In this document: piece after piece, positions 1-64,000 of the stretch
How the letters are laid out: each line of letters starts with the position of its first letter
Position numbering within the stretch: the first letter of the stretch is position 1
Assembly: GCA_951406725.2 (NCBI GenBank)
Contig: OX597839.1
Location: 5,518,001 to 5,582,000 of the forward strand
Reading direction: 5' to 3'
DNA length: 64,000 nucleotides
Source: Octopus vulgaris
Taxonomy: Eukaryota
Made by a program: the position numbers and the translations under genes
Notes under the pieces: generated by a model
The model's input: the letters and a program-made list of their open reading frames with translations, nothing else
What the model was told of the DNA's origin: nothing
The model's database searches: none

Positions 1-769
1 CTAAAACAGATTGAAATGCAATAAATCGATACTAGGGTCATAATTATTGGTGACAATTCATATGACACCGCTAGAAAAAACTGCCGTTCAAACCGAAAAG
101 ATCCTTCGTCTTCAATGAGGTTGTAGCTAACCCTTCTCCTCAGTCTAAATATGGGTTGAAAATATAATATAAAACATTGAATGTAGATGAATTTACTACT
201 TTTACTAGTAAAATAGCATGTACGTTATCCAATTACATGGACAGGCAACAACAGGTGCATCGACCAAAACTATTTTTAGTTGTTTCAATCCTCTTCTATT
301 GCCTCTCTTCAGGGACAAATTTATCTGGTGTCAAACTAGAATAACTCTAACAACAGTGAATCAAACATAAACTCGGCCTGCTAAACATAGCAGCCAAATC
401 CCTTATTGATTCTTGACCTTACCAAATAAACGATAGTCTGAGTAATGGATTTGTACTCTCAATACAAAATAGCACAAGATTTTTATGGATGGATTGCCGA
501 TAACCATAACACCGGCACCAAATAAGAATACGGAAAACAATAAAAACCAATAACAGATATTCTACGTGCTCATAAGGTCTGTTAGCAATAGCAACCTCAT
601 CTCTATCAAAGGACACCGTACGGATGTTAACCTTGGTACGCCGTGTCCCACTATGGAGGGAATAGGGTAAAGGTAACCTTTACCTGTATTCCTGGTAAAC
701 TGGTAATAAACAAACACGTAGAAAAAGATCCAGCCGACTCTGTCCATTAATTTGTATGCCAATTTTTTT

Positions 770-1065
770 TCATTTCATTTCATCTAGTTTCAGCTTACGA
801 GCTGTGGCCATGCTGGGGCACCGCCATTCGGTGTTGCTACATGATTTTACTTCACGAATGCTTTTTAGCAATTGACATTTGGTGCATGGGAGAGATTGAT
901 GCAGCTGCCCCCATCTGCACCTCCTGCCGTGAAGTTGGTTCATCTGGGACACCTGACAGGAAGAGGTCCAGCTTTATTTTAAAGACATCCGCATCCACCC
1001 CATGCAGGTCTCTCAGGTCCTTCGGGTGGATATTGAAGAGCTGTGGGCCTCTGAAACCAAGGCTA
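770..1065 (-). mobile_element. 3' end of a CR1/L2-like LINE (ORF2 C-terminus plus 3' tail)
   Basis: Minus strand translates SLGFRGPQLFNIHPKDLRDLHGVDADVFKIKLDLFLSGVPDEP, matching the CR1/L2-type C-terminal pattern (GP.LFN..P...FK..LD..L..VPD.P). Followed by tail GGCGGTGCCCCAGCATGGCCACAGCTCGTAAGCTGAAACTAGATGAAATGAAA. Confidence 0.7.
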
Positions 1066-1380
1066 TCAATTTATTTTATTTTATAATTCTTTCTATTTTT
1101 TTTTTGGCAGAGAAACTCAGTGGAAGGGTAAAGGTAGACATGGGGTCTAGGTGTACGAGGATTAACATAGAGGGACTCAATATACAAATGTTCTGATTGA
1201 CAATATCAGTAAAAGGATAGACCACGTTTCCATCAGTTCAACACATTTTATCTTAGATATGCATGGAAGTGTTTATCCACACACAAATACATACAGGCAT
1301 AAATACATAAATGCATGCATTCGTAGAGGCATACATACATGCGCGCACAAACAGACACACGTATATACATAAACAGTTAA

Positions 1381-1578
1381 TCCAAACGCGAAAACACAAA
1401 GAGAAAACACAACAACGCGAGGACGTGGAACAAATATAGTATTATTGGACACTCAGGAAGGAAGGCCAGAAGGAGGGTTTAACGTTTCGAGCGGAGCTCC
1501 TCGTCAGAAACATAGGAGAAGGAAAGATCCAGAGAAGGGAAGACAGAGGAAAAAAATCGCCAACGCTACACACGAGGT

Positions 1579-1580
<2 letters not shown>
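1381..1580 (-). mobile_element. Short non-autonomous PLE-like repeat with minimal hammerhead; second copy at 48770-48968 (+)
   Basis: About 200 bp shared in opposite orientation with 48770-48968; flanked by CA/TA microsatellite; contains an HHR motif. Confidence 0.7.
1477..1511 (-). ncRNA. Minimal type I hammerhead ribozyme motif
   Basis: Minus strand reads GUUU-CUGACGA-G-GAGC-UCC-GCUC-GAAA-CG-UU-AAAC. Stem I GUUU/AAAC, stem II GAGC/GCUC, palindromic loopless stem III (AACGUU). Confidence 0.65.
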
Positions 1581-1658
<78 letters not shown>

Positions 1659-1665
1659 TTTATAT

Positions 1666-1726
<61 letters not shown>

Positions 1727-1848
1727 TATATACATATATATACATATGTAATATATATATATATATGCATGTATATATATCATTTACCGTTGGGTATCAT
1801 ATGTAGGGTATCTGACTGCATCACTAATTCTCTCTCTTCTCCCTCTGT

Positions 1849-1898
<50 letters not shown>

Positions 1899-2081
1899 GA
1901 GCACAGAGTAAATATATTTGTGTGTGTGTGTGTATGTGTTTATATATAATCCTAGAAAACCATACATACTAAGAATCGAATTAAATGATTTACAAGATGT
2001 AACCATTGGCAGTAGCTGATACCAGACGTATGAAATTCAAGATGTCATTTAATGATGCATACGTATATAAATACATATGTG

Positions 2082-2145
<64 letters not shown>

Positions 2146-2447
2146 GTATATATATATATGTATATATGTGTATATATATATATATATGTCCATATACATA
2201 TATGTGTATATATATATATGTCCATATATATATATATGTATATATATATATCTATGTCCATATACATGTATATATATGTCCATATATATATATGTATATA
2301 TGTGTATATATATATATATGTCCATATACATATATATACACATATATATATATATACATTTTTGTTTATATATATCGATATATATATATATATGGCTATA
2401 TTAAAATATACCAACAAAAACACGTATATACGTGTGTGTGTGTGTGT

Positions 2448-2485
<38 letters not shown>

Positions 2486-2610
2486 CTGCTTGCATTGGAA
2501 TTTACATATCTATAAATCCCTCAACCCGAATATATACACACATACATAATATTCAGACCCACGCACACCTACATATCTATACATACTTATATATATGTTT
2601 ACATATCTAT

Positions 2611-2663
<53 letters not shown>

Positions 2664-3035
2664 AATATATATGTAGGTAAGTAAGAATAAACATGTGCGT
2701 ATGTTCCCACACATTTTCTAATTGCTGCTCCAGCCAATATTCGTCTGTTTCTCTTAGCCCTCGGGTCCCTTAATTCCAAGTGGGCAACAGCAAAAATAAC
2801 AAATTGAAAGAAAAACAAGACCTTTATGCTTCATTTCTTATTCTTTATCTCTCTTTTTTATTTCGGTTAAACATTTCCTATTGATGTCTGATATCTGTCG
2901 TTGCTCTTCTGTCTGTGTGTCCATCTATCCTGTCGTGAATTTATCTATGTTTATCTAAATTATCTAAATATGTGTATGTGAGTCAATCTCTTTTTCCATA
3001 TACTATATATACATATGTGTGTGTGTGTGTGTGTA

Positions 3036-3079
<44 letters not shown>

Positions 3080-3095
3080 TATGTATATGTCTGTA

Positions 3096-3160
<65 letters not shown>

Positions 3161-3357
3161 CACACATATATATGTATATGTCTGTATATATATATATATA
3201 AACATGCATATATATATATATATGTACATATACATATATATATATACGTATATATATATGTACATATACATATATATGCGTATATATATATATGTATACA
3301 TATAATCTCTCTATATGTATAGATTGTTATTAATATTTATTATTATTGTTATGCTAC

Positions 3358-3391
<34 letters not shown>

Positions 3392-3600
3392 GATGTTATT
3401 GTTGTTGTATTTGAACTCATTGTTATTATTCTATACATACGCAGTTAGATTGATATAGATAGATATCGGTGTATGGATACATACACAAATGTATATGTAT
3501 ATATATATATGTGTGTGTGTATGCTTGAGTGTGTGTATGTGCGTGTTTGTGCTGTCTGTATTTAAGAATGTCTAACTCTGTATGTATATATATTTAATCA
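1580..3600. repeat. Compound (TA)n/(CA)n/(TG)n microsatellite field with a (TTA)n tract
   Basis: Directly visible; source of the YI/HT/CV ORFs. Confidence 0.95.
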
Positions 3601-3775
3601 AACTATTCCTTCCTGCGCGTATCTATGTATTTGTCTATTAATATATTCTATATTTTTTGTTTTCTATTCCTCTATCGCCATACCTATTCGTTTTGTCTAT
3701 CAGATTGTTTCACCTTAGACACACAAATACACTGACTCATATAAAATGGGTTCTTATAGATATACATATATACAT

Positions 3776-3825
<50 letters not shown>

Positions 3826-4169
3826 GTGCTTGTGTGTGTGTATGTGTGTGTGTATATATTACAAAACATCGCCATGTTTGGACGTCTATAGATTTATCTC
3901 AATATATTTTATATATATCCATTCAGCTGTGTATCAGAATATTTAGTCTGTCTTGAGTTTCTCTCTCTCCCCCTCTCCGCCTCTCCCTCTCTCCCCTTGT
4001 TTCTCATGTATGTTCCTTCTTATTAACCTGTAGCTTAAACCTGCATTACTTGAAGTTTCAGAGACGCAATGACACGTCAAATCGCACATACGTTGTGCTA
4101 TGATGCTGCAAGATCACAAAGCCATATTTTCATTGGACAACGTGTGAAAGTTTGTACCTAACGTAGTAA

Positions 4170-4620
4170 ATTTATTATAAAATTGCAGCATTCATTTAAA
4201 CACATAAGAGATGGCCATACCAAGACATCTGACCTTCTAGAAGGAGATGTTAAACTCCAGACGACTATTAGGGTCAATTTCGAAAGGGAATGAAAAATAA
4301 AAACAATCACCCTCTACTTCCTGTACCATGGTTTCAAGCAATCTTCAGTAAATAAAATAATTTACTTGGCGAAGCTCTCGTCAGCACGAAAGTCATGGTT
4401 AACATATAAAGACGAGGTGATATAGAACATGCCTCGTGTTTACATGTTATAAATATTCAAAGTCCACCGCGCAGGCGCGGTTTTCTATTGGCAGCAAATA
4501 CAGAAAGCGCCGATTTTCTTCTAAAATCAGCCAAAAATCATATCATTATTCATAAATTCCAGGGTGGCAAAAAATTCAGAAAATTTCATTGCTACCAGTG
4601 GTAGCAAAGTAGTAGATTTA
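4170..4620 (-). mobile_element. Diverged copy of the HHR-bearing PLE/retrozyme-like family (relative of 49044-50254)
   Basis: 4488-4575 (ATTGGCAGCAAAT..GCGCCGATT..CAGGGTGGCAAAAAA) aligns with 49478-49563 (ATCGGCAGCAAAT..GCCGCCGATT..TAGGGTGGCAAAAAA); contains an HHR. Confidence 0.7.
4318..4390 (-). ncRNA. Type I hammerhead ribozyme with extended stem II
   Basis: Minus strand reads UUCGUG-CUGACGA-GAGC-[insert with AGUAAAU/AUUUACU hairpin]-GCUU-GAAA-CC-AU-GG-UA-CAGGAA. One stem I mismatch; GUA cleavage triplet. Confidence 0.75.
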
Positions 4621-5094
4621 TTAGGTAGTCTATGTGTTTATATTGCGGAATCTATTGGACATTTTGAAGAACTTGTGGATGGGGTACCACTCAGGGGCAA
4701 TAAGTAAGATTAGTCTTTTTTGCTTTAGTAAAATTTTTTATCAAAATGTTCATAGTCTCTGTCACTGGACTTGAAGGAATATTTTTCCTAGATGCTGCTT
4801 CTATTTAAAACATGGCTGTGTACCCCTTGAATTTTCTGAAACAGAATGAGGCGTTCAACCATAAGCCACCGCTTGGAGTGACAGAATGCCGTCAGTAAAC
4901 AGCTTGACTGATTTCGGAAGTTACAAGGGATGCGGGGGTTACCTGGTGTAGAAGACACAAAGTGTAAGCTTTTGTTTTAACATGCGATGGTGAAAGCGAT
5001 TGCGTCTGGAGAGCAATAACTAACTTTTACATTATGTACATTACATGCTTGCGGTATTTATGCATGAATGGAAATGATGTCTAACGAAGGATAA

Positions 5095-5795
5095 ACAATT
5101 TCTAGCTTCGTTAGTAGAAGTGCTAATGCTGCACAATTTTAAGCCAGATTAATTCACTTGTTCTAATTCTCATTGAGAATGTGTTAAAGAATGCTCCATC
5201 AACGGAAAATTCTCACTATAGATACTCCTCACAAAAGCGTTACTCCTCTGTGGTACAGCTCCAATGAAATCAGAATATTCTAAATCAGAATATACTACAC
5301 ATTTGTCTATTGATATCGGCGGCGAGCTGGCAGAAACGTTAGCACGCCGGGAGAAATGCGTAGCCGTATTTCGTCTGGCGTTACGTTCTGGGTTCAAATT
5401 TCGCCGAGGTCGACTTTGCCTTTCATCCTTTCGGGGTCGATAAATTAAGTACCAGTTACGCACTGGGGTCGATATAATCGACTTAATCCGTTTATCTGTC
5501 CTTGTTTGTCCCCTCTGTGTTTAGCCCCTTGTGGGTAGTAAAGAAATATATTGATATCGGCAAAATTTCTACTTCTTGTAGACGTACTAATGCTGCATAA
5601 TTTTAAACCAGATTAGTTCATTCGTTCTAATAATTATCGAGAATGTGGTGGAGAATGCTCCATTTACAGAAAATTCTCTCTGTAGTTACTCGTCGCTAAC
5701 GCTTTACTGCTGCGGGGTACAGCACCAATGAAGTTATTTCTAAGTCAGAATATACTAAATAATATTCTACTGACGTCAGCAAAGCTTCTACTTGT
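5095..5795. repeat. Old ~230-bp tandem duplication interrupted by a SINE
   Basis: CTAATGCTGCA.AATTTTAA.CCAGATTA..AGAATGCTCCAT..GAAAATTCTC..GGTACAGC.CCAATGAA..CAGAATATACTA occurs at ~5123 and ~5587. Confidence 0.8.
5318..5548 (+). mobile_element. SINE family A, full length, with 13-bp target-site duplication (TSD)
   Basis: Head GGCGGCGAGCTGGCAGAAACGTTAG..GGTTCAAATT (A/B boxes), central GCCTTTCATCCTTTCGGGGTCGATAAA, tail TTAGCCCCTTGTGGG..AAAGAAAT. TSD TATTGATATCGGC at 5308-5320 and 5549-5561. Confidence 0.9.
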
Positions 5796-5901
5796 AATGG
5801 TTTTTAGAATCGTTATGCTTATATAAAGTCTTTATTATTACTGCTATATGTCAAATGATTACCGTTCTTGACATCTATAGCAGTGCTCCAAGACTGGTAT
5901 G

Positions 5902-6302
5902 CCGGCGAGCTGGCAGAAATGTTAGCACGCCGGACGAAATGCTTAATGGTATTTCGTCTGCCGTTACGTTCTGAGCTCACATTCCGCCGAGGACGACTTT
6001 GCCTTTCATCCTTTTGGTGGTCGTTAAATTAAGTACCAGTTACGTACTGGGATCTATATAATCGGCTTAATCCGTTTGTCCCCTCTGTGTTTAGCCCCTT
6101 GTGGGTAGTAAAGAAATGGGTATTTCGTCTGCCGATACGTTCTGAGTTCAAATTTCGTCGAGGTCGACTTTGCCTTTCATCCTTTTGGGGGTCGATAAAT
6201 TAAGTACCAGTCACGCACTGGGGTCGATATAATCGACTTAATACGTTTGTCTGTCCTTGTTTGTCCCCTCTGTGTTTAGCCCCCTGTGGGCAATAAAGAA
6301 AT
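5902..6302 (+). mobile_element. SINE family A, head-to-tail dimer
   Basis: Full copy followed by a second unit restarting at GTATTTCGTCTGCC. Confidence 0.9.
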
Positions 6303-6699
6303 AAATATAGATGTATGTATGTATGTAGGCGCTTATATCTGTGTATGAGAATATACACATGTCAGTGCGTGTGAGAAACAGCTCGCTTCCTTAAAATTTA
6401 TGTACGAAAATATATCGATATTTTCCTCGGTACTTGTAGTTTATTTCATACTTACCAAAACACATATCTCACTTTACTAATATCCCTGATGCACACAGCG
6501 AAATTGTTGACTGTTTTGACGTTCCATACATACTGATGCATTTTAGTGTCATGACGGCCGAGCTATCTATCAGGCCTACATTCAGCAAAATAGCTCTCAG
6601 CATCATATAGGTTCTTTGATTTCGTGTCATGCACTTATATATATTTATATGTGTATGTGTGTGTGTTTGTGTATATACGTACGTGTATGTGCGCATCTT

Positions 6700-6745
<46 letters not shown>

Positions 6746-7565
6746 TGTGTATATATAAATGTATGTATGTATATATAAATTTATATATATATGTATATAT
6801 AAATTTACATATATATATATATAAACATATATATATATATACAAGATGCATGCACATTTACATGTATACACATATATACATGTATACATACATCTATATA
6901 CATATATTTGTATATACATATATACACATATACATACATATGTATATACAAATGCATATACATAAACACCCCCCACACACACATATATATATATATATAC
7001 ATATATACACGCATACATATACATATACGTATGCATGTATATATATACATATATGTATATATAAGCATATATATACACACATATATATATGTATATGTAT
7101 GTATGTATTTATGTATGTATATGTATGTTTGTATACAAATATATACATACATATATATGTGTGATATATATCATTATCATCATGTACTTACATCTTACGT
7201 ACATATACATACAGCCCTACACACATTAGCATGTACAAATACATACATACACACATACATACACACAGAAAAATACACATAATGCATACAAACATGGAGC
7301 AATATAAATCTCAGAGGTGTCTACAGCTTGCCAAGTGTGGAAAATACATTTAACTGTGATGGTATTCCGTTCTGAACGTTGAGAAATATTTTTCGTTTTA
7401 CGCTTCGCTTTGCGCTTCAAACACTACATCGCTCTTCTGGGCGCTGGTTCTTCCGCTCCACCGATTATTAAGGCGAGGCGGAGCGGGGATGGTGATGGAA
7501 GTAATATGAGGTTATGTCGGTGACGGTGGCGGCGGGAGGTTACTGTCGGCAGTTTACGTTGGAAA

Positions 7566-7904
7566 TGATGATGATGATGAGGAGGAGGAGGAGGAGGAGG
7601 TGGAGGAGGAGGATGATGCTTGTGGTGGTGAAAGTGATAATGAAGATGACGATTATGATGATGATGATGATAATGATAATGATTACAGCAGCGACAATGT
7701 CGACGATGATGTTAATGATGATGATGACGGTGATGTTAATGATGATGATGACGATGGTGATGATGAGGATGATGACGATGGTGATGATGATGATGATGAC
7801 GATGGTGATGATGATGGTGATGACAATGATGATGACGATGGTGATGATGATGTTAATGATGATGATGACAATGACGTTAAGGATGATGACGACGATGGTG
7901 ATGG

Positions 7905-7966
<62 letters not shown>

Positions 7967-8080
7967 ATGATGATGATGACGATGTTAATGATGATGACGA
8001 TGGTGATGACGATGAAGATGATGATGATGACGATGATGATTGCAGCAGCGACATAGCAATGATGATGATGATCATGATGT
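7566..8080. repeat. Degenerate (GAT)n trinucleotide tract
   Basis: Visible; produces poly-D/M/I/S ORFs in all frames. Confidence 0.95.
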
Positions 8081-8244
8081 ACATGAGAAGGCAAAGAAGG
8101 GAGAAGGGAATAACGAGGTAGAGGAAGGGAGAAGGAAATGAGGAGTAGGGGAGAAAGAGAAGGGGAGTAGGAGGTCTAAAGTGATAGCATTTATGATGAT
8201 GATGATGATGCTCATGTATGTATATACGTGTGTGTGTGTGTTCT

Positions 8245-8470
8245 CTTTATTCTTTTACTTGTTTCAGTCATTTGACTGCGACCATAATGGAGCACCGCCT
8301 TTAATCGAACAAATCGACCCCAGGATTTATTCTCCCTCTCTCTGTCTCTACAAAGAGCCCGATAGTACTTATTCTGTCGGACTCTTTTGCCGAACTGCTA
8401 AGTTACGGTTACGTAAACAGACCAACATCGGTGGTCAAGCAATGGTCAAGGACAAACACAGACACAAATA
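8245..8470 (-). mobile_element. SINE family B, 3' half
   Basis: TTTTACTTGTTTCAGTCATTTGACTGCG..GGAGCACCGCCTTTA is the reverse complement of the family B tail. Confidence 0.85.
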
Positions 8471-8529
8471 CATAATACACACAGATATACACACACCCCA
8501 CATATTACTACTACGGTGTTCTTTCGGTT

Positions 8530-8860
8530 ACAACCACAAGGGTTCCATTGATCCAATCAACGGAACAGCCTGCTCGTGAAATTAAGGTGTAAGTGACAGA
8601 GAACTCCACAGACATTTGTACCCTTAACGTAATTCTCGGGTAGATTCACCGTGACACAGAGTGGGACAAGGCTGGCCCTTTGAAATACAGGTAAAAGAGA
8701 AACAGGAGTGAGAGAAAGTTGTGGTGAGAGTACACCAGGGTTCGCCACCATCTCCTGCCGGAACCTCATCGCACTTTAAGAGCTTTCGCTCGATAAACAC
8801 TCATAACACTCGGTCTGAGAATCGAAACTACTGACCTAACCACTGGGCCATTGCGCCTCC
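8530..8860 (-). mobile_element. SINE family C head with tail type 2
   Basis: Ends CCACTGGGCCATTGCGCCTCC (head GGAGGCGCAATGGCCCAGTGG); tail GATCAACGGAACAGCCTGCTCGTGAAATTAA. Confidence 0.85.
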
Positions 8861-8896
8861 ACTGTATATTATACATATATATATATATATATATTC

Positions 8897-9110
8897 ATAA
8901 TTAAGGGCAAACGTAAAAATTTCTAATGCCAGATATGCTGAAAAATATTTTTTCGGCATATCTGGCATTAGAAATTTTTTCGTTTGCCCTTAATTATAAA
9001 TTGTTTATAGATTTAACCTTTAAAGGTATTTTTTGATATGCTGGCCATTGATAAAAATTTTTTTGAAAAGGAATATATTTTTTTCGAAAAAAATTTTATC
9101 CTTCATTAGA
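8897..9110 (+). mobile_element. Terminal fragment of the HHR/PLE-like family: 100-bp palindrome plus conserved 3' tail, within (TA)n
   Basis: 8897-8997 is a near-perfect inverted repeat. It is followed by TTTTTGATATGCTGGCCATTG plus an AT-rich hairpin and TCCTT, like the tails at 27841, 43015 and 49060. Confidence 0.65.
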
Positions 9111-9124
9111 TATATATATATATA

Positions 9125-9290
9125 TACGACGGGCTTCTTTCAGACTAGTCCACCAAATCCACTCACAAGGCTTTGGTCGGCCTGATGCTATAGTAGAAGA
9201 CACTTTTCGAAGGTGCCACGCATTGGGACAGATCCCGGAACATGTGGTTGAGAAGCAAGCTTCTTCCCACACAGCTTCTCCTGCGCCTAG
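9125..9290 (-). mobile_element. SINE family B, 5' half
   Basis: ACGACGGGCTTCTTTCAG..CCACTCACAAGGCTTTGGTCGG..CCACACAGC.TCTCCTGCGCCT. Confidence 0.85.
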
Positions 9291-9702
9291 ATTCTTCCCA
9301 CACACCTGATATTTAAATACACGTAAGCACATATACATATGTGCGTTAAAGCGAAAGTGAAAGTAAATGACGAAGAGAGAGATATAGGTAGAGACTTTAA
9401 GTCTGAGGTGAATGAATCAGTGGGAGAGAGAGAAGATGGACAAAAGAAACATAAGTGAAGCAAGAGAGAGATAGAGAGAAGGGGATAGAGAGACTGGCTG
9501 AAAGACTGCCTTATCATCAACTTATAAAGATGCGTGAGTAAGAAAATGTTATTGATAGGTGCAATACCACGTAGATTCTATTAGTATATATAAGTAGATT
9601 GTTATGAAACGTTGAATTAATTAGCACAACTTAATTAGCGTATTCATTACTGATCATGCAACAGATTAATGCCTATATGCTATATACAACACACACACAC
9701 AC

Positions 9703-9760
<58 letters not shown>

Positions 9761-10067
9761 CTGTATCAGTTTATATATACACGAATATAACTGTATATGT
9801 TTTCCTATATATATATATATTTATATATATGTGTATATATATATACTCACATAGTTGTGCGTGTGTGGATGTGTTTATAAACTTATACCTGCATAAATAT
9901 TTACATACAGAAACACATACATTTACATAGATACATACATACGTATATACATATATGTATATGTTTATATATATACATATATATATATATATATAAATGT
10001 ATGTATGTATGTATATATATATATAAATGTATGTATGTATATATATATATAAATGTATATATGTATG

Positions 10068-10112
<45 letters not shown>

Positions 10113-10161
10113 CTGCAATGCGTACATCGGAAAAGCATTCTCTTTCTCTGTCTCTCTCTCC

Positions 10162-10197
<36 letters not shown>

Positions 10198-10627
10198 GGT
10201 TGAATTAAAAGTCCGCACAAAATTAACGTCCATTCACACTGCTGGTGTTTCTATATAGCCGGTCTGTACGCAGGATAATTAACGCATCATGGCTGCACTC
10301 TGCCATATCACTGGTGCTTATGTGTACGGTGTTGGAGAGATAAGGGCAAGAGAAACATCGCTAATGGGTATATATAATTATAGGTAAAGAGATAGATTGA
10401 AGTTTGTGTATATATATATATATATTTGTATACATACGTACGCAGGTACGTACGCGTGTACACTGTGCAGGCACGCGTGTATATTTATGTATGTTCATGT
10501 TTATATATATTTGAGAGTAATATAAGTTCGAAATTTCCGTTGTAAGTAAGTACTTACATATATACGCACATACATAAACGCATGTATACGTTCTTGTGCG
10601 TGTGTGTGAGTGTGTGTTTGAGTGTGA

Positions 10628-10905
10628 AGGCACATGGCTTAGTAGTTAGGGTAATCGGTTCACATTCGTAAGGTCGAGTGCTCAATTCCCGGTGGTGAGT
10701 TGTGTCCTTGAGCTGTGTTCACTCAGCTGGCAAAAAAAAAATGAGCATTACCTGTATTGCGAAGGGCCAGCCTTGTTACAACCTGCGTCACGTTGAATCT
10801 CCCTGAGAACTACCTGAACTGTACGTGTGTCTGTGGGGCACTCAGCCATTTGCACGTTAATTTCACCTGGTCCTTTGCTTGGAACAATTGGAATCCTCGT
10901 TGCCG
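10628..10905 (+). mobile_element. Old tRNA/CORE-like SINE carrying tail type 2
   Basis: Head GGCACATGGCTTAGTAGTTAGGG..CTCAATTCCC, CORE-like TTGTGTCCTTGAGC, then ACCTGTATT..GGGCCAGCCTTGT..GAGAACTAC shared with the C-type-2 SINEs. Confidence 0.65.
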
Positions 10906-11059
10906 GAATATATAGAGTGCCAGTCAGTCATCCATCCATCCATCCATCCATGGTTATGTTTATATTGTATATATAGACAACTGGTACTATATATATATAT
11001 AGACATAAACATATATATTGTATATATAGACAACTGGTACTATATATATATATATATAT

Positions 11060-11365
11060 CACCGTCACCGACCAGGCTATCAGATGTTGCTACACATCGC
11101 TGGTCACAATGCACTTCGCATTGTTTAGCCTTCAAATGACGCCACCCCGCAGGCTAAGCGAGCAGGCCAACAGAAGAGAGAAGAGTGAAAGAAAGTTGTG
11201 GCGAAAGAGTACAGCAGGGATCGCCCCCCCCCCCCCCTGCCGAAGTCTCGTCGAATTTTTTGGTGTTTTCGCTCAATAAACACTCACAACGCTCGGTCAG
11301 GGAATCGAAACCGCGATCCTACAACCGCGAGTCCGCTGCCGTAACCACTGGGCCATTGTGCCTCA
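11060..11365 (-). mobile_element. SINE family C head with tail type 1
   Basis: CACCG.CACCGACCAGGCTATCAGATGTTGCTACACATCGCTGG..ACCACTGGGCCATTG; abuts (TA)n. Confidence 0.9.
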
Positions 11366-11599
11366 CACGTACACACACACATACGACGACTTTCATCGTT
11401 TTATTTTATTGAATGAGAAAAATCTCTCGGGGTAGGTGTTTTCCTTCTGTTCATTTTTGTATCTCACTTATGATTTCGCTGTTTTTCTCAAAGCAACCAG
11501 TGCCAACAGCAGTATCAAAATCGAGATCATCTGCTCCTCCTCCATGTCACGTCTAAAGCGCATAAACAACAGGCGTCTTTTGGTTTTTGAAAGATGGGA

Positions 11600-11978
11600 A
11601 GCACTCCGTCGGTTACGACGATGAGGGTTCCGGTTCATCCGATCAACGGAACAGCCTGCTCGTGAAATTAACGTGTAAGTGGCTGAACACTCCACAGACA
11701 CGTGTACCCTTAACGTAGTTCTCGGGGATATTCAGCGTGACACAGAAAGTGACAAGGCCGGCCCCTTGAAATACAGGTACAACAGAAACAGGAAGTAAGA
11801 GTGAGAAAAAGTTGTGGTGAAAGAGTACAGCAGGGATCACCACCATCCCCTGCCGGAGCCTCGTGGAGCTTTAGGTGTTTTCGCTCAAAAATCACTCACA
11901 ACGCCCGGTCTGGGAATCGAAACCGCGATCCTACGACCACGAGTCCGCTGCCCTAACCACTGGGCCATTGCGCCTCCA
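11600..11978 (-). mobile_element. SINE family C head with tail type 2, full length
   Basis: GCACTCCGTCGGTTACGACGATGAGGG ... CCACTGGGCCATTGCGCCTCC. Confidence 0.9.
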
Positions 11979-12090
11979 CACCTCAATATAAGCCGATCCG
12001 CTGAGGATATTCAACAATTGTTAAACGCTGACAGAGAGGAAAGACACGACCGCGTTCATTACGTTAGCAACACCATCACTGAATATCGCC

Positions 12091-12486
12091 GTAGGCGCAG
12101 GAGTGGCTGTGTGGTAAGTAGCTTGCTAACCAAACACATGGTTCGGGTTCAGTCCCACTGCGTGGCACCTTGGGCAAGTGTTTCTGCTATAGCCCCGGGC
12201 CGACCAATGCCATGTGAGTGGATTTGGTAGACGGAAACTGAAAGAAGCCTGTCGTATATATGTATATATATATATATATATATGTGTTTGTGTGTCTGTG
12301 TCTGTCCCCCTAGCATTGCTGGTGTGTTTACGTCCCCGTAACTAAGCGGTTCGGCAAAAGAGACCGATAGAATAAGTACTGGACTTACGAAGAATAAGTC
12401 CCGGGGGTCGATTTGCTCGACTAAAGGCGGTGCTCCAGCATGGCTGCAGTCAAATGACTGAAACAAGTAAAAGAGTAAAAGAGAGT
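12091..12486 (+). mobile_element. SINE family B (tRNA head, CORE-like segment, internal microsatellite), full length
   Basis: GGCGCAGGAGTGGCTGTGTGGTAAG..GGTTCAGTCCC..GCACCTTGGGCAAGTG..(TA)n..GGCGGTGCTCCAGCATGG..AAACAAGTAAAAGAGTAAAAGAG. Confidence 0.9.
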
Positions 12487-12982
12487 AAGTGTATACCTCC
12501 GTATGGAAATGATCTGACTGACGAATTTGAAATATATATAGACTTACCAAACTTCTAAAAACTCTACTCGTTAATGAATATTTTTCAATTTCTCTTAACC
12601 AACTGTATTTCTGTGATTTATGTATCTCCGTAAAGAAAGAACACTGTAAACAGTCTCAGTTTTTTGGAAATACTGCTGGAATCTACATGAAAATATACAT
12701 GAAAATATACAACTCCCATTGGACAATCAATAGCTGGCAGTAAGCAGCTGCTATCACTTCTACAGAATATCTAGGATTTAGCTGCAGGGAGTGTGGTAAT
12801 AGTATGTACATACCAAAATCTTGAAGGAAAACGTACATCTATAACTTGAGATATAGAAATGAAGATTTGCATTCTATGATTATATACCAGAGATAATAGC
12901 CTCCCTGCAGCAAACTTTTTTTTACATGAAAAACTGACTAAAACAATTGGATTTCTACATTTCAACTTCTAAAAAATAAAAT

Positions 12983-13150
12983 GGAGCGGCTGTGTGATAA
13001 GTAGCTTGCTTACGAACCACATAGTTCCGGGTTCAATTCCGCTGCGTGGCACCACCTTGGGCAAGTGTCTTCTACTATAGCCTCGGGCCGATCAAAGCCT
13101 TGTGAGTGGATTTGGTTGACGGAAACTGAAAGAAGCCCGTCGTATATATG

Positions 13151-13193
<43 letters not shown>

Positions 13194-13466
13194 ATGTGTG
13201 TGCGTGTGTGCGTGCGTTGTGTGTGCGTGTGTGCGTGTGTGTGTGTTTGTGTGTTTGTGTGTTTGTGTTTGTCCCCCCAACATAGCTTGATAACCGATGC
13301 TGGTGTGTTTACGTCACCGTAACTTAGAAGTCTGCAAAAGACACCGATATAATAAGTACTAGACTTACAAAGAATAAGTCCTGGGGATCGATTTGCTCGA
13401 ATAAATGCGGTGCTCCAGCATGGCCACCATCCCATGACTGAAACAAGTAAAAGAGTAAAAGAGTAA
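12983..13466 (+). mobile_element. SINE family B
   Basis: Same layout as 12091-12486. Confidence 0.9.
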
Positions 13467-13611
13467 AAAATCCAAAGAAGAACTCAAGATGGCGATTGAA
13501 GACTTTCGTTATTGGTAATGTTTAAAAGAACATTTATCGCTTCTTAAACGAACCGATATTAACTACAAGTTTACTTTTAATATCCAAGCTATATCTGAAC
13601 GAATAAAGAAT

Positions 13612-13908
13612 TTGCAGCGTGGAAGGTGTTTATAAGCCATTGAAGACACACACAAAACTGTTAGATTCACTTCAGCATTTAAATTTAATTTGTCAAAATA
13701 TTTTCGTCGCTTTGAGACCGCGACCTATTCACTGACAAAATTCTATGCTGAATCAAAATTTTGAGATGCAGCACAGAATTTTGTCAGTGAACAGGTCGCG
13801 GTCTCAAAGCGAAGAAAATATTTTGACAAATTAAATTTAAATGTTGAAGTGAATCTAACGGTTTTGTGTGTTTCTTAAATGGCTTATAAACACCTTCCAC
13901 GCTGCAAT
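13612..13908. repeat. ~140-bp-arm inverted repeat; each arm carries a core-variant hammerhead
   Basis: TGCAGCGTGGAAGGTGTTTATAAGCCATT... is the reverse complement of ...AATGGCTTATAAACACCTTCCACGCTGCA; short central spacer. Confidence 0.9.
13780..13830 (+). ncRNA. Candidate G3:C8 core-swapped hammerhead (mirror copy at 13689-13739 on -)
   Basis: UUUGUCA-GUGAACA-G-GUCGC-ggucucaaa-GCGA(C/A)-GAAA-A-UA-U-UU-UGACAAA. Confidence 0.55.
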
Positions 13909-14619
13909 TGTTTTCGTTCCAGCACACGATCTCAGATCAAGTCACTCGCTATGCAAGTACATTTCCGTAAATAAAGAATTTAATCTTCGTGAAATCATCT
14001 TAGTTTACATTGGCCAAAAATATGTAAAAGAATTTCATTCGGATTGCTTGATAATAGCCAAATACAAGGAACAAATTCTACACAAATTTCAACATTTAAC
14101 AATTGCATATTCATCTAAGAAACTTTAACGGAAGCTGTAGGAAAGTTGAATAATATGAAGACATCAAGAAAAACCTTAATTGTTGGATACAGGTACAAAA
14201 TATTGACGTTCTGCACGCAAGTCTAAAACAGTCTAAGAAGGCCAGATTGACATAGCAAATTGCTTTGTCATTGCACGAACCAATCCTGTAGCCAAGAACG
14301 AAAACACTTATTTGGCAGTGAACTATAGCCTTATTGATTTCCTCAGCAATATCTAATAAACGTTAAACAAGCTGTCTCAAACGACTTCTCTAAGACCATT
14401 CCGAGTCCAACAAGATAGTGACTGATGAGCGGGGGAGGTGGAATGAAGGGATCGGGTGGATGAGCTTTACAACGTTTGGTAAATATAATCTAAAAGAAGA
14501 AAATACTATAGAAAATTTATGATTTGAACACAGAAATGCTTCACATTCTATTTTCAATCCCCTGTTGCAGTAGTTACCTCCCTTGTCTGAAATAGCGTCT
14601 GATAAGCCGCAACCATTAA

Positions 14620-14841
14620 CTCTTTCGTTACCATATTTATTTTGAGCTGCTCTGTATATCTTTTAATTAATTTTAAATATAACAAAGAATTTAATAAAAT
14701 AACATAGTTACCATTAAGCTAGTGTTAGTAACATAAACTGTGGCTAAGGTTTGGTGGAAGATTTTAATGCAGAAGTTTTGAAAATAAGACATTTGTACTA
14801 CAGAGCCAGAGGCGGTTTCAGGCGGGTTGGTATCAAAATGG
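14620..14841. mobile_element. piggyBac-like MITE
   Basis: TTAA on both flanks (14616-14619, 14842-14845); imperfect TIRs CTCTTTCGTTACCA / TGGTATCAAAATGG. Confidence 0.7.
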
Positions 14842-14879
14842 TTAAAAAGACCTGGGCGACGATCTTCACACTTGTATTT

Positions 14880-15700
14880 AAAAGCAAACAAGTGTCTCCT
14901 ACGTAACAGATTTTTCGAACGAAAATTCTAAAGAGATGGTCAGTTAGTAAGTACGTCTATATCCGCACTAATCCGATGAATTGTGCTTTACAAAACTCTT
15001 TCCGTTATTTTCTAAGGCCTACAACTGTAAGAAACATCAATATGTCCTTCAATTTTGCAGTAGAACAGTAATGGTCAATACTGGAAAGAAATGCAATAAT
15101 ATTCTCATGTCATAAAGGGATGTAATTTGAACAAAATTTATGCGCATTTGATGGTTCAAAACAGAAAAAACTCCTCGCCAAGGAAACAATTTACTTCAGT
15201 AGTGTCTGTATTTCCCTGGTGCTCAAAATGGTAAAAACAAAGGTCTAATTATTGAAGACGATGTACTCAACAAAGGGAACAAGGTTAGAGCGATCAAAGA
15301 ATATTATACAGCACGTAAACAAACAGGATGTTCAGCGTTTTCCCATAAGCAGATGCACTTCCAGTGATATATGGCTGATATATATAAAAAATCATATCGA
15401 ATATGCGATATAGGAAAATTGTATCTACTGCACTTATATATGAAAGCCCAGAATGTCATGAGGTCATCTGGACGCTTCGATAGAAAAACTGTTTTCACAA
15501 ACTGTCTCAGATACAAAAACTGAGGATTAGTTTCAAATCGGTCTGATGAACATTGGATAATGCTCATCCGATTTGGGTATGTCAGCACTTGCGACTACGT
15601 ATTGAAACAACCATTGATGCTGGCGATGAACCCATTGAATAAATACGATTAAAGGATTCTCAAGATTATCTGTAGTGATTTGTATTTGAATTCAGCTTTT
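14880..15700 (+). pseudogene. Possible decayed Helitron/Helentron Rep-domain relic
   Basis: Frameshifted pieces such as SDELCFTKLFP (~14973) and ESPEC / TVF..LS resemble Rep motifs (E.L.FP.LFP.G; GSP.YW; PTFF.TLS). Many stops; matched by eye only. Confidence 0.35.
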
Positions 15701-15771
15701 CTTTGATCAACTATGCGCCTTTTCTTAAATTCATGCATATATCTCCAAACAAGTGTTGCATCTTATATATA

Positions 15772-15974
15772 ATATTTCTTTACTGCCCACAAGGGGCTAC
15801 ACACAGAGAGGACAAAAACAAGGACAAACAAACAGATTAAGTCGATTACATCAACCCCGAAAGGATGAAAGGCAAAGTCGACCTCGGCGGAATTTGAACT
15901 CAGAACGTAACAGCAGACGAAGCACGGCTACGCATTTCGCCCGGCGTGCTAACGTTTCTGCCAGCTCGCCGCCT
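15772..15974 (-). mobile_element. SINE family A
   Basis: ATTTCTTTACTGCCCACAAGGGGCT..CTGCCAGCTCGCCGCC. Confidence 0.9.
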
Positions 15975-16094
15975 TCATCTTATATATGCACGTGTGAATA
16001 CACACATACACACACAGACATATGTATGTATGTGTGTGTGTGTGTGTGTATGTGTGTGTGTGTGTGTATCACAGTATCACGGTATGGAGCAAAG

Positions 16095-16362
16095 TGTCGG
16101 GTGTTGTTACGCACGCTGGTCACAATACGCTTTGTGTATTGTTTTAGCTTTCGAAAGATACCACCCAGTTGGCTAGGTGTGCAGGTCGACCCCCTCCTGA
16201 TGGAACGCAAGTTCGTCTCATGGTTACCCATCACAACTGAGCGGAGTGGAGCAAGGTTAAATGAAGTGTTTTGCTCACGAACACAAAGCGCAGTCGGTCT
16301 CTGAATCAAACTCACGATCCCACGATCACGAGCGCAATATTCTATCCACTAGGCCACGCGTC
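16095..16362 (-). mobile_element. Old tRNA/CORE-like SINE carrying tail type 1
   Basis: Minus head GACGCGTGGCCTAGTGG..GTTTGATTC, then TGTGTTCGTGAGCAAAACACTT. Tail (plus) TGTTGTTACGCACGCTGGTCACAAT matches the C-type-1 tail. Confidence 0.6.
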
Positions 16363-16704
16363 TTCGTATATTATAACTTTACATGCATTCCCTACAATTT
16401 CCTTCTCTTCCTCTTTACTTGATCTTCCTTTCTATCACGTTCATATATTTACTCAAACGACGCCATTTTTATTTATTCGTATGTCTTTACATTTCTTCAA
16501 ATTTATATATTTTTTTCTTTTTCTTTTCTTTTCAAGACACATGTTGCGCATTTCTGCATTTAGTGCATTCCATAGATTTTATACAAAACTATATTTCTAT
16601 TTCCTGTATATGTATATATATACTAATTTACGTATGTATATATACACATATGTATGTTTATATATATATGTTTTTACATATATTCATATTGATATAAATA
16701 TATG

Positions 16705-17025
16705 TATGTATATAAATACAAATACATTTATTTACGTGTATGCATGTATAAATATATATATTTATATAAATACAAATACATTTATTTACGTGTATTCATG
16801 TATACATATATATATTTATATAAATACAAATACATTTATTTACGTGTATTCATGTATACATATATATATTTATATAAATACAAATACATTTATTTACGTG
16901 TATTCATGTATAAATATATATATTTTATATAAATACAAATACATTTATTTTTGTGTATGCATGTATAAATATATATATTTATATAAATACAAATATATTT
17001 ACATGTGTGTATGCATGTTTAAATA
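16705..17025. repeat. ~54-bp AT-rich minisatellite, about 6 units
   Basis: ATAAATACAAATACATTTATTTACGTGTA recurs at ~54-bp spacing. Confidence 0.85.
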
Positions 17026-17033
17026 TACGCAAA

Positions 17034-17082
<49 letters not shown>

Positions 17083-17430
17083 CATATATATATATTTACA
17101 TGTAGGTACGCTTGTATCTATCTTCATACATATGTGGGTGGAACTCTATGTGCATGTTAGCATGTTTACATCAGAGAACATGCATATGCATTTTGATAAC
17201 TGTGCATAAACGTATATACAATAAGTTAACAGAGATGTATATATGTTCCTGTGCACGTGTATATAAATGTATAAGTGGTTCGGTGTGAGTACGAGTGCGT
17301 ACATATATTTGTGTCAATGGCTGTGTGTGGTCTGTAAATGGCAACGCGTTCGTCAGTGTACATGTATGCGTATTTCGCGCACATATTGTATATTATGGCT
17401 GTTGTATATTTGTTTCTCTTGCAAAAACAG

Positions 17431-17542
17431 TTTCCGGCAATACGGCATCTTTCAATGTCTGTTAATTCCATCTGCAACAAGCGTTCACTGTGGCAGATGT
17501 TTGTCAGAGACTCTTCCATTCAATCAGCTTATGTATGAATTG
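17431..17542 (+). other. Candidate internal exon
   Basis: Unique sequence between TTTGTTTCTCTTGCAAAAACAG and TTG|GTAAGT; one open frame (FRQYGIFQCLLIPSATSVHCGRCLSETLPFNQLMYEL); no recognised homology. Confidence 0.35.
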
Positions 17543-18126
17543 GTAAGTACGTAAGTACGCGATCCTTCGAAAATAATGAGACGAAACGTACTTACGCACA
17601 GAGAGAAAAACGCACAAGCGTTCTAGCGCACACTCCGTTGTATAATGCTATACACATATATTTCTATATGCAAATAAATGAGAAAGTGCGAGAGAGGGAG
17701 AGAGAGAGGGGGGGAAGAGATGATAGAGAGTGACATGCAAGCAAAAGAGACATAGAGGCAGATGGAGGGGGAGAACGATAGAGAGAGAAAGGCAGAAAAT
17801 AATGCGATGTGTTTAACTCGATTTGTCAGTCGGTACATGAGCTTTTCATAGTTGCATATACCAACAAATATATATACATCTCTCCGTCTTTGTCTCTCTC
17901 TCCCCTCTTATTCTCTCTCACACACTCTCTCTCTATACATATATACATACACACATACATTTATATACATATACATACATGTAAACACACACACACACAC
18001 ATATATATATATACACACATGCAATTATGCATACATATATATATATAAATACACATACATAATCACACATATACATATATAACTATACATACTTATACAT
18101 ATATACACACACACATATATATGTAC

Positions 18127-18171
<45 letters not shown>

Positions 18172-18903
18172 GGTTATAGACAGATATACTAATACATACA
18201 AATATACATACATATATACATATATAAATATATATATATATATATATGCATTTATATATATATATATATACATCCCTATATACATATGTTATAGACAGAT
18301 ATACAAAGACATACAAAAATATATACATATATGCATATATATATATATGTATTTATATAGTATGTACGTATATAAATGTATATCTATATATATATATGTA
18401 TATATATCTATATATATATGTATATATATGTACGTAAGAATGTATATATGTATACACATACACATACACACACACATATATATATATATATACACATATA
18501 TGTGTGTGTGGTGTGTATCTTTGTGTGTGTGTGTGTGTGTGTATGTACGTTTATATAGCAAAGTGGCAGCTGTTTTGTTGATACGCTGTTCAATTACACT
18601 CATTATATGTAGCAAACCGGAGGAATAACAATACTTTTGGAGAGCAGTAAGTCGTATATAGAAATATTGGATTGCCTTCTTGTTAGCTAACAAACCTATC
18701 ACTGCACCGGTATGACTGCTTTGTATATTGTTATTACATGTGAATATGTATTTGTATCAATCACACACAGACACACACACACACATACACACGAATGCAC
18801 AATTATACATACACGGACACATATATACATATATACATACATATATGTATAGATATATATATCGTCATACATATATATATATATATATGCTTCTGTGCAT
18901 GTC

Positions 18904-18938
<35 letters not shown>

Positions 18939-19074
18939 GGAGAGGGAGAAAGATGGATAGATAGATACGTATTCGTAAATATGTGTATATGTAACATTTG
19001 CGTAAGATTTTCACCAAGTGTATAGATGCAACGTCTATATGAATTCTTCACATACATATTAGTATATATATATA

Positions 19075-19119
<45 letters not shown>

Positions 19120-19151
19120 TACATATATATGATATATATATATATACATAC

Positions 19152-19198
<47 letters not shown>

Positions 19199-19241
19199 GG
19201 TATATACTTATATATACATATATATATATATTATATATACG

Positions 19242-19297
<56 letters not shown>

Positions 19298-19323
19298 GCA
19301 TATATATATATATATAATATACC

Positions 19324-19358
<35 letters not shown>

Positions 19359-19605
19359 ATGTGTGTGTATGCATTTAGTTATTTACACATATATATGTAT
19401 ATATGAGGATAATATAAATCGAAGATGGAGGATGCCAAACTTTAATAGTAGATCACAACATTTGTTTCTTCGCCGCGCACTAGCTTTATATTGCTTGGTT
19501 TATATTCAAAGGCTATTAAAGTGGAATATACCTTATAATTATTGTACAGTTAAATGCCGCTCAGCAGCAGCCGTGTTTGGGCTCTTCTTTTGAGCCTAAT
19601 ACGAT

Positions 19606-20011
19606 TACTCTTTTACTCTTTTACTTGTCTCAGTCATTTGACTGCGGCCATGCTGGAGCACCGCCTTTAATCGAACAACTAGACCCCGGGACTTATTCTT
19701 TTGTAAGCCCAGTACTTATTCTATCGGTCTCTTTTGCCGAACCGCTAAGTAACAGGGACATAAACACACCAGCATCGGTTGTCAAGCAATGCTAGGGGGA
19801 CAAACACAAACACACAAACACACACACGCATACATATACATATATACGACGGGCTTCTTTTCCGTTTCCGTCTACCAAATCTACTCACAAGGCTTTGGTC
19901 GGCCCGAGGCTGTAGTAGAAGACACTTGCGCAAGGTGCCACGCAGTGGGACTGAACCCGGAACCATGTGGTTCGTAAGCAAGCTATTTACCACACAGCCA
20001 CTCCTGCGCCT
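19606..20011 (-). mobile_element. SINE family B, full length
   Basis: TACTCTTTTACTCTTTTACTTG..CCACACAGCCACTCCTGCGCCT. Confidence 0.9.
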
Positions 20012-20079
20012 ATTATTACTTCCTGTTGGATTCTCGTATATACTCTTGGAAAAAACAATGTGCATATTATGCAACTAAT

Positions 20080-20400
20080 CAAGACGAGCTGTATTATCCT
20101 TGTCTTTATCTTATAGAAAGAGGAATTTTGCCTGTGCATCCAACCCTAGAATATACGCCACTTTACGATATCCTGTGACAGCCAAATAACGACATATGAT
20201 CTCTCATAGGTATGTTAGGAAGTTTGCACCCGAATTGGGCTACATATATTTCCCAAAGCTCCTATGTATGTCTTGTATTCTTGTGAGCCATCTTTTCGTA
20301 GCTTAACTTTATAAAGAATTCCCTTCTCTAGACAAGTTCCTCCTAACGGACAGTAACCATGATTTTTACAATTGCAATTTTTCTCATTATTTTCTGGTTA
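20080..20400 (-). pseudogene. Naiad-like Penelope GIY-YIG endonuclease fragment
   Basis: 20397-20248 reads PENNEKNCNCKNHGYCPLGGTCLEKGILYKVKLRKDGSQEYKTYIGALGK: CxC-x5-CP-x-G-x-CL followed by ILY...YIG. Confidence 0.8.
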
Positions 20401-20639
20401 TACTCCAGAACTTAGTAATATAGGAGGGCGTATATCATCCATATATTCAGACGAGATAGTGTTTAAAGTGCCGCGCCGTATTATGATAATGCATAAAGAA
20501 ATGGCGGATTCTAGCGATAATAGATCACGTAGAACTGGATCTACATACATACACACATATAAGCTGAAGGAACATGTTTCGACAAGAGAAGGTATAGGAG
20601 AAGAGACAGGTAATAATGCGTCTGGTCTGTGACACAAAT

Positions 20640-20968
20640 CGAAAGAAAAGAAAGATGATCAAGTGAGGAAAAGAAAGATGACCTCTAGTCACGTGTGAGC
20701 AACGAGAGAGTAAAGGAGTAAAAACTAATATAGGTAGAAAATACTTGAAACTAGTTCCTATGCATATCCAAGAAAACCACAAGACCTATAGAATTTTTTA
20801 TAGAAGAACGCTTAAGATTAGCTATTCTTTCGCCTCTTTAATTAATCAGTACATCACGAAAAGTAGAAGCAATGACAGCACCGAAAATAACCAGAAAAAT
20901 TTCAATTGAAAAGGTCAAAGTTGCTGTCCGTTGGGAGAAATTTGTCTAGAGAAAAGAATTGTTTATAG
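20640..20968 (+). pseudogene. Second Naiad-like PLE fragment (RT-EN linker and start of GIY-YIG)
   Basis: KTNIGRKYLKLVPMHIQENHKTYRIFYRRTLKISYS, then NFN*KGQSCCPLGEICLEKRIVYR; truncated by a SINE A array. Confidence 0.75.
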
Positions 20969-21412
20969 AACTCAGAACGTAACGGCAGAAAAAATACCTA
21001 TTTCTTTACTACCCAAAAGGGGCTAAACACAGAGAAGACAAACAAGGACAGGCAAACGGATTAAGTCGATTATATCTACCCCAGTGCGTTACTGGTACTT
21101 ATTTAATCGACCCCGAAAGGATGAAAGGCAAAGTCGACCTCGGCGGAATTTGAACCCAGAACGTAGCGGCACACGAAATACCTATTTCTTTACTACCCAC
21201 AAGGAGCTAAACACAGAGAGGACAAACAAGGACAGAAAAACGGATTAAGTCGATTATATCGACCCCAGTGCGCAACTGGTACTTATTTAATCAACCCCGA
21301 AAGGATGAAAGGCAGAGTCGACCTAGGAGGAATTGGAACTCAGAACGTAACGGCAGACGAAATACTGCTAAGCATTTCGCCCAGTGTGCTAACGTTTCTG
21401 TCAACTCGCCGT
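20968..21412 (-). mobile_element. SINE family A tandem array (two units plus a partial)
   Basis: Repeated GAAATACCTATTTCTTTACTACCC junctions. Confidence 0.9.
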
Positions 21413-21446
21413 CTGGTAGTAATAATAATAATAATAATAATAATAA

Positions 21447-21499
<53 letters not shown>

Positions 21500-21596
21500 A
21501 TAGTAGCAATAATAATAATTTGTCCTTTTACTCTAAGTAAAGTTTTGGGAAAACATTTTAATTCACATATTCGATTGGTACTTTATCGACTTTATA

Positions 21597-21636
<40 letters not shown>

Positions 21637-21709
21637 CTTGTGTGTATAAATCATTATTTTTCATGCAATGAATATTTCCTGCACAGATGTATATTTATAT
21701 TTTTCACAG

Positions 21710-21874
21710 ATGCAGATGCTGTTTCGCCGTTTCATGATATTCAGAGAATGTACCCCCTGGGTTGACATTAGCAAATCGCTTTTCGCCAACACTTTTAAAG
21801 TCAGCGTTAAATTTCTTTCAGCGCTCACCACCATCACAGCCATCAGCGTTTCACCAAAAAAAGATATATTTTAA
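21710..21874 (+). other. Candidate exon
   Basis: Acceptor ATTTTTCACAG ending at 21709, then unique sequence; frame uncertain. Confidence 0.3.
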
Positions 21875-22201
21875 CCATACGGCAATGTCGTCTTAATCTA
21901 AACAAGCCTAGCTAATTTGCATATCGTTCTTCATTTGCCACTTATTTGCATATCACATATATTTGCCACGAATTACCATGTCATTAGCTGTTATTTGTCT
22001 GCGTTTTACATTAAAGTGTTTGATAAAATAAAACACGACAGGGAAGCGTCGCATCGATGAGACCTTCCAACCGTGGCCGTGTGGTTAAAAATCCTGCTTT
22101 CCAGCAGTTTGGTACTGCTTTCAGTCCTACTGCATCTCAATATTGGCAGGTGTTTCCACTATAACCGCGACCAAAGCCTGAAAGAGGGCGATCGTGTGTA
22201 T

Positions 22202-22296
22202 GGGTCCGGCCAGATTGGAGCAATCTCGAGTATAACCAGCCGAAATTGCAAAGATGATCTGGAACTCGACTGAGGAGAGAAAACTTAGAATGGCCC
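22202..22296 (+). ncRNA. Structured, pseudoknotted repeat RNA containing hammerhead core motifs (copy 1)
   Basis: Pairings GGGUC/GGCCC, CCAGAUU/GAUCUGG, GCAAU/AUUGC and UCGAGU/ACUCGA; covary with the copy at 34074. Confidence 0.55.
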
Positions 22297-22372
22297 GTCC
22301 GTGATTTTTCTTCTCCCTCCTTTGTATCATCTGTCTGGATGTTTTGCGTTCTTGTACATGTGTTTGTGGAAA

Positions 22373-22787
22373 GGTGGCAAGCTGGCAGAAACGTTATAAG
22401 CCGGGCAAAATGCTTAGTGGTATTTCGTCTGCCGCTACGTTCTGAGTTCAAATTCCGCCGAGGTCGACTTTACCTTTCATCCTTTCTGGGTCGATTAAAT
22501 AAGTACCAGTTACGCACTGGGGTCGATATAATCGATTTAATCCGTTTGTCTATCCTTGTTTGTCCTCTCTGTGTTTAGCCCCTTGTGGGTAGTAAAGAAA
22601 TAGGTATTTCGTCTGCCGCTACGTTCTGAGTTCAAATTCCGCCGAGGTCGACATTACCTTTCATCCTTTCGGGGTCGATTAAATAAGTACCAGTTACGCA
22701 CTGGGGTCGATATAATCGACTTAATCCGTTTCTCTATGCTTGTTTGTCACTTCTGTGTTAAGCCCCATGTGGGTAGTAAAGAAATAG
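22373..22787 (+). mobile_element. SINE family A dimer
   Basis: Two units joined by AAAGAAATAGGTATTTCGTCTG. Confidence 0.9.
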
Positions 22788-23056
22788 GTACATGTGTTTG
22801 TGGAATGCTCAGCCGCTCGCACGTTAATTTAACAAGTGGGTTGTTCAGTTGCTCGAATCAACTGTAACACACATCGTCATAACCGACGGAGTACCAGTTT
22901 AATTGAAGGGAAGGAGCAGGAGGAAGAGGAGCAGAGTGTAAAATACCACCAACAAATATACGCACATACCTCCAAACATGTGTGGGTGTGTGTGTGTGTG
23001 TATCGTTTATAAAATTGCATAAACTTTGAGGAACGGGAAACTATTTCTTTCTAGCT

Positions 23057-23231
23057 GTGAGAGAAAGTTGTGGCGAAAGAGTACAGCAGGGATCGCCATC
23101 ACCCCCTGCCAGAGCCTCGTGGAGCTTTAGGTGTTTTCGTTCAATAAACACTCACAATACTCGCTCTGAGAATCGAAACCGCGATCCTACGACTACGAGT
23201 CCGCTGCCCTAACCACTGGGCCATTGCGCCT

Positions 23232-23233
<2 letters not shown>
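23057..23233 (-). mobile_element. SINE family C head
   Basis: GAGAGAAAGTTGTGGCGAAAGAG..CCATTGCGCCTCC. Confidence 0.85.
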
Positions 23234-23319
<86 letters not shown>

Positions 23320-23370
23320 ATATGTATAACTACAATTGGTGTATCTACCACACCTGCTATAAGCAGCACC

Positions 23371-23404
<34 letters not shown>

Positions 23405-23671
23405 TAGATGGTATGGGTGTTATAGGTAGAGGAAGAAGAGGAGTGCTACCACTACCATTGTGTGGAGCAACAATTAAGCAATGCAACAATTACAAAGAAG
23501 AAGAAGAAGAAGAAGAAGAAAAGGAAGAAGAAGAAGAAGAAGAAGAAGAAGAGAAGAAGAAGGAGAAGAAGAAGATGAAGAAGAAATATAATAGGCATTG
23601 AAAATGGCTTCAATATATTCATTTATCCAATGGAAAAAAACATACCGGAAGTAGAAAGATATGTGGGATAT

Positions 23672-23702
<31 letters not shown>

Positions 23703-24102
23703 TTGACAGTGAAGTACATCTTGAGGGACAAAGTACGAAGTGTTAACTCGCCTCCGTACGATCTCCCCTACCAAACCATCGATGCCAGTTCTTCCGCCGC
23801 CACCAGCAGCTTGAAGCAACAGAAAAACATCAGCCATTCTGTTGGAGTGCCAACCAAGACAGGAATGCCGGAAACGAAAGATGTAGACCGGAAGCAGATC
23901 GAAGAAGTAATAACAACAACAATAAAAATGATGATGATGATAATGATGGTGACAGCTACGATTATGATGTCGACGCTGATAACGTTGATAATCATCATCG
24001 CTGATGTTATCTTGATGACAGTGATGGTCATGTTCTTACCGATGATGGTTAACATGGCAATGATAAGGATTTCAGTATCCTCCGTATTTTTCAATAATAA
24101 TA

Positions 24103-24178
<76 letters not shown>

Positions 24179-24189
24179 TAATAATAATA

Positions 24190-24575
24190 ATTAATTCGTT
24201 TATTGGCCACAAGGGCTAACAAAATTCAGTTATAACATAAAGGGACAAAACTGGACGAAAAGTTACAAAGTGTTTTGTCCGTTTGCAAAAATCCGTGTAC
24301 ACAATCAGTATAACAACGAAAATATTTAACAATGAATAACTCCCAAAAGGGGGAGGCGCTTCGAAAGGTTACATGTGGAAAAACCCATAAAAGCCACGGG
24401 AACCTGGTCAAAAGGGGGGTAGAGAGCCCCTTTCAACTTTTATATTACCTTTCAATTTTCACAGGTGTATCCTCAGAATTGGTCCGTTCATACTGGCCAT
24501 TCTTGCGACATTTACCCACCTTTCAGTAAACTTGCTATGAGACAGCACTTCCCTCACTACTCTCATCTTCCTTTA
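24190..24575 (-). mobile_element. 3' end of a non-LTR retrotransposon, probably Tx1/L1-like
   Basis: Minus strand reads RKMRVVREVLSHSKFTERWVNVARMASMNGPILRIHL* (F..RW C-terminal pattern); 3' UTR ends TTAGCCCTTGTGGCCAATAAACGAA then (TTA)n. Clade assignment is inference. Confidence 0.55.
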
Positions 24576-24671
24576 CAAGTGAAATACCGCTAAGCATTTC
24601 GTCCAGCGCGCTAACAATTCTGCCAGCTCGCTGCTTTCCATTTCCTATAATAATAATAATAATAATAATAA

Positions 24672-25138
24672 TTAAAGATCAGACAAAAAAGATCTGTTTA
24701 TTAATTGACATGAGTATTCCTTGCGATCACAATATAAAGGCGAAATAATTTGACAAGTTTAGTAAATATAAAGACCTGCTAATAGAAATTGAAAAAATGT
24801 GGCATATCAAGGCGACTACAGTACCAGTGATTATAGGATCTCTAGGAATGATTAAAAAAGGTATTGAAACCTATTTGAAAATGATTCCAGGCTTACCATC
24901 CCTACAGGAAATGCAAAAAATCGTATTAACTGGAACGGCTCATGTACTGAGAAGAGCATTATCGCTGTGAAAACAACATCCATATCCATGAATTTATTTA
25001 TTTATTAATTTTTAAATACATATTTTATCTGTGAATTTGCGTGTGTAATCTGGGAATGCATACAATGAGCTTCTCTGCCCTAGATGTATGGAAAACTCTC
25101 GAGAAACGGAAGAAAATTTGAAGAAAGAAGGAAAAAAC

Positions 25139-25140
<2 letters not shown>
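24672..25140 (+). mobile_element. Dong/R4-like LINE 3' fragment (RLE C-terminus) within (TAA)n
   Basis: KICLLIDMSIPCDHNI..KYKDLLIEIEKMWHIKATTVPVIIGSLG..LTGTAHVLRRALSL*; (TAA)n on both sides; homologous to 59062-59570. Confidence 0.85.
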
Positions 25141-25176
<36 letters not shown>

Positions 25177-25537
25177 CACTTTAGAATAACAGAAAAAAAA
25201 GACGGCCATATAATTATATAGTCACAGAACTTACAAATATAGAGAAAATGGCATTAGGAAGGATCGTACGCTTTATGTAACACAGAAGTGGGCCGATTAA
25301 GACGAGGGTCACCATCGGGAATCCTAAACCTCATGCGGGCCGCATACCTATGATTGCTCTTAATAAAGTAAAGGTAGCCATCGTAAACAAAACACTGCGG
25401 AGACCTAAATTATACAATATTCACTCGATATTATATTTCTTGACATCTGATGCTTTGATTCGTCGCTACTTTAAGTTTCATGTTTCAGCTTCAACGCCGT
25501 TATAGACAAAATTGCACACGTTCACATAAGTGCACGC

Positions 25538-25591
<54 letters not shown>

Positions 25592-25679
25592 TCGTTTCCT
25601 TGGGTATATACTTACATGCATTTATATGAATATATAACGTTTTCTCTACCTCATTCACTCCACTCTTTCATTCTCTATC

Positions 25680-25712
<33 letters not shown>

Positions 25713-25724
25713 ATGTGTGTGTGT

Positions 25725-25757
<33 letters not shown>

Positions 25758-25853
25758 GCACAAACACACATCTTTTGATAGGCAGGTGAGTAGACAAACA
25801 CGCAGAGAAAGATTAATACACAGAGAGACACACAAGTCTGATAGGTAGATAGT

Positions 25854-25933
<80 letters not shown>

Positions 25934-26323
25934 CAGATAGGCACGCAAATCTATTAATCCAATATTCAGACAAGCACAATTCAAATGTAATCAAAGTGTA
26001 AACAAAAATAATGCAAAAAAAAAAAATCCAAACAAACAAAAGTATATCAATAGAAATAACACAACTGCAGGAATGGATTGAAATACAATAATAATAGTTA
26101 TAAACTTATATACTATATGTGCATGTGTATATATGTGTGTGAGAGCGTGTGTGTATGTAATGTAAAGAAGTGCAAAGTACACATGTACGCATGTATGTAC
26201 GTATGTACGGTTATAGTTTTTATATGTATGTATGCATATATGCAAATATAAATATTATATTTGTATGAGTATATATTCTATACATGTATAATATAATACA
26301 CACCTATATGTATGCATATGCAA

Positions 26324-26394
<71 letters not shown>

Positions 26395-26502
26395 TATATA
26401 CATATATATATATATATACATACATACATACATACATATATATATATATATATGAGCATAAACACATACACACACTCGTGTACAATTATTTGCGTGTGCG
26501 TG

Positions 26503-26554
<52 letters not shown>

Positions 26555-26844
26555 GTGTGTGTGTCTGTGTTTGTGTGTGTGTGTGTGTGTATGTGTGTGT
26601 GTGTGTGTGTGTCTTTATGTTTGTATATATCAAAACATAAAATCAAAATGGCTGAATTAGAAGACAAGAGAATACGAAAGGAAGAGAAAGAGGATGAGTG
26701 AAGTTGGGAGAGTCGGAGAAAGAGAGAGAGAGAAAGAAAAAGAGAGAGAGAAAGACGGAGGATGAGAAAGAGATGGTGGGGGGGGGGGTGAAAGACAAAA
26801 ATACTGAAGCGACACCTGTTATTGGTCTCGAACACCACATCTAC

Positions 26845-26911
26845 CTCGCCAATATGTCCGATAAAGATATTGACATTTCCGGTGGTTTCCTCACATCTTC
26901 ATCTACTGCTG

Positions 26912-26948
<37 letters not shown>

Positions 26949-27009
26949 TTTTTTCTTGTTTTTGCTTCTGTTTGTTATTCATATTCTTTATTCCATTATT
27001 CTCATTCAT
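26845..27009 (-). other. Candidate first coding exon (frameshifted at an A9 run)
   Basis: AAAAATG start; MNENNGIKNMNNKQKQKQEKK, then with -1 nt poly-[24 protein letters not shown](R), ending at GAG|GTAGAT. Confidence 0.3.
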
Positions 27010-27373
27010 TTTTGTAGCTACTTCTGTAGGAATTCTCTAGTTCAGCTCAGCTCTATGTTCATTGAAAAACTATCTTCCATTGTAAGAGATATAGAGTTCG
27101 TACAGACAGAGATTTTGATTATTAATTGTTGTAGTTGTGTACACAATGCACACATGTATAAATTTCTACGTCTATTGATTTCATAACATCAACATATGTT
27201 TATACTGGTCTACCTTTCTTTGTGTCCCAAACCTATACATGCCTAAGCAACAACGAGAGGAAGCAGCAGACTAAATTAAGCATACGAGTATATAAAACGT
27301 ATAAGAGACGTTTGTCTCTCCTATTCTAAATTCAAACCCGTGTATATGTGTGTGTGTGTGCGCGTACGTGCGA

Positions 27374-27424
<51 letters not shown>

Positions 27425-27427
<3 letters not shown>

Positions 27428-28063
27428 TATTAAGGGTAGAAATTGATATTCTGAACACGAAAAGTGGACAGTCAACATGCTAGATATAGACGTCAAATCG
27501 CCATTCTCCACAAAGATTATGTTCTCAAATAAAACTCAGCACAAAACCAAAGCAATAAACAAGACAAATGAAAATATACGAAATAAAATAATTACCCATG
27601 TACTGGTCAGTTTCGGTTGTTATTATCCGCAAGGATAACTGTAACTTCGTCAGCATGGTCCGTATTGAATACAATCTGCTGAACTTGATGCAAAAACGAT
27701 ACCGGAGTGTCGCATGCATGGAGTTCAACCGATTATATTCGAATGTATCTTTCAAATGCCTTTACTTTGGCGCGCTGAGACCCGAAAAACCAGCCTGCAG
27801 CTAATAATTAGAGAACATATTTATTTCATATAAAATTAATTAAGGGTAGAAATTGATATTTATCAATTAAAACCAGTGGTCTAGCATATTAAAAAGAATC
27901 CGAAGATTAAAATATTTATATATACCAATTAAGGACTTTGGTTTTGCTTTGGTTTTGTGCTGAGTTTTATTTGAGAACATAATCTTGGTGGAGAATGGCG
28001 ATTTGACGTCTATATCTAGCATGTTGACTGTCCACTTTTCGTGTTCAGTCCTTAATTGGTATA

Positions 28064-28066
<3 letters not shown>
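27425..28066 (-). mobile_element. HHR-bearing PLE/retrozyme-like element: unit, partial tandem unit and inverted segment, within (TA)n
   Basis: TAAGGGTAGAAATTGATATT repeats at 27431 and 27841; 27944-28048 is the reverse complement of 27451-27555; (TA)n on both flanks. Confidence 0.8.
27596..27658 (-). ncRNA. Type I hammerhead ribozyme with extended stem II
   Basis: Minus strand reads CCAUG-CUGACGA-AGUU-[..UUAUCC-UUGC-GGAUAA..]-AACC-GAAA-CUG-AC-CAG-UA-CAUGG. Confidence 0.8.
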
Positions 28067-28116
<50 letters not shown>

Positions 28117-28126
28117 GATGCTAAAT

Positions 28127-28412
28127 CGGCTATCAGATGTTGCTACACATCGCTGGTCACAATGCGCTTCGCATAGTTTTAGCCTTCAAATAACGCCACC
28201 CCGCTGGCTAATCGAGCAGGCCAACAGAAGAAAGAGTGAGAGAAAGTTGCGGCGAAAGAGTACAGCAGGGATCTCCACCACCCCCTGCCGGAGCCTCGTG
28301 GAGCTTTAGGTGTTTTCGTTCAATAAACACTCACAACGCCCGGTCTGGTTATCGAAACCGCGATCCTACGATCGCGAGTCTGCTGCCCTAACCACTGGAC
28401 CATTGCACCTCC
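28127..28412 (-). mobile_element. SINE family C, tail type 1
   Basis: GGCTATCAGATGTTGCTACAC..CCACTGGACCATTGCACCTCC. Confidence 0.9.
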
Positions 28413-28430
28413 ATATATATACATATATAT

Positions 28431-28502
<72 letters not shown>

Positions 28503-28793
28503 ACTCGTCTACATACAAATATGTTTATGTATATATCCATATATATGTATATACATAATTATATACGCATACATATATGCACAATTGTATGCATATATAT
28601 ATATGTATATATATATATATCTATATATATCTATATCTATATATATATATATATTACATACACGTATATGCACACTCATATATACATATGTACGTACGTA
28701 AAACTCCAGTATCTGTGGAGTCTTCAAGCGGACTGTTAATATGAGGGGAAAAAGCCTTTTCTGAATAATATTATGCGGAATTGCATGATTAAA

Positions 28794-29179
28794 TCTCTCT
28801 CTATATAAACGGCAGTTTGTCTGTGCGTGTTTCTGTGTGTCTGTTTTCTCGTACCCTCACTCTGACCACGTCTTTCAACCGATTCTGATGAAACTTGACA
28901 CACACATAGCCCAATGTCATAATTCAAAACTAACGCAGCGAAAATTTTGAAAAGTTCCCCCAGTTCTGAAAAAGATCGATAAATTCGACATGGGGTCGAG
29001 AATCTGAAACCCAAACCACAGACCGTCTAGGGGACGCAACTCCACCTTTTTTATCCCTCAAAAAAAATTTACCATCATTTTTTTTTCCATTTTTTTGCTA
29101 TTTTTTGGCTATAACTCTCTAAAAATGCTTTATAGTTATTTCCCTTACAAACCTGAGCAACGCCGGGCGATACTGCTAG
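28794..29179 (+). mobile_element. Non-autonomous Helitron
   Basis: 5' A|TC..CTATATAAA; subterminal hairpin CCTGAGCAACGCCGGG; 3' CTAG|T. Confidence 0.8.
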
Positions 29180-29578
29180 TTTGAAATAAAGCAAAAGCTT
29201 GCATAAAATGCTCTCGAGATTTTTTTATGTTTTTTAATCTATTTTTATATTTATTTACTTCCTCTTACGAAGGTTTTTAAAATTTCTTGCCTGCGGTGAT
29301 CATGTACAGCATTATTTCATTCTTTGTACACATATTAATACACATATACGACAGGCCTTTTTTCAGTTTCCTTCTACAGGTCCACTGAAAAGGCATTGAT
29401 CGCTCTGGAACTCAAGCAGAAAACACTTGTCCAGAATACCATGCAGTCGCACTCAACTCAGAACCGTCTGGTTGGGAAATAAACTTCTTACACGCAGCCA
29501 CGCCTGCCCGTGCATGTGCACACCCACACCCACACACACACACATACACATAAACACACATATCTATAGCTATCTATT

Positions 29579-30084
<506 letters not shown>

Positions 30085-30325
30085 AATAAACATATGCATA
30101 TATACATACGTATATGTACGTACCTACATCTATATGTATACATACATGCATATATAGGTACAGGACACCAAAAAAAAAACGTCGAGCACAATGAGAAACG
30201 AAAACATAAAAACAGAACCATGGAAACAGACATTTTTTTAAACAACGGAAAAATCAGGGTACAAGACATATGACGCAAGGAACATTCCCCTTCTTCAGCC
30301 GCCTCCGTTTCGTCTACTCCGCGTT
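30085..30325 (-). repeat. Interspersed repeat; second copy at ~50480-50720 (+)
   Basis: CTACATCTATATGTATA.ATACATGCATAT..GTACAGGACAC..GAGAAACGAAAACATAAAAAC..AAGGAA.ATTCCCCTTC.TCAGC shared in inverted orientation. Confidence 0.75.
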
Positions 30326-31000
30326 ATGCGTTCTGCCGTTACGTTCTGAGTTCAAATTTCGCCGAGGTCGACTTTGCTTTTCATCCTTTCGGGGTTGATA
30401 AATTAAGTATCAGTTACGCACTGGGGGTCGATATAATCGACTTAATCCGTTTGTCTGTCCTTGTTTGTCCCCTCTATGTTTAGCCCCTTGTGGGCAATAA
30501 AGAAATATATATAGTGGTATAAGGCGGCGAGCTGGCAGAAACGTTAGCACGCCGGGTGAAATGCGTAGCCGTATTTCGTCTGTCGTTACGTTCTGGGTTC
30601 AAATTCTGCCGAGGTCGACTTTGCCTTTCATCCTTTCGTGGTCGATAAATTAAGTACCAGTTACGCACTGGGGTCGATGTAATCGACTTAATCCGTTTAT
30701 CTGTCCTTGTTTGTCCCCTCTGTGTTTAGCCCCTTGTGGGTAGTAAAGAAATATATATTGTGATATAAGGCGGCGAGCTGGCAGAAACGTTAGCACGCCG
30801 GGTGAAATGCTTAGTCGTATTTCGTCTGTCGGTACGTTCTGGGTTCACTTTCCGCCAAGGTCGACTTTGCCTTTCATCCTTTCGTGGTCGATAAATTAAG
30901 TATCAGTTACGCACTGGGGGTCGATGTAATCGACTTAATCCGTTTGTCTGTCCTTGTTTGTCCCCTCTGTGTTTAGCCCCTTGTGGGTAGTAAAGAAATA
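30326..31000 (+). mobile_element. SINE family A triple tandem array
   Basis: Three units separated by similar spacers ATATAGTGGTATAA / ATATTGTGATATAA. Confidence 0.9.
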
Positions 31001-31568
31001 TATATACGGTGTTCATAACGCGAAAAATTATAATCTCAATAACAACAATTTCTCATCTCACAGACGTAGTACAAAAATTTCAAAAAACAACGTGGTGTTA
31101 TCTAATATTAAAGGCTCGGCTTTTCATTTGTGATTCTAAACGATTTATGTTCTGTGAGACACAGGCTAAGTTTTTACACTTTTGAAGCTGTAATATTTTA
31201 CGTACAAATATATAATGTCTTAGAACTTGGTGCCAGAGATATTTCAAAATGAGAAGAGGATCATGATTAATCAAAACTAATGAAATTATTCCTATTTTTC
31301 TTCTCCCCATTCCACTCGGTCCTCCTTCCTCTCATCCCACCAAGAATATACACACACATACATGTATATCTACATAATACGTACACGCGCACGCATACTT
31401 TATATGTATGTAATACATCTATACACATACGCATATCTTTATTTTTCATGCGTATAAATATCCACACACACACGCATATATACATATATAAATATTAAAG
31501 TTGGCTTATTCGCAATTTACAATCGAAGGGCAGATGTATAGACGTTGCTGAAGGGACTAAGCGTACAA

Positions 31569-31710
31569 GTTAGCACCAACACTGCTAGAAATAAGAGTCA
31601 AAACAACCCTTAGCCACGAGAAAGCACTTATCTTATCCTTGTAAGTCATAAGTGCTTTTTTGTGGCTAAGAGGTGTTTTGACTCTTATTTCTAGCCGTGC
31701 TGGTGCTAAC
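31569..31710. repeat. ~62-bp-arm inverted repeat
   Basis: GTTAGCACCA..GCTAGAAATAAGAGTCAAAACA..CTTAGCCAC..AAAGCACTTAT and its reverse complement. Confidence 0.85.
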
Positions 31711-31823
31711 AAGCACCCTTACTCACTTTAATATCTACATACACACATATATATATGTTGTCATGATAGATCTTTAGCCACTACATACATTTTTTTCTCT
31801 CTTCTTGTTTTTTTTCTGAGTCC

Positions 31824-31858
31824 CTTTCTGTAGAAGAGCGTAGGCTCGAAACGTAAAA
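31824..31858 (+). ncRNA. Minimal hammerhead-like motif with core substitution (CUGUAGA)
   Basis: CUUU-CUGUAGA-A-GAGC-GUAG-GCUC-GAAA-CG-UA-AAA. Confidence 0.4.
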
Positions 31859-31949
31859 TACTTTTTCTCTTCCTGAGCATTATACTAATACATCTGTTTG
31901 TTTTGCACACAACCTGTCTTAGTCTTTTGTTTTTTTCGTAAACTCTCCC

Positions 31950-31982
<33 letters not shown>

Positions 31983-32005
31983 CTATATGTATACGTATAT
32001 ATATA

Positions 32006-32062
<57 letters not shown>

Positions 32063-32112
32063 GTATATATAAATATAGATAAATATGTATATATATGCAT
32101 ATATACATACAT

Positions 32113-32153
<41 letters not shown>

Positions 32154-32559
32154 ACACGCGCACACATACACTATGCATTTATTTTTGTGTATTCATAAAT
32201 ATACACACAGACATTTTAAACTTCATATCAGTTTGTATATGTGTGTGTTTGTGAGTATGTGTCTGCATGTGTGTTTGTGCGTGTGTGTGTGTGTGTGTGT
32301 GCATGTGTATCTAAGAAGAGATTTGTAAAGAGCGTGAGCAAGGAAAACAGATAGATCAAATAGACGGAACGCGAGCAACAATCCAGACATAGGTTACTTA
32401 ACCCCCTTATCTTCCAAAAGGGACAACATCCATGGGGTAAAGCACACGCAGAAGAGATAATATTAAATCCCACCACCCTGAAGAAGTCAGCCAAACAACA
32501 AAGATCTGGAAAGGGTACAAAATCACATTGGTGCTGCAGCTTGGCCTCAACTTAAACGA

Positions 32560-32700
32560 ATAAAAGACGGCATCAGTCTCGAACTCACTCCATCACCAAC
32601 AGCCAATCATATGAGACTGACCTTTGAAAAAAAGGTGATTACACTGACGGTGCTCCAACATGGCCACAGCCTTTGGGCTGAAAACGTAAAGAAGAAACAT
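32560..32700 (+). mobile_element. LINE 3' tail of the same type as 770-830
   Basis: GACGGTGCTCCAACATGGCCACAGCCTTTGGGCTGAAAAC. Confidence 0.55.
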
Positions 32701-32759
32701 AAGAAATAAAAGCAATAAGGAAATATGCTCACACACACAGACACACACACACTCACATT

Positions 32760-32793
<34 letters not shown>

Positions 32794-32797
<4 letters not shown>

Positions 32798-33050
32798 CGT
32801 GACCGACCAGGCTATCAGATGATGTAACACATCGCTGGTCACAATGCGCTTCGCATTGTTTTAGCCTTCAAGTGACGCCACCCTGCTGGCTAAGAGAGCA
32901 GGCCAACAGAAGAAAGTGTAAGAGAAAGTTGTGGCGAAAGAGTACAGCAGGGATCGCCCTCCCCCCCCTGCCGGAGCCTTGTGGAGCTTTAGGTGTTTTC
33001 GCTCAATAAACACTCACAACGCCCGCTCTGGGAATCGAAACCGCGATCCT
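32794..33050 (-). mobile_element. SINE family C, tail type 1, 5'-truncated
   Basis: TCACCGTGACCGACCAGGCTATCAG..GAATCGAAACCGCGATCC. Confidence 0.9.
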
Positions 33051-34073
33051 ATAAATACGCATTTATATGCGTATTTGTGAATGATATTAACAATTCTCAG
33101 AGAGACAGTCTATACGCCATTGGCAGTCGCACAGAGTGAGTTGGTTCTATTTGGGAATATCCGTTGGTGTACAGGCGCGTATGTCTGGAACTATATATGA
33201 ATATGTATATATCTGTGCGCTAGCGTGTGTCTATATGTATGTGTGTACGTATAAAATTAATGTATATATATATATATATGTATGTGTTAGTGTACATGTC
33301 TATATAATTATGTGTTGAGGTAAAGGGATTAGTTTTATGTATAAAAATAAGATTAAAAATTCATTCTGTTGGCTTCAATGATGTCGACATAACTATGTGA
33401 GGTTGATGGAGGTCAGAAATGTGATATTTACGCACATTATGCGTAAGAATAACATTCTGTGTGTTTGTGTATGTGTGTGTGTGTGTGTGTTTGTGAGCAT
33501 ATGTGTGTGTATGTGTGCGTGCGCATGCGTGAGTTTCGTTACGAATATTTGCAATATATATTTAACATAAGTCTTCATACAATCATAAAGTCTTTCGTTA
33601 TATCAATGTAACTTTCTGTCTCACTCTCTCTTGCTCTGCCGCTCTTTCGTTCTCTCTCTATATCTCTATCTCACTGTCTTTCATTCTCTCTCTGTCTCTT
33701 TCTCTCTCACTGTCTTTTTCATGCTTTCTGTCAGTATGTATATATACACACAGACGTACACACACACATATGGTACAGTAAGAAGCTTGCTTCCAAATCA
33801 GATGGTTCCAGGTTCAGAACCACAGCGAAACACCTTGGGAAAGTGTCTTCAACAGAAGCTTCAGGCCGAATAAAGCCTTATGAATGGATTTAGCCCGTTG
33901 TATATATGGATATATATATATATATATATGACTGACCGACTACTGGTCTTTTATTATTACGTATTATTTTTGTATTCATATTAGTGTAACATCGTCCATT
34001 TTTCCGTCCTTGTTTTGTATACATTCGAGGCTTTCTTCCAAGGAATCTAATGCTCTTAGCTTAGTTTTTCCTT

Positions 34074-34168
34074 GGGGCTGGCCAGATTGGAGCAATCTCA
34101 AGATTAATCAGCCGAAATTGCGAGGGTGGTCTGGTTCTTGACTGAAGATTAAAGGCTTCGAATGTCCC
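34074..34168 (+). ncRNA. Structured, pseudoknotted repeat RNA (copy 2)
   Basis: Pairings GGGGC/GUCCC, CCAGAUU/GGUCUGG, GCAAU/AUUGC and UCAAGA/UCUUGA, followed by CUGAAGA. Confidence 0.55.
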
Positions 34169-34253
34169 GCCCGTGCTTTTTGTATCGTCTTCTAAATGTT
34201 TTGCGTGCTTGTCCCAGTATTTATATATGTGTGTGTGTATGTATGTATATAAA

Positions 34254-34321
<68 letters not shown>

Positions 34322-35067
34322 GATCTATCTATCTATTTATCTATCTATCTACCTATATATATGTATATATATATATGTGTGTGTGTGTATGTATGTATGT
34401 AACGTGTTTGTGTGTTTGCGTATACATATATATGCATGTGTGTATGTGTGTCTTTGTTTCTGTGTTTATCCCCTGCATCCGATTGAAGACCGGTGATGGT
34501 GTGTTTACTTCTCCTTTAGCTAGTAGCATTACGACAAATGATATCGCTATAATAAATACCGCTTTAAAAAGACAAAAAAAAAGTACTGGTATCGCTTCTT
34601 TTGTCTAAAACTCTTCAAGGTGTTGCTCCAGCATGACATGACCGTAACAGGCAATATTACAGCATGCTGTAACAGGTAATTGTTACAGGTAAAGTTTCAG
34701 TCAAAAATATGCGTACAGTAAAAAAAAAATGTACGCATATTTTATTGAAAACACAACTGTCTCCAAGAACTACACTCCACATCGTTCATTATTTTGGTCT
34801 ATGATTCTCTTGAAGCTATTCTGGAACCATAACGTTCCCGAATGTTCCACCAACGTGTCCAGACATATTTATTCTCAGTACCTGGGTGAAATTATATTGA
34901 CGTCTTTCAGTTCCTCTTTATAGCAAGTAAGGGCAACCACATTGGCCCCGTCTATAATAAATTCTTAATATATCCTCTCTCCTTATAAGCATGTGTTTCT
35001 CTCTATATGTAATTTCATACATGCGACTATATGAGTAAGTTTAAACATCTATCTTTTCCGTGAGTGC

Positions 35068-35125
<58 letters not shown>

Positions 35126-35229
35126 GCGCGTGTGCATGTGTGTGTGTATGACTGTGTGTATGTACGAGTGTGTGTGTGCTTTTGTGCGTCTGTTTACTAC
35201 CTACATATTTTATTGTCCAGCCAGGCAGG

Positions 35230-35353
35230 CAAAGAATATTTCGTCCGCCATATTCTAGCAGACTTCTGTGAACCAGACAAAACAATGATTGGAATAATAT
35301 AATCGAATTGAGTGTTCGAATAGACTATAATTATATAAGAAGATGGAATTGAA
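35230..35353 (+). repeat. ~125-bp module duplicated in inverted orientation at 38564-38690
   Basis: CCGCCATATT..CTTCTGTGAACCA.ACAAAACAAT.ATTGGAATAATAT..AGACTATAATTATATAAGA..GATGGAATTGAA is present in both. Confidence 0.8.
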
Positions 35354-35452
35354 GCTGTACGCTCAATTATACAGACTTATATACATGCATAGACACACAC
35401 ACACACATATATATTCAACACTCACACACATTCATACACACACATATGTATG

Positions 35453-35494
<42 letters not shown>

Positions 35495-35511
35495 CGTGTA
35501 TAGAGATAGAG

Positions 35512-35621
<110 letters not shown>

Positions 35622-35732
35622 GTAAGTAGATATGTGTATAGATATACATACATGTATATAACTGATATAGTGATATATATGCATGCATATGTATAGACAC
35701 ATATACGCGCATATATACACGCAAATATATAT

Positions 35733-35787
<55 letters not shown>

Positions 35788-35953
35788 CACACTCACAGAA
35801 ACATTAACAGGCGGTGCTATTAACCTAGACGTGGTCTGGATTAATAGTATGCAAAAAAAATCTATTGTCTAATATACATGGATATATACTCCTGTGTGTA
35901 TACATACCTATATATATATATATGTGTGTATGTGTGTGTGTTGCGTGTGTGTG

Positions 35954-35999
<46 letters not shown>

Positions 36000-36798
36000 C
36001 ACACTCAGACACACAGATACACACTCACACTCTCTCTGATATATACACACACACACACATATATATATATATACATGTAATACTACTTGGGTTAGCATTA
36101 AGATGTAAAAATCTAATAATCGATGCTATGATATAAACATGATATAATGTGGTATTACATGATGAGACACAGATGATTCACAGGACCCACCGATATCGAT
36201 AAATTGCATTTTCTTTTTATTTTTGTAGAAATGAGTTATTACTGATGTTTTTACGAAATGCTCTTGTTATTACCCTCGTCATCATCTCTGAACGAAAGGC
36301 AATCCGTCAGTGACCACCGCCATTAACTTCATTTTTTGGGGTTTTTTTTTTCTATATGCAATGAACTCGCTGACGCCTGCTAACTCACATCCAAGTCTAT
36401 TCTCAGACAGAAGGGTATAACTTGAGGAATACATTGCTACTATTTCTAGAAAATCAAGGCACTCTCGCCGTCTCAGCTGATGCTTTGTTTTTGCCCACTG
36501 TGGCTGAATATACCTAGTGATTCTATAACTGTAAGTCCATGTTCATTCCTTTAGTTACTTCATATATACTCGGGCTGCATCACAGTTAGATGGCACAATC
36601 ATTTGCACGTCGGTCAGAAATATCCATTGGTATTTCTTCCGGTATTTTCCGTTCCGAGTTTGTGCTTGCCTTTCCGGTATTTTCCTTTCCGAGGTTGTGC
36701 CTGCCTTTCTTCCATTCAGGGTAGAGAGTGGTCCAAGGGAGGTAACAAGTGGCAAGGGGACAACTAACACCGCAGTATAATTTTTGAAGTGGTGAAGT

Positions 36799-37520
36799 TT
36801 ATATATTAAGGTATGGTCTGTACTATTTTATGAAGAGATTTTCCTTGTTTAGGCGTTCTTGTAAGGAGATTGAATCTTTGCACCGGTATAATGGAAAGAT
36901 ATGGAAATTCAGCGTTTTATTTCTTGCGCATCTGTCGATATGTTCGCTCATATCTATCTGCTTGTACTGAGGAAAACGAATCTGTTATTTATGCAGCGTG
37001 ACTCTGCATCTCAACGTAAGGCTCGTTTGGCCCACATAATTGTGGCACAACCTGAGCAGTTTTGGACATAGATAAGGTTCTGGGAAGCACATGTGAAGTT
37101 GGTCTTAATTGAGAATTTTTCTCCATGCTGGAATTTGAATTCCGAGCCTTCAGTTAGGTGTGGGCATGTACCTCATACCTATTTTAGGTCGTCTGCAATT
37201 TTTAAATGTTGGTATCTTATGTATTGAGTATAGTTTTGCATTTGTTTGTAGTCTCTTGCGTGATTTGTCTTGTCTTTTGCATTTGAGGAGTGTAGGTGTA
37301 TTTAGAATATTGTTCATTTTCGAGTCTTGAATGAGGAGAGGGATGTTTTGTATAATTGTGTTGCATGCTTCATTGTTTCTGGGGTTGTGGGTTGATATGC
37401 ATAGGAATGATTAAAATGTTGTCCTTAGTGTGCTCGCATCCAATTCCTTGGCACGTTCAATTCCATGGTCTATAAGGGCTGGTGGATATTGACGTTCAAT
37501 GAGAGTTATTTTAAGGTCTT
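36799..37520 (-). pseudogene. Penelope-like element (Neptune-like) RT-thumb/linker and GIY-YIG endonuclease relic
   Basis: Minus strand: LIERQYPPALIDHGIERAK..STHNP..KRQDKS..; GTCPHL..FTCASQNLIYVQNCSGC/NYVGQTSLTLRCRVTLH..ERLNKENLFIK*YRPYLNI*; contains stops and frameshifts. Confidence 0.85.
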
Positions 37521-37789
37521 GTCTCCTTTGCCACCTGTTACCTCCCTTTGTCTACTCTCTAGACTCATTCTTATTTTTCAAGCATCCAAAATGACGAGAC
37601 CCCTTTGTCACAAGAATTGATTACTTCACAGTGAGCCTTGAAAAGCTAATTTAAATAACGAAAACCGGTTGGATATCACTACATTCTTTAAATATGTATA
37701 TATATATTTTTTAATTTCTTTATAAAAACATATTAAACTATGATTTCCACATATTTTCAACTATATATATATATATATATGGTGGCTGC

Positions 37790-38335
37790 CCCCTCGTTAT
37801 CGAGTATGGCCATTGTACGAAGCTTAATCAATGTTGTTATCGTGCAATGCATGTGCAAGAAGATTTTTTTTAAAGTGGGGAAAGGCTTTGCACTGAGTCA
37901 ATCCCACTCACTAAGCAACAGTAGCCATAATCCGAAAAGAAGAACAAGTCAACATCATCGGTAACCACTGAGTCGCAGGTTTTATATCGGAGTTATCACA
38001 GTTACCTGAGTTACCTTCTCCTAGAAGGATGCCCTAACAAAGGCTAGGAGTCCTCCACTCCCAATGGTTTAACCGTGCGATCGGGTATTCAGTCCGATTA
38101 TTTCTATGTCCCCGCGCATGATCCAGCCTTAAGACATTTATTGGATGGCCGTTGACTCTCAAGAGTTCCTCCGCCCTTTGACGGGTGTTGTTTTTCATCC
38201 CGCAGGGTGTCCAATAAACACCCTCCTCACCAAGCAAGCTTGGTGGAGTTGCCGGTTTAGTCGCTGACGACCCGACAAGGCAACAGGTTGTACTGGTTTA
38301 CATGTTACCTGTAGCACTCAAAAGTGACCTGACAC
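37790..38335 (-). mobile_element. Probable RTE-related non-autonomous element
   Basis: Minus TTAGGGCATCCTTCTAGGAGAAGGTAACTC resembles RTE-clade 5'-region motifs; GC-richer island between TA tracts; no ORF. Confidence 0.4.
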
Positions 38336-38340
38336 TATAT

Positions 38341-38424
<84 letters not shown>

Positions 38425-38955
38425 GTGTGTGTGTTGGTGTCTTTCTATGTATGAATAGGAATATATGTATATATGTATATGTCTGTGTATTCATGTCTAG
38501 TACACAGACACGGATTCACACGCACACAGAGACATATATGACTGAGAGAGCAGGCACTTTTGTTTCAATTCCATCTCTTATATAATTATAGTCTCCTGGA
38601 AGATTGAAGTCCGTAATATTATTCCAATAATTGTTTTGTTTGGTTCACAGAAGGCGGGCACAATATGGCGGAAGAAGATTTTTTCGCGTGGGCCGCATAG
38701 ACAATAAAATAACTCGGTGATAAAAGCAAAAAAAACATATAGTCTCTCTCTCTCTGTCTCTCCTCCTCTCCCTCTCACTTTCCCCTCTCTCTCTATCTCT
38801 GTTAAACACACACACACACACACACACTTATAGGGACACTCATAGAAATTCAGAAGCCTAAATATATTTATATACATATATAGAACTATATATGTGTGTG
38901 TGTGTTGGTGTGTTTGTGTGTATACAAAATTGCATACGTGGGCATATGGGTGTAT

Positions 38956-39005
<50 letters not shown>

Positions 39006-39542
39006 TCTTTTATATTAAATTAACCTTAATAACTAACTACTCAATACTTTTTTCGGAATGGATATGAATCTCGTCGGACATCTGACGAATGCTAGCAAGC
39101 ATTAATTTCGAAGTCACAGCCAACCCTCTCGTAAAAGTTTTATCTATGATGAAAACATGTTTCTGTCTCATTGATAGATAGACAGACAGACAGATAGATA
39201 AATAGATAGAAAACTGGATATAAAGGAAGGGTGGATCAGAAAATCAGAATAAAAGAAGGGAGACGAGAAAGAAATTGAGAAACCGAAAGTGAAAGTAAAT
39301 GTGAGAAAACTAAAGAAGCAGATGTTTTTGTTTTTTGTTTTCATTGCTTTTGTTGATTTGTTTATATATTTCTTTTGTGTTTTGTTTTTTAGTCACACAT
39401 TTGTGTCTAGACTCTAGACTTCGTGTTTGGCACTTCACCAGTAACTTAAATACGCTGCTTTGATTCAGTTGTTTCTCGCACGCACACACACACACACATA
39501 TATATACAACTATATAAATAGGTAAATATATATAGGTATATG

Positions 39543-39581
<39 letters not shown>

Positions 39582-39798
39582 CTCCTTTTTATATATAAAT
39601 ATATATATAATATATAATACATATCATATATATATATATTATATATACATAAATAATATATGTATATATATAATATATATATTATACACACACACATATA
39701 TGTTTGTTTGTATGTATATATACAAATTCAGGAACTCATAAGTATATATACATAAATCATACATATATCTATATATATTTATATTTATATAGATTTAT

Positions 39799-39860
<62 letters not shown>

Positions 39861-40664
39861 ATATATATGTGTGCTTTTGTATATTTGTATGGATATGCGT
39901 AAAACTATGCGTGCGCGTGTGTATTTCTTGTTTCCTCGTTTCAAAATCACTTCAGGTGCGTTGATTACTTTTTTGTCAACAATTAACCTGACAATGCTGT
40001 ATCCACTGCACGAATCTACGTGATTATGTCATATGTCAGCTCCTTAACTTAACTTATTATTTAATGTGCGCACCCTATTTTATATATTTACTCACTTTAT
40101 TCTTATTTATTTATGTATATTATCTAATTACCTTCATTTCTTCTGATTCACCTCTTCGTTTAGTTCCTTACTCGGGTGGTGTTGTGGTATTTTATGCAAT
40201 TTTAATTTAATTTTAAATTTATAAGATATATAGTCTTTGTTTTACTTAGGAAGGGTTGCTACCTGAATGCCTGACGTTAAAATATTTACTTCCTCGTTCG
40301 TTCTCTGAAAGTGTTTGGAGTCATTTGTAACAGAATCGTATTTTTCTGGCAAAAAATACAAAACTTCTCGAAAACTTTTAACAATACTTTAGGTCCTCAC
40401 GAAATTCTAAAATTGTATTCCTTTGGAAAAAAATAAAACCTGCCCATTGCTCTGCACTTTGCTTATATATATTTGTATGCGTATTGCATAACGCTAGGCT
40501 TAAACTGTAAGGCTTCCCATCGAAGTTTTGAAAATATCTTTTTTATCTTCACGACGTACTTGGACTTATGAGTTTTTTCACTGATCACGGAAATTTTCCG
40601 TTTGATATACCGGTGTGTATGTGCGTACACAGATATATATGCATATAAATGTGTATTTATATCA

Positions 40665-41010
40665 ATGATCACCAGAAAGGAGTTGCAAGAATATTTGTTA
40701 GCTTCAGGGACTAGTGTTACACTACGAACAATCAGCAATGAACTTCATAGGAATGAACTGAAATCACGCTCTGCTAGAAAAACTCCGCTGTTGACTAAAA
40801 GGCATAGAGATGCCCGTTTGAAATTTGTTTATGAACATAAAGATGAATCTGATACATTCTGGGAAAATGTTCTATGGGCAGACGAGTCGAAAATTGAATT
40901 GTTTGGACGAAATTCGCGTAGCCATGTTCGGAGAAAAGATGGTACTGCTTATTCGTCGAAAAATTCAATTTCTACTGTAAAGTTTGAAGGTGGTGTGTGG
41001 GTGTTTCTCT
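40665..41010 (+). pseudogene. Tc1-family transposase fragment
   Basis: MITRKELQEYL..VTLRTISNELHRNELKSRSARKTPLLTKRHRDARLKF..WENVLWADESKIELFG..TVKFEGG: HTH plus first D of the DDE triad. Confidence 0.9.
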
Positions 41011-41375
41011 GCAAAACCTAAACCTTGTGTATAATACGCACCCCTTCTCTAACTTGAGTCAAGGAGGTCTATAAAACGTCCTTGCTTTATAAAACTGTAT
41101 ACGGTAACGTCCTTTATTATTATTGTATATATAACATAATGCAAACGTGTAGCTTTTTTGTGTATTTTGTTCCCAGAAAATAAAGAAATAACAGTAATAA
41201 CGTTTAATAAATGTTGCTTTCTAAAAGTTATGGATGATTCTTTTATGACCTCATTGCTTTCAGTCTTAGCTTAAGGTATTTTCGCGCCCGACATCACAAA
41301 ATGCGTTTGAATAAACATTGCCGGACAGCAAATAGAGATTTTGGACATTGCTTAGAAAATAATTTTCATTTTTAA

Positions 41376-41457
41376 CCTCGTATATAGTACGCCCTAGGGA
41401 TTTTCACCATTAAATTTTGGGGGAAAAAATGCGGATTATACTCGAGGATTTACGGTA
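41376..41457. mobile_element. Tc/mariner (Tc2/pogo-like) terminal inverted repeat end
   Basis: ..AAAAAATGCGGATTATACTCGAGGATTTACGG|TA; a degenerate similar end at 41020-41106. Confidence 0.5.
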
Positions 41458-41631
41458 TACATGCAGTTGGTTCGACAAGAAATTTGGAATGAGAAAGGAC
41501 AGATATAAACAAAACTCAATACTTTGAGTTTTTCGATATAAATATATATTACACTGTTATTTTATCAGCTTGTATCGAATTGTGTTACATTTTATATTCT
41601 TGTTGTCACTTTTACACACCCTCACACACAT

Positions 41632-41671
<40 letters not shown>

Positions 41672-41676
41672 TAGAT

Positions 41677-41712
<36 letters not shown>

Positions 41713-41871
41713 GTGTATTTTTTTTCATAGAAATAAAATGAAAAAATATACATATATATATGTGTGTGTGTGTATCTATACAGGGATGTATACATATATG
41801 TACATATATACGCATACATATAAATATATCCATATATATATATATATAAATACATATATACATATATATAC

Positions 41872-42013
<142 letters not shown>

Positions 42014-42034
42014 TATATATGTATATATATATAC

Positions 42035-42099
<65 letters not shown>

Positions 42100-42431
42100 G
42101 CAGATTATTATATAAATCAGATTAGTAGATTAGTGTCTAGACTAGAGGCTTTAATGTGGCGTGTTTGGCATATCACCAAGATATTCTGATAGTCTCCATT
42201 GTTTTCGTTTGGTTTGGTGCTGCTTTCTGTTCGTTATGTCTTGTTTTCATTCTGATTGCTGTTGTGTCGGGTAGCGCGAATGGGTCAGGTGTCATAGTGA
42301 AAGTGAAAATACATATGAATATATGCATGCGCGTGTATATGTTTATGCGTGCATATATATACACACAAACACATATATGTATATATATGTATACATATAT
42401 ATATATATGTACGTATGTATACATATATATG

Positions 42432-42480
<49 letters not shown>

Positions 42481-42606
42481 GTATATGCATACATACATAT
42501 ATATATAAGTTCAGTAAAATTTAGATTCATTTGAACATGGTACTTAAGTTAAAGGCATCAGAGTTTAGTATGGTATTATCCAAATAATTCGAAATGGGGT
42601 GATTAC

Positions 42607-43619
<1,013 letters not shown>

Positions 43620-43630
43620 CATGTATACAT

Positions 43631-44250
43631 GTGTGGTTGTGTGATAAAAAGCTTGCTTCTCAACCACATGATTCTGGGTTCAGTCTCACTGCGTGGCACT
43701 TTGAGCAACTGTCTTCTACTGTAGCCTCGGGTCGACCAAAGCCTTGTGGGTGGATTTAGTAGACGCAAACTGAAATAAGCCCTGGAGTCGATTTGTTCGA
43801 CTAAAAGCTCTTCACGCCGGTACTCCAGCATGGTCGCAGTCAAATGACAAGAGGCGGCGCCTTGATGTTTCAGTCGAATGAATCGATCCCAGTCCTTCTT
43901 TTTATAAGTTTGATACCTATTTTATCAGTCTGTTTTGCCCAGCGACTACAATGTTACGGAGACGTAAATATACCAACACCGGTTGTGGGGGGAAAAACGG
44001 ACAGAAAGACACAAAGACATACACAAACCGTGTGTATGTGTGTGTGTCTATCTCTGAATTTACGTTTCTCGACCATCGCTTGACAACCGGTGTTGCTCTG
44101 TGTACGTCTCATAACCTATCGGTTCGGCAAACGACACCGATAAATTAAGTACTATGCTTAAAATGTAAGTACTGCAGTTTATTCTTTTGGTTAAACCCTT
44201 GAAGGTTATGCTCCAGCATAGCCGCAGTCTACGAGATGGTACAATAAGGA
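43631..44250. mobile_element. Cluster of degenerate SINE B pieces in both orientations
   Basis: Head GTGGTTGTGTGATAA..GGTTCAGTC; tails CTCCAGCATGG..CAGTC. Confidence 0.7.
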
Positions 44251-45664
44251 AAAAGTGTGTTTATGTTTCTGTATGTACATGTACTTATATACAAATATAT
44301 GAGTATATGTTTGTATGTAAACATACATATATATAATGTAATACTTATGCGCGCTCATATAATAAATATATACATTTATAGATGTGTATATGTACGTGTA
44401 TGCGTATCACATATATATATATAAACTATAAAATAAATAGGCTAATTGGATAATATATATACATGATGCGAGATTATACCAAGTTATATTTGAGTATTAT
44501 TCCAGATACAGTTACAATAAAGACTTTTCAAATAACAGTTTAAACAAGGTATTATGAAAGAGAATATGGGAGACGAGAGCTGAGCAGACGATAGCGGAGC
44601 AGACGATAGAAGAGCAGACGATAGCAGTGCAGAGCAGTGGAGAGGAGAGAGGTCAACTGTCTGGGGAAAGAATTAAATGAGCGAAATGTGAAAAGAGATT
44701 AGATGACGGTAGATTAGTAGATAAAAGATTAGATAAGAGGATAAATTGAAAACAGATTATATGATATACGATATGCAGCGAGATCTTCTGATTCTAAAGA
44801 GCGGCTCTGCGTTGTCACACGATTTGTAAGAAATATCAGCGTAATATCTTATAATTCACAACTGTGTTTTGTAAAGGAAGTGGGCGAAAGTGTATAATCG
44901 TACGACTTAGATATTCGATGTCGTAAAAGCAAAAACTAGGTTGTTCACTTCTGGAATGCTTTTGATCAGAGATCAGCTTTGTCAGATGATGACCAGTATT
45001 AAATAATAGCGCTGGCAACAACATGTACACCGATGGTTGAGATTTGTATATAAATATAGCGCTATACAGGCTTTTGACGGTGGATTGTCGTGAAATAGCG
45101 AGAGCTACGAAAACAAAAGAGAGATTATTCAATGACTGACGAGATTACTTTGGCTTATACACACACACACATATATATATACTGAGAGACAGAGAGGATG
45201 CTTACATATACGTACATAAAAATAGGTATGTATGTATAGATATATGAAAATAATATTATGTAACACATAGCATTATGTAAGTGATAACTTGAGATTGACA
45301 CACTAACTGTATCTTTCTTTCTTCTCTATGTGTGTCTACCTCAATTTTTCCTGACGTATATAAATGTATTTGACTGCGTACACTCACATGTCTATAAAAA
45401 TATACACGTATGCATTCCTATTTACACATCTCTAAATATATACCCACCTATTTTATACATATATGCATATAGATACATCTATGTATGTATGCATTCATAT
45501 ATATGTGTGTGTATATATTTGCTCACATATATACGTGGGTGTGTTTGTGTCTGTGCATACATATGTGTATATATATATATATTTGTATATACATATATTC
45601 ATGGGTTTATATGCATTTGTATGAGTATATATATACACACACACACACATACACACACACACAA

Positions 45665-45703
<39 letters not shown>

Positions 45704-45751
45704 ATAACAGTATATGATATATATCCTAATGATATTTATTGTCCGATCTGA

Positions 45752-45794
<43 letters not shown>

Positions 45795-45997
45795 CGCATG
45801 TATCTATATGGAACATTTTGTAAGGCAAATCAGATGTGCGAATGAGTCGGTGTTCTGCTTAAAATAAAGAAATTCTTGAACCCAGGATTGCTGTGAAGAC
45901 AGCTTAAAAAGACATGTAAATATCGTTTAGAAGACAGTTACAAGTTACTGGTAAGTTTCTACAGCGAATCGAATCCTGTACATCGCAGGTTCCAGCA

Positions 45998-46048
<51 letters not shown>

Positions 46049-46054
46049 CGTGAG

Positions 46055-46085
<31 letters not shown>

Positions 46086-46154
46086 CAGATAGATAAATTG
46101 ATAGATAAAAAGATAGAGTGAGAGGGGCAGAGATAAAACGAAAGATAGAAAGGC

Positions 46155-46156
46155 AC

Positions 46157-46222
<66 letters not shown>

Positions 46223-46305
46223 GTAGGTAGATAGATAGATAGGTAGGTAGGTAGGTAGGTAGGTAGGTAGGTAGGTAGGTAGACAGATTGAAAACAGTCA
46301 GACTA

Positions 46306-46397
<92 letters not shown>

Positions 46398-46487
46398 GTA
46401 GGTAGGTAGGTAGGTAGGTAGGTAGGTAGGTAGGTAGGTAGGTAGGTAGGTAGACAGATTGAAAACAGTCAGACTAACAGACAGACT

Positions 46488-46585
<98 letters not shown>
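46155..46585. repeat. Compound (GATA)/(GGTA)/(GACA) tetranucleotide array with a ~171-bp higher-order duplication
   Basis: AGACAGATTGAAAACAGTCAGACTAACAGAC occurs at 46281 and 46452. Confidence 0.9.
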
Positions 46586-47530
46586 AGCCTCTGTGATATA
46601 TGTAGAATGTGAAAGAGATAGAAATACGCGTGAATGACAGAATCACCATGATATTGAAATAGATACATAGAAATGCAGAAGAGAATGAGAAGCAAACCAG
46701 GAGGGAGAGAGAGAGGGGGGGGATAAAGAGGGAAAGAAGACATATTCTCGTAATCTCATATTCTCACATATGCATAGATATGCATACACGGGCACATATA
46801 AACTGCACACAACCACATGCATATGCACGCACTGTCACTGCAACAGAGTGGTGAAAATATGCAAAGCTATGAACGTTAAGTAGACACACGGACATTTTAA
46901 GAAAATTTTTCTGTGAAACCTTTCTACCGTAACCAAATAGCAGAACAAGAAAACAACCAAAAAAAAACATTTATTTAAAAGAAAATATTTAAAAGGAATG
47001 AAAACAAAACAAAATAAAATAAAATAAAATAAAAACAAAACACTAACGCGTAGAAAAATGTAACAAAACACAACAAAAAAAAACAAAAGACATACCGGCG
47101 CAACAAAAACACAGCAAATACAAAAAGGTGGTGCACACTGATGCAATACAAACACAAACATATAGGAATATAAACACAGAAACACAAACACAAAGTAAAG
47201 AAACAGTAAAAGACAAAAATGGTAAATATCCAAAGAGGAATTTTTGTCTGTGAAGGAATACCAACAGCTCAAGTGTGAGCCAGAGAATCCACAATGTGTG
47301 GAATGTTGGTTGTGCGTGAGAGAAGAGTCCAGCACCGGATCTGTCACAATGTCAACAAATATTCTTCGGCTTTCCTTCCCTTTCTTTTTGGATTTTTTTT
47401 CTTCTTTCTTTCTTTCTAACATTATTCATTTATTTAATATTTATTACTTCATTCTTTGTTTTCTCGCTGTATCGCTTTCCACTCTTCTGTCTTAAGTTTT
47501 TTCCTTCTTCGAGGCATTGTTTCGTTTACG

Positions 47531-47597
<67 letters not shown>

Positions 47598-47719
47598 ATA
47601 TTTTATTTCAAGTTTTTCTACTTTCATTTTCGTTGTCTTCAGTTACTTTCACACCCTCTTTATATGTGTATCTGACTCATTCTGTCTATCTATCTATCTA
47701 TCTATCGATCTATCTATCC

Positions 47720-47870
<151 letters not shown>

Positions 47871-47976
47871 CATCCATCCATCCATCCATCCATCCATCTC
47901 ACATGTGTGCATGCGTGCGCGTGTATCTGATACTCTGCCTGTCTATCCTTGAACATATATGAATATATTGTCTGTG

Positions 47977-48034
<58 letters not shown>

Positions 48035-48408
48035 TATGAATATATATATATATATATATATCAATGCATTGAGCCACCCGACTCAGTGAATAAAATTGTG
48101 TGTATGTATGTGTGAGTGTGTGTGTGATCACGTATACATCTATTTACCTATGCACATACACACACACATGCACAGAGATATGCTTATGTTAATGAAAATG
48201 ATTACGCAACTCCCATTTCTTGGTAACACATATATTACTTGTGTATATGTATAGGCTTCTGAACATACACACACACACACACACACCAAACACACGCATA
48301 TACATTTGTACATATTCTTTTCACTCATTTAACAGCGGCCTTAATGGAGCATCGTCTTCCATACATATATACATGATATTATATTATATCATTATATTAT
48401 ATAATACA

Positions 48409-48735
48409 GGCGTAGGAGTGGCTGTGTGGTAAGTAGCTTGCTTACCAACCGCATGGTTCCGGGTTCAGTCCCACTGCGTGGCACCTTGGGCAAGTGTTTT
48501 CTACTATAGCCACGGGCCGACCAAAACCTTGTGAGTGGATTTGGTAGTGTTTGTGCGTCTGTGTTTCGACCCCCAAAATCGCTTGACAACCGATGCTGGT
48601 GTGTTTACGTCCCCGTAACTTAACGGCAAAAGAGTCCGATCTAGGCTTAAAAGAATAAGTCCTGGGGTCGATTTGCTCGACTAAAAGGCGGTGCTCCAGC
48701 ATGGCCGCAGTCAAATGACTGAAACAAGTAAAAGA
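48409..48735 (+). mobile_element. SINE family B (internally deleted)
   Basis: GGCGTAGGAGTGGCTGTGTGG..ACTGAAACAAGTAAAAGA. Confidence 0.9.
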
Positions 48736-48773
<38 letters not shown>

Positions 48774-48835
48774 CGTGTGTACCGTTGGCGATTTTTTCCT
48801 CCGTCTTCCCTTCTTTGGATCTTTCCTTTTCCTAT

Positions 48836-48870
48836 GTTTCTGACGAAGAGCTCCGCTGGAAATGTTAAAC
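48836..48870 (+). ncRNA. Minimal hammerhead motif, mutated copy of 1477-1511
   Basis: GUUU-CUGACGA-A-GAGC-UCC-GCUG-GAAA-UG-UU-AAAC; two pair-disrupting changes. Confidence 0.5.
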
Positions 48871-48994
48871 CCTCCTTCTTCCCTTCTTTCCTTAGCGTCC
48901 AATAACACTATACTTGTTCCACGTCCTCGCGTTGTTGTGTTTTCTCTTTGTGTTTTCATGAGTGGATTATATATATCACACACCAACTTTCTTA

Positions 48995-49051
<57 letters not shown>

Positions 49052-49272
49052 TCAATATAGGGTGGCAAAAAAAATTTTGTAGAATTCTTTTGCCACCAGC
49101 GGCCTAGTGGGAAAAAATTAAATAGTCATAAACCATTTTTAAGTTCAACATCACAATCAAGGAACGGCCATAATAGGCCATTCACCCACTAGAAATAACA
49201 GCCAAAAGCTTTAACCGCAAAATAACGTCAATTCCGTAAACCAGGAGAAAATTAAAAAACATTTACCCTGTA

Positions 49273-49379
49273 ATTTCTTAGACGATGCACCGTTTCATCT
49301 ACTGTTTAATGGAAAACTAACCTGATTAAATTAAATCAAGCCAATCTACCATAGGCCCTTAGATTCATCAGTAAGAAAT
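49273..49379 (-). ncRNA. Type I hammerhead ribozyme (copy 1)
   Basis: Reverse complement of 50020-50126. Confidence 0.9.
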
Positions 49380-49761
49380 AGCCAAGCCGGAACAGATATT
49401 TTTCACGAGGCATTCTCGTTGCTACCTCGTCAATATCTGACCTAAAATTTTCAAATCGTCGCACTCGCGCCAAATTTATCGGCAGCAAATAAATATAAGC
49501 CGCCGATTCCATTACGGAATTAACCAGAAAATTCATAATTAATCAATATAGGGTGGCAAAAAAATTTTGTAGAATTCTTTTGCCACCAGCGGCCTAGTGG
49601 GAAAAAATTAAATAGTCATAAACCATTTTTAAGTTCAACATCACAATCAAGGAACGGCCATAATAGGCCATTCACCCACTAGAAATAACAGCCAAAAGCT
49701 TTAACCGCAAAATAACGTCAATTCCGTAAACCAGAGAAAATTAAAAAACATTTACCCTGTA

Positions 49762-49868
49762 ATTTCTTAGACGATGCACCGTTTCATCTACTGTTTAATG
49801 GAAAACTAACCTGATTAAATTAAATCAAGCCAATCTACCATAGGCCCTTAGATTCATCAGTAAGAAAT
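49762..49868 (-). ncRNA. Type I hammerhead ribozyme (copy 2)
   Basis: Identical to copy 1; cleavage sites are 489 nt apart. Confidence 0.9.
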
Positions 49869-50019
49869 AGCCAAGCCGGAACAGATATTTTTCACGAGGC
49901 ATTCTCGTTGCTACCTCGTCAATATCTGACGCGAGTGCGACGATTTGAAAATTTTAGGTCAGATATTGACGAGGTAGCAACGAGAATGCCTCGTGAAAAA
50001 TATCTGTTCCGGCTTGGCT

Positions 50020-50126
50020 ATTTCTTACTGATGAATCTAAGGGCCTATGGTAGATTGGCTTGATTTAATTTAATCAGGTTAGTTTTCCATTAAACAGTAG
50101 ATGAAACGGTGCATCGTCTAAGAAAT
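50020..50126 (+). ncRNA. Type I hammerhead ribozyme (copy 3)
   Basis: AUUUCUUA-CUGAUGA-AUCUA-[58-nt insert]-UAGAU-GAAA-CGGU-GC-AUCG-UC-UAAGAAAU. 8-bp stem I, perfect core, GUC triplet; predicted cut after 50118. Confidence 0.9.
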
Positions 50127-50251
50127 TACAGGGTAAATGTTTTTTAATTTTCTCCTGGTTTACGGAATTGACGTTATTTTGCGGTTAAAGCTTTTGGCTG
50201 TTATTTCTAGTGGGTGAATGGCCTATTATGGCCGTTCCTTGATTGTGATGT

Positions 50252-50301
<50 letters not shown>

Positions 50302-50776
50302 TTTTATTCCTTTAGTCGAACAAATCCGCCTGAGGTCTCATTCTTTGAAACCCTAGTACTTCTTCTGTCGGTCTCATTTGCCAAATCGCTAAGTTACGAG
50401 GACGTAGACACAGCAACATCGGTTTTCAAGCGATGGAGGGGGCATAAACGCAGACAAACAAATATATACATACACACGCACGAAACACGCATTGAATCGA
50501 ACCAGGCGCAGCTGATGAAGGGGAATATTCCTTGTATTGTTTCTCTTGTACCCTGTTTTTTCGTTGTTAAGAAAAGTCCGTTTCCTTGTTTGTTTTTATG
50601 TTTTCGTTTCTCGTTGTGTTCTACGTTTATTTGTAGTGTCCTGTACTCATATATGCATGTATATATACATATAGATGTAGGTATGTACATATATGTATGT
50701 ATGTATGCATATGTTTTATTTGTTAAATTGTTATTATATGACTGAGCCGCTCGCGTCGTTTCTTATCCTCCAAGTA

Positions 50777-50841
<65 letters not shown>

Positions 50842-51055
50842 GCTGGCTTCTTTCAGTCTCCATCTGCCAAATCCACTCACAAAGCTGGCCCGAGGCTATA
50901 GTAGAAGTTACTTGGCTAATGTACCTCGCAGTGGGACTGAACGCGAATATATTACGGATATTTTACGAAAAAATAACAAATAGGAAATTCGTACCTTATT
51001 CTTCATCAGACAACTTTCAAGAGATCATTACAATGCAGATTTGTATGCATTGCTT

Positions 51056-51108
<53 letters not shown>

Positions 51109-51327
51109 GATACATAAAAATAGAAAAGAGTGACAGTGACTTCGAAGTTTGGACTTGATCTCACATAAACCGTTATATCGAAACTTATCAGACCGAAAAC
51201 TTCGAATTCACTGCTGTCATTTATTTGTAAAAGTCAGGAACAATAATACCTTCAGTAATTCTTCACTTCAATGTTAAGTTCTGTTGTTATAACTACTCAT
51301 AAAAGAAAACATTAATATATATATATG

Positions 51328-51398
<71 letters not shown>

Positions 51399-51553
51399 AC
51401 AAATATACGTGTATATATACATGTACATATATGTAGATATATGTAAGCATAGGTATATTCATATATATTTATACATACCCATATACACACTCACAAACAT
51501 ATCTATCTGTCTGTCCCTCTATCTATCTGCCTATCAATCTATTTGTCTATCTA

Positions 51554-51595
<42 letters not shown>

Positions 51596-51602
51596 TATAT
51601 AG

Positions 51603-51668
<66 letters not shown>

Positions 51669-52095
51669 GTGTGTGTGTATATATATATATATATGCATAC
51701 ATATACATATATGTGTGTGTATATATATATATATATACACACATATATGTGTGTGTATGTATATACATATATATATATATATATATATGCGAGGCAATGT
51801 GTTGTGTGTGATATGTTATTGCAATGCTTTTTGTTGTTGCTGTTTCTGCTCTTTGTTAATCACGTGATGGAATAAAACTTTCACACAACATAGCAGCCAG
51901 GATCAAATGATAATTTCATAACAAGACTAAATAATCTCATGGATGGTTAACATTTATGTGTATATAAGAGGCGGGTAGTCTTCTACGTGTAGGCAATGAC
52001 AATATTTACAAACCCGCTCACAACCTCACTCACATATACACAACCATGCACATATATGCATATACACACATATGCATATATATACATATACACAC

Positions 52096-52198
<103 letters not shown>

Positions 52199-52369
52199 CT
52201 CATCTATATACACATAGGAAGGTGTGGATATAGAATTATATGGTCAGTTGATGTGGACTAATCAAATGATATTCGTACTGAGGGACACGTGTGTGTACAA
52301 GTCTGATCTTCACCTTGGTTACCAGCCCAACCAAAAATCCAATAGCATCAACACCCCAATCACCGCAGC

Positions 52370-52658
52370 CACCACCACTATCACCATCATCACCATCATC
52401 ATCATCATCATCATCATAACCATCATCATCATCATTTCCATCGTCATCACCACCATCACCATCATCATCACCACCATCATCATCATCATCATCATAACCA
52501 TCATCATCATCATCATCATCACCACCACCATCATCATCATCATTATCATCATCATCGTCGTCGTCATCATCACCATCATCATCATCACCATCATCATCAC
52601 CACCACCATCATCATCATCACCATCATCATCATCACCATCATCATCACTACCATCATC

Positions 52659-52690
<32 letters not shown>

Positions 52691-52699
52691 CACCACCAC

Positions 52700-52743
<44 letters not shown>

Positions 52744-52789
52744 CCATCATCACCATTATCACCATCATCATCACCATCATCACCATCAC

Positions 52790-52824
<35 letters not shown>

Positions 52825-52832
52825 CCACCACT

Positions 52833-52869
<37 letters not shown>

Positions 52870-52890
52870 CCACCACCACCACCACCACCT
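52370..52890. repeat. (CAT)n/(CAC)n trinucleotide tract
   Basis: Visible; explains the poly-I/D/M ORFs. Confidence 0.95.
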
Positions 52891-53119
52891 ACAACATTTT
52901 CAGCACCATTATCAACGGGGGCCATCATCATCATCAGCCTCAACAACAGCAGTTTCAACCTGATCGCCTGTTATTAATCATTCTTAGAAGCAAAGTGTGG
53001 AAGGAGATTGTTCGTAGTAAAACAACACGAGAAAAAGAAAGCCCTTTTCTCTCTACACAAGGAGGCGACAAAATACGAAACAGAAGCAAACCACAGACAT
53101 ACTGACCTCAGATGACAAT

Positions 53120-54250
53120 ATAGAAATTGTCAGAAAGACAGAAACAAAACGAGAACTGAATTACAAAAGATACTGACGAAGAAATTGAGGGAAAAGTCAC
53201 TCCATGGCCAATACCCTATTATGTTTGACAGAGAGGAAGTGAGCCTAAGTAAAGACCAACAATGGCTCAAAAGGTTTGGACTAAAAGTTGAAACAGAAGG
53301 ACTGATTCTCACTGCACAATACCAATGCCAGACTAAAACACAATTATAAAAGCAAGCTAATGAAACCAGGCTCCAACAAGAAATGCAGAATGTGCAACCA
53401 GCACAATGAGACAGTTGACCACATCATCTCCAGCTACCCAGTTCTTGCCAATCTGAATATATATATATGGAGGTGTAATGGCCCAGTGGTTAGGGCAGTG
53501 GACTCGCGGTCGTAGGATCGCAGTTTCGATTCCCAGAGCGGACGTTGTGAGTGTTTATTGAGCGAAAACATCTATAGCTCCACGAGGCTCCGGCAGGGAG
53601 GTGAGTGGCGATCCCTGCTGTACTCTATCGCCGCAACTTTCTTTCTTCTGTTGGCCTGCTCGCTTAGCCAGCGGGGTGGCATTATTTGAAGGCTGAAACA
53701 ATGCGAAGTGCATTGTGACCAGCGATATGTAGCAACATCTGATAGCCTGGTCGGTCACGTGCATATATATATGCAGACACGACAAAATAAGCATTATATC
53801 CACTAGACAATATGCTAACATTACAACATCAAAACTGACAATAGGTGGTATAAGTATGCGCCAAAAAATGTAGTAAACAACGACCAGGCCACATTCATTT
53901 GGAACATACTGTTTGAAACCGACTAAAAAATAAAAGCTAATTGCCCTGACATAATAGTCAATGATTAGAGGAAAAAAACACCTGCCTACTGACAGATATT
54001 GCAGTCCCTTCAGATCAAAAGTTTGTCAAAAAATGAAGTGGAGAATTTGTCGAGGTACAAAGGCCTCAAAATTTAAGTCGTCACAATGTGGGGCATAAAG
54101 GTAAAAACAATACTAATAATAGTTGGAGCATTGAGCATAATAAAAAAAAACACATGAATATACACATAGAAGCTATACCTGGATCCTCAACATTACACAC
54201 TGTCCAGTAAATTGTCCTGCTGTGTGTACATCCAACATCACACGGAAGAT
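53120..54250 (+). pseudogene. Dong/R4-like LINE relic (CCHC finger plus RLE), interrupted by a SINE
   Basis: EKSLHGQY..WLKRFGLKVETEGLILTAQ..KCRMCNQHNETVDHIISSYPVLA [SINE] RHDK..KANCPDIIV..; stops and frameshifts. Confidence 0.85.
53468..53760 (+). mobile_element. SINE family C, tail type 1, inserted at ATATAT inside the Dong relic
   Basis: GGAGGTGTAATGGCCCAGTGG..GATAGCCTGGTCGGTCACG. Confidence 0.9.
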
Positions 54251-54436
54251 ACTATATATCCAATTATACAACCTAAACAAAACAACGGACATTCTATACA
54301 ATATTTACCCAATGAAATAAACGTCCACCGGCAAACCAGAAACCAAAGCATTACACACTCAACGCACAATAAAAACAGTAACACAACAAGAGACAGCACC
54401 ACACCTCAAGGAAAAAGAACTAACACTGTACAATAC

Positions 54437-54669
54437 CTATTTCTTTACTACCACAAGGGGCTAAACACAGAGGGGACAAACAAGGACAGACAAACGGATT
54501 AAGTCGATTATATCGACCCCGGTGCGTAACTGGTACTTATTTAATCTACCCCGAACGGATGAAAGGCAAAATCGACCTCGGCGGAATTTGAACTCAGAAC
54601 GAAAGCGGGAGACGAAATTACGGCTAAGCATTTCGCCCGGCGTGCTAACGATTCTGCCAGCTCACCGCC
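54437..54669 (-). mobile_element. SINE family A
   Basis: CTATTTCTTTACTACCACAAGGGG..CTGCCAGCTCACCGCC. Confidence 0.9.
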
Positions 54670-54811
54670 AATGCCGGGAAGAGTTCGCACACTCCCAACC
54701 GCAGAAAAGAACACCCGACGCTGCACACGCCCCCAGCAACAAGGAGGTACAGCAGGTGACGAAGTAGTAATTTGCCTCAATCTACCAAATGTTGAACAGT
54801 TATATAATAAC

Positions 54812-54848
<37 letters not shown>

Positions 54849-55083
54849 TGAGTAAAAATAATGCATAAATGATACATACATAGATACATATGTACACACG
54901 TAGACGTTTATATTGCAACAGAGGAGACTATAATATATTTTCATAAGCACTTGATCCGATAACAATGCTGAGGTGGCGATAGTCTTTCATTCAGATAGAA
55001 TATTTGCTTAACGGAAGAACCGGAGATAATGTTTATATATAAATATAGAGGGAGAGGGAGGAGAGAAAATATGTGAGATAGAT

Positions 55084-55138
<55 letters not shown>

Positions 55139-55363
55139 GATATAGAGAGATTAGAGAGAGAGAGATTGGGAGAGTGACTGCTAGGCGTATAGATACATTG
55201 ACAGACAAATGGGTAATTCCGTGCATGTATGCAAGAGAGTGTATATGTGTTTATGTATGTATATGAGTATAAGTGTATATATATATATATATATATAAAC
55301 ATAAAAGAGATACCCAAAGAATAGGATATCTGATGATGTATTCTCTCTCTGTCTCTCTCTCAA

Positions 55364-55413
<50 letters not shown>

Positions 55414-55597
55414 GTAGATAGATAGATATAATAGGATATCTATATATATATATATATGAAGAGGGAGATAGATATATTAAGAGGGGGGGAGAGAGAGAGG
55501 GAACGAGGAGGGCAAACAATCATGTAGATATGTTGGTTATCACCCATAAGTAATCCGAGGTTACGTCTCAATTCTAATTAGTGTTATTTCAACAAAG

Positions 55598-55760
55598 GAA
55601 GGCGCCGAGCACGCAGAATCATTAGCATGTCAGACGAAGTGCTTCGCAGTATTTTTTCTGGCTTTACATTCTGAGTTCGAATTCCGCCGATGTCATCTTT
55701 GGTTTTCATCTTTTCGGGGTCGATGAAATAAATACCAGATGAGCGCTGGGGTTGGCGTAA
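55598..55760 (+). mobile_element. Degenerate SINE A-related copy
   Basis: GGCGCCGAGCACGCAGAATC..GAGTTCGAATTCCGCC..TTTCATCTTTTCGGGGTCGATGAAATAA. Confidence 0.7.
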
Positions 55761-55983
55761 TGGAGAAGTCCCTTCCTAAAATTCCAAAATTTATCTCTAT
55801 AGTATAAAGAATTATTTCACTAAAGGTGCTCAACCAAGAATTGTGGGGCTACGATATAAGTCAATACAGCGAAAGAATATCCGGAAGAGTTAACTCCTGA
55901 CACACGATGTAAACGTAATATCTATGATCATTACGTCTAGGACATAGAAAGGGAGAGAAATAGATAAGCTGAGTAGATACATG

Positions 55984-56029
<46 letters not shown>

Positions 56030-56195
56030 GATAGATAGATATATAGATAGGCAGACAGACAGATAGAAAGAACAAAGAGATAGATAATAGATAGTTAGAT
56101 AGACAGACACACAGAAGAAAGAAGGAGAGAGAGAGAGAGGTAGATAGAGAGATATATAGATAGACAGACAGACAAACAGAAAGAGAGAGAGTGGG

Positions 56196-56267
<72 letters not shown>

Positions 56268-56629
56268 ATACATACATAGATAGATATAAGGAGGCGCAGA
56301 GAAAGACTGTATGTCAAGAACTTCAATGGTAAACATGTTTTCGTATAGCGATGTTGTAACAAGATAATTAATATTCCACGTAGAATTGAGATAACGCCAT
56401 CACTCTGCCCCTTCACGCGTTCGGTACAGTATACCAAATACTCCGCCATCCTTTGTTTATATGTACGAGAAATGAAGTATCGGATTTATGCTTGTGGGTG
56501 GATGACTGTGTTTTGTGCGTGAGTATGTGGTGAGTGTGTGTGTATGTGTGTATATATATATGTGTGTGTATGTATATATGTGTACCTGTAGTGGTCTGTA
56601 TAGCTATAATTCTGTGTATCTGATGTGAG

Positions 56630-56663
<34 letters not shown>

Positions 56664-56725
56664 CTATGCATATACATACGCACATACGTACATACCCCTT
56701 TCACCTCTCTCTCTCTCTCTCTATG

Positions 56726-56762
<37 letters not shown>

Positions 56763-57229
56763 ACCTATAGATACATACATTCATATGTATATATACTTAC
56801 ATATACATAATTATGTATATAATCATGTTTATATTCTGTATATGTAAATGCATATAAGTACATATGTTTATCACACACACACACATGAGTGTGTATAATA
56901 TAAATGTGTACAAACATAAACAAATACATAGGTCTGTGTGTGTGTGTGTGGTGTGAATGTCTGTATTTATTTATTCATCTTCTTGATGTTATAGTTTACA
57001 CTGTGGAACATCTTATTCTAGCGGTGATACAATTCACAGCTGATCAAACACATTACCTGAAAGGTGAGATATCTTTACAATATACACAAAGCACAGACTT
57101 GTATATAATATATTTCATATGTATAGACACACATACACACACGTACATACATAATGATGTATATTGCTTGTATTAAAGTTTAGCCATCAATTCTTACAAC
57201 GTATCTGTATGATGCATATATGTATGTTC

Positions 57230-57281
<52 letters not shown>

Positions 57282-57446
57282 TATTCATATGTATATATAT
57301 TATATACATGTATATATACATATATTTTTACTCATAGTCCCCAGGGTTCTGACAATTATTGGTACTACTACCACCTTTTTCAGCGACCACAACTGCTTAA
57401 CTTCCCAAGCTAACCTGTCATATCTATCGACTTTTCTTTCTTCCAT

Positions 57447-57519
<73 letters not shown>

Positions 57520-58168
57520 AGTGCTTCCGCTACTACTTTCTAGTACTAGTACTATCATTATTATTATCATTATTATTATTATTATTATTGTTATTAGACC
57601 TTCGTGAAACCGTGTAGGTAAAAATGCACCGGAGTCTTTAGTCGTCTGTCAAGTCACAACAAGAATCTCTTTCCTTAAGATGTGCGCTCTGCCCAATAAG
57701 GCTTGCTTTTTGCAAGAATTCAATCATGCATAAGATTTCCAGTTATCTTATGAAGTCTTGACGTTTCAATGGGTTTGAACCCGACGCTCCAATCACCACT
57801 GGTATCACTCATACATTACCCTCTCGCATTCCATACAGTCTTACCATTTCCACTCTCAATTCGGAGTACTTGGTGATTTTTTTCAACCTCTTTACTCACA
57901 ACATTCATGTCTTTTGGTATGGCTACATCAATGATCTGACAGTAGTTGTCTCTCTTATTCAATACGACAATATTGGCACCATTTGCCAAGTTCTCTACTC
58001 ATTTACATTTGCCTATTCATTTACAGGAAATTGAGGTAACATCGTCAAGAGAATTTTTAGTGATTTATTGTGGGAAAGACCTCAAGCCAACAAGAGGGAT
58101 GGGCAATCCACCTTACCAAACAAAACCAAGTAAGTTTTCCCTTTCTATTCTTTTCTATTTCCGATAAA

Positions 58169-58550
58169 ATGGTCGTACACGGAATAGGCAGCTTGAATGT
58201 ACGTGCCCTTGGGATCACCTTGGAAGCGGGGTCCCCTGCTTAACGACACCAGGGCACTGAATGTCGACGTGGTGGCCATTAATGAAACCGTACTTTGCGA
58301 CTCACGGGGACTTCCAACCCTTTTTCGGTGACTACGAAGTGTATGCATCTTCCAAGTCGTCCGGAAGCGGGAAGTGGAGTCGCCGTGATGGTTCGGAAAA
58401 ATCTGAATCTTGCCATACGGACGATTTTCTTGGAGCCGGACGGTAAGTGGGTGGTTCTGGACGTGACAGGCACCGAAGAACATACTTTCAGGCTAGTTAT
58501 CGTGTATGCCCCGACTGGGGCAATACGACCAGATTTCTTTAGACGTCTGG
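58169..58550 (+). pseudogene. Tx1/L1-like APE endonuclease N-terminal fragment
   Basis: MVVHGIGSLNVR..DVVAINET (frameshifts)..SGVAVMVRK..DGKWVVLDV..FRLVIVYAP..DFF: APE motifs NVRG, QET, GVA, G+, VYAP. Confidence 0.8.
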
Positions 58551-58582
58551 TAACTATTATTATTATTATTATTATTATTATT

Positions 58583-58711
58583 GAGTGAGAGAGCAGTTCA
58601 TGCCATCAAAGTGACACTGGGGTAAAATATACGAAGCCCAATATACCCATCATGACTACCCGTCTGATAAGGGTATACCAGGCACATGCATCACAACCAT
58701 ATGTGCGCGAC
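58583..58711 (-). repeat. Short non-microsatellite insert between (TTA)n tracts
   Basis: ~130 bp flanked on both sides by (TTA)n; possibly a Dong-mobilised element (inference). Confidence 0.4.
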
Positions 58712-58730
58712 ATTATTATTATTATTATTA

Positions 58731-58791
<61 letters not shown>

Positions 58792-58844
58792 CATTATTAT
58801 TACTATTATTATTATTATTACTATTATTATTATTATTTTATCAT

Positions 58845-59570
58845 CTTTCAATTCTATTTACATTTCTTTCCGAGTGTCTTCCTGATGCCTAGGGCAGTGA
58901 AACGCTCTGTGTAGGCCGTCAAAATAAACAAACCGAAATGTCCATTTACAAAGTCAAGTCATGTGATAGAGAAAAGGGGGAAGAAAGACAGAGAGGAAAA
59001 CTTAAAAATATAAAATAAAAATGTAAAGAAAGAAAATAAAAGGGGAAAAGGGAGTGAAAACTCACAGCGACAATGCTCCCCTCAATACGTGTGACGTACC
59101 AGTTAAGACAATCTTTTGCACTTCCTGTATGAATGGTAAGCCAGGGATCATTCTTAAATAATTTTCAGTTCCTTTTTCGTTTATTCCAAATGTTCCTACA
59201 ATCACTGGTATTGTAACCGTCTTGAGATGCCACGTCTTTTCGATTTCGATTAGCAGATCTTTATATTTTCTGAGCTTAAATTCTTTTGCCGAGATATCAT
59301 GGTCACAGGGTGTGCTCATGTCAATTAATAAACAGACTTCATTGTTTCGGTCTTTCACAACAATATCTGGTTTATTTGTCTTGGTGGTCCGGTCTGTAGA
59401 TAATGAGAAGTCCCAAAGAACAGTTACATTTCCTCCTCCAGTTACATCCTCAAGGTGGCGCTTGTACCATTTGTCAGCAGATTTGATTTTATAATGCTGA
59501 CACATTATCCAGTGTAGATATCGGCCAACTCTGCCATGTCTTGATTTGTAGTCTACAGGTGCTAAAACCT
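58845..59570 (-). mobile_element. Dong/R4-like LINE 3' fragment: RLE domain plus 3' UTR, within (TAA)n
   Basis: ORF 59062-59570: YKSRHGRV..LWDF..NKPDIVVKD..LIDMS.P..KLRKYKDL..PVIVG (RH/PD/D/KxxKY RLE motifs); (TAA)n on both sides. Confidence 0.9.
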
Positions 59571-59620
59571 TTATTATTATTATCATCATCATCATTATTA
59601 TTATTATTATTATTATTATA

Positions 59621-59675
<55 letters not shown>

Positions 59676-59773
59676 CGACTCTTCAATGTTATTGCGAATA
59701 GTTGAGCAATGATAACTGTTTTTTGCTGATGAAATAGTTAGTAGTAGTAGTAGTAATAGTAGTAGTAGTGGTG

Positions 59774-59848
<75 letters not shown>

Positions 59849-60003
59849 GCAGCAGCAGCAGTAGTAGTAATAGTAGGGAAAATGAATGAACCAGAAAATG
59901 TTCTCGAATTTATGTATTTTAAGGCCCCTTTTTCCCCCAAATATACATTTCATTTAGTTTATTTCCTCTCTTGTACTCCTTTTTCGCCTTTCAATTTCTT
60001 CTG

Positions 60004-60036
<33 letters not shown>

Positions 60037-60294
60037 CATTTGTTTCTTTCCTGATCGAAATTACAAAAATCCTATTTTTCTCTTTAGTCAGCTCATAGCT
60101 TTAAATATCCTTAAAAAAAAAAACGCGGATCTTATTTGTGCCATTGCAGCCATTTTGAATTAACTTAGTGCATGGCGAATTAAACAAAACACGCATTTAT
60201 TTTGTATTTCCTCTCTCTCTCTCTCTAAATGTATATCTATATATCTGTCTGTCTATCATTCTATCTATCTCTATCGCTCTATCTATCCATCTAT

Positions 60295-60376
<82 letters not shown>

Positions 60377-60438
60377 GTCTGTCTGTCTATCTAATCTATC
60401 TATCTATCTATATCTATCTATCTATCTATCTATCTATC

Positions 60439-60525
<87 letters not shown>

Positions 60526-61094
60526 GTATCTATGTATCTATCTATCTATCTAATCTATCTATCTCCATGCTTGCCTGTGTTTGCTTTGCCTATATCTCAA
60601 CACGTTTCATATTACTTTAACCTTCGTATTATATTTCCTATGAGAAAGTATATTATTTTCGTTCTATTTCGTTAAACCTTAGTAAAAATTTTATTAGATC
60701 GGTAGATTAACCATTATTATTTACTGCCGATACGGCGTCCGATTCCCATTCCCGCAAGCGCTGTTATATTTTCTCCATCATCTATATTATATGTATACGC
60801 GTGCTTCCACTCTCGGTTAATGGCTTTTTGTTTTGGTTTTTTGTTAAATTACTGTTTATCGGTTAAAAATACAGAACAGTTTCTGAAAAAATAATAACGC
60901 ACTTGATAAAGGCCAAATCGACCTTCCAAATATCATCGCATCAAAATAGAAAACTATTGCGAATCCTCTAGCGTTTTTTCATTGTGTTTACTTTTTATTC
61001 GTCTATTACTATATCCTCATTGTGATCTTTGCACCATTTACGAAAAATCTTTCAAATTTTTGGCAAGAGGCCAACTATTTCGGAAAGACCGAGC

Positions 61095-61397
61095 ATTGTG
61101 AGTGTTTATTGAGTGAAAACACCTAAAGCTTCACGAGGCTCCTGCAGGGTGTGGTGGTGAACCCTGTTGTACTCTTTCACCACAACTTTCTCTCAGTCTT
61201 TCTTTCTGTTTCTGTTGTACCTGTATTTCAAAGGGCCAGCCTTGTCACACTCTGTGTCACGCTGAATCTCCTCGAGAACTACGTTAAGGGTACACGTGTC
61301 TGTGGAGTGCTCAGCCACTTGCACGTTAATTCCACGAGCAAGCTGTTCCGTTGATCGTATCAGCTGGGACCCTCATCGTCGTAACCGACGGAGTGCT
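61095..61397 (+). mobile_element. SINE family C, tail type 2, 5'-truncated
   Basis: TTGTGAGTGTTTATTGAG..CATCGTCGTAACCGACGGAGTGC. Confidence 0.85.
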
Positions 61398-61609
61398 TCT
61401 ATATATATATTTCGGAAAGGGATAAGTCGATTACATCGACTCGTGTGCTCAGCTTGTACTTATCTCATCGACCCTGAAAGGATAATTGGCAGAGTCCACG
61501 TCGGCAGAATTTGAACTCAGAACGCAAAGTCAGTCGATAGTGTTAAACCGGAGATTGTGATGTATCTACCACTAAGTGATTTTGGGCCCTCAACACCATA
61601 TACTCATTT

Positions 61610-62193
61610 TACACATTCACTTGTTTCAGTCATTTGACTGTGGCCATGCTGGAGCACCGCCTTTTGTCGAGTAAATCGACCCCAGGACTTATTCTTTGTA
61701 AGCCTAATACTTATTCTATCGGTCTCTTTTGCCGAACCGCTAAGTAACGGGGATGTAAACACACCTGCATCGGTTGTCAAGCGATGTTGGGAGGACAAAC
61801 GCAGACACACAAACATATACATGCATATATATACATATATACGACGGGCTTCTTTCCAGTTTCCGCCTACCAAATCCACTCACAAGGCTTTGGTCGGCCC
61901 GAGCCTATAGTAGAAGACACTTGACCAAGGTGCCACGCAGTGGGACTGAACCCGGAACCATGTGGTTGGGTAGCAAGCTACTTACCACACAGCCACTCCT
62001 GCGCCTATACATATACATATACATATATACGACGGGCTTCTTTCAGTTTCCGTCTACCAAATCCACTCACGAGGCTTTGGTCGGCCCGAGGCTATAGTAG
62101 AAGACATTTGACCAAGGTGCCACGCAGTGGGACTGAACCCGGAACCATGTGGTCGGTTAGCAAGCTACTTACCACACAGCCACTCCTGCGCCT
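61610..62193 (-). mobile_element. SINE family B with duplicated 5' half
   Basis: ACGACGGGCTTCTTTC..CCACTCCTGCGCCT occurs at 61841-62006 and 62029-62193. Confidence 0.9.
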
Positions 62194-62572
62194 ATGACAG
62201 AATTCATTACAACATGGTGTCTGAAAAGCCGACAGGGAAGGAATTTATAAGTAGATGCACAGTCAAAATCATTTACTTACAGAAAGATAAGCTGAGAATG
62301 TTTAGTTAAAGAATATATTTGTTATTAGTTTGTTTGTTTGTAGTCATTGTATATTTATAGAAATAGAAAGCAATTCAGTTTTAGCAAAAGCAGACCAAGA
62401 CGTAATTATAGTCTTCATAATATTATTTATCTCCAAAACGATCTGCTCCGTTTTCCCGTTTTTCTATAAATATATTCTGGCTACAAACAAACATTTTCTA
62501 AACTGAAGATTTTCGACTTATCTGATTTTCGTAACAACAAAAACATAACAGTCTTGTGAATTTAAAATGCAA

Positions 62573-62616
62573 AATTGCACTGACGAAACCTGTGAGGTTG
62601 AAACGCTTTAGCAATT
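62573..62616 (+). ncRNA. Degenerate minimal hammerhead
   Basis: AAUUGCA-CUGACGA-AACC-UGUGA-GGUU-GAAA-CGCUUUA-GCAAUU; stem II perfect, stem III/cleavage site eroded. Confidence 0.5.
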
Positions 62617-62955
62617 AAGAAATTATTAATGAAATATAAAATGGATTAACCATATCATTATCTGTTTGTAACACCAATTTGTATTTTCCATCTGTATTAC
62701 GGAAAATAATTTATAAAATAAAATATCCTGAAAATTATTGTAATTCATAACATTACGAAAAGTAAATAATGAACGCGGCTGATAGATCAAAGAGTTCATA
62801 CACTCGTTTATGAAGCCGGTTTATTATATGCGAAGTTGCTCGCCGCCATATTAATAGTAGTTTATGGAAACAAGCTGAGATGGATACCAAAATTAATGTC
62901 GATCTCTATGTGTGTATATGTGAGTACATACAGATATTCATAGCGATCGTAAGAC

Positions 62956-63315
62956 GGTCAGCTGGCAGAATCGCTAGCACGCCGGACAAGATGCTTAACA
63001 GCATTTCGTCCGTCCTTAATTTCTCAGTTTAAATTATCTTTCACGGTCAATGAAATAAGTACCTATTTCTTTACCACCCTCAAGGAGTTAAACACAGAGG
63101 GGACAAACAAGGACAGTCACACGGATTAAGTCGATTACATCGACCCCAGTGCGTAACTGGTACTTATTTAATCGCCCCCGAAAGGATGAAAGGCAAAGTC
63201 GACCCGGGCGGAATTTAAACTCACAGCGTTACGGCAGACGAAATACCTAAGCATTTCGCCCGGCGCGGTAACGTTTCTGCCAGCTACCTGTGGAGAACTG
63301 GGGTCGATATAACTG
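62956..63315. mobile_element. Old + strand SINE A-type copy with a younger - strand SINE A (63063-63285) nested inside
   Basis: Host reads ..AAATAAGTACC| insert |TACCTGTGGAGAACTGGGGTCGAT. Confidence 0.75.
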
Positions 63316-63729
63316 CCTTACCTCTTCCCTAAAATTCCTGCCCTACGCCAAAAGTTGCAACCAATATTAGTACAGGAATAAATGACGTTTGAAATGTCAG
63401 CCATGGCGTTAGTATTGTCGTTTAACTATTATAACAAATGCAGATAATACTGTGTGGTTAAGAATATCGCTTCACGACTATGAGTTCCAGGGTTCGATTA
63501 CACTTCGTGGCCTCTTGGAGCATTGCGTTTAGCATAGCCTCACATCACCTCCTGTTTGGCATCCTGATGGATAGGATGTAATTCAAAGCATCCTTCCTCT
63601 CATAATTATGTCATGCTACTTCGAGAATTATGTTAAGAGAAACTTGAAGGGACTTTATATGTATAAACACTCACATACAAACACACATACACATACACAC
63701 ACACACAAACACATACACACATATCTTTT

Positions 63730-64000
63730 ATAATTTGTTTGTTTCAGCCATTAGACTGCAGCCATGCTGGTGCACCGCCTTGAAGAGTTTCTTTTAGTTG
63801 CTTGAATCGACGATAGTACTAATTCTATCAGTCACATTTGCCGAACCACTAAGATACGGGAACATAAACACACCAACACCGGTTTCAAGTGGTGCTGGGG
63901 GGAAAAGGCACAGACACAACGACACACACAGATATATATACATATATGTGTGTTTGTGTATGTATGTGTGTGGTGGGGGGTTTACACGACGGCTTCTTTC
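63730..64000 (-). mobile_element. SINE family B, 3' part (runs off the window)
   Basis: TTGTTTCAGCCATTAGACTGCAGCCATGCTGG..ACGACGGCTTCTTTC. Confidence 0.8.

What the first reader, a model, noticed from the sequence alone, without database searches (positions are those of the whole stretch)
13689..13830. Core-swapped hammerhead (G3:C8 instead of C3:G8) in both arms of a long palindrome
Seen: UUUGUCA-GUGAACA-G-GUCGC(loop)GCGAC-GAAA-A-UA-U-U-U-UGACAAA. Stem I (7 bp), stem II (5 bp, perfect in the left arm), GAAA and palindromic stem III (AAUAUU) are in exact HHR register, but the core is GUGAACA (left arm GUGAAUA, G3.U8). Established: positions 3 and 8 form a Watson-Crick pair in the active fold, and compensatory swaps can retain activity. 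Inference: a natural rare-variant HHR carried by a repeat family, invisible to CUGANGA searches.
Basis: partly seen in the sequence, partly recalled or inferred. Interest (0 to 1): 0.8.

Follow-up and report, generated by a model that had tools for sequence, protein, structure and literature searches.

The report
Octopus retroelement hammerhead, flipped core pair
The palindrome is a short inverted insertion of an abundant, young octopus Penelope-like jumping gene whose hammerhead RNA motif has its core pair fixed as G-C where its sister families have C-G or U-A; it likely still cuts RNA weakly, but cutting is untested.

Summary
Confirmed and strengthened. The palindrome (about 13610-13970, with a 12-bp target duplication) is a truncated, inverted copy of the pseudo-LTR of an autonomous RT + GIY-YIG Penelope-like element (PLE) with about 4,000 or more copies. 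Its last 92 bases are the first 30 codons of the PLE ORF.

G3:C8 is the family state: 94 of 100 and 80 of 86 sampled arms have it, and no other letter reaches 3% in four other organisms. The sister PLE lineage (55% protein identity) has C3:G8 at the same place. Six metagenome relatives have C3:G8 (4) or U3:A8 (2). The 3:8 pair therefore covaries across the clade, and G3:C8 is likely derived.

The other features match known PLE minimal hammerheads: extra G, G10.1-C11.1, palindromic helix III, U17. I found natural U3:A8 in print, but G3:C8 only as an engineered, partly active mutant; one key paper was unavailable.

Caveats: cleavage is untested. Both window copies are damaged, they lie on opposite strands, and they are predicted to be buried in a 150-bp hairpin. 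Inserted copies derive from uncut RNA.

Verdict: new variant of a known kind.

The parts
13602..13613 (+). Left target-site duplication (12 bp)
   Evidence: Identical 12-mer at 13602-13613 and 13970-13981
13610..13758 (-). Inverted short arm of the pLTR copy; ends near unit position 150, the inner of two inferred reverse-transcription start sites
   Evidence: 35 of 45 short arms in the sample end at unit 146-153
13689..13739 (-). Hammerhead motif, left arm (G3.U8, a decayed copy; stem II perfect)
13763..13970 (+). Long arm: pLTR unit from the shared 5' end to the end of the tail
   Evidence: 5,010 exact tail matches, about 17 in 100 of them another repeat
13780..13830 (+). Hammerhead motif, right arm (G3 13787, C8 13792, extra G 13794, A instead of C at 11.1 = 13813, predicted cut between 13823 and 13824)
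13879..13970 (+). First 30 codons of the PLE RT-endonuclease ORF; includes the roughly 57-nt tail present on one arm only
   Evidence: The same stretch runs in frame into the ORF in L305 and L306; translation
13970..13981 (+). Right target-site duplication (12 bp)

Best explanation
The motif is the minimal hammerhead of a Penelope-like retroelement whose 3:8 core pair is fixed as G:C, likely flipped from an ancestral C:G, and it likely still self-cleaves weakly as a dimer or with help from the element's protein. Shown: a family-wide G3:C8; position in the pLTR about 90 nt upstream of the ORF start and about 1 kb behind the ORF stop; full elements with two same-strand motifs 4.26 kb apart; C:G and U:A at the same place in relatives. 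Inferred: a transcript likely starts about 20 nt before the motif. The RT-endonuclease would nick AT-rich DNA and start copying at two internal sites (unit about 150 and 209), running to the RNA 5' end across the uncut site. That would give short head-to-head insertions such as this one. In tandem transcripts two motifs would pair through AAUAUU and cut after U17. The window copy itself is probably inert.
For: Fixation: G3 and C8 together in 94 of the first 100 of 1,839 exact-flank arms (counted by hand). G:C in 80 of 86 arms from 79 copies chosen by the tail, not the core. No other letter at 3% or more at 13787 or 13792 in 4 of 4 runs labelled as other organisms. Parent element: a 1,025-aa open frame with a YSRYVDD motif and a GIY-YIG domain; unit in frame with the ORF; inverted-pLTR-ORF-pLTR copy L325; 10 young loci 97.9-99.5% identical to L152. 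Covariation: the sister lineage (55% identity; SH-aLRT 99 in a quick tree) has C3:G8 in 28 of 30 copies of its older subfamily, with compensated stem II and a different self-complementary helix III. Six metagenome relatives give 4 C:G and 2 U:A. Common non-CpG subfamily variants fall in 5 of 9 loop-2 positions but 1 of 42 stem and core positions, and that one keeps a U.G pair. Literature: C3G/G8C partly restores cleavage in a PLE hammerhead that needs protein, and two internal RT starts make the tail (PMC11167929).
Against: No cleavage data. 5' ends do not pile up at the cut site: 4 of 124 arms end within unit 58-66, against 62 of 124 alignments beginning at unit 1-8, nine of which continue upstream. 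Inserted templates were therefore uncut; the same holds for the active lizard PLE. Depletion of variants in the motif against the whole rest of the unit is not significant (1 of 42 vs 17 of 159, p=0.13). The youngest sister subfamily and L206 carry C at the normally invariant position 9, and L209 has U15.1-A16.1, which suggests loose catalytic constraint in this clade. The swap only partly rescues activity. Any stepwise route from C:G to G:C passes a mismatched state (inference). 12 of 18 metagenome loci gave no motif (8 with little or no 3' flank, 4 with flank), and 2 of the 6 hits were parsed by eye.
Confidence: 0.65

Rival explanations
1. The fold is kept as a structural or protein-binding element of the pLTR RNA, or as a brake on the short upstream reading frame, and no longer cuts to a useful extent.
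For: Templates are uncut. Cleavage is not needed for insertion in vitro (PMC11167929). Core changes at positions 9 and 15.1/16.1 are tolerated in relatives. PLE minimal hammerheads cleave poorly in vitro (PMC4209133).
Against: A Watson-Crick 3:8 pair is kept in all lineages parsed, in three pair types. That pair is reported for the active conformation and not for minimal ground-state crystals (PMC3884650 passage).
Confidence: 0.24
2. A neutral relic: two chance substitutions in one master element hitch-hiked to high copy number, and the complementarity is luck.
For: After one change at N3, a second random change at N8 restores pairing about one time in three. Individual copies decay freely: only 50 of 75 arms keep all 13 core positions. 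N3 lies at the centre of a short imperfect palindrome, which could flip it in one repair event (inference from the sequence).
Against: Subfamilies 82-85% identical in the ORF share the core and stems while loop 2 differs. Helix III changed yet stayed self-complementary.
Confidence: 0.1
3. The hammerhead look is a chance pattern in a microRNA-like or MITE hairpin.
For: The best Rfam match of the palindrome is a miRNA-precursor model (80.9 bits, gathering 140), and no hammerhead model is among the 150 listed of 612 matches.
Against: 0 of 3,000 shuffles match. Rfam also misses the canonical C3:G8 relatives. The unit is part of a PLE and runs into its ORF.
Confidence: 0.01

Closest known systems
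Minimal type I hammerheads of metazoan PLEs (Cervera and De la Pena 2014, PMC4209133; parts 1-2 of 4 of the text and parts 1-2 of 3 of the supplement read)
   Same: pLTR location, extra nucleotide between 9 and 10.1, G10.1-C11.1, palindromic helix III suited to dimers, U17 common, copies on opposite strands
   Different: Core is G3:C8. Their representative alignment (Fig. S3, 56 motifs) shows C3:G8, U3:A8 and one U3.G8, but no G3:C8. Helix I here is longer (7 bp).
Natural U3:A8 hammerheads (Perreault 2011, PMC3088659, passages read; Schistosoma Cercyon PLEs)
   Same: Natural covariation at the 3:8 pair
   Different: Those keep pyrimidine 3 and purine 8 (two transitions). Here purine and pyrimidine are exchanged (two transversions), putting C at position 8, whose 2'-OH is reported essential (PMC8495972 passage).
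Poseidon PLE of Anolis, PAc (Frangieh 2024, PMC11167929; parts 1-2 of 4 read)
   Same: Hammerhead next to the ORF start, two internal RT start sites within the ORF 5' part that make a tail, AT-rich targets, uncut RNA as template; the engineered C3G/G8C mutant is partly active
   Different: PAc is naturally C3:G8. This element has a Cys-rich linker before the endonuclease and a tail of about 57 nt.
Nematis clade of PLEs (Craig 2021, PMC8557442; passages, section 11 and supplement part 54 read)
   Same: C-terminal GIY-YIG with a short CxxxC-CxxC linker and CCHH residues, judged by eye; (TA)n targets
   Different: Clade placement was not tested against reference sequences. The tree only separates this group from the two other PLE families sampled in the genome.

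Membership tests
PLE minimal hammerhead | Helix I and II closing a type I junction | tested here: met
   7-bp stem I and 5-bp stem II in intact copy L152, and in its MFE fold
PLE minimal hammerhead | Watson-Crick pair between positions 3 and 8 | tested here: met
   G:C in 80 of 86 arms; C:G or U:A in relatives
PLE minimal hammerhead | Literal consensus letters C3 and G8 (CUGANGA) | tested here: not met
   G3 in 83 of 85 and C8 in 81 of 86 arms; this is the variant
PLE minimal hammerhead | U4 G5 A6, A9, G12 A13 A14, A15.1-U16.1, H17 | tested here: met
   Majority letters at all these columns; U17 in 96 of 97
PLE minimal hammerhead | Extra nucleotide after 9 and G10.1-C11.1 pair | tested here: met
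   Extra G 80 of 85, G10.1 79 of 85, C11.1 84 of 92; broken in the window's right arm
PLE minimal hammerhead | Palindromic helix III | tested here: met
   AAUAUU is self-complementary; cofold of two copies forms an 8-bp intermolecular helix there
PLE minimal hammerhead | Lies in both pLTRs of a PLE | tested here: met
   L325: motifs at 5250 and 9511 flank the ORF
PLE minimal hammerhead | Self-cleavage after N17 | not testable with these tools
   No raw RNA reads were offered; needs an assay
Penelope-like element (EN+) | Single ORF with RT and C-terminal GIY-YIG | tested here: met
   PF01541 over its cut-off. RVT_1 was not hit; RT rests on the YSRYVDD motif, similarity to an RVT_1-matching PLE (E 9e-9) and homologue names
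Penelope-like element (EN+) | Partial tandems, inverted 5'-truncated copy, one-sided tail | tested here: met
   45 of 79 copies have an adjacent inverted arm, 35 of 45 ending at unit 146-153; L325
Nematis clade | RT phylogeny with reference Nematis elements | not tested
   No reference sequences were held; only the linker motif was compared by eye
Rfam hammerhead families | Covariance-model hit | tested here: inconclusive
   No hit listed, but canonical relatives L186, L207 and L214 were missed too
microRNA precursor (MIR6140) | Gathering score | tested here: not met
   80.9 bits against 140

The most novel reading that the evidence does not exclude
A well-supported natural, family-fixed G3:C8 hammerhead, not found in print by my searches. 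It would be an active ribozyme that crossed a double-transversion valley inside a recently active retroelement, in a PLE clade that explores three or more core states (C:G, U:A, G:C, plus C9 and U15.1-A16.1). This would imply a hidden class of genomic hammerheads missed by CUGANGA and UUGANAA searches, and a natural series for testing what PLE hammerheads do.
Probability: 0.45. Interest if true: 0.78.

Novelty: new variant of a known kind. Interest (0 to 1): 0.62.

Why it matters
The 3:8 pair is a signature of the active hammerhead fold. Its G:C form was, in what I could read, known only from mutagenesis. A young element with thousands of copies that carries it, next to a sister with the canonical pair, gives a ready-made natural comparison. 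It bears on an open question, whether PLE hammerheads must cut for the element to spread. It also shows that genome searches with a fixed core miss whole high-copy families.

Tried and rejected
- RNA evidence: no RNA holder listed on record. X11 is only a guessed RNA run and holds contigs, so nothing is concluded on expression, ends or editing.
- Rfam: uninformative.
- GIY-YIG family search: found two other PLE families (U3:A8 and C3:G8 motifs), not the parent. The parent was reached through a loose end and the search.
- A C3:G8 subfamily inside this family: not found. There is 1 such copy among 75 non-G3 copies. Six of the 8 non-G3 copies that also changed position 8 are complementary; this is only a hint (p 0.001-0.06 by assumed rates, hand counts).
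- MAFFT alignment of the motifs: out of register, with two rows at wrong coordinates; not used, so no formal covariation score was computed.
- The careful tree did not finish; the quick tree is cited and no one-clade test was run.
- Papers not held: Lunse 2017, Nelson and Uhlenbeck 2008, and Martick and Scott 2006. Lunse 2017 (recalled: very many PLE hammerhead variants) or its supplements could contain G3:C8.
- Searches behind 'not found in print': (open-access library only). PMC13282606 (passages) has no occurrence of 'hammerhead' or 'ribozyme'.
- Cis dimer between the two arms: rejected, because they are on opposite strands.

Full report
1. Observation. The motif is present as described. 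The right arm reads stem I 13780-13786/13824-13830, core GUGAACA 13787-13793, an extra G, stem II 13795-13799/13809-13813, GAA, AAUAUU and U17 at 13823. The left arm carries the same motif on the minus strand with U8. The arms are 93% complementary over 150 nt, and a 12-bp direct repeat flanks the insertion. A descriptor allowing any Watson-Crick 3:8 pair hits a natural element end once and 0 of 3,000 shuffles.

2. The family. The window lies in a 2.8-Gb genome. A protein labelled Octopus vulgaris matches the genome at 100%, so I infer an octopus. An exact tail pattern has 5,010 matches; 17 of the first 100 listed run into a different repeat, judged by eye, leaving roughly 4,000. I dropped those 17 and fetched the first 80 of the remaining 83; 79 were family copies. 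In them G3 is found in 83 of 85 arms, C8 in 81 of 86 and C11.1 in 84 of 92; the pair is G:C in 80 of 86. With the core left free, 1,839 arms match, and 94 of the first 100 have both G3 and C8 (hand count). Only 75 arms match with another letter at 3, and 67 of them keep C8, as expected from decay. In contigs of four runs labelled as four other organisms, no other letter reaches 3% at 13787 or 13792, while 13813 reads C in 80-95% of depth. G3:C8 is therefore the master state, and each window arm is one step decayed.

3. The parent. A loose end led to 1,076 copies with a longer 5' part. These continue about 1 kb upstream into an ORF with a YSRYVDD motif and a GIY-YIG domain. In L305 and L306 the unit's last 92 nt run in frame into the ORF N-terminus, so window 13879-13970 is the first 30 codons. 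L325 has the textbook PLE layout: inverted truncated copy, pLTR, ORF (frameshifted), pLTR, with two same-strand motifs 4,261 nt apart. Ten young loci are 97.9-99.5% identical to L152 over the 3' ORF, and the older, window-like copies 82-85%. Copies with the ORF N-terminus are rare: about 10 matches above 70% identity, only three of them with the motif attached upstream. Many insertions sit in (TA)n.

4. How the palindrome arises (inferred). 45 of 79 copies have an adjacent inverted arm. Long arms were chosen by their end at unit 209, and 35 of 45 short arms end at 146-153. This matches the two internal RT start sites and one-sided tail shown for the lizard PLE (PMC11167929) and the inverted truncated copies described for PLEs (PMC8557442). 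62 of 124 arm alignments begin at unit 1-8, nine of them continuing upstream. Short copies often begin with a G where long copies have C (16 of 53 listed starts). That would fit a transcription start with a copied cap, although the upstream sequence also looks like a splice acceptor. Only 4 of 124 arms end within unit 58-66, so templates were uncut. A read-through transcript of this locus is predicted to fold into one long hairpin (-233.5 against -164.8 kcal/mol), so the window copy is probably inert.

5. Comparative evidence. The nearest relative with a known motif is a second PLE lineage of the same genome (55% identity; sister with SH-aLRT 99 in a quick tree). It has the motif at the same place before a homologous N-terminus. 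It has the same extra G, an A-U pair in stem II where ours has G-C, and a different self-complementary helix III. Of 18 metagenome relatives, six show the motif 89-147 nt after the protein match: four C3:G8 and two U3:A8. Four were found by scan and two parsed by eye; 12 gave none. On the tree the G3:C8 family sits among C:G and U:A lineages, so it is likely derived. Between subfamilies, common non-CpG variants hit 5 of 9 loop-2 positions and 1 of 42 stem and core positions (p=0.0003), but the contrast with the whole rest of the unit is not significant (p=0.13). Against strict catalysis: the youngest sister subfamily and L206 have C9, and L209 has U15.1-A16.1.

6. Known systems. Cervera and De la Pena define PLE minimal hammerheads with an extra nucleotide, G10.1-C11.1, a palindromic helix III and low dimer activity, and report natural U3-A8. 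Their representative alignment has no G3:C8 and many U17. Perreault reports natural U3:A8. G3:C8 appears as an engineered partial rescue, including in a PLE hammerhead that cleaves only with protein and whose cleavage is not needed for insertion in vitro. Nine literature searches found no natural case; Lunse 2017 was not held. Two unchecked notes of this scan mention G3-C8 candidates behind PLE-like RTs in other genomes. They suggest recurrence but were not tested here and are not counted as support.

7. Verdict. The motif is a real, homologous PLE hammerhead with a fixed, probably derived G3:C8 pair (about 95% sure). It most likely retains weak, dimer- or protein-assisted cleavage (65% for the whole mechanism). 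The main rival is a non-cutting structural role. New variant of a known kind; interest 0.62.

Noticed in passing
window 1507 and below, minus strand (about 1470-1515): A canonical C3:G8 minimal hammerhead motif of another repeat family (also in L080 and L168).
   Followed up: no
L164-L167, L172-L174 (sister PLE pLTR): The youngest sister subfamily, with many 1,311-1,312-aa open frames, has C at core position 9; L170 and L175 keep A9. L206 also has C9.
   Followed up: partly
L209, about 90 nt after the ORF: Motif with U15.1-A16.1 instead of A-U in a related PLE.
   Followed up: no
L110-L139, just upstream of the unit: A branch-point-like CTAAC, pyrimidine tract and YAG end exactly at the shared 5' end of short copies. 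This may be a splice acceptor or a start site; short copies often have an extra G there.
   Followed up: partly
L063 (G000:C18:35457846): One family copy with a canonical C3:G8 core on one arm and G3:C8 on the other.
   Followed up: partly
L071, L073, L074, L077, L082, L107; L067, L101, L104: Two other PLE families of this genome carry U3:A8 and C3:G8 motifs; several copies of the latter read C4 instead of U4.
   Followed up: partly
window 12100-12480 and 12980-13460: Two copies of an abundant SINE-like repeat; the right one lies about 150 nt left of the insertion.
   Followed up: no
window 13766-13834: A short upstream reading frame starts at the unit's 5' end and runs through the hammerhead before the main ORF start.
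   Followed up: no
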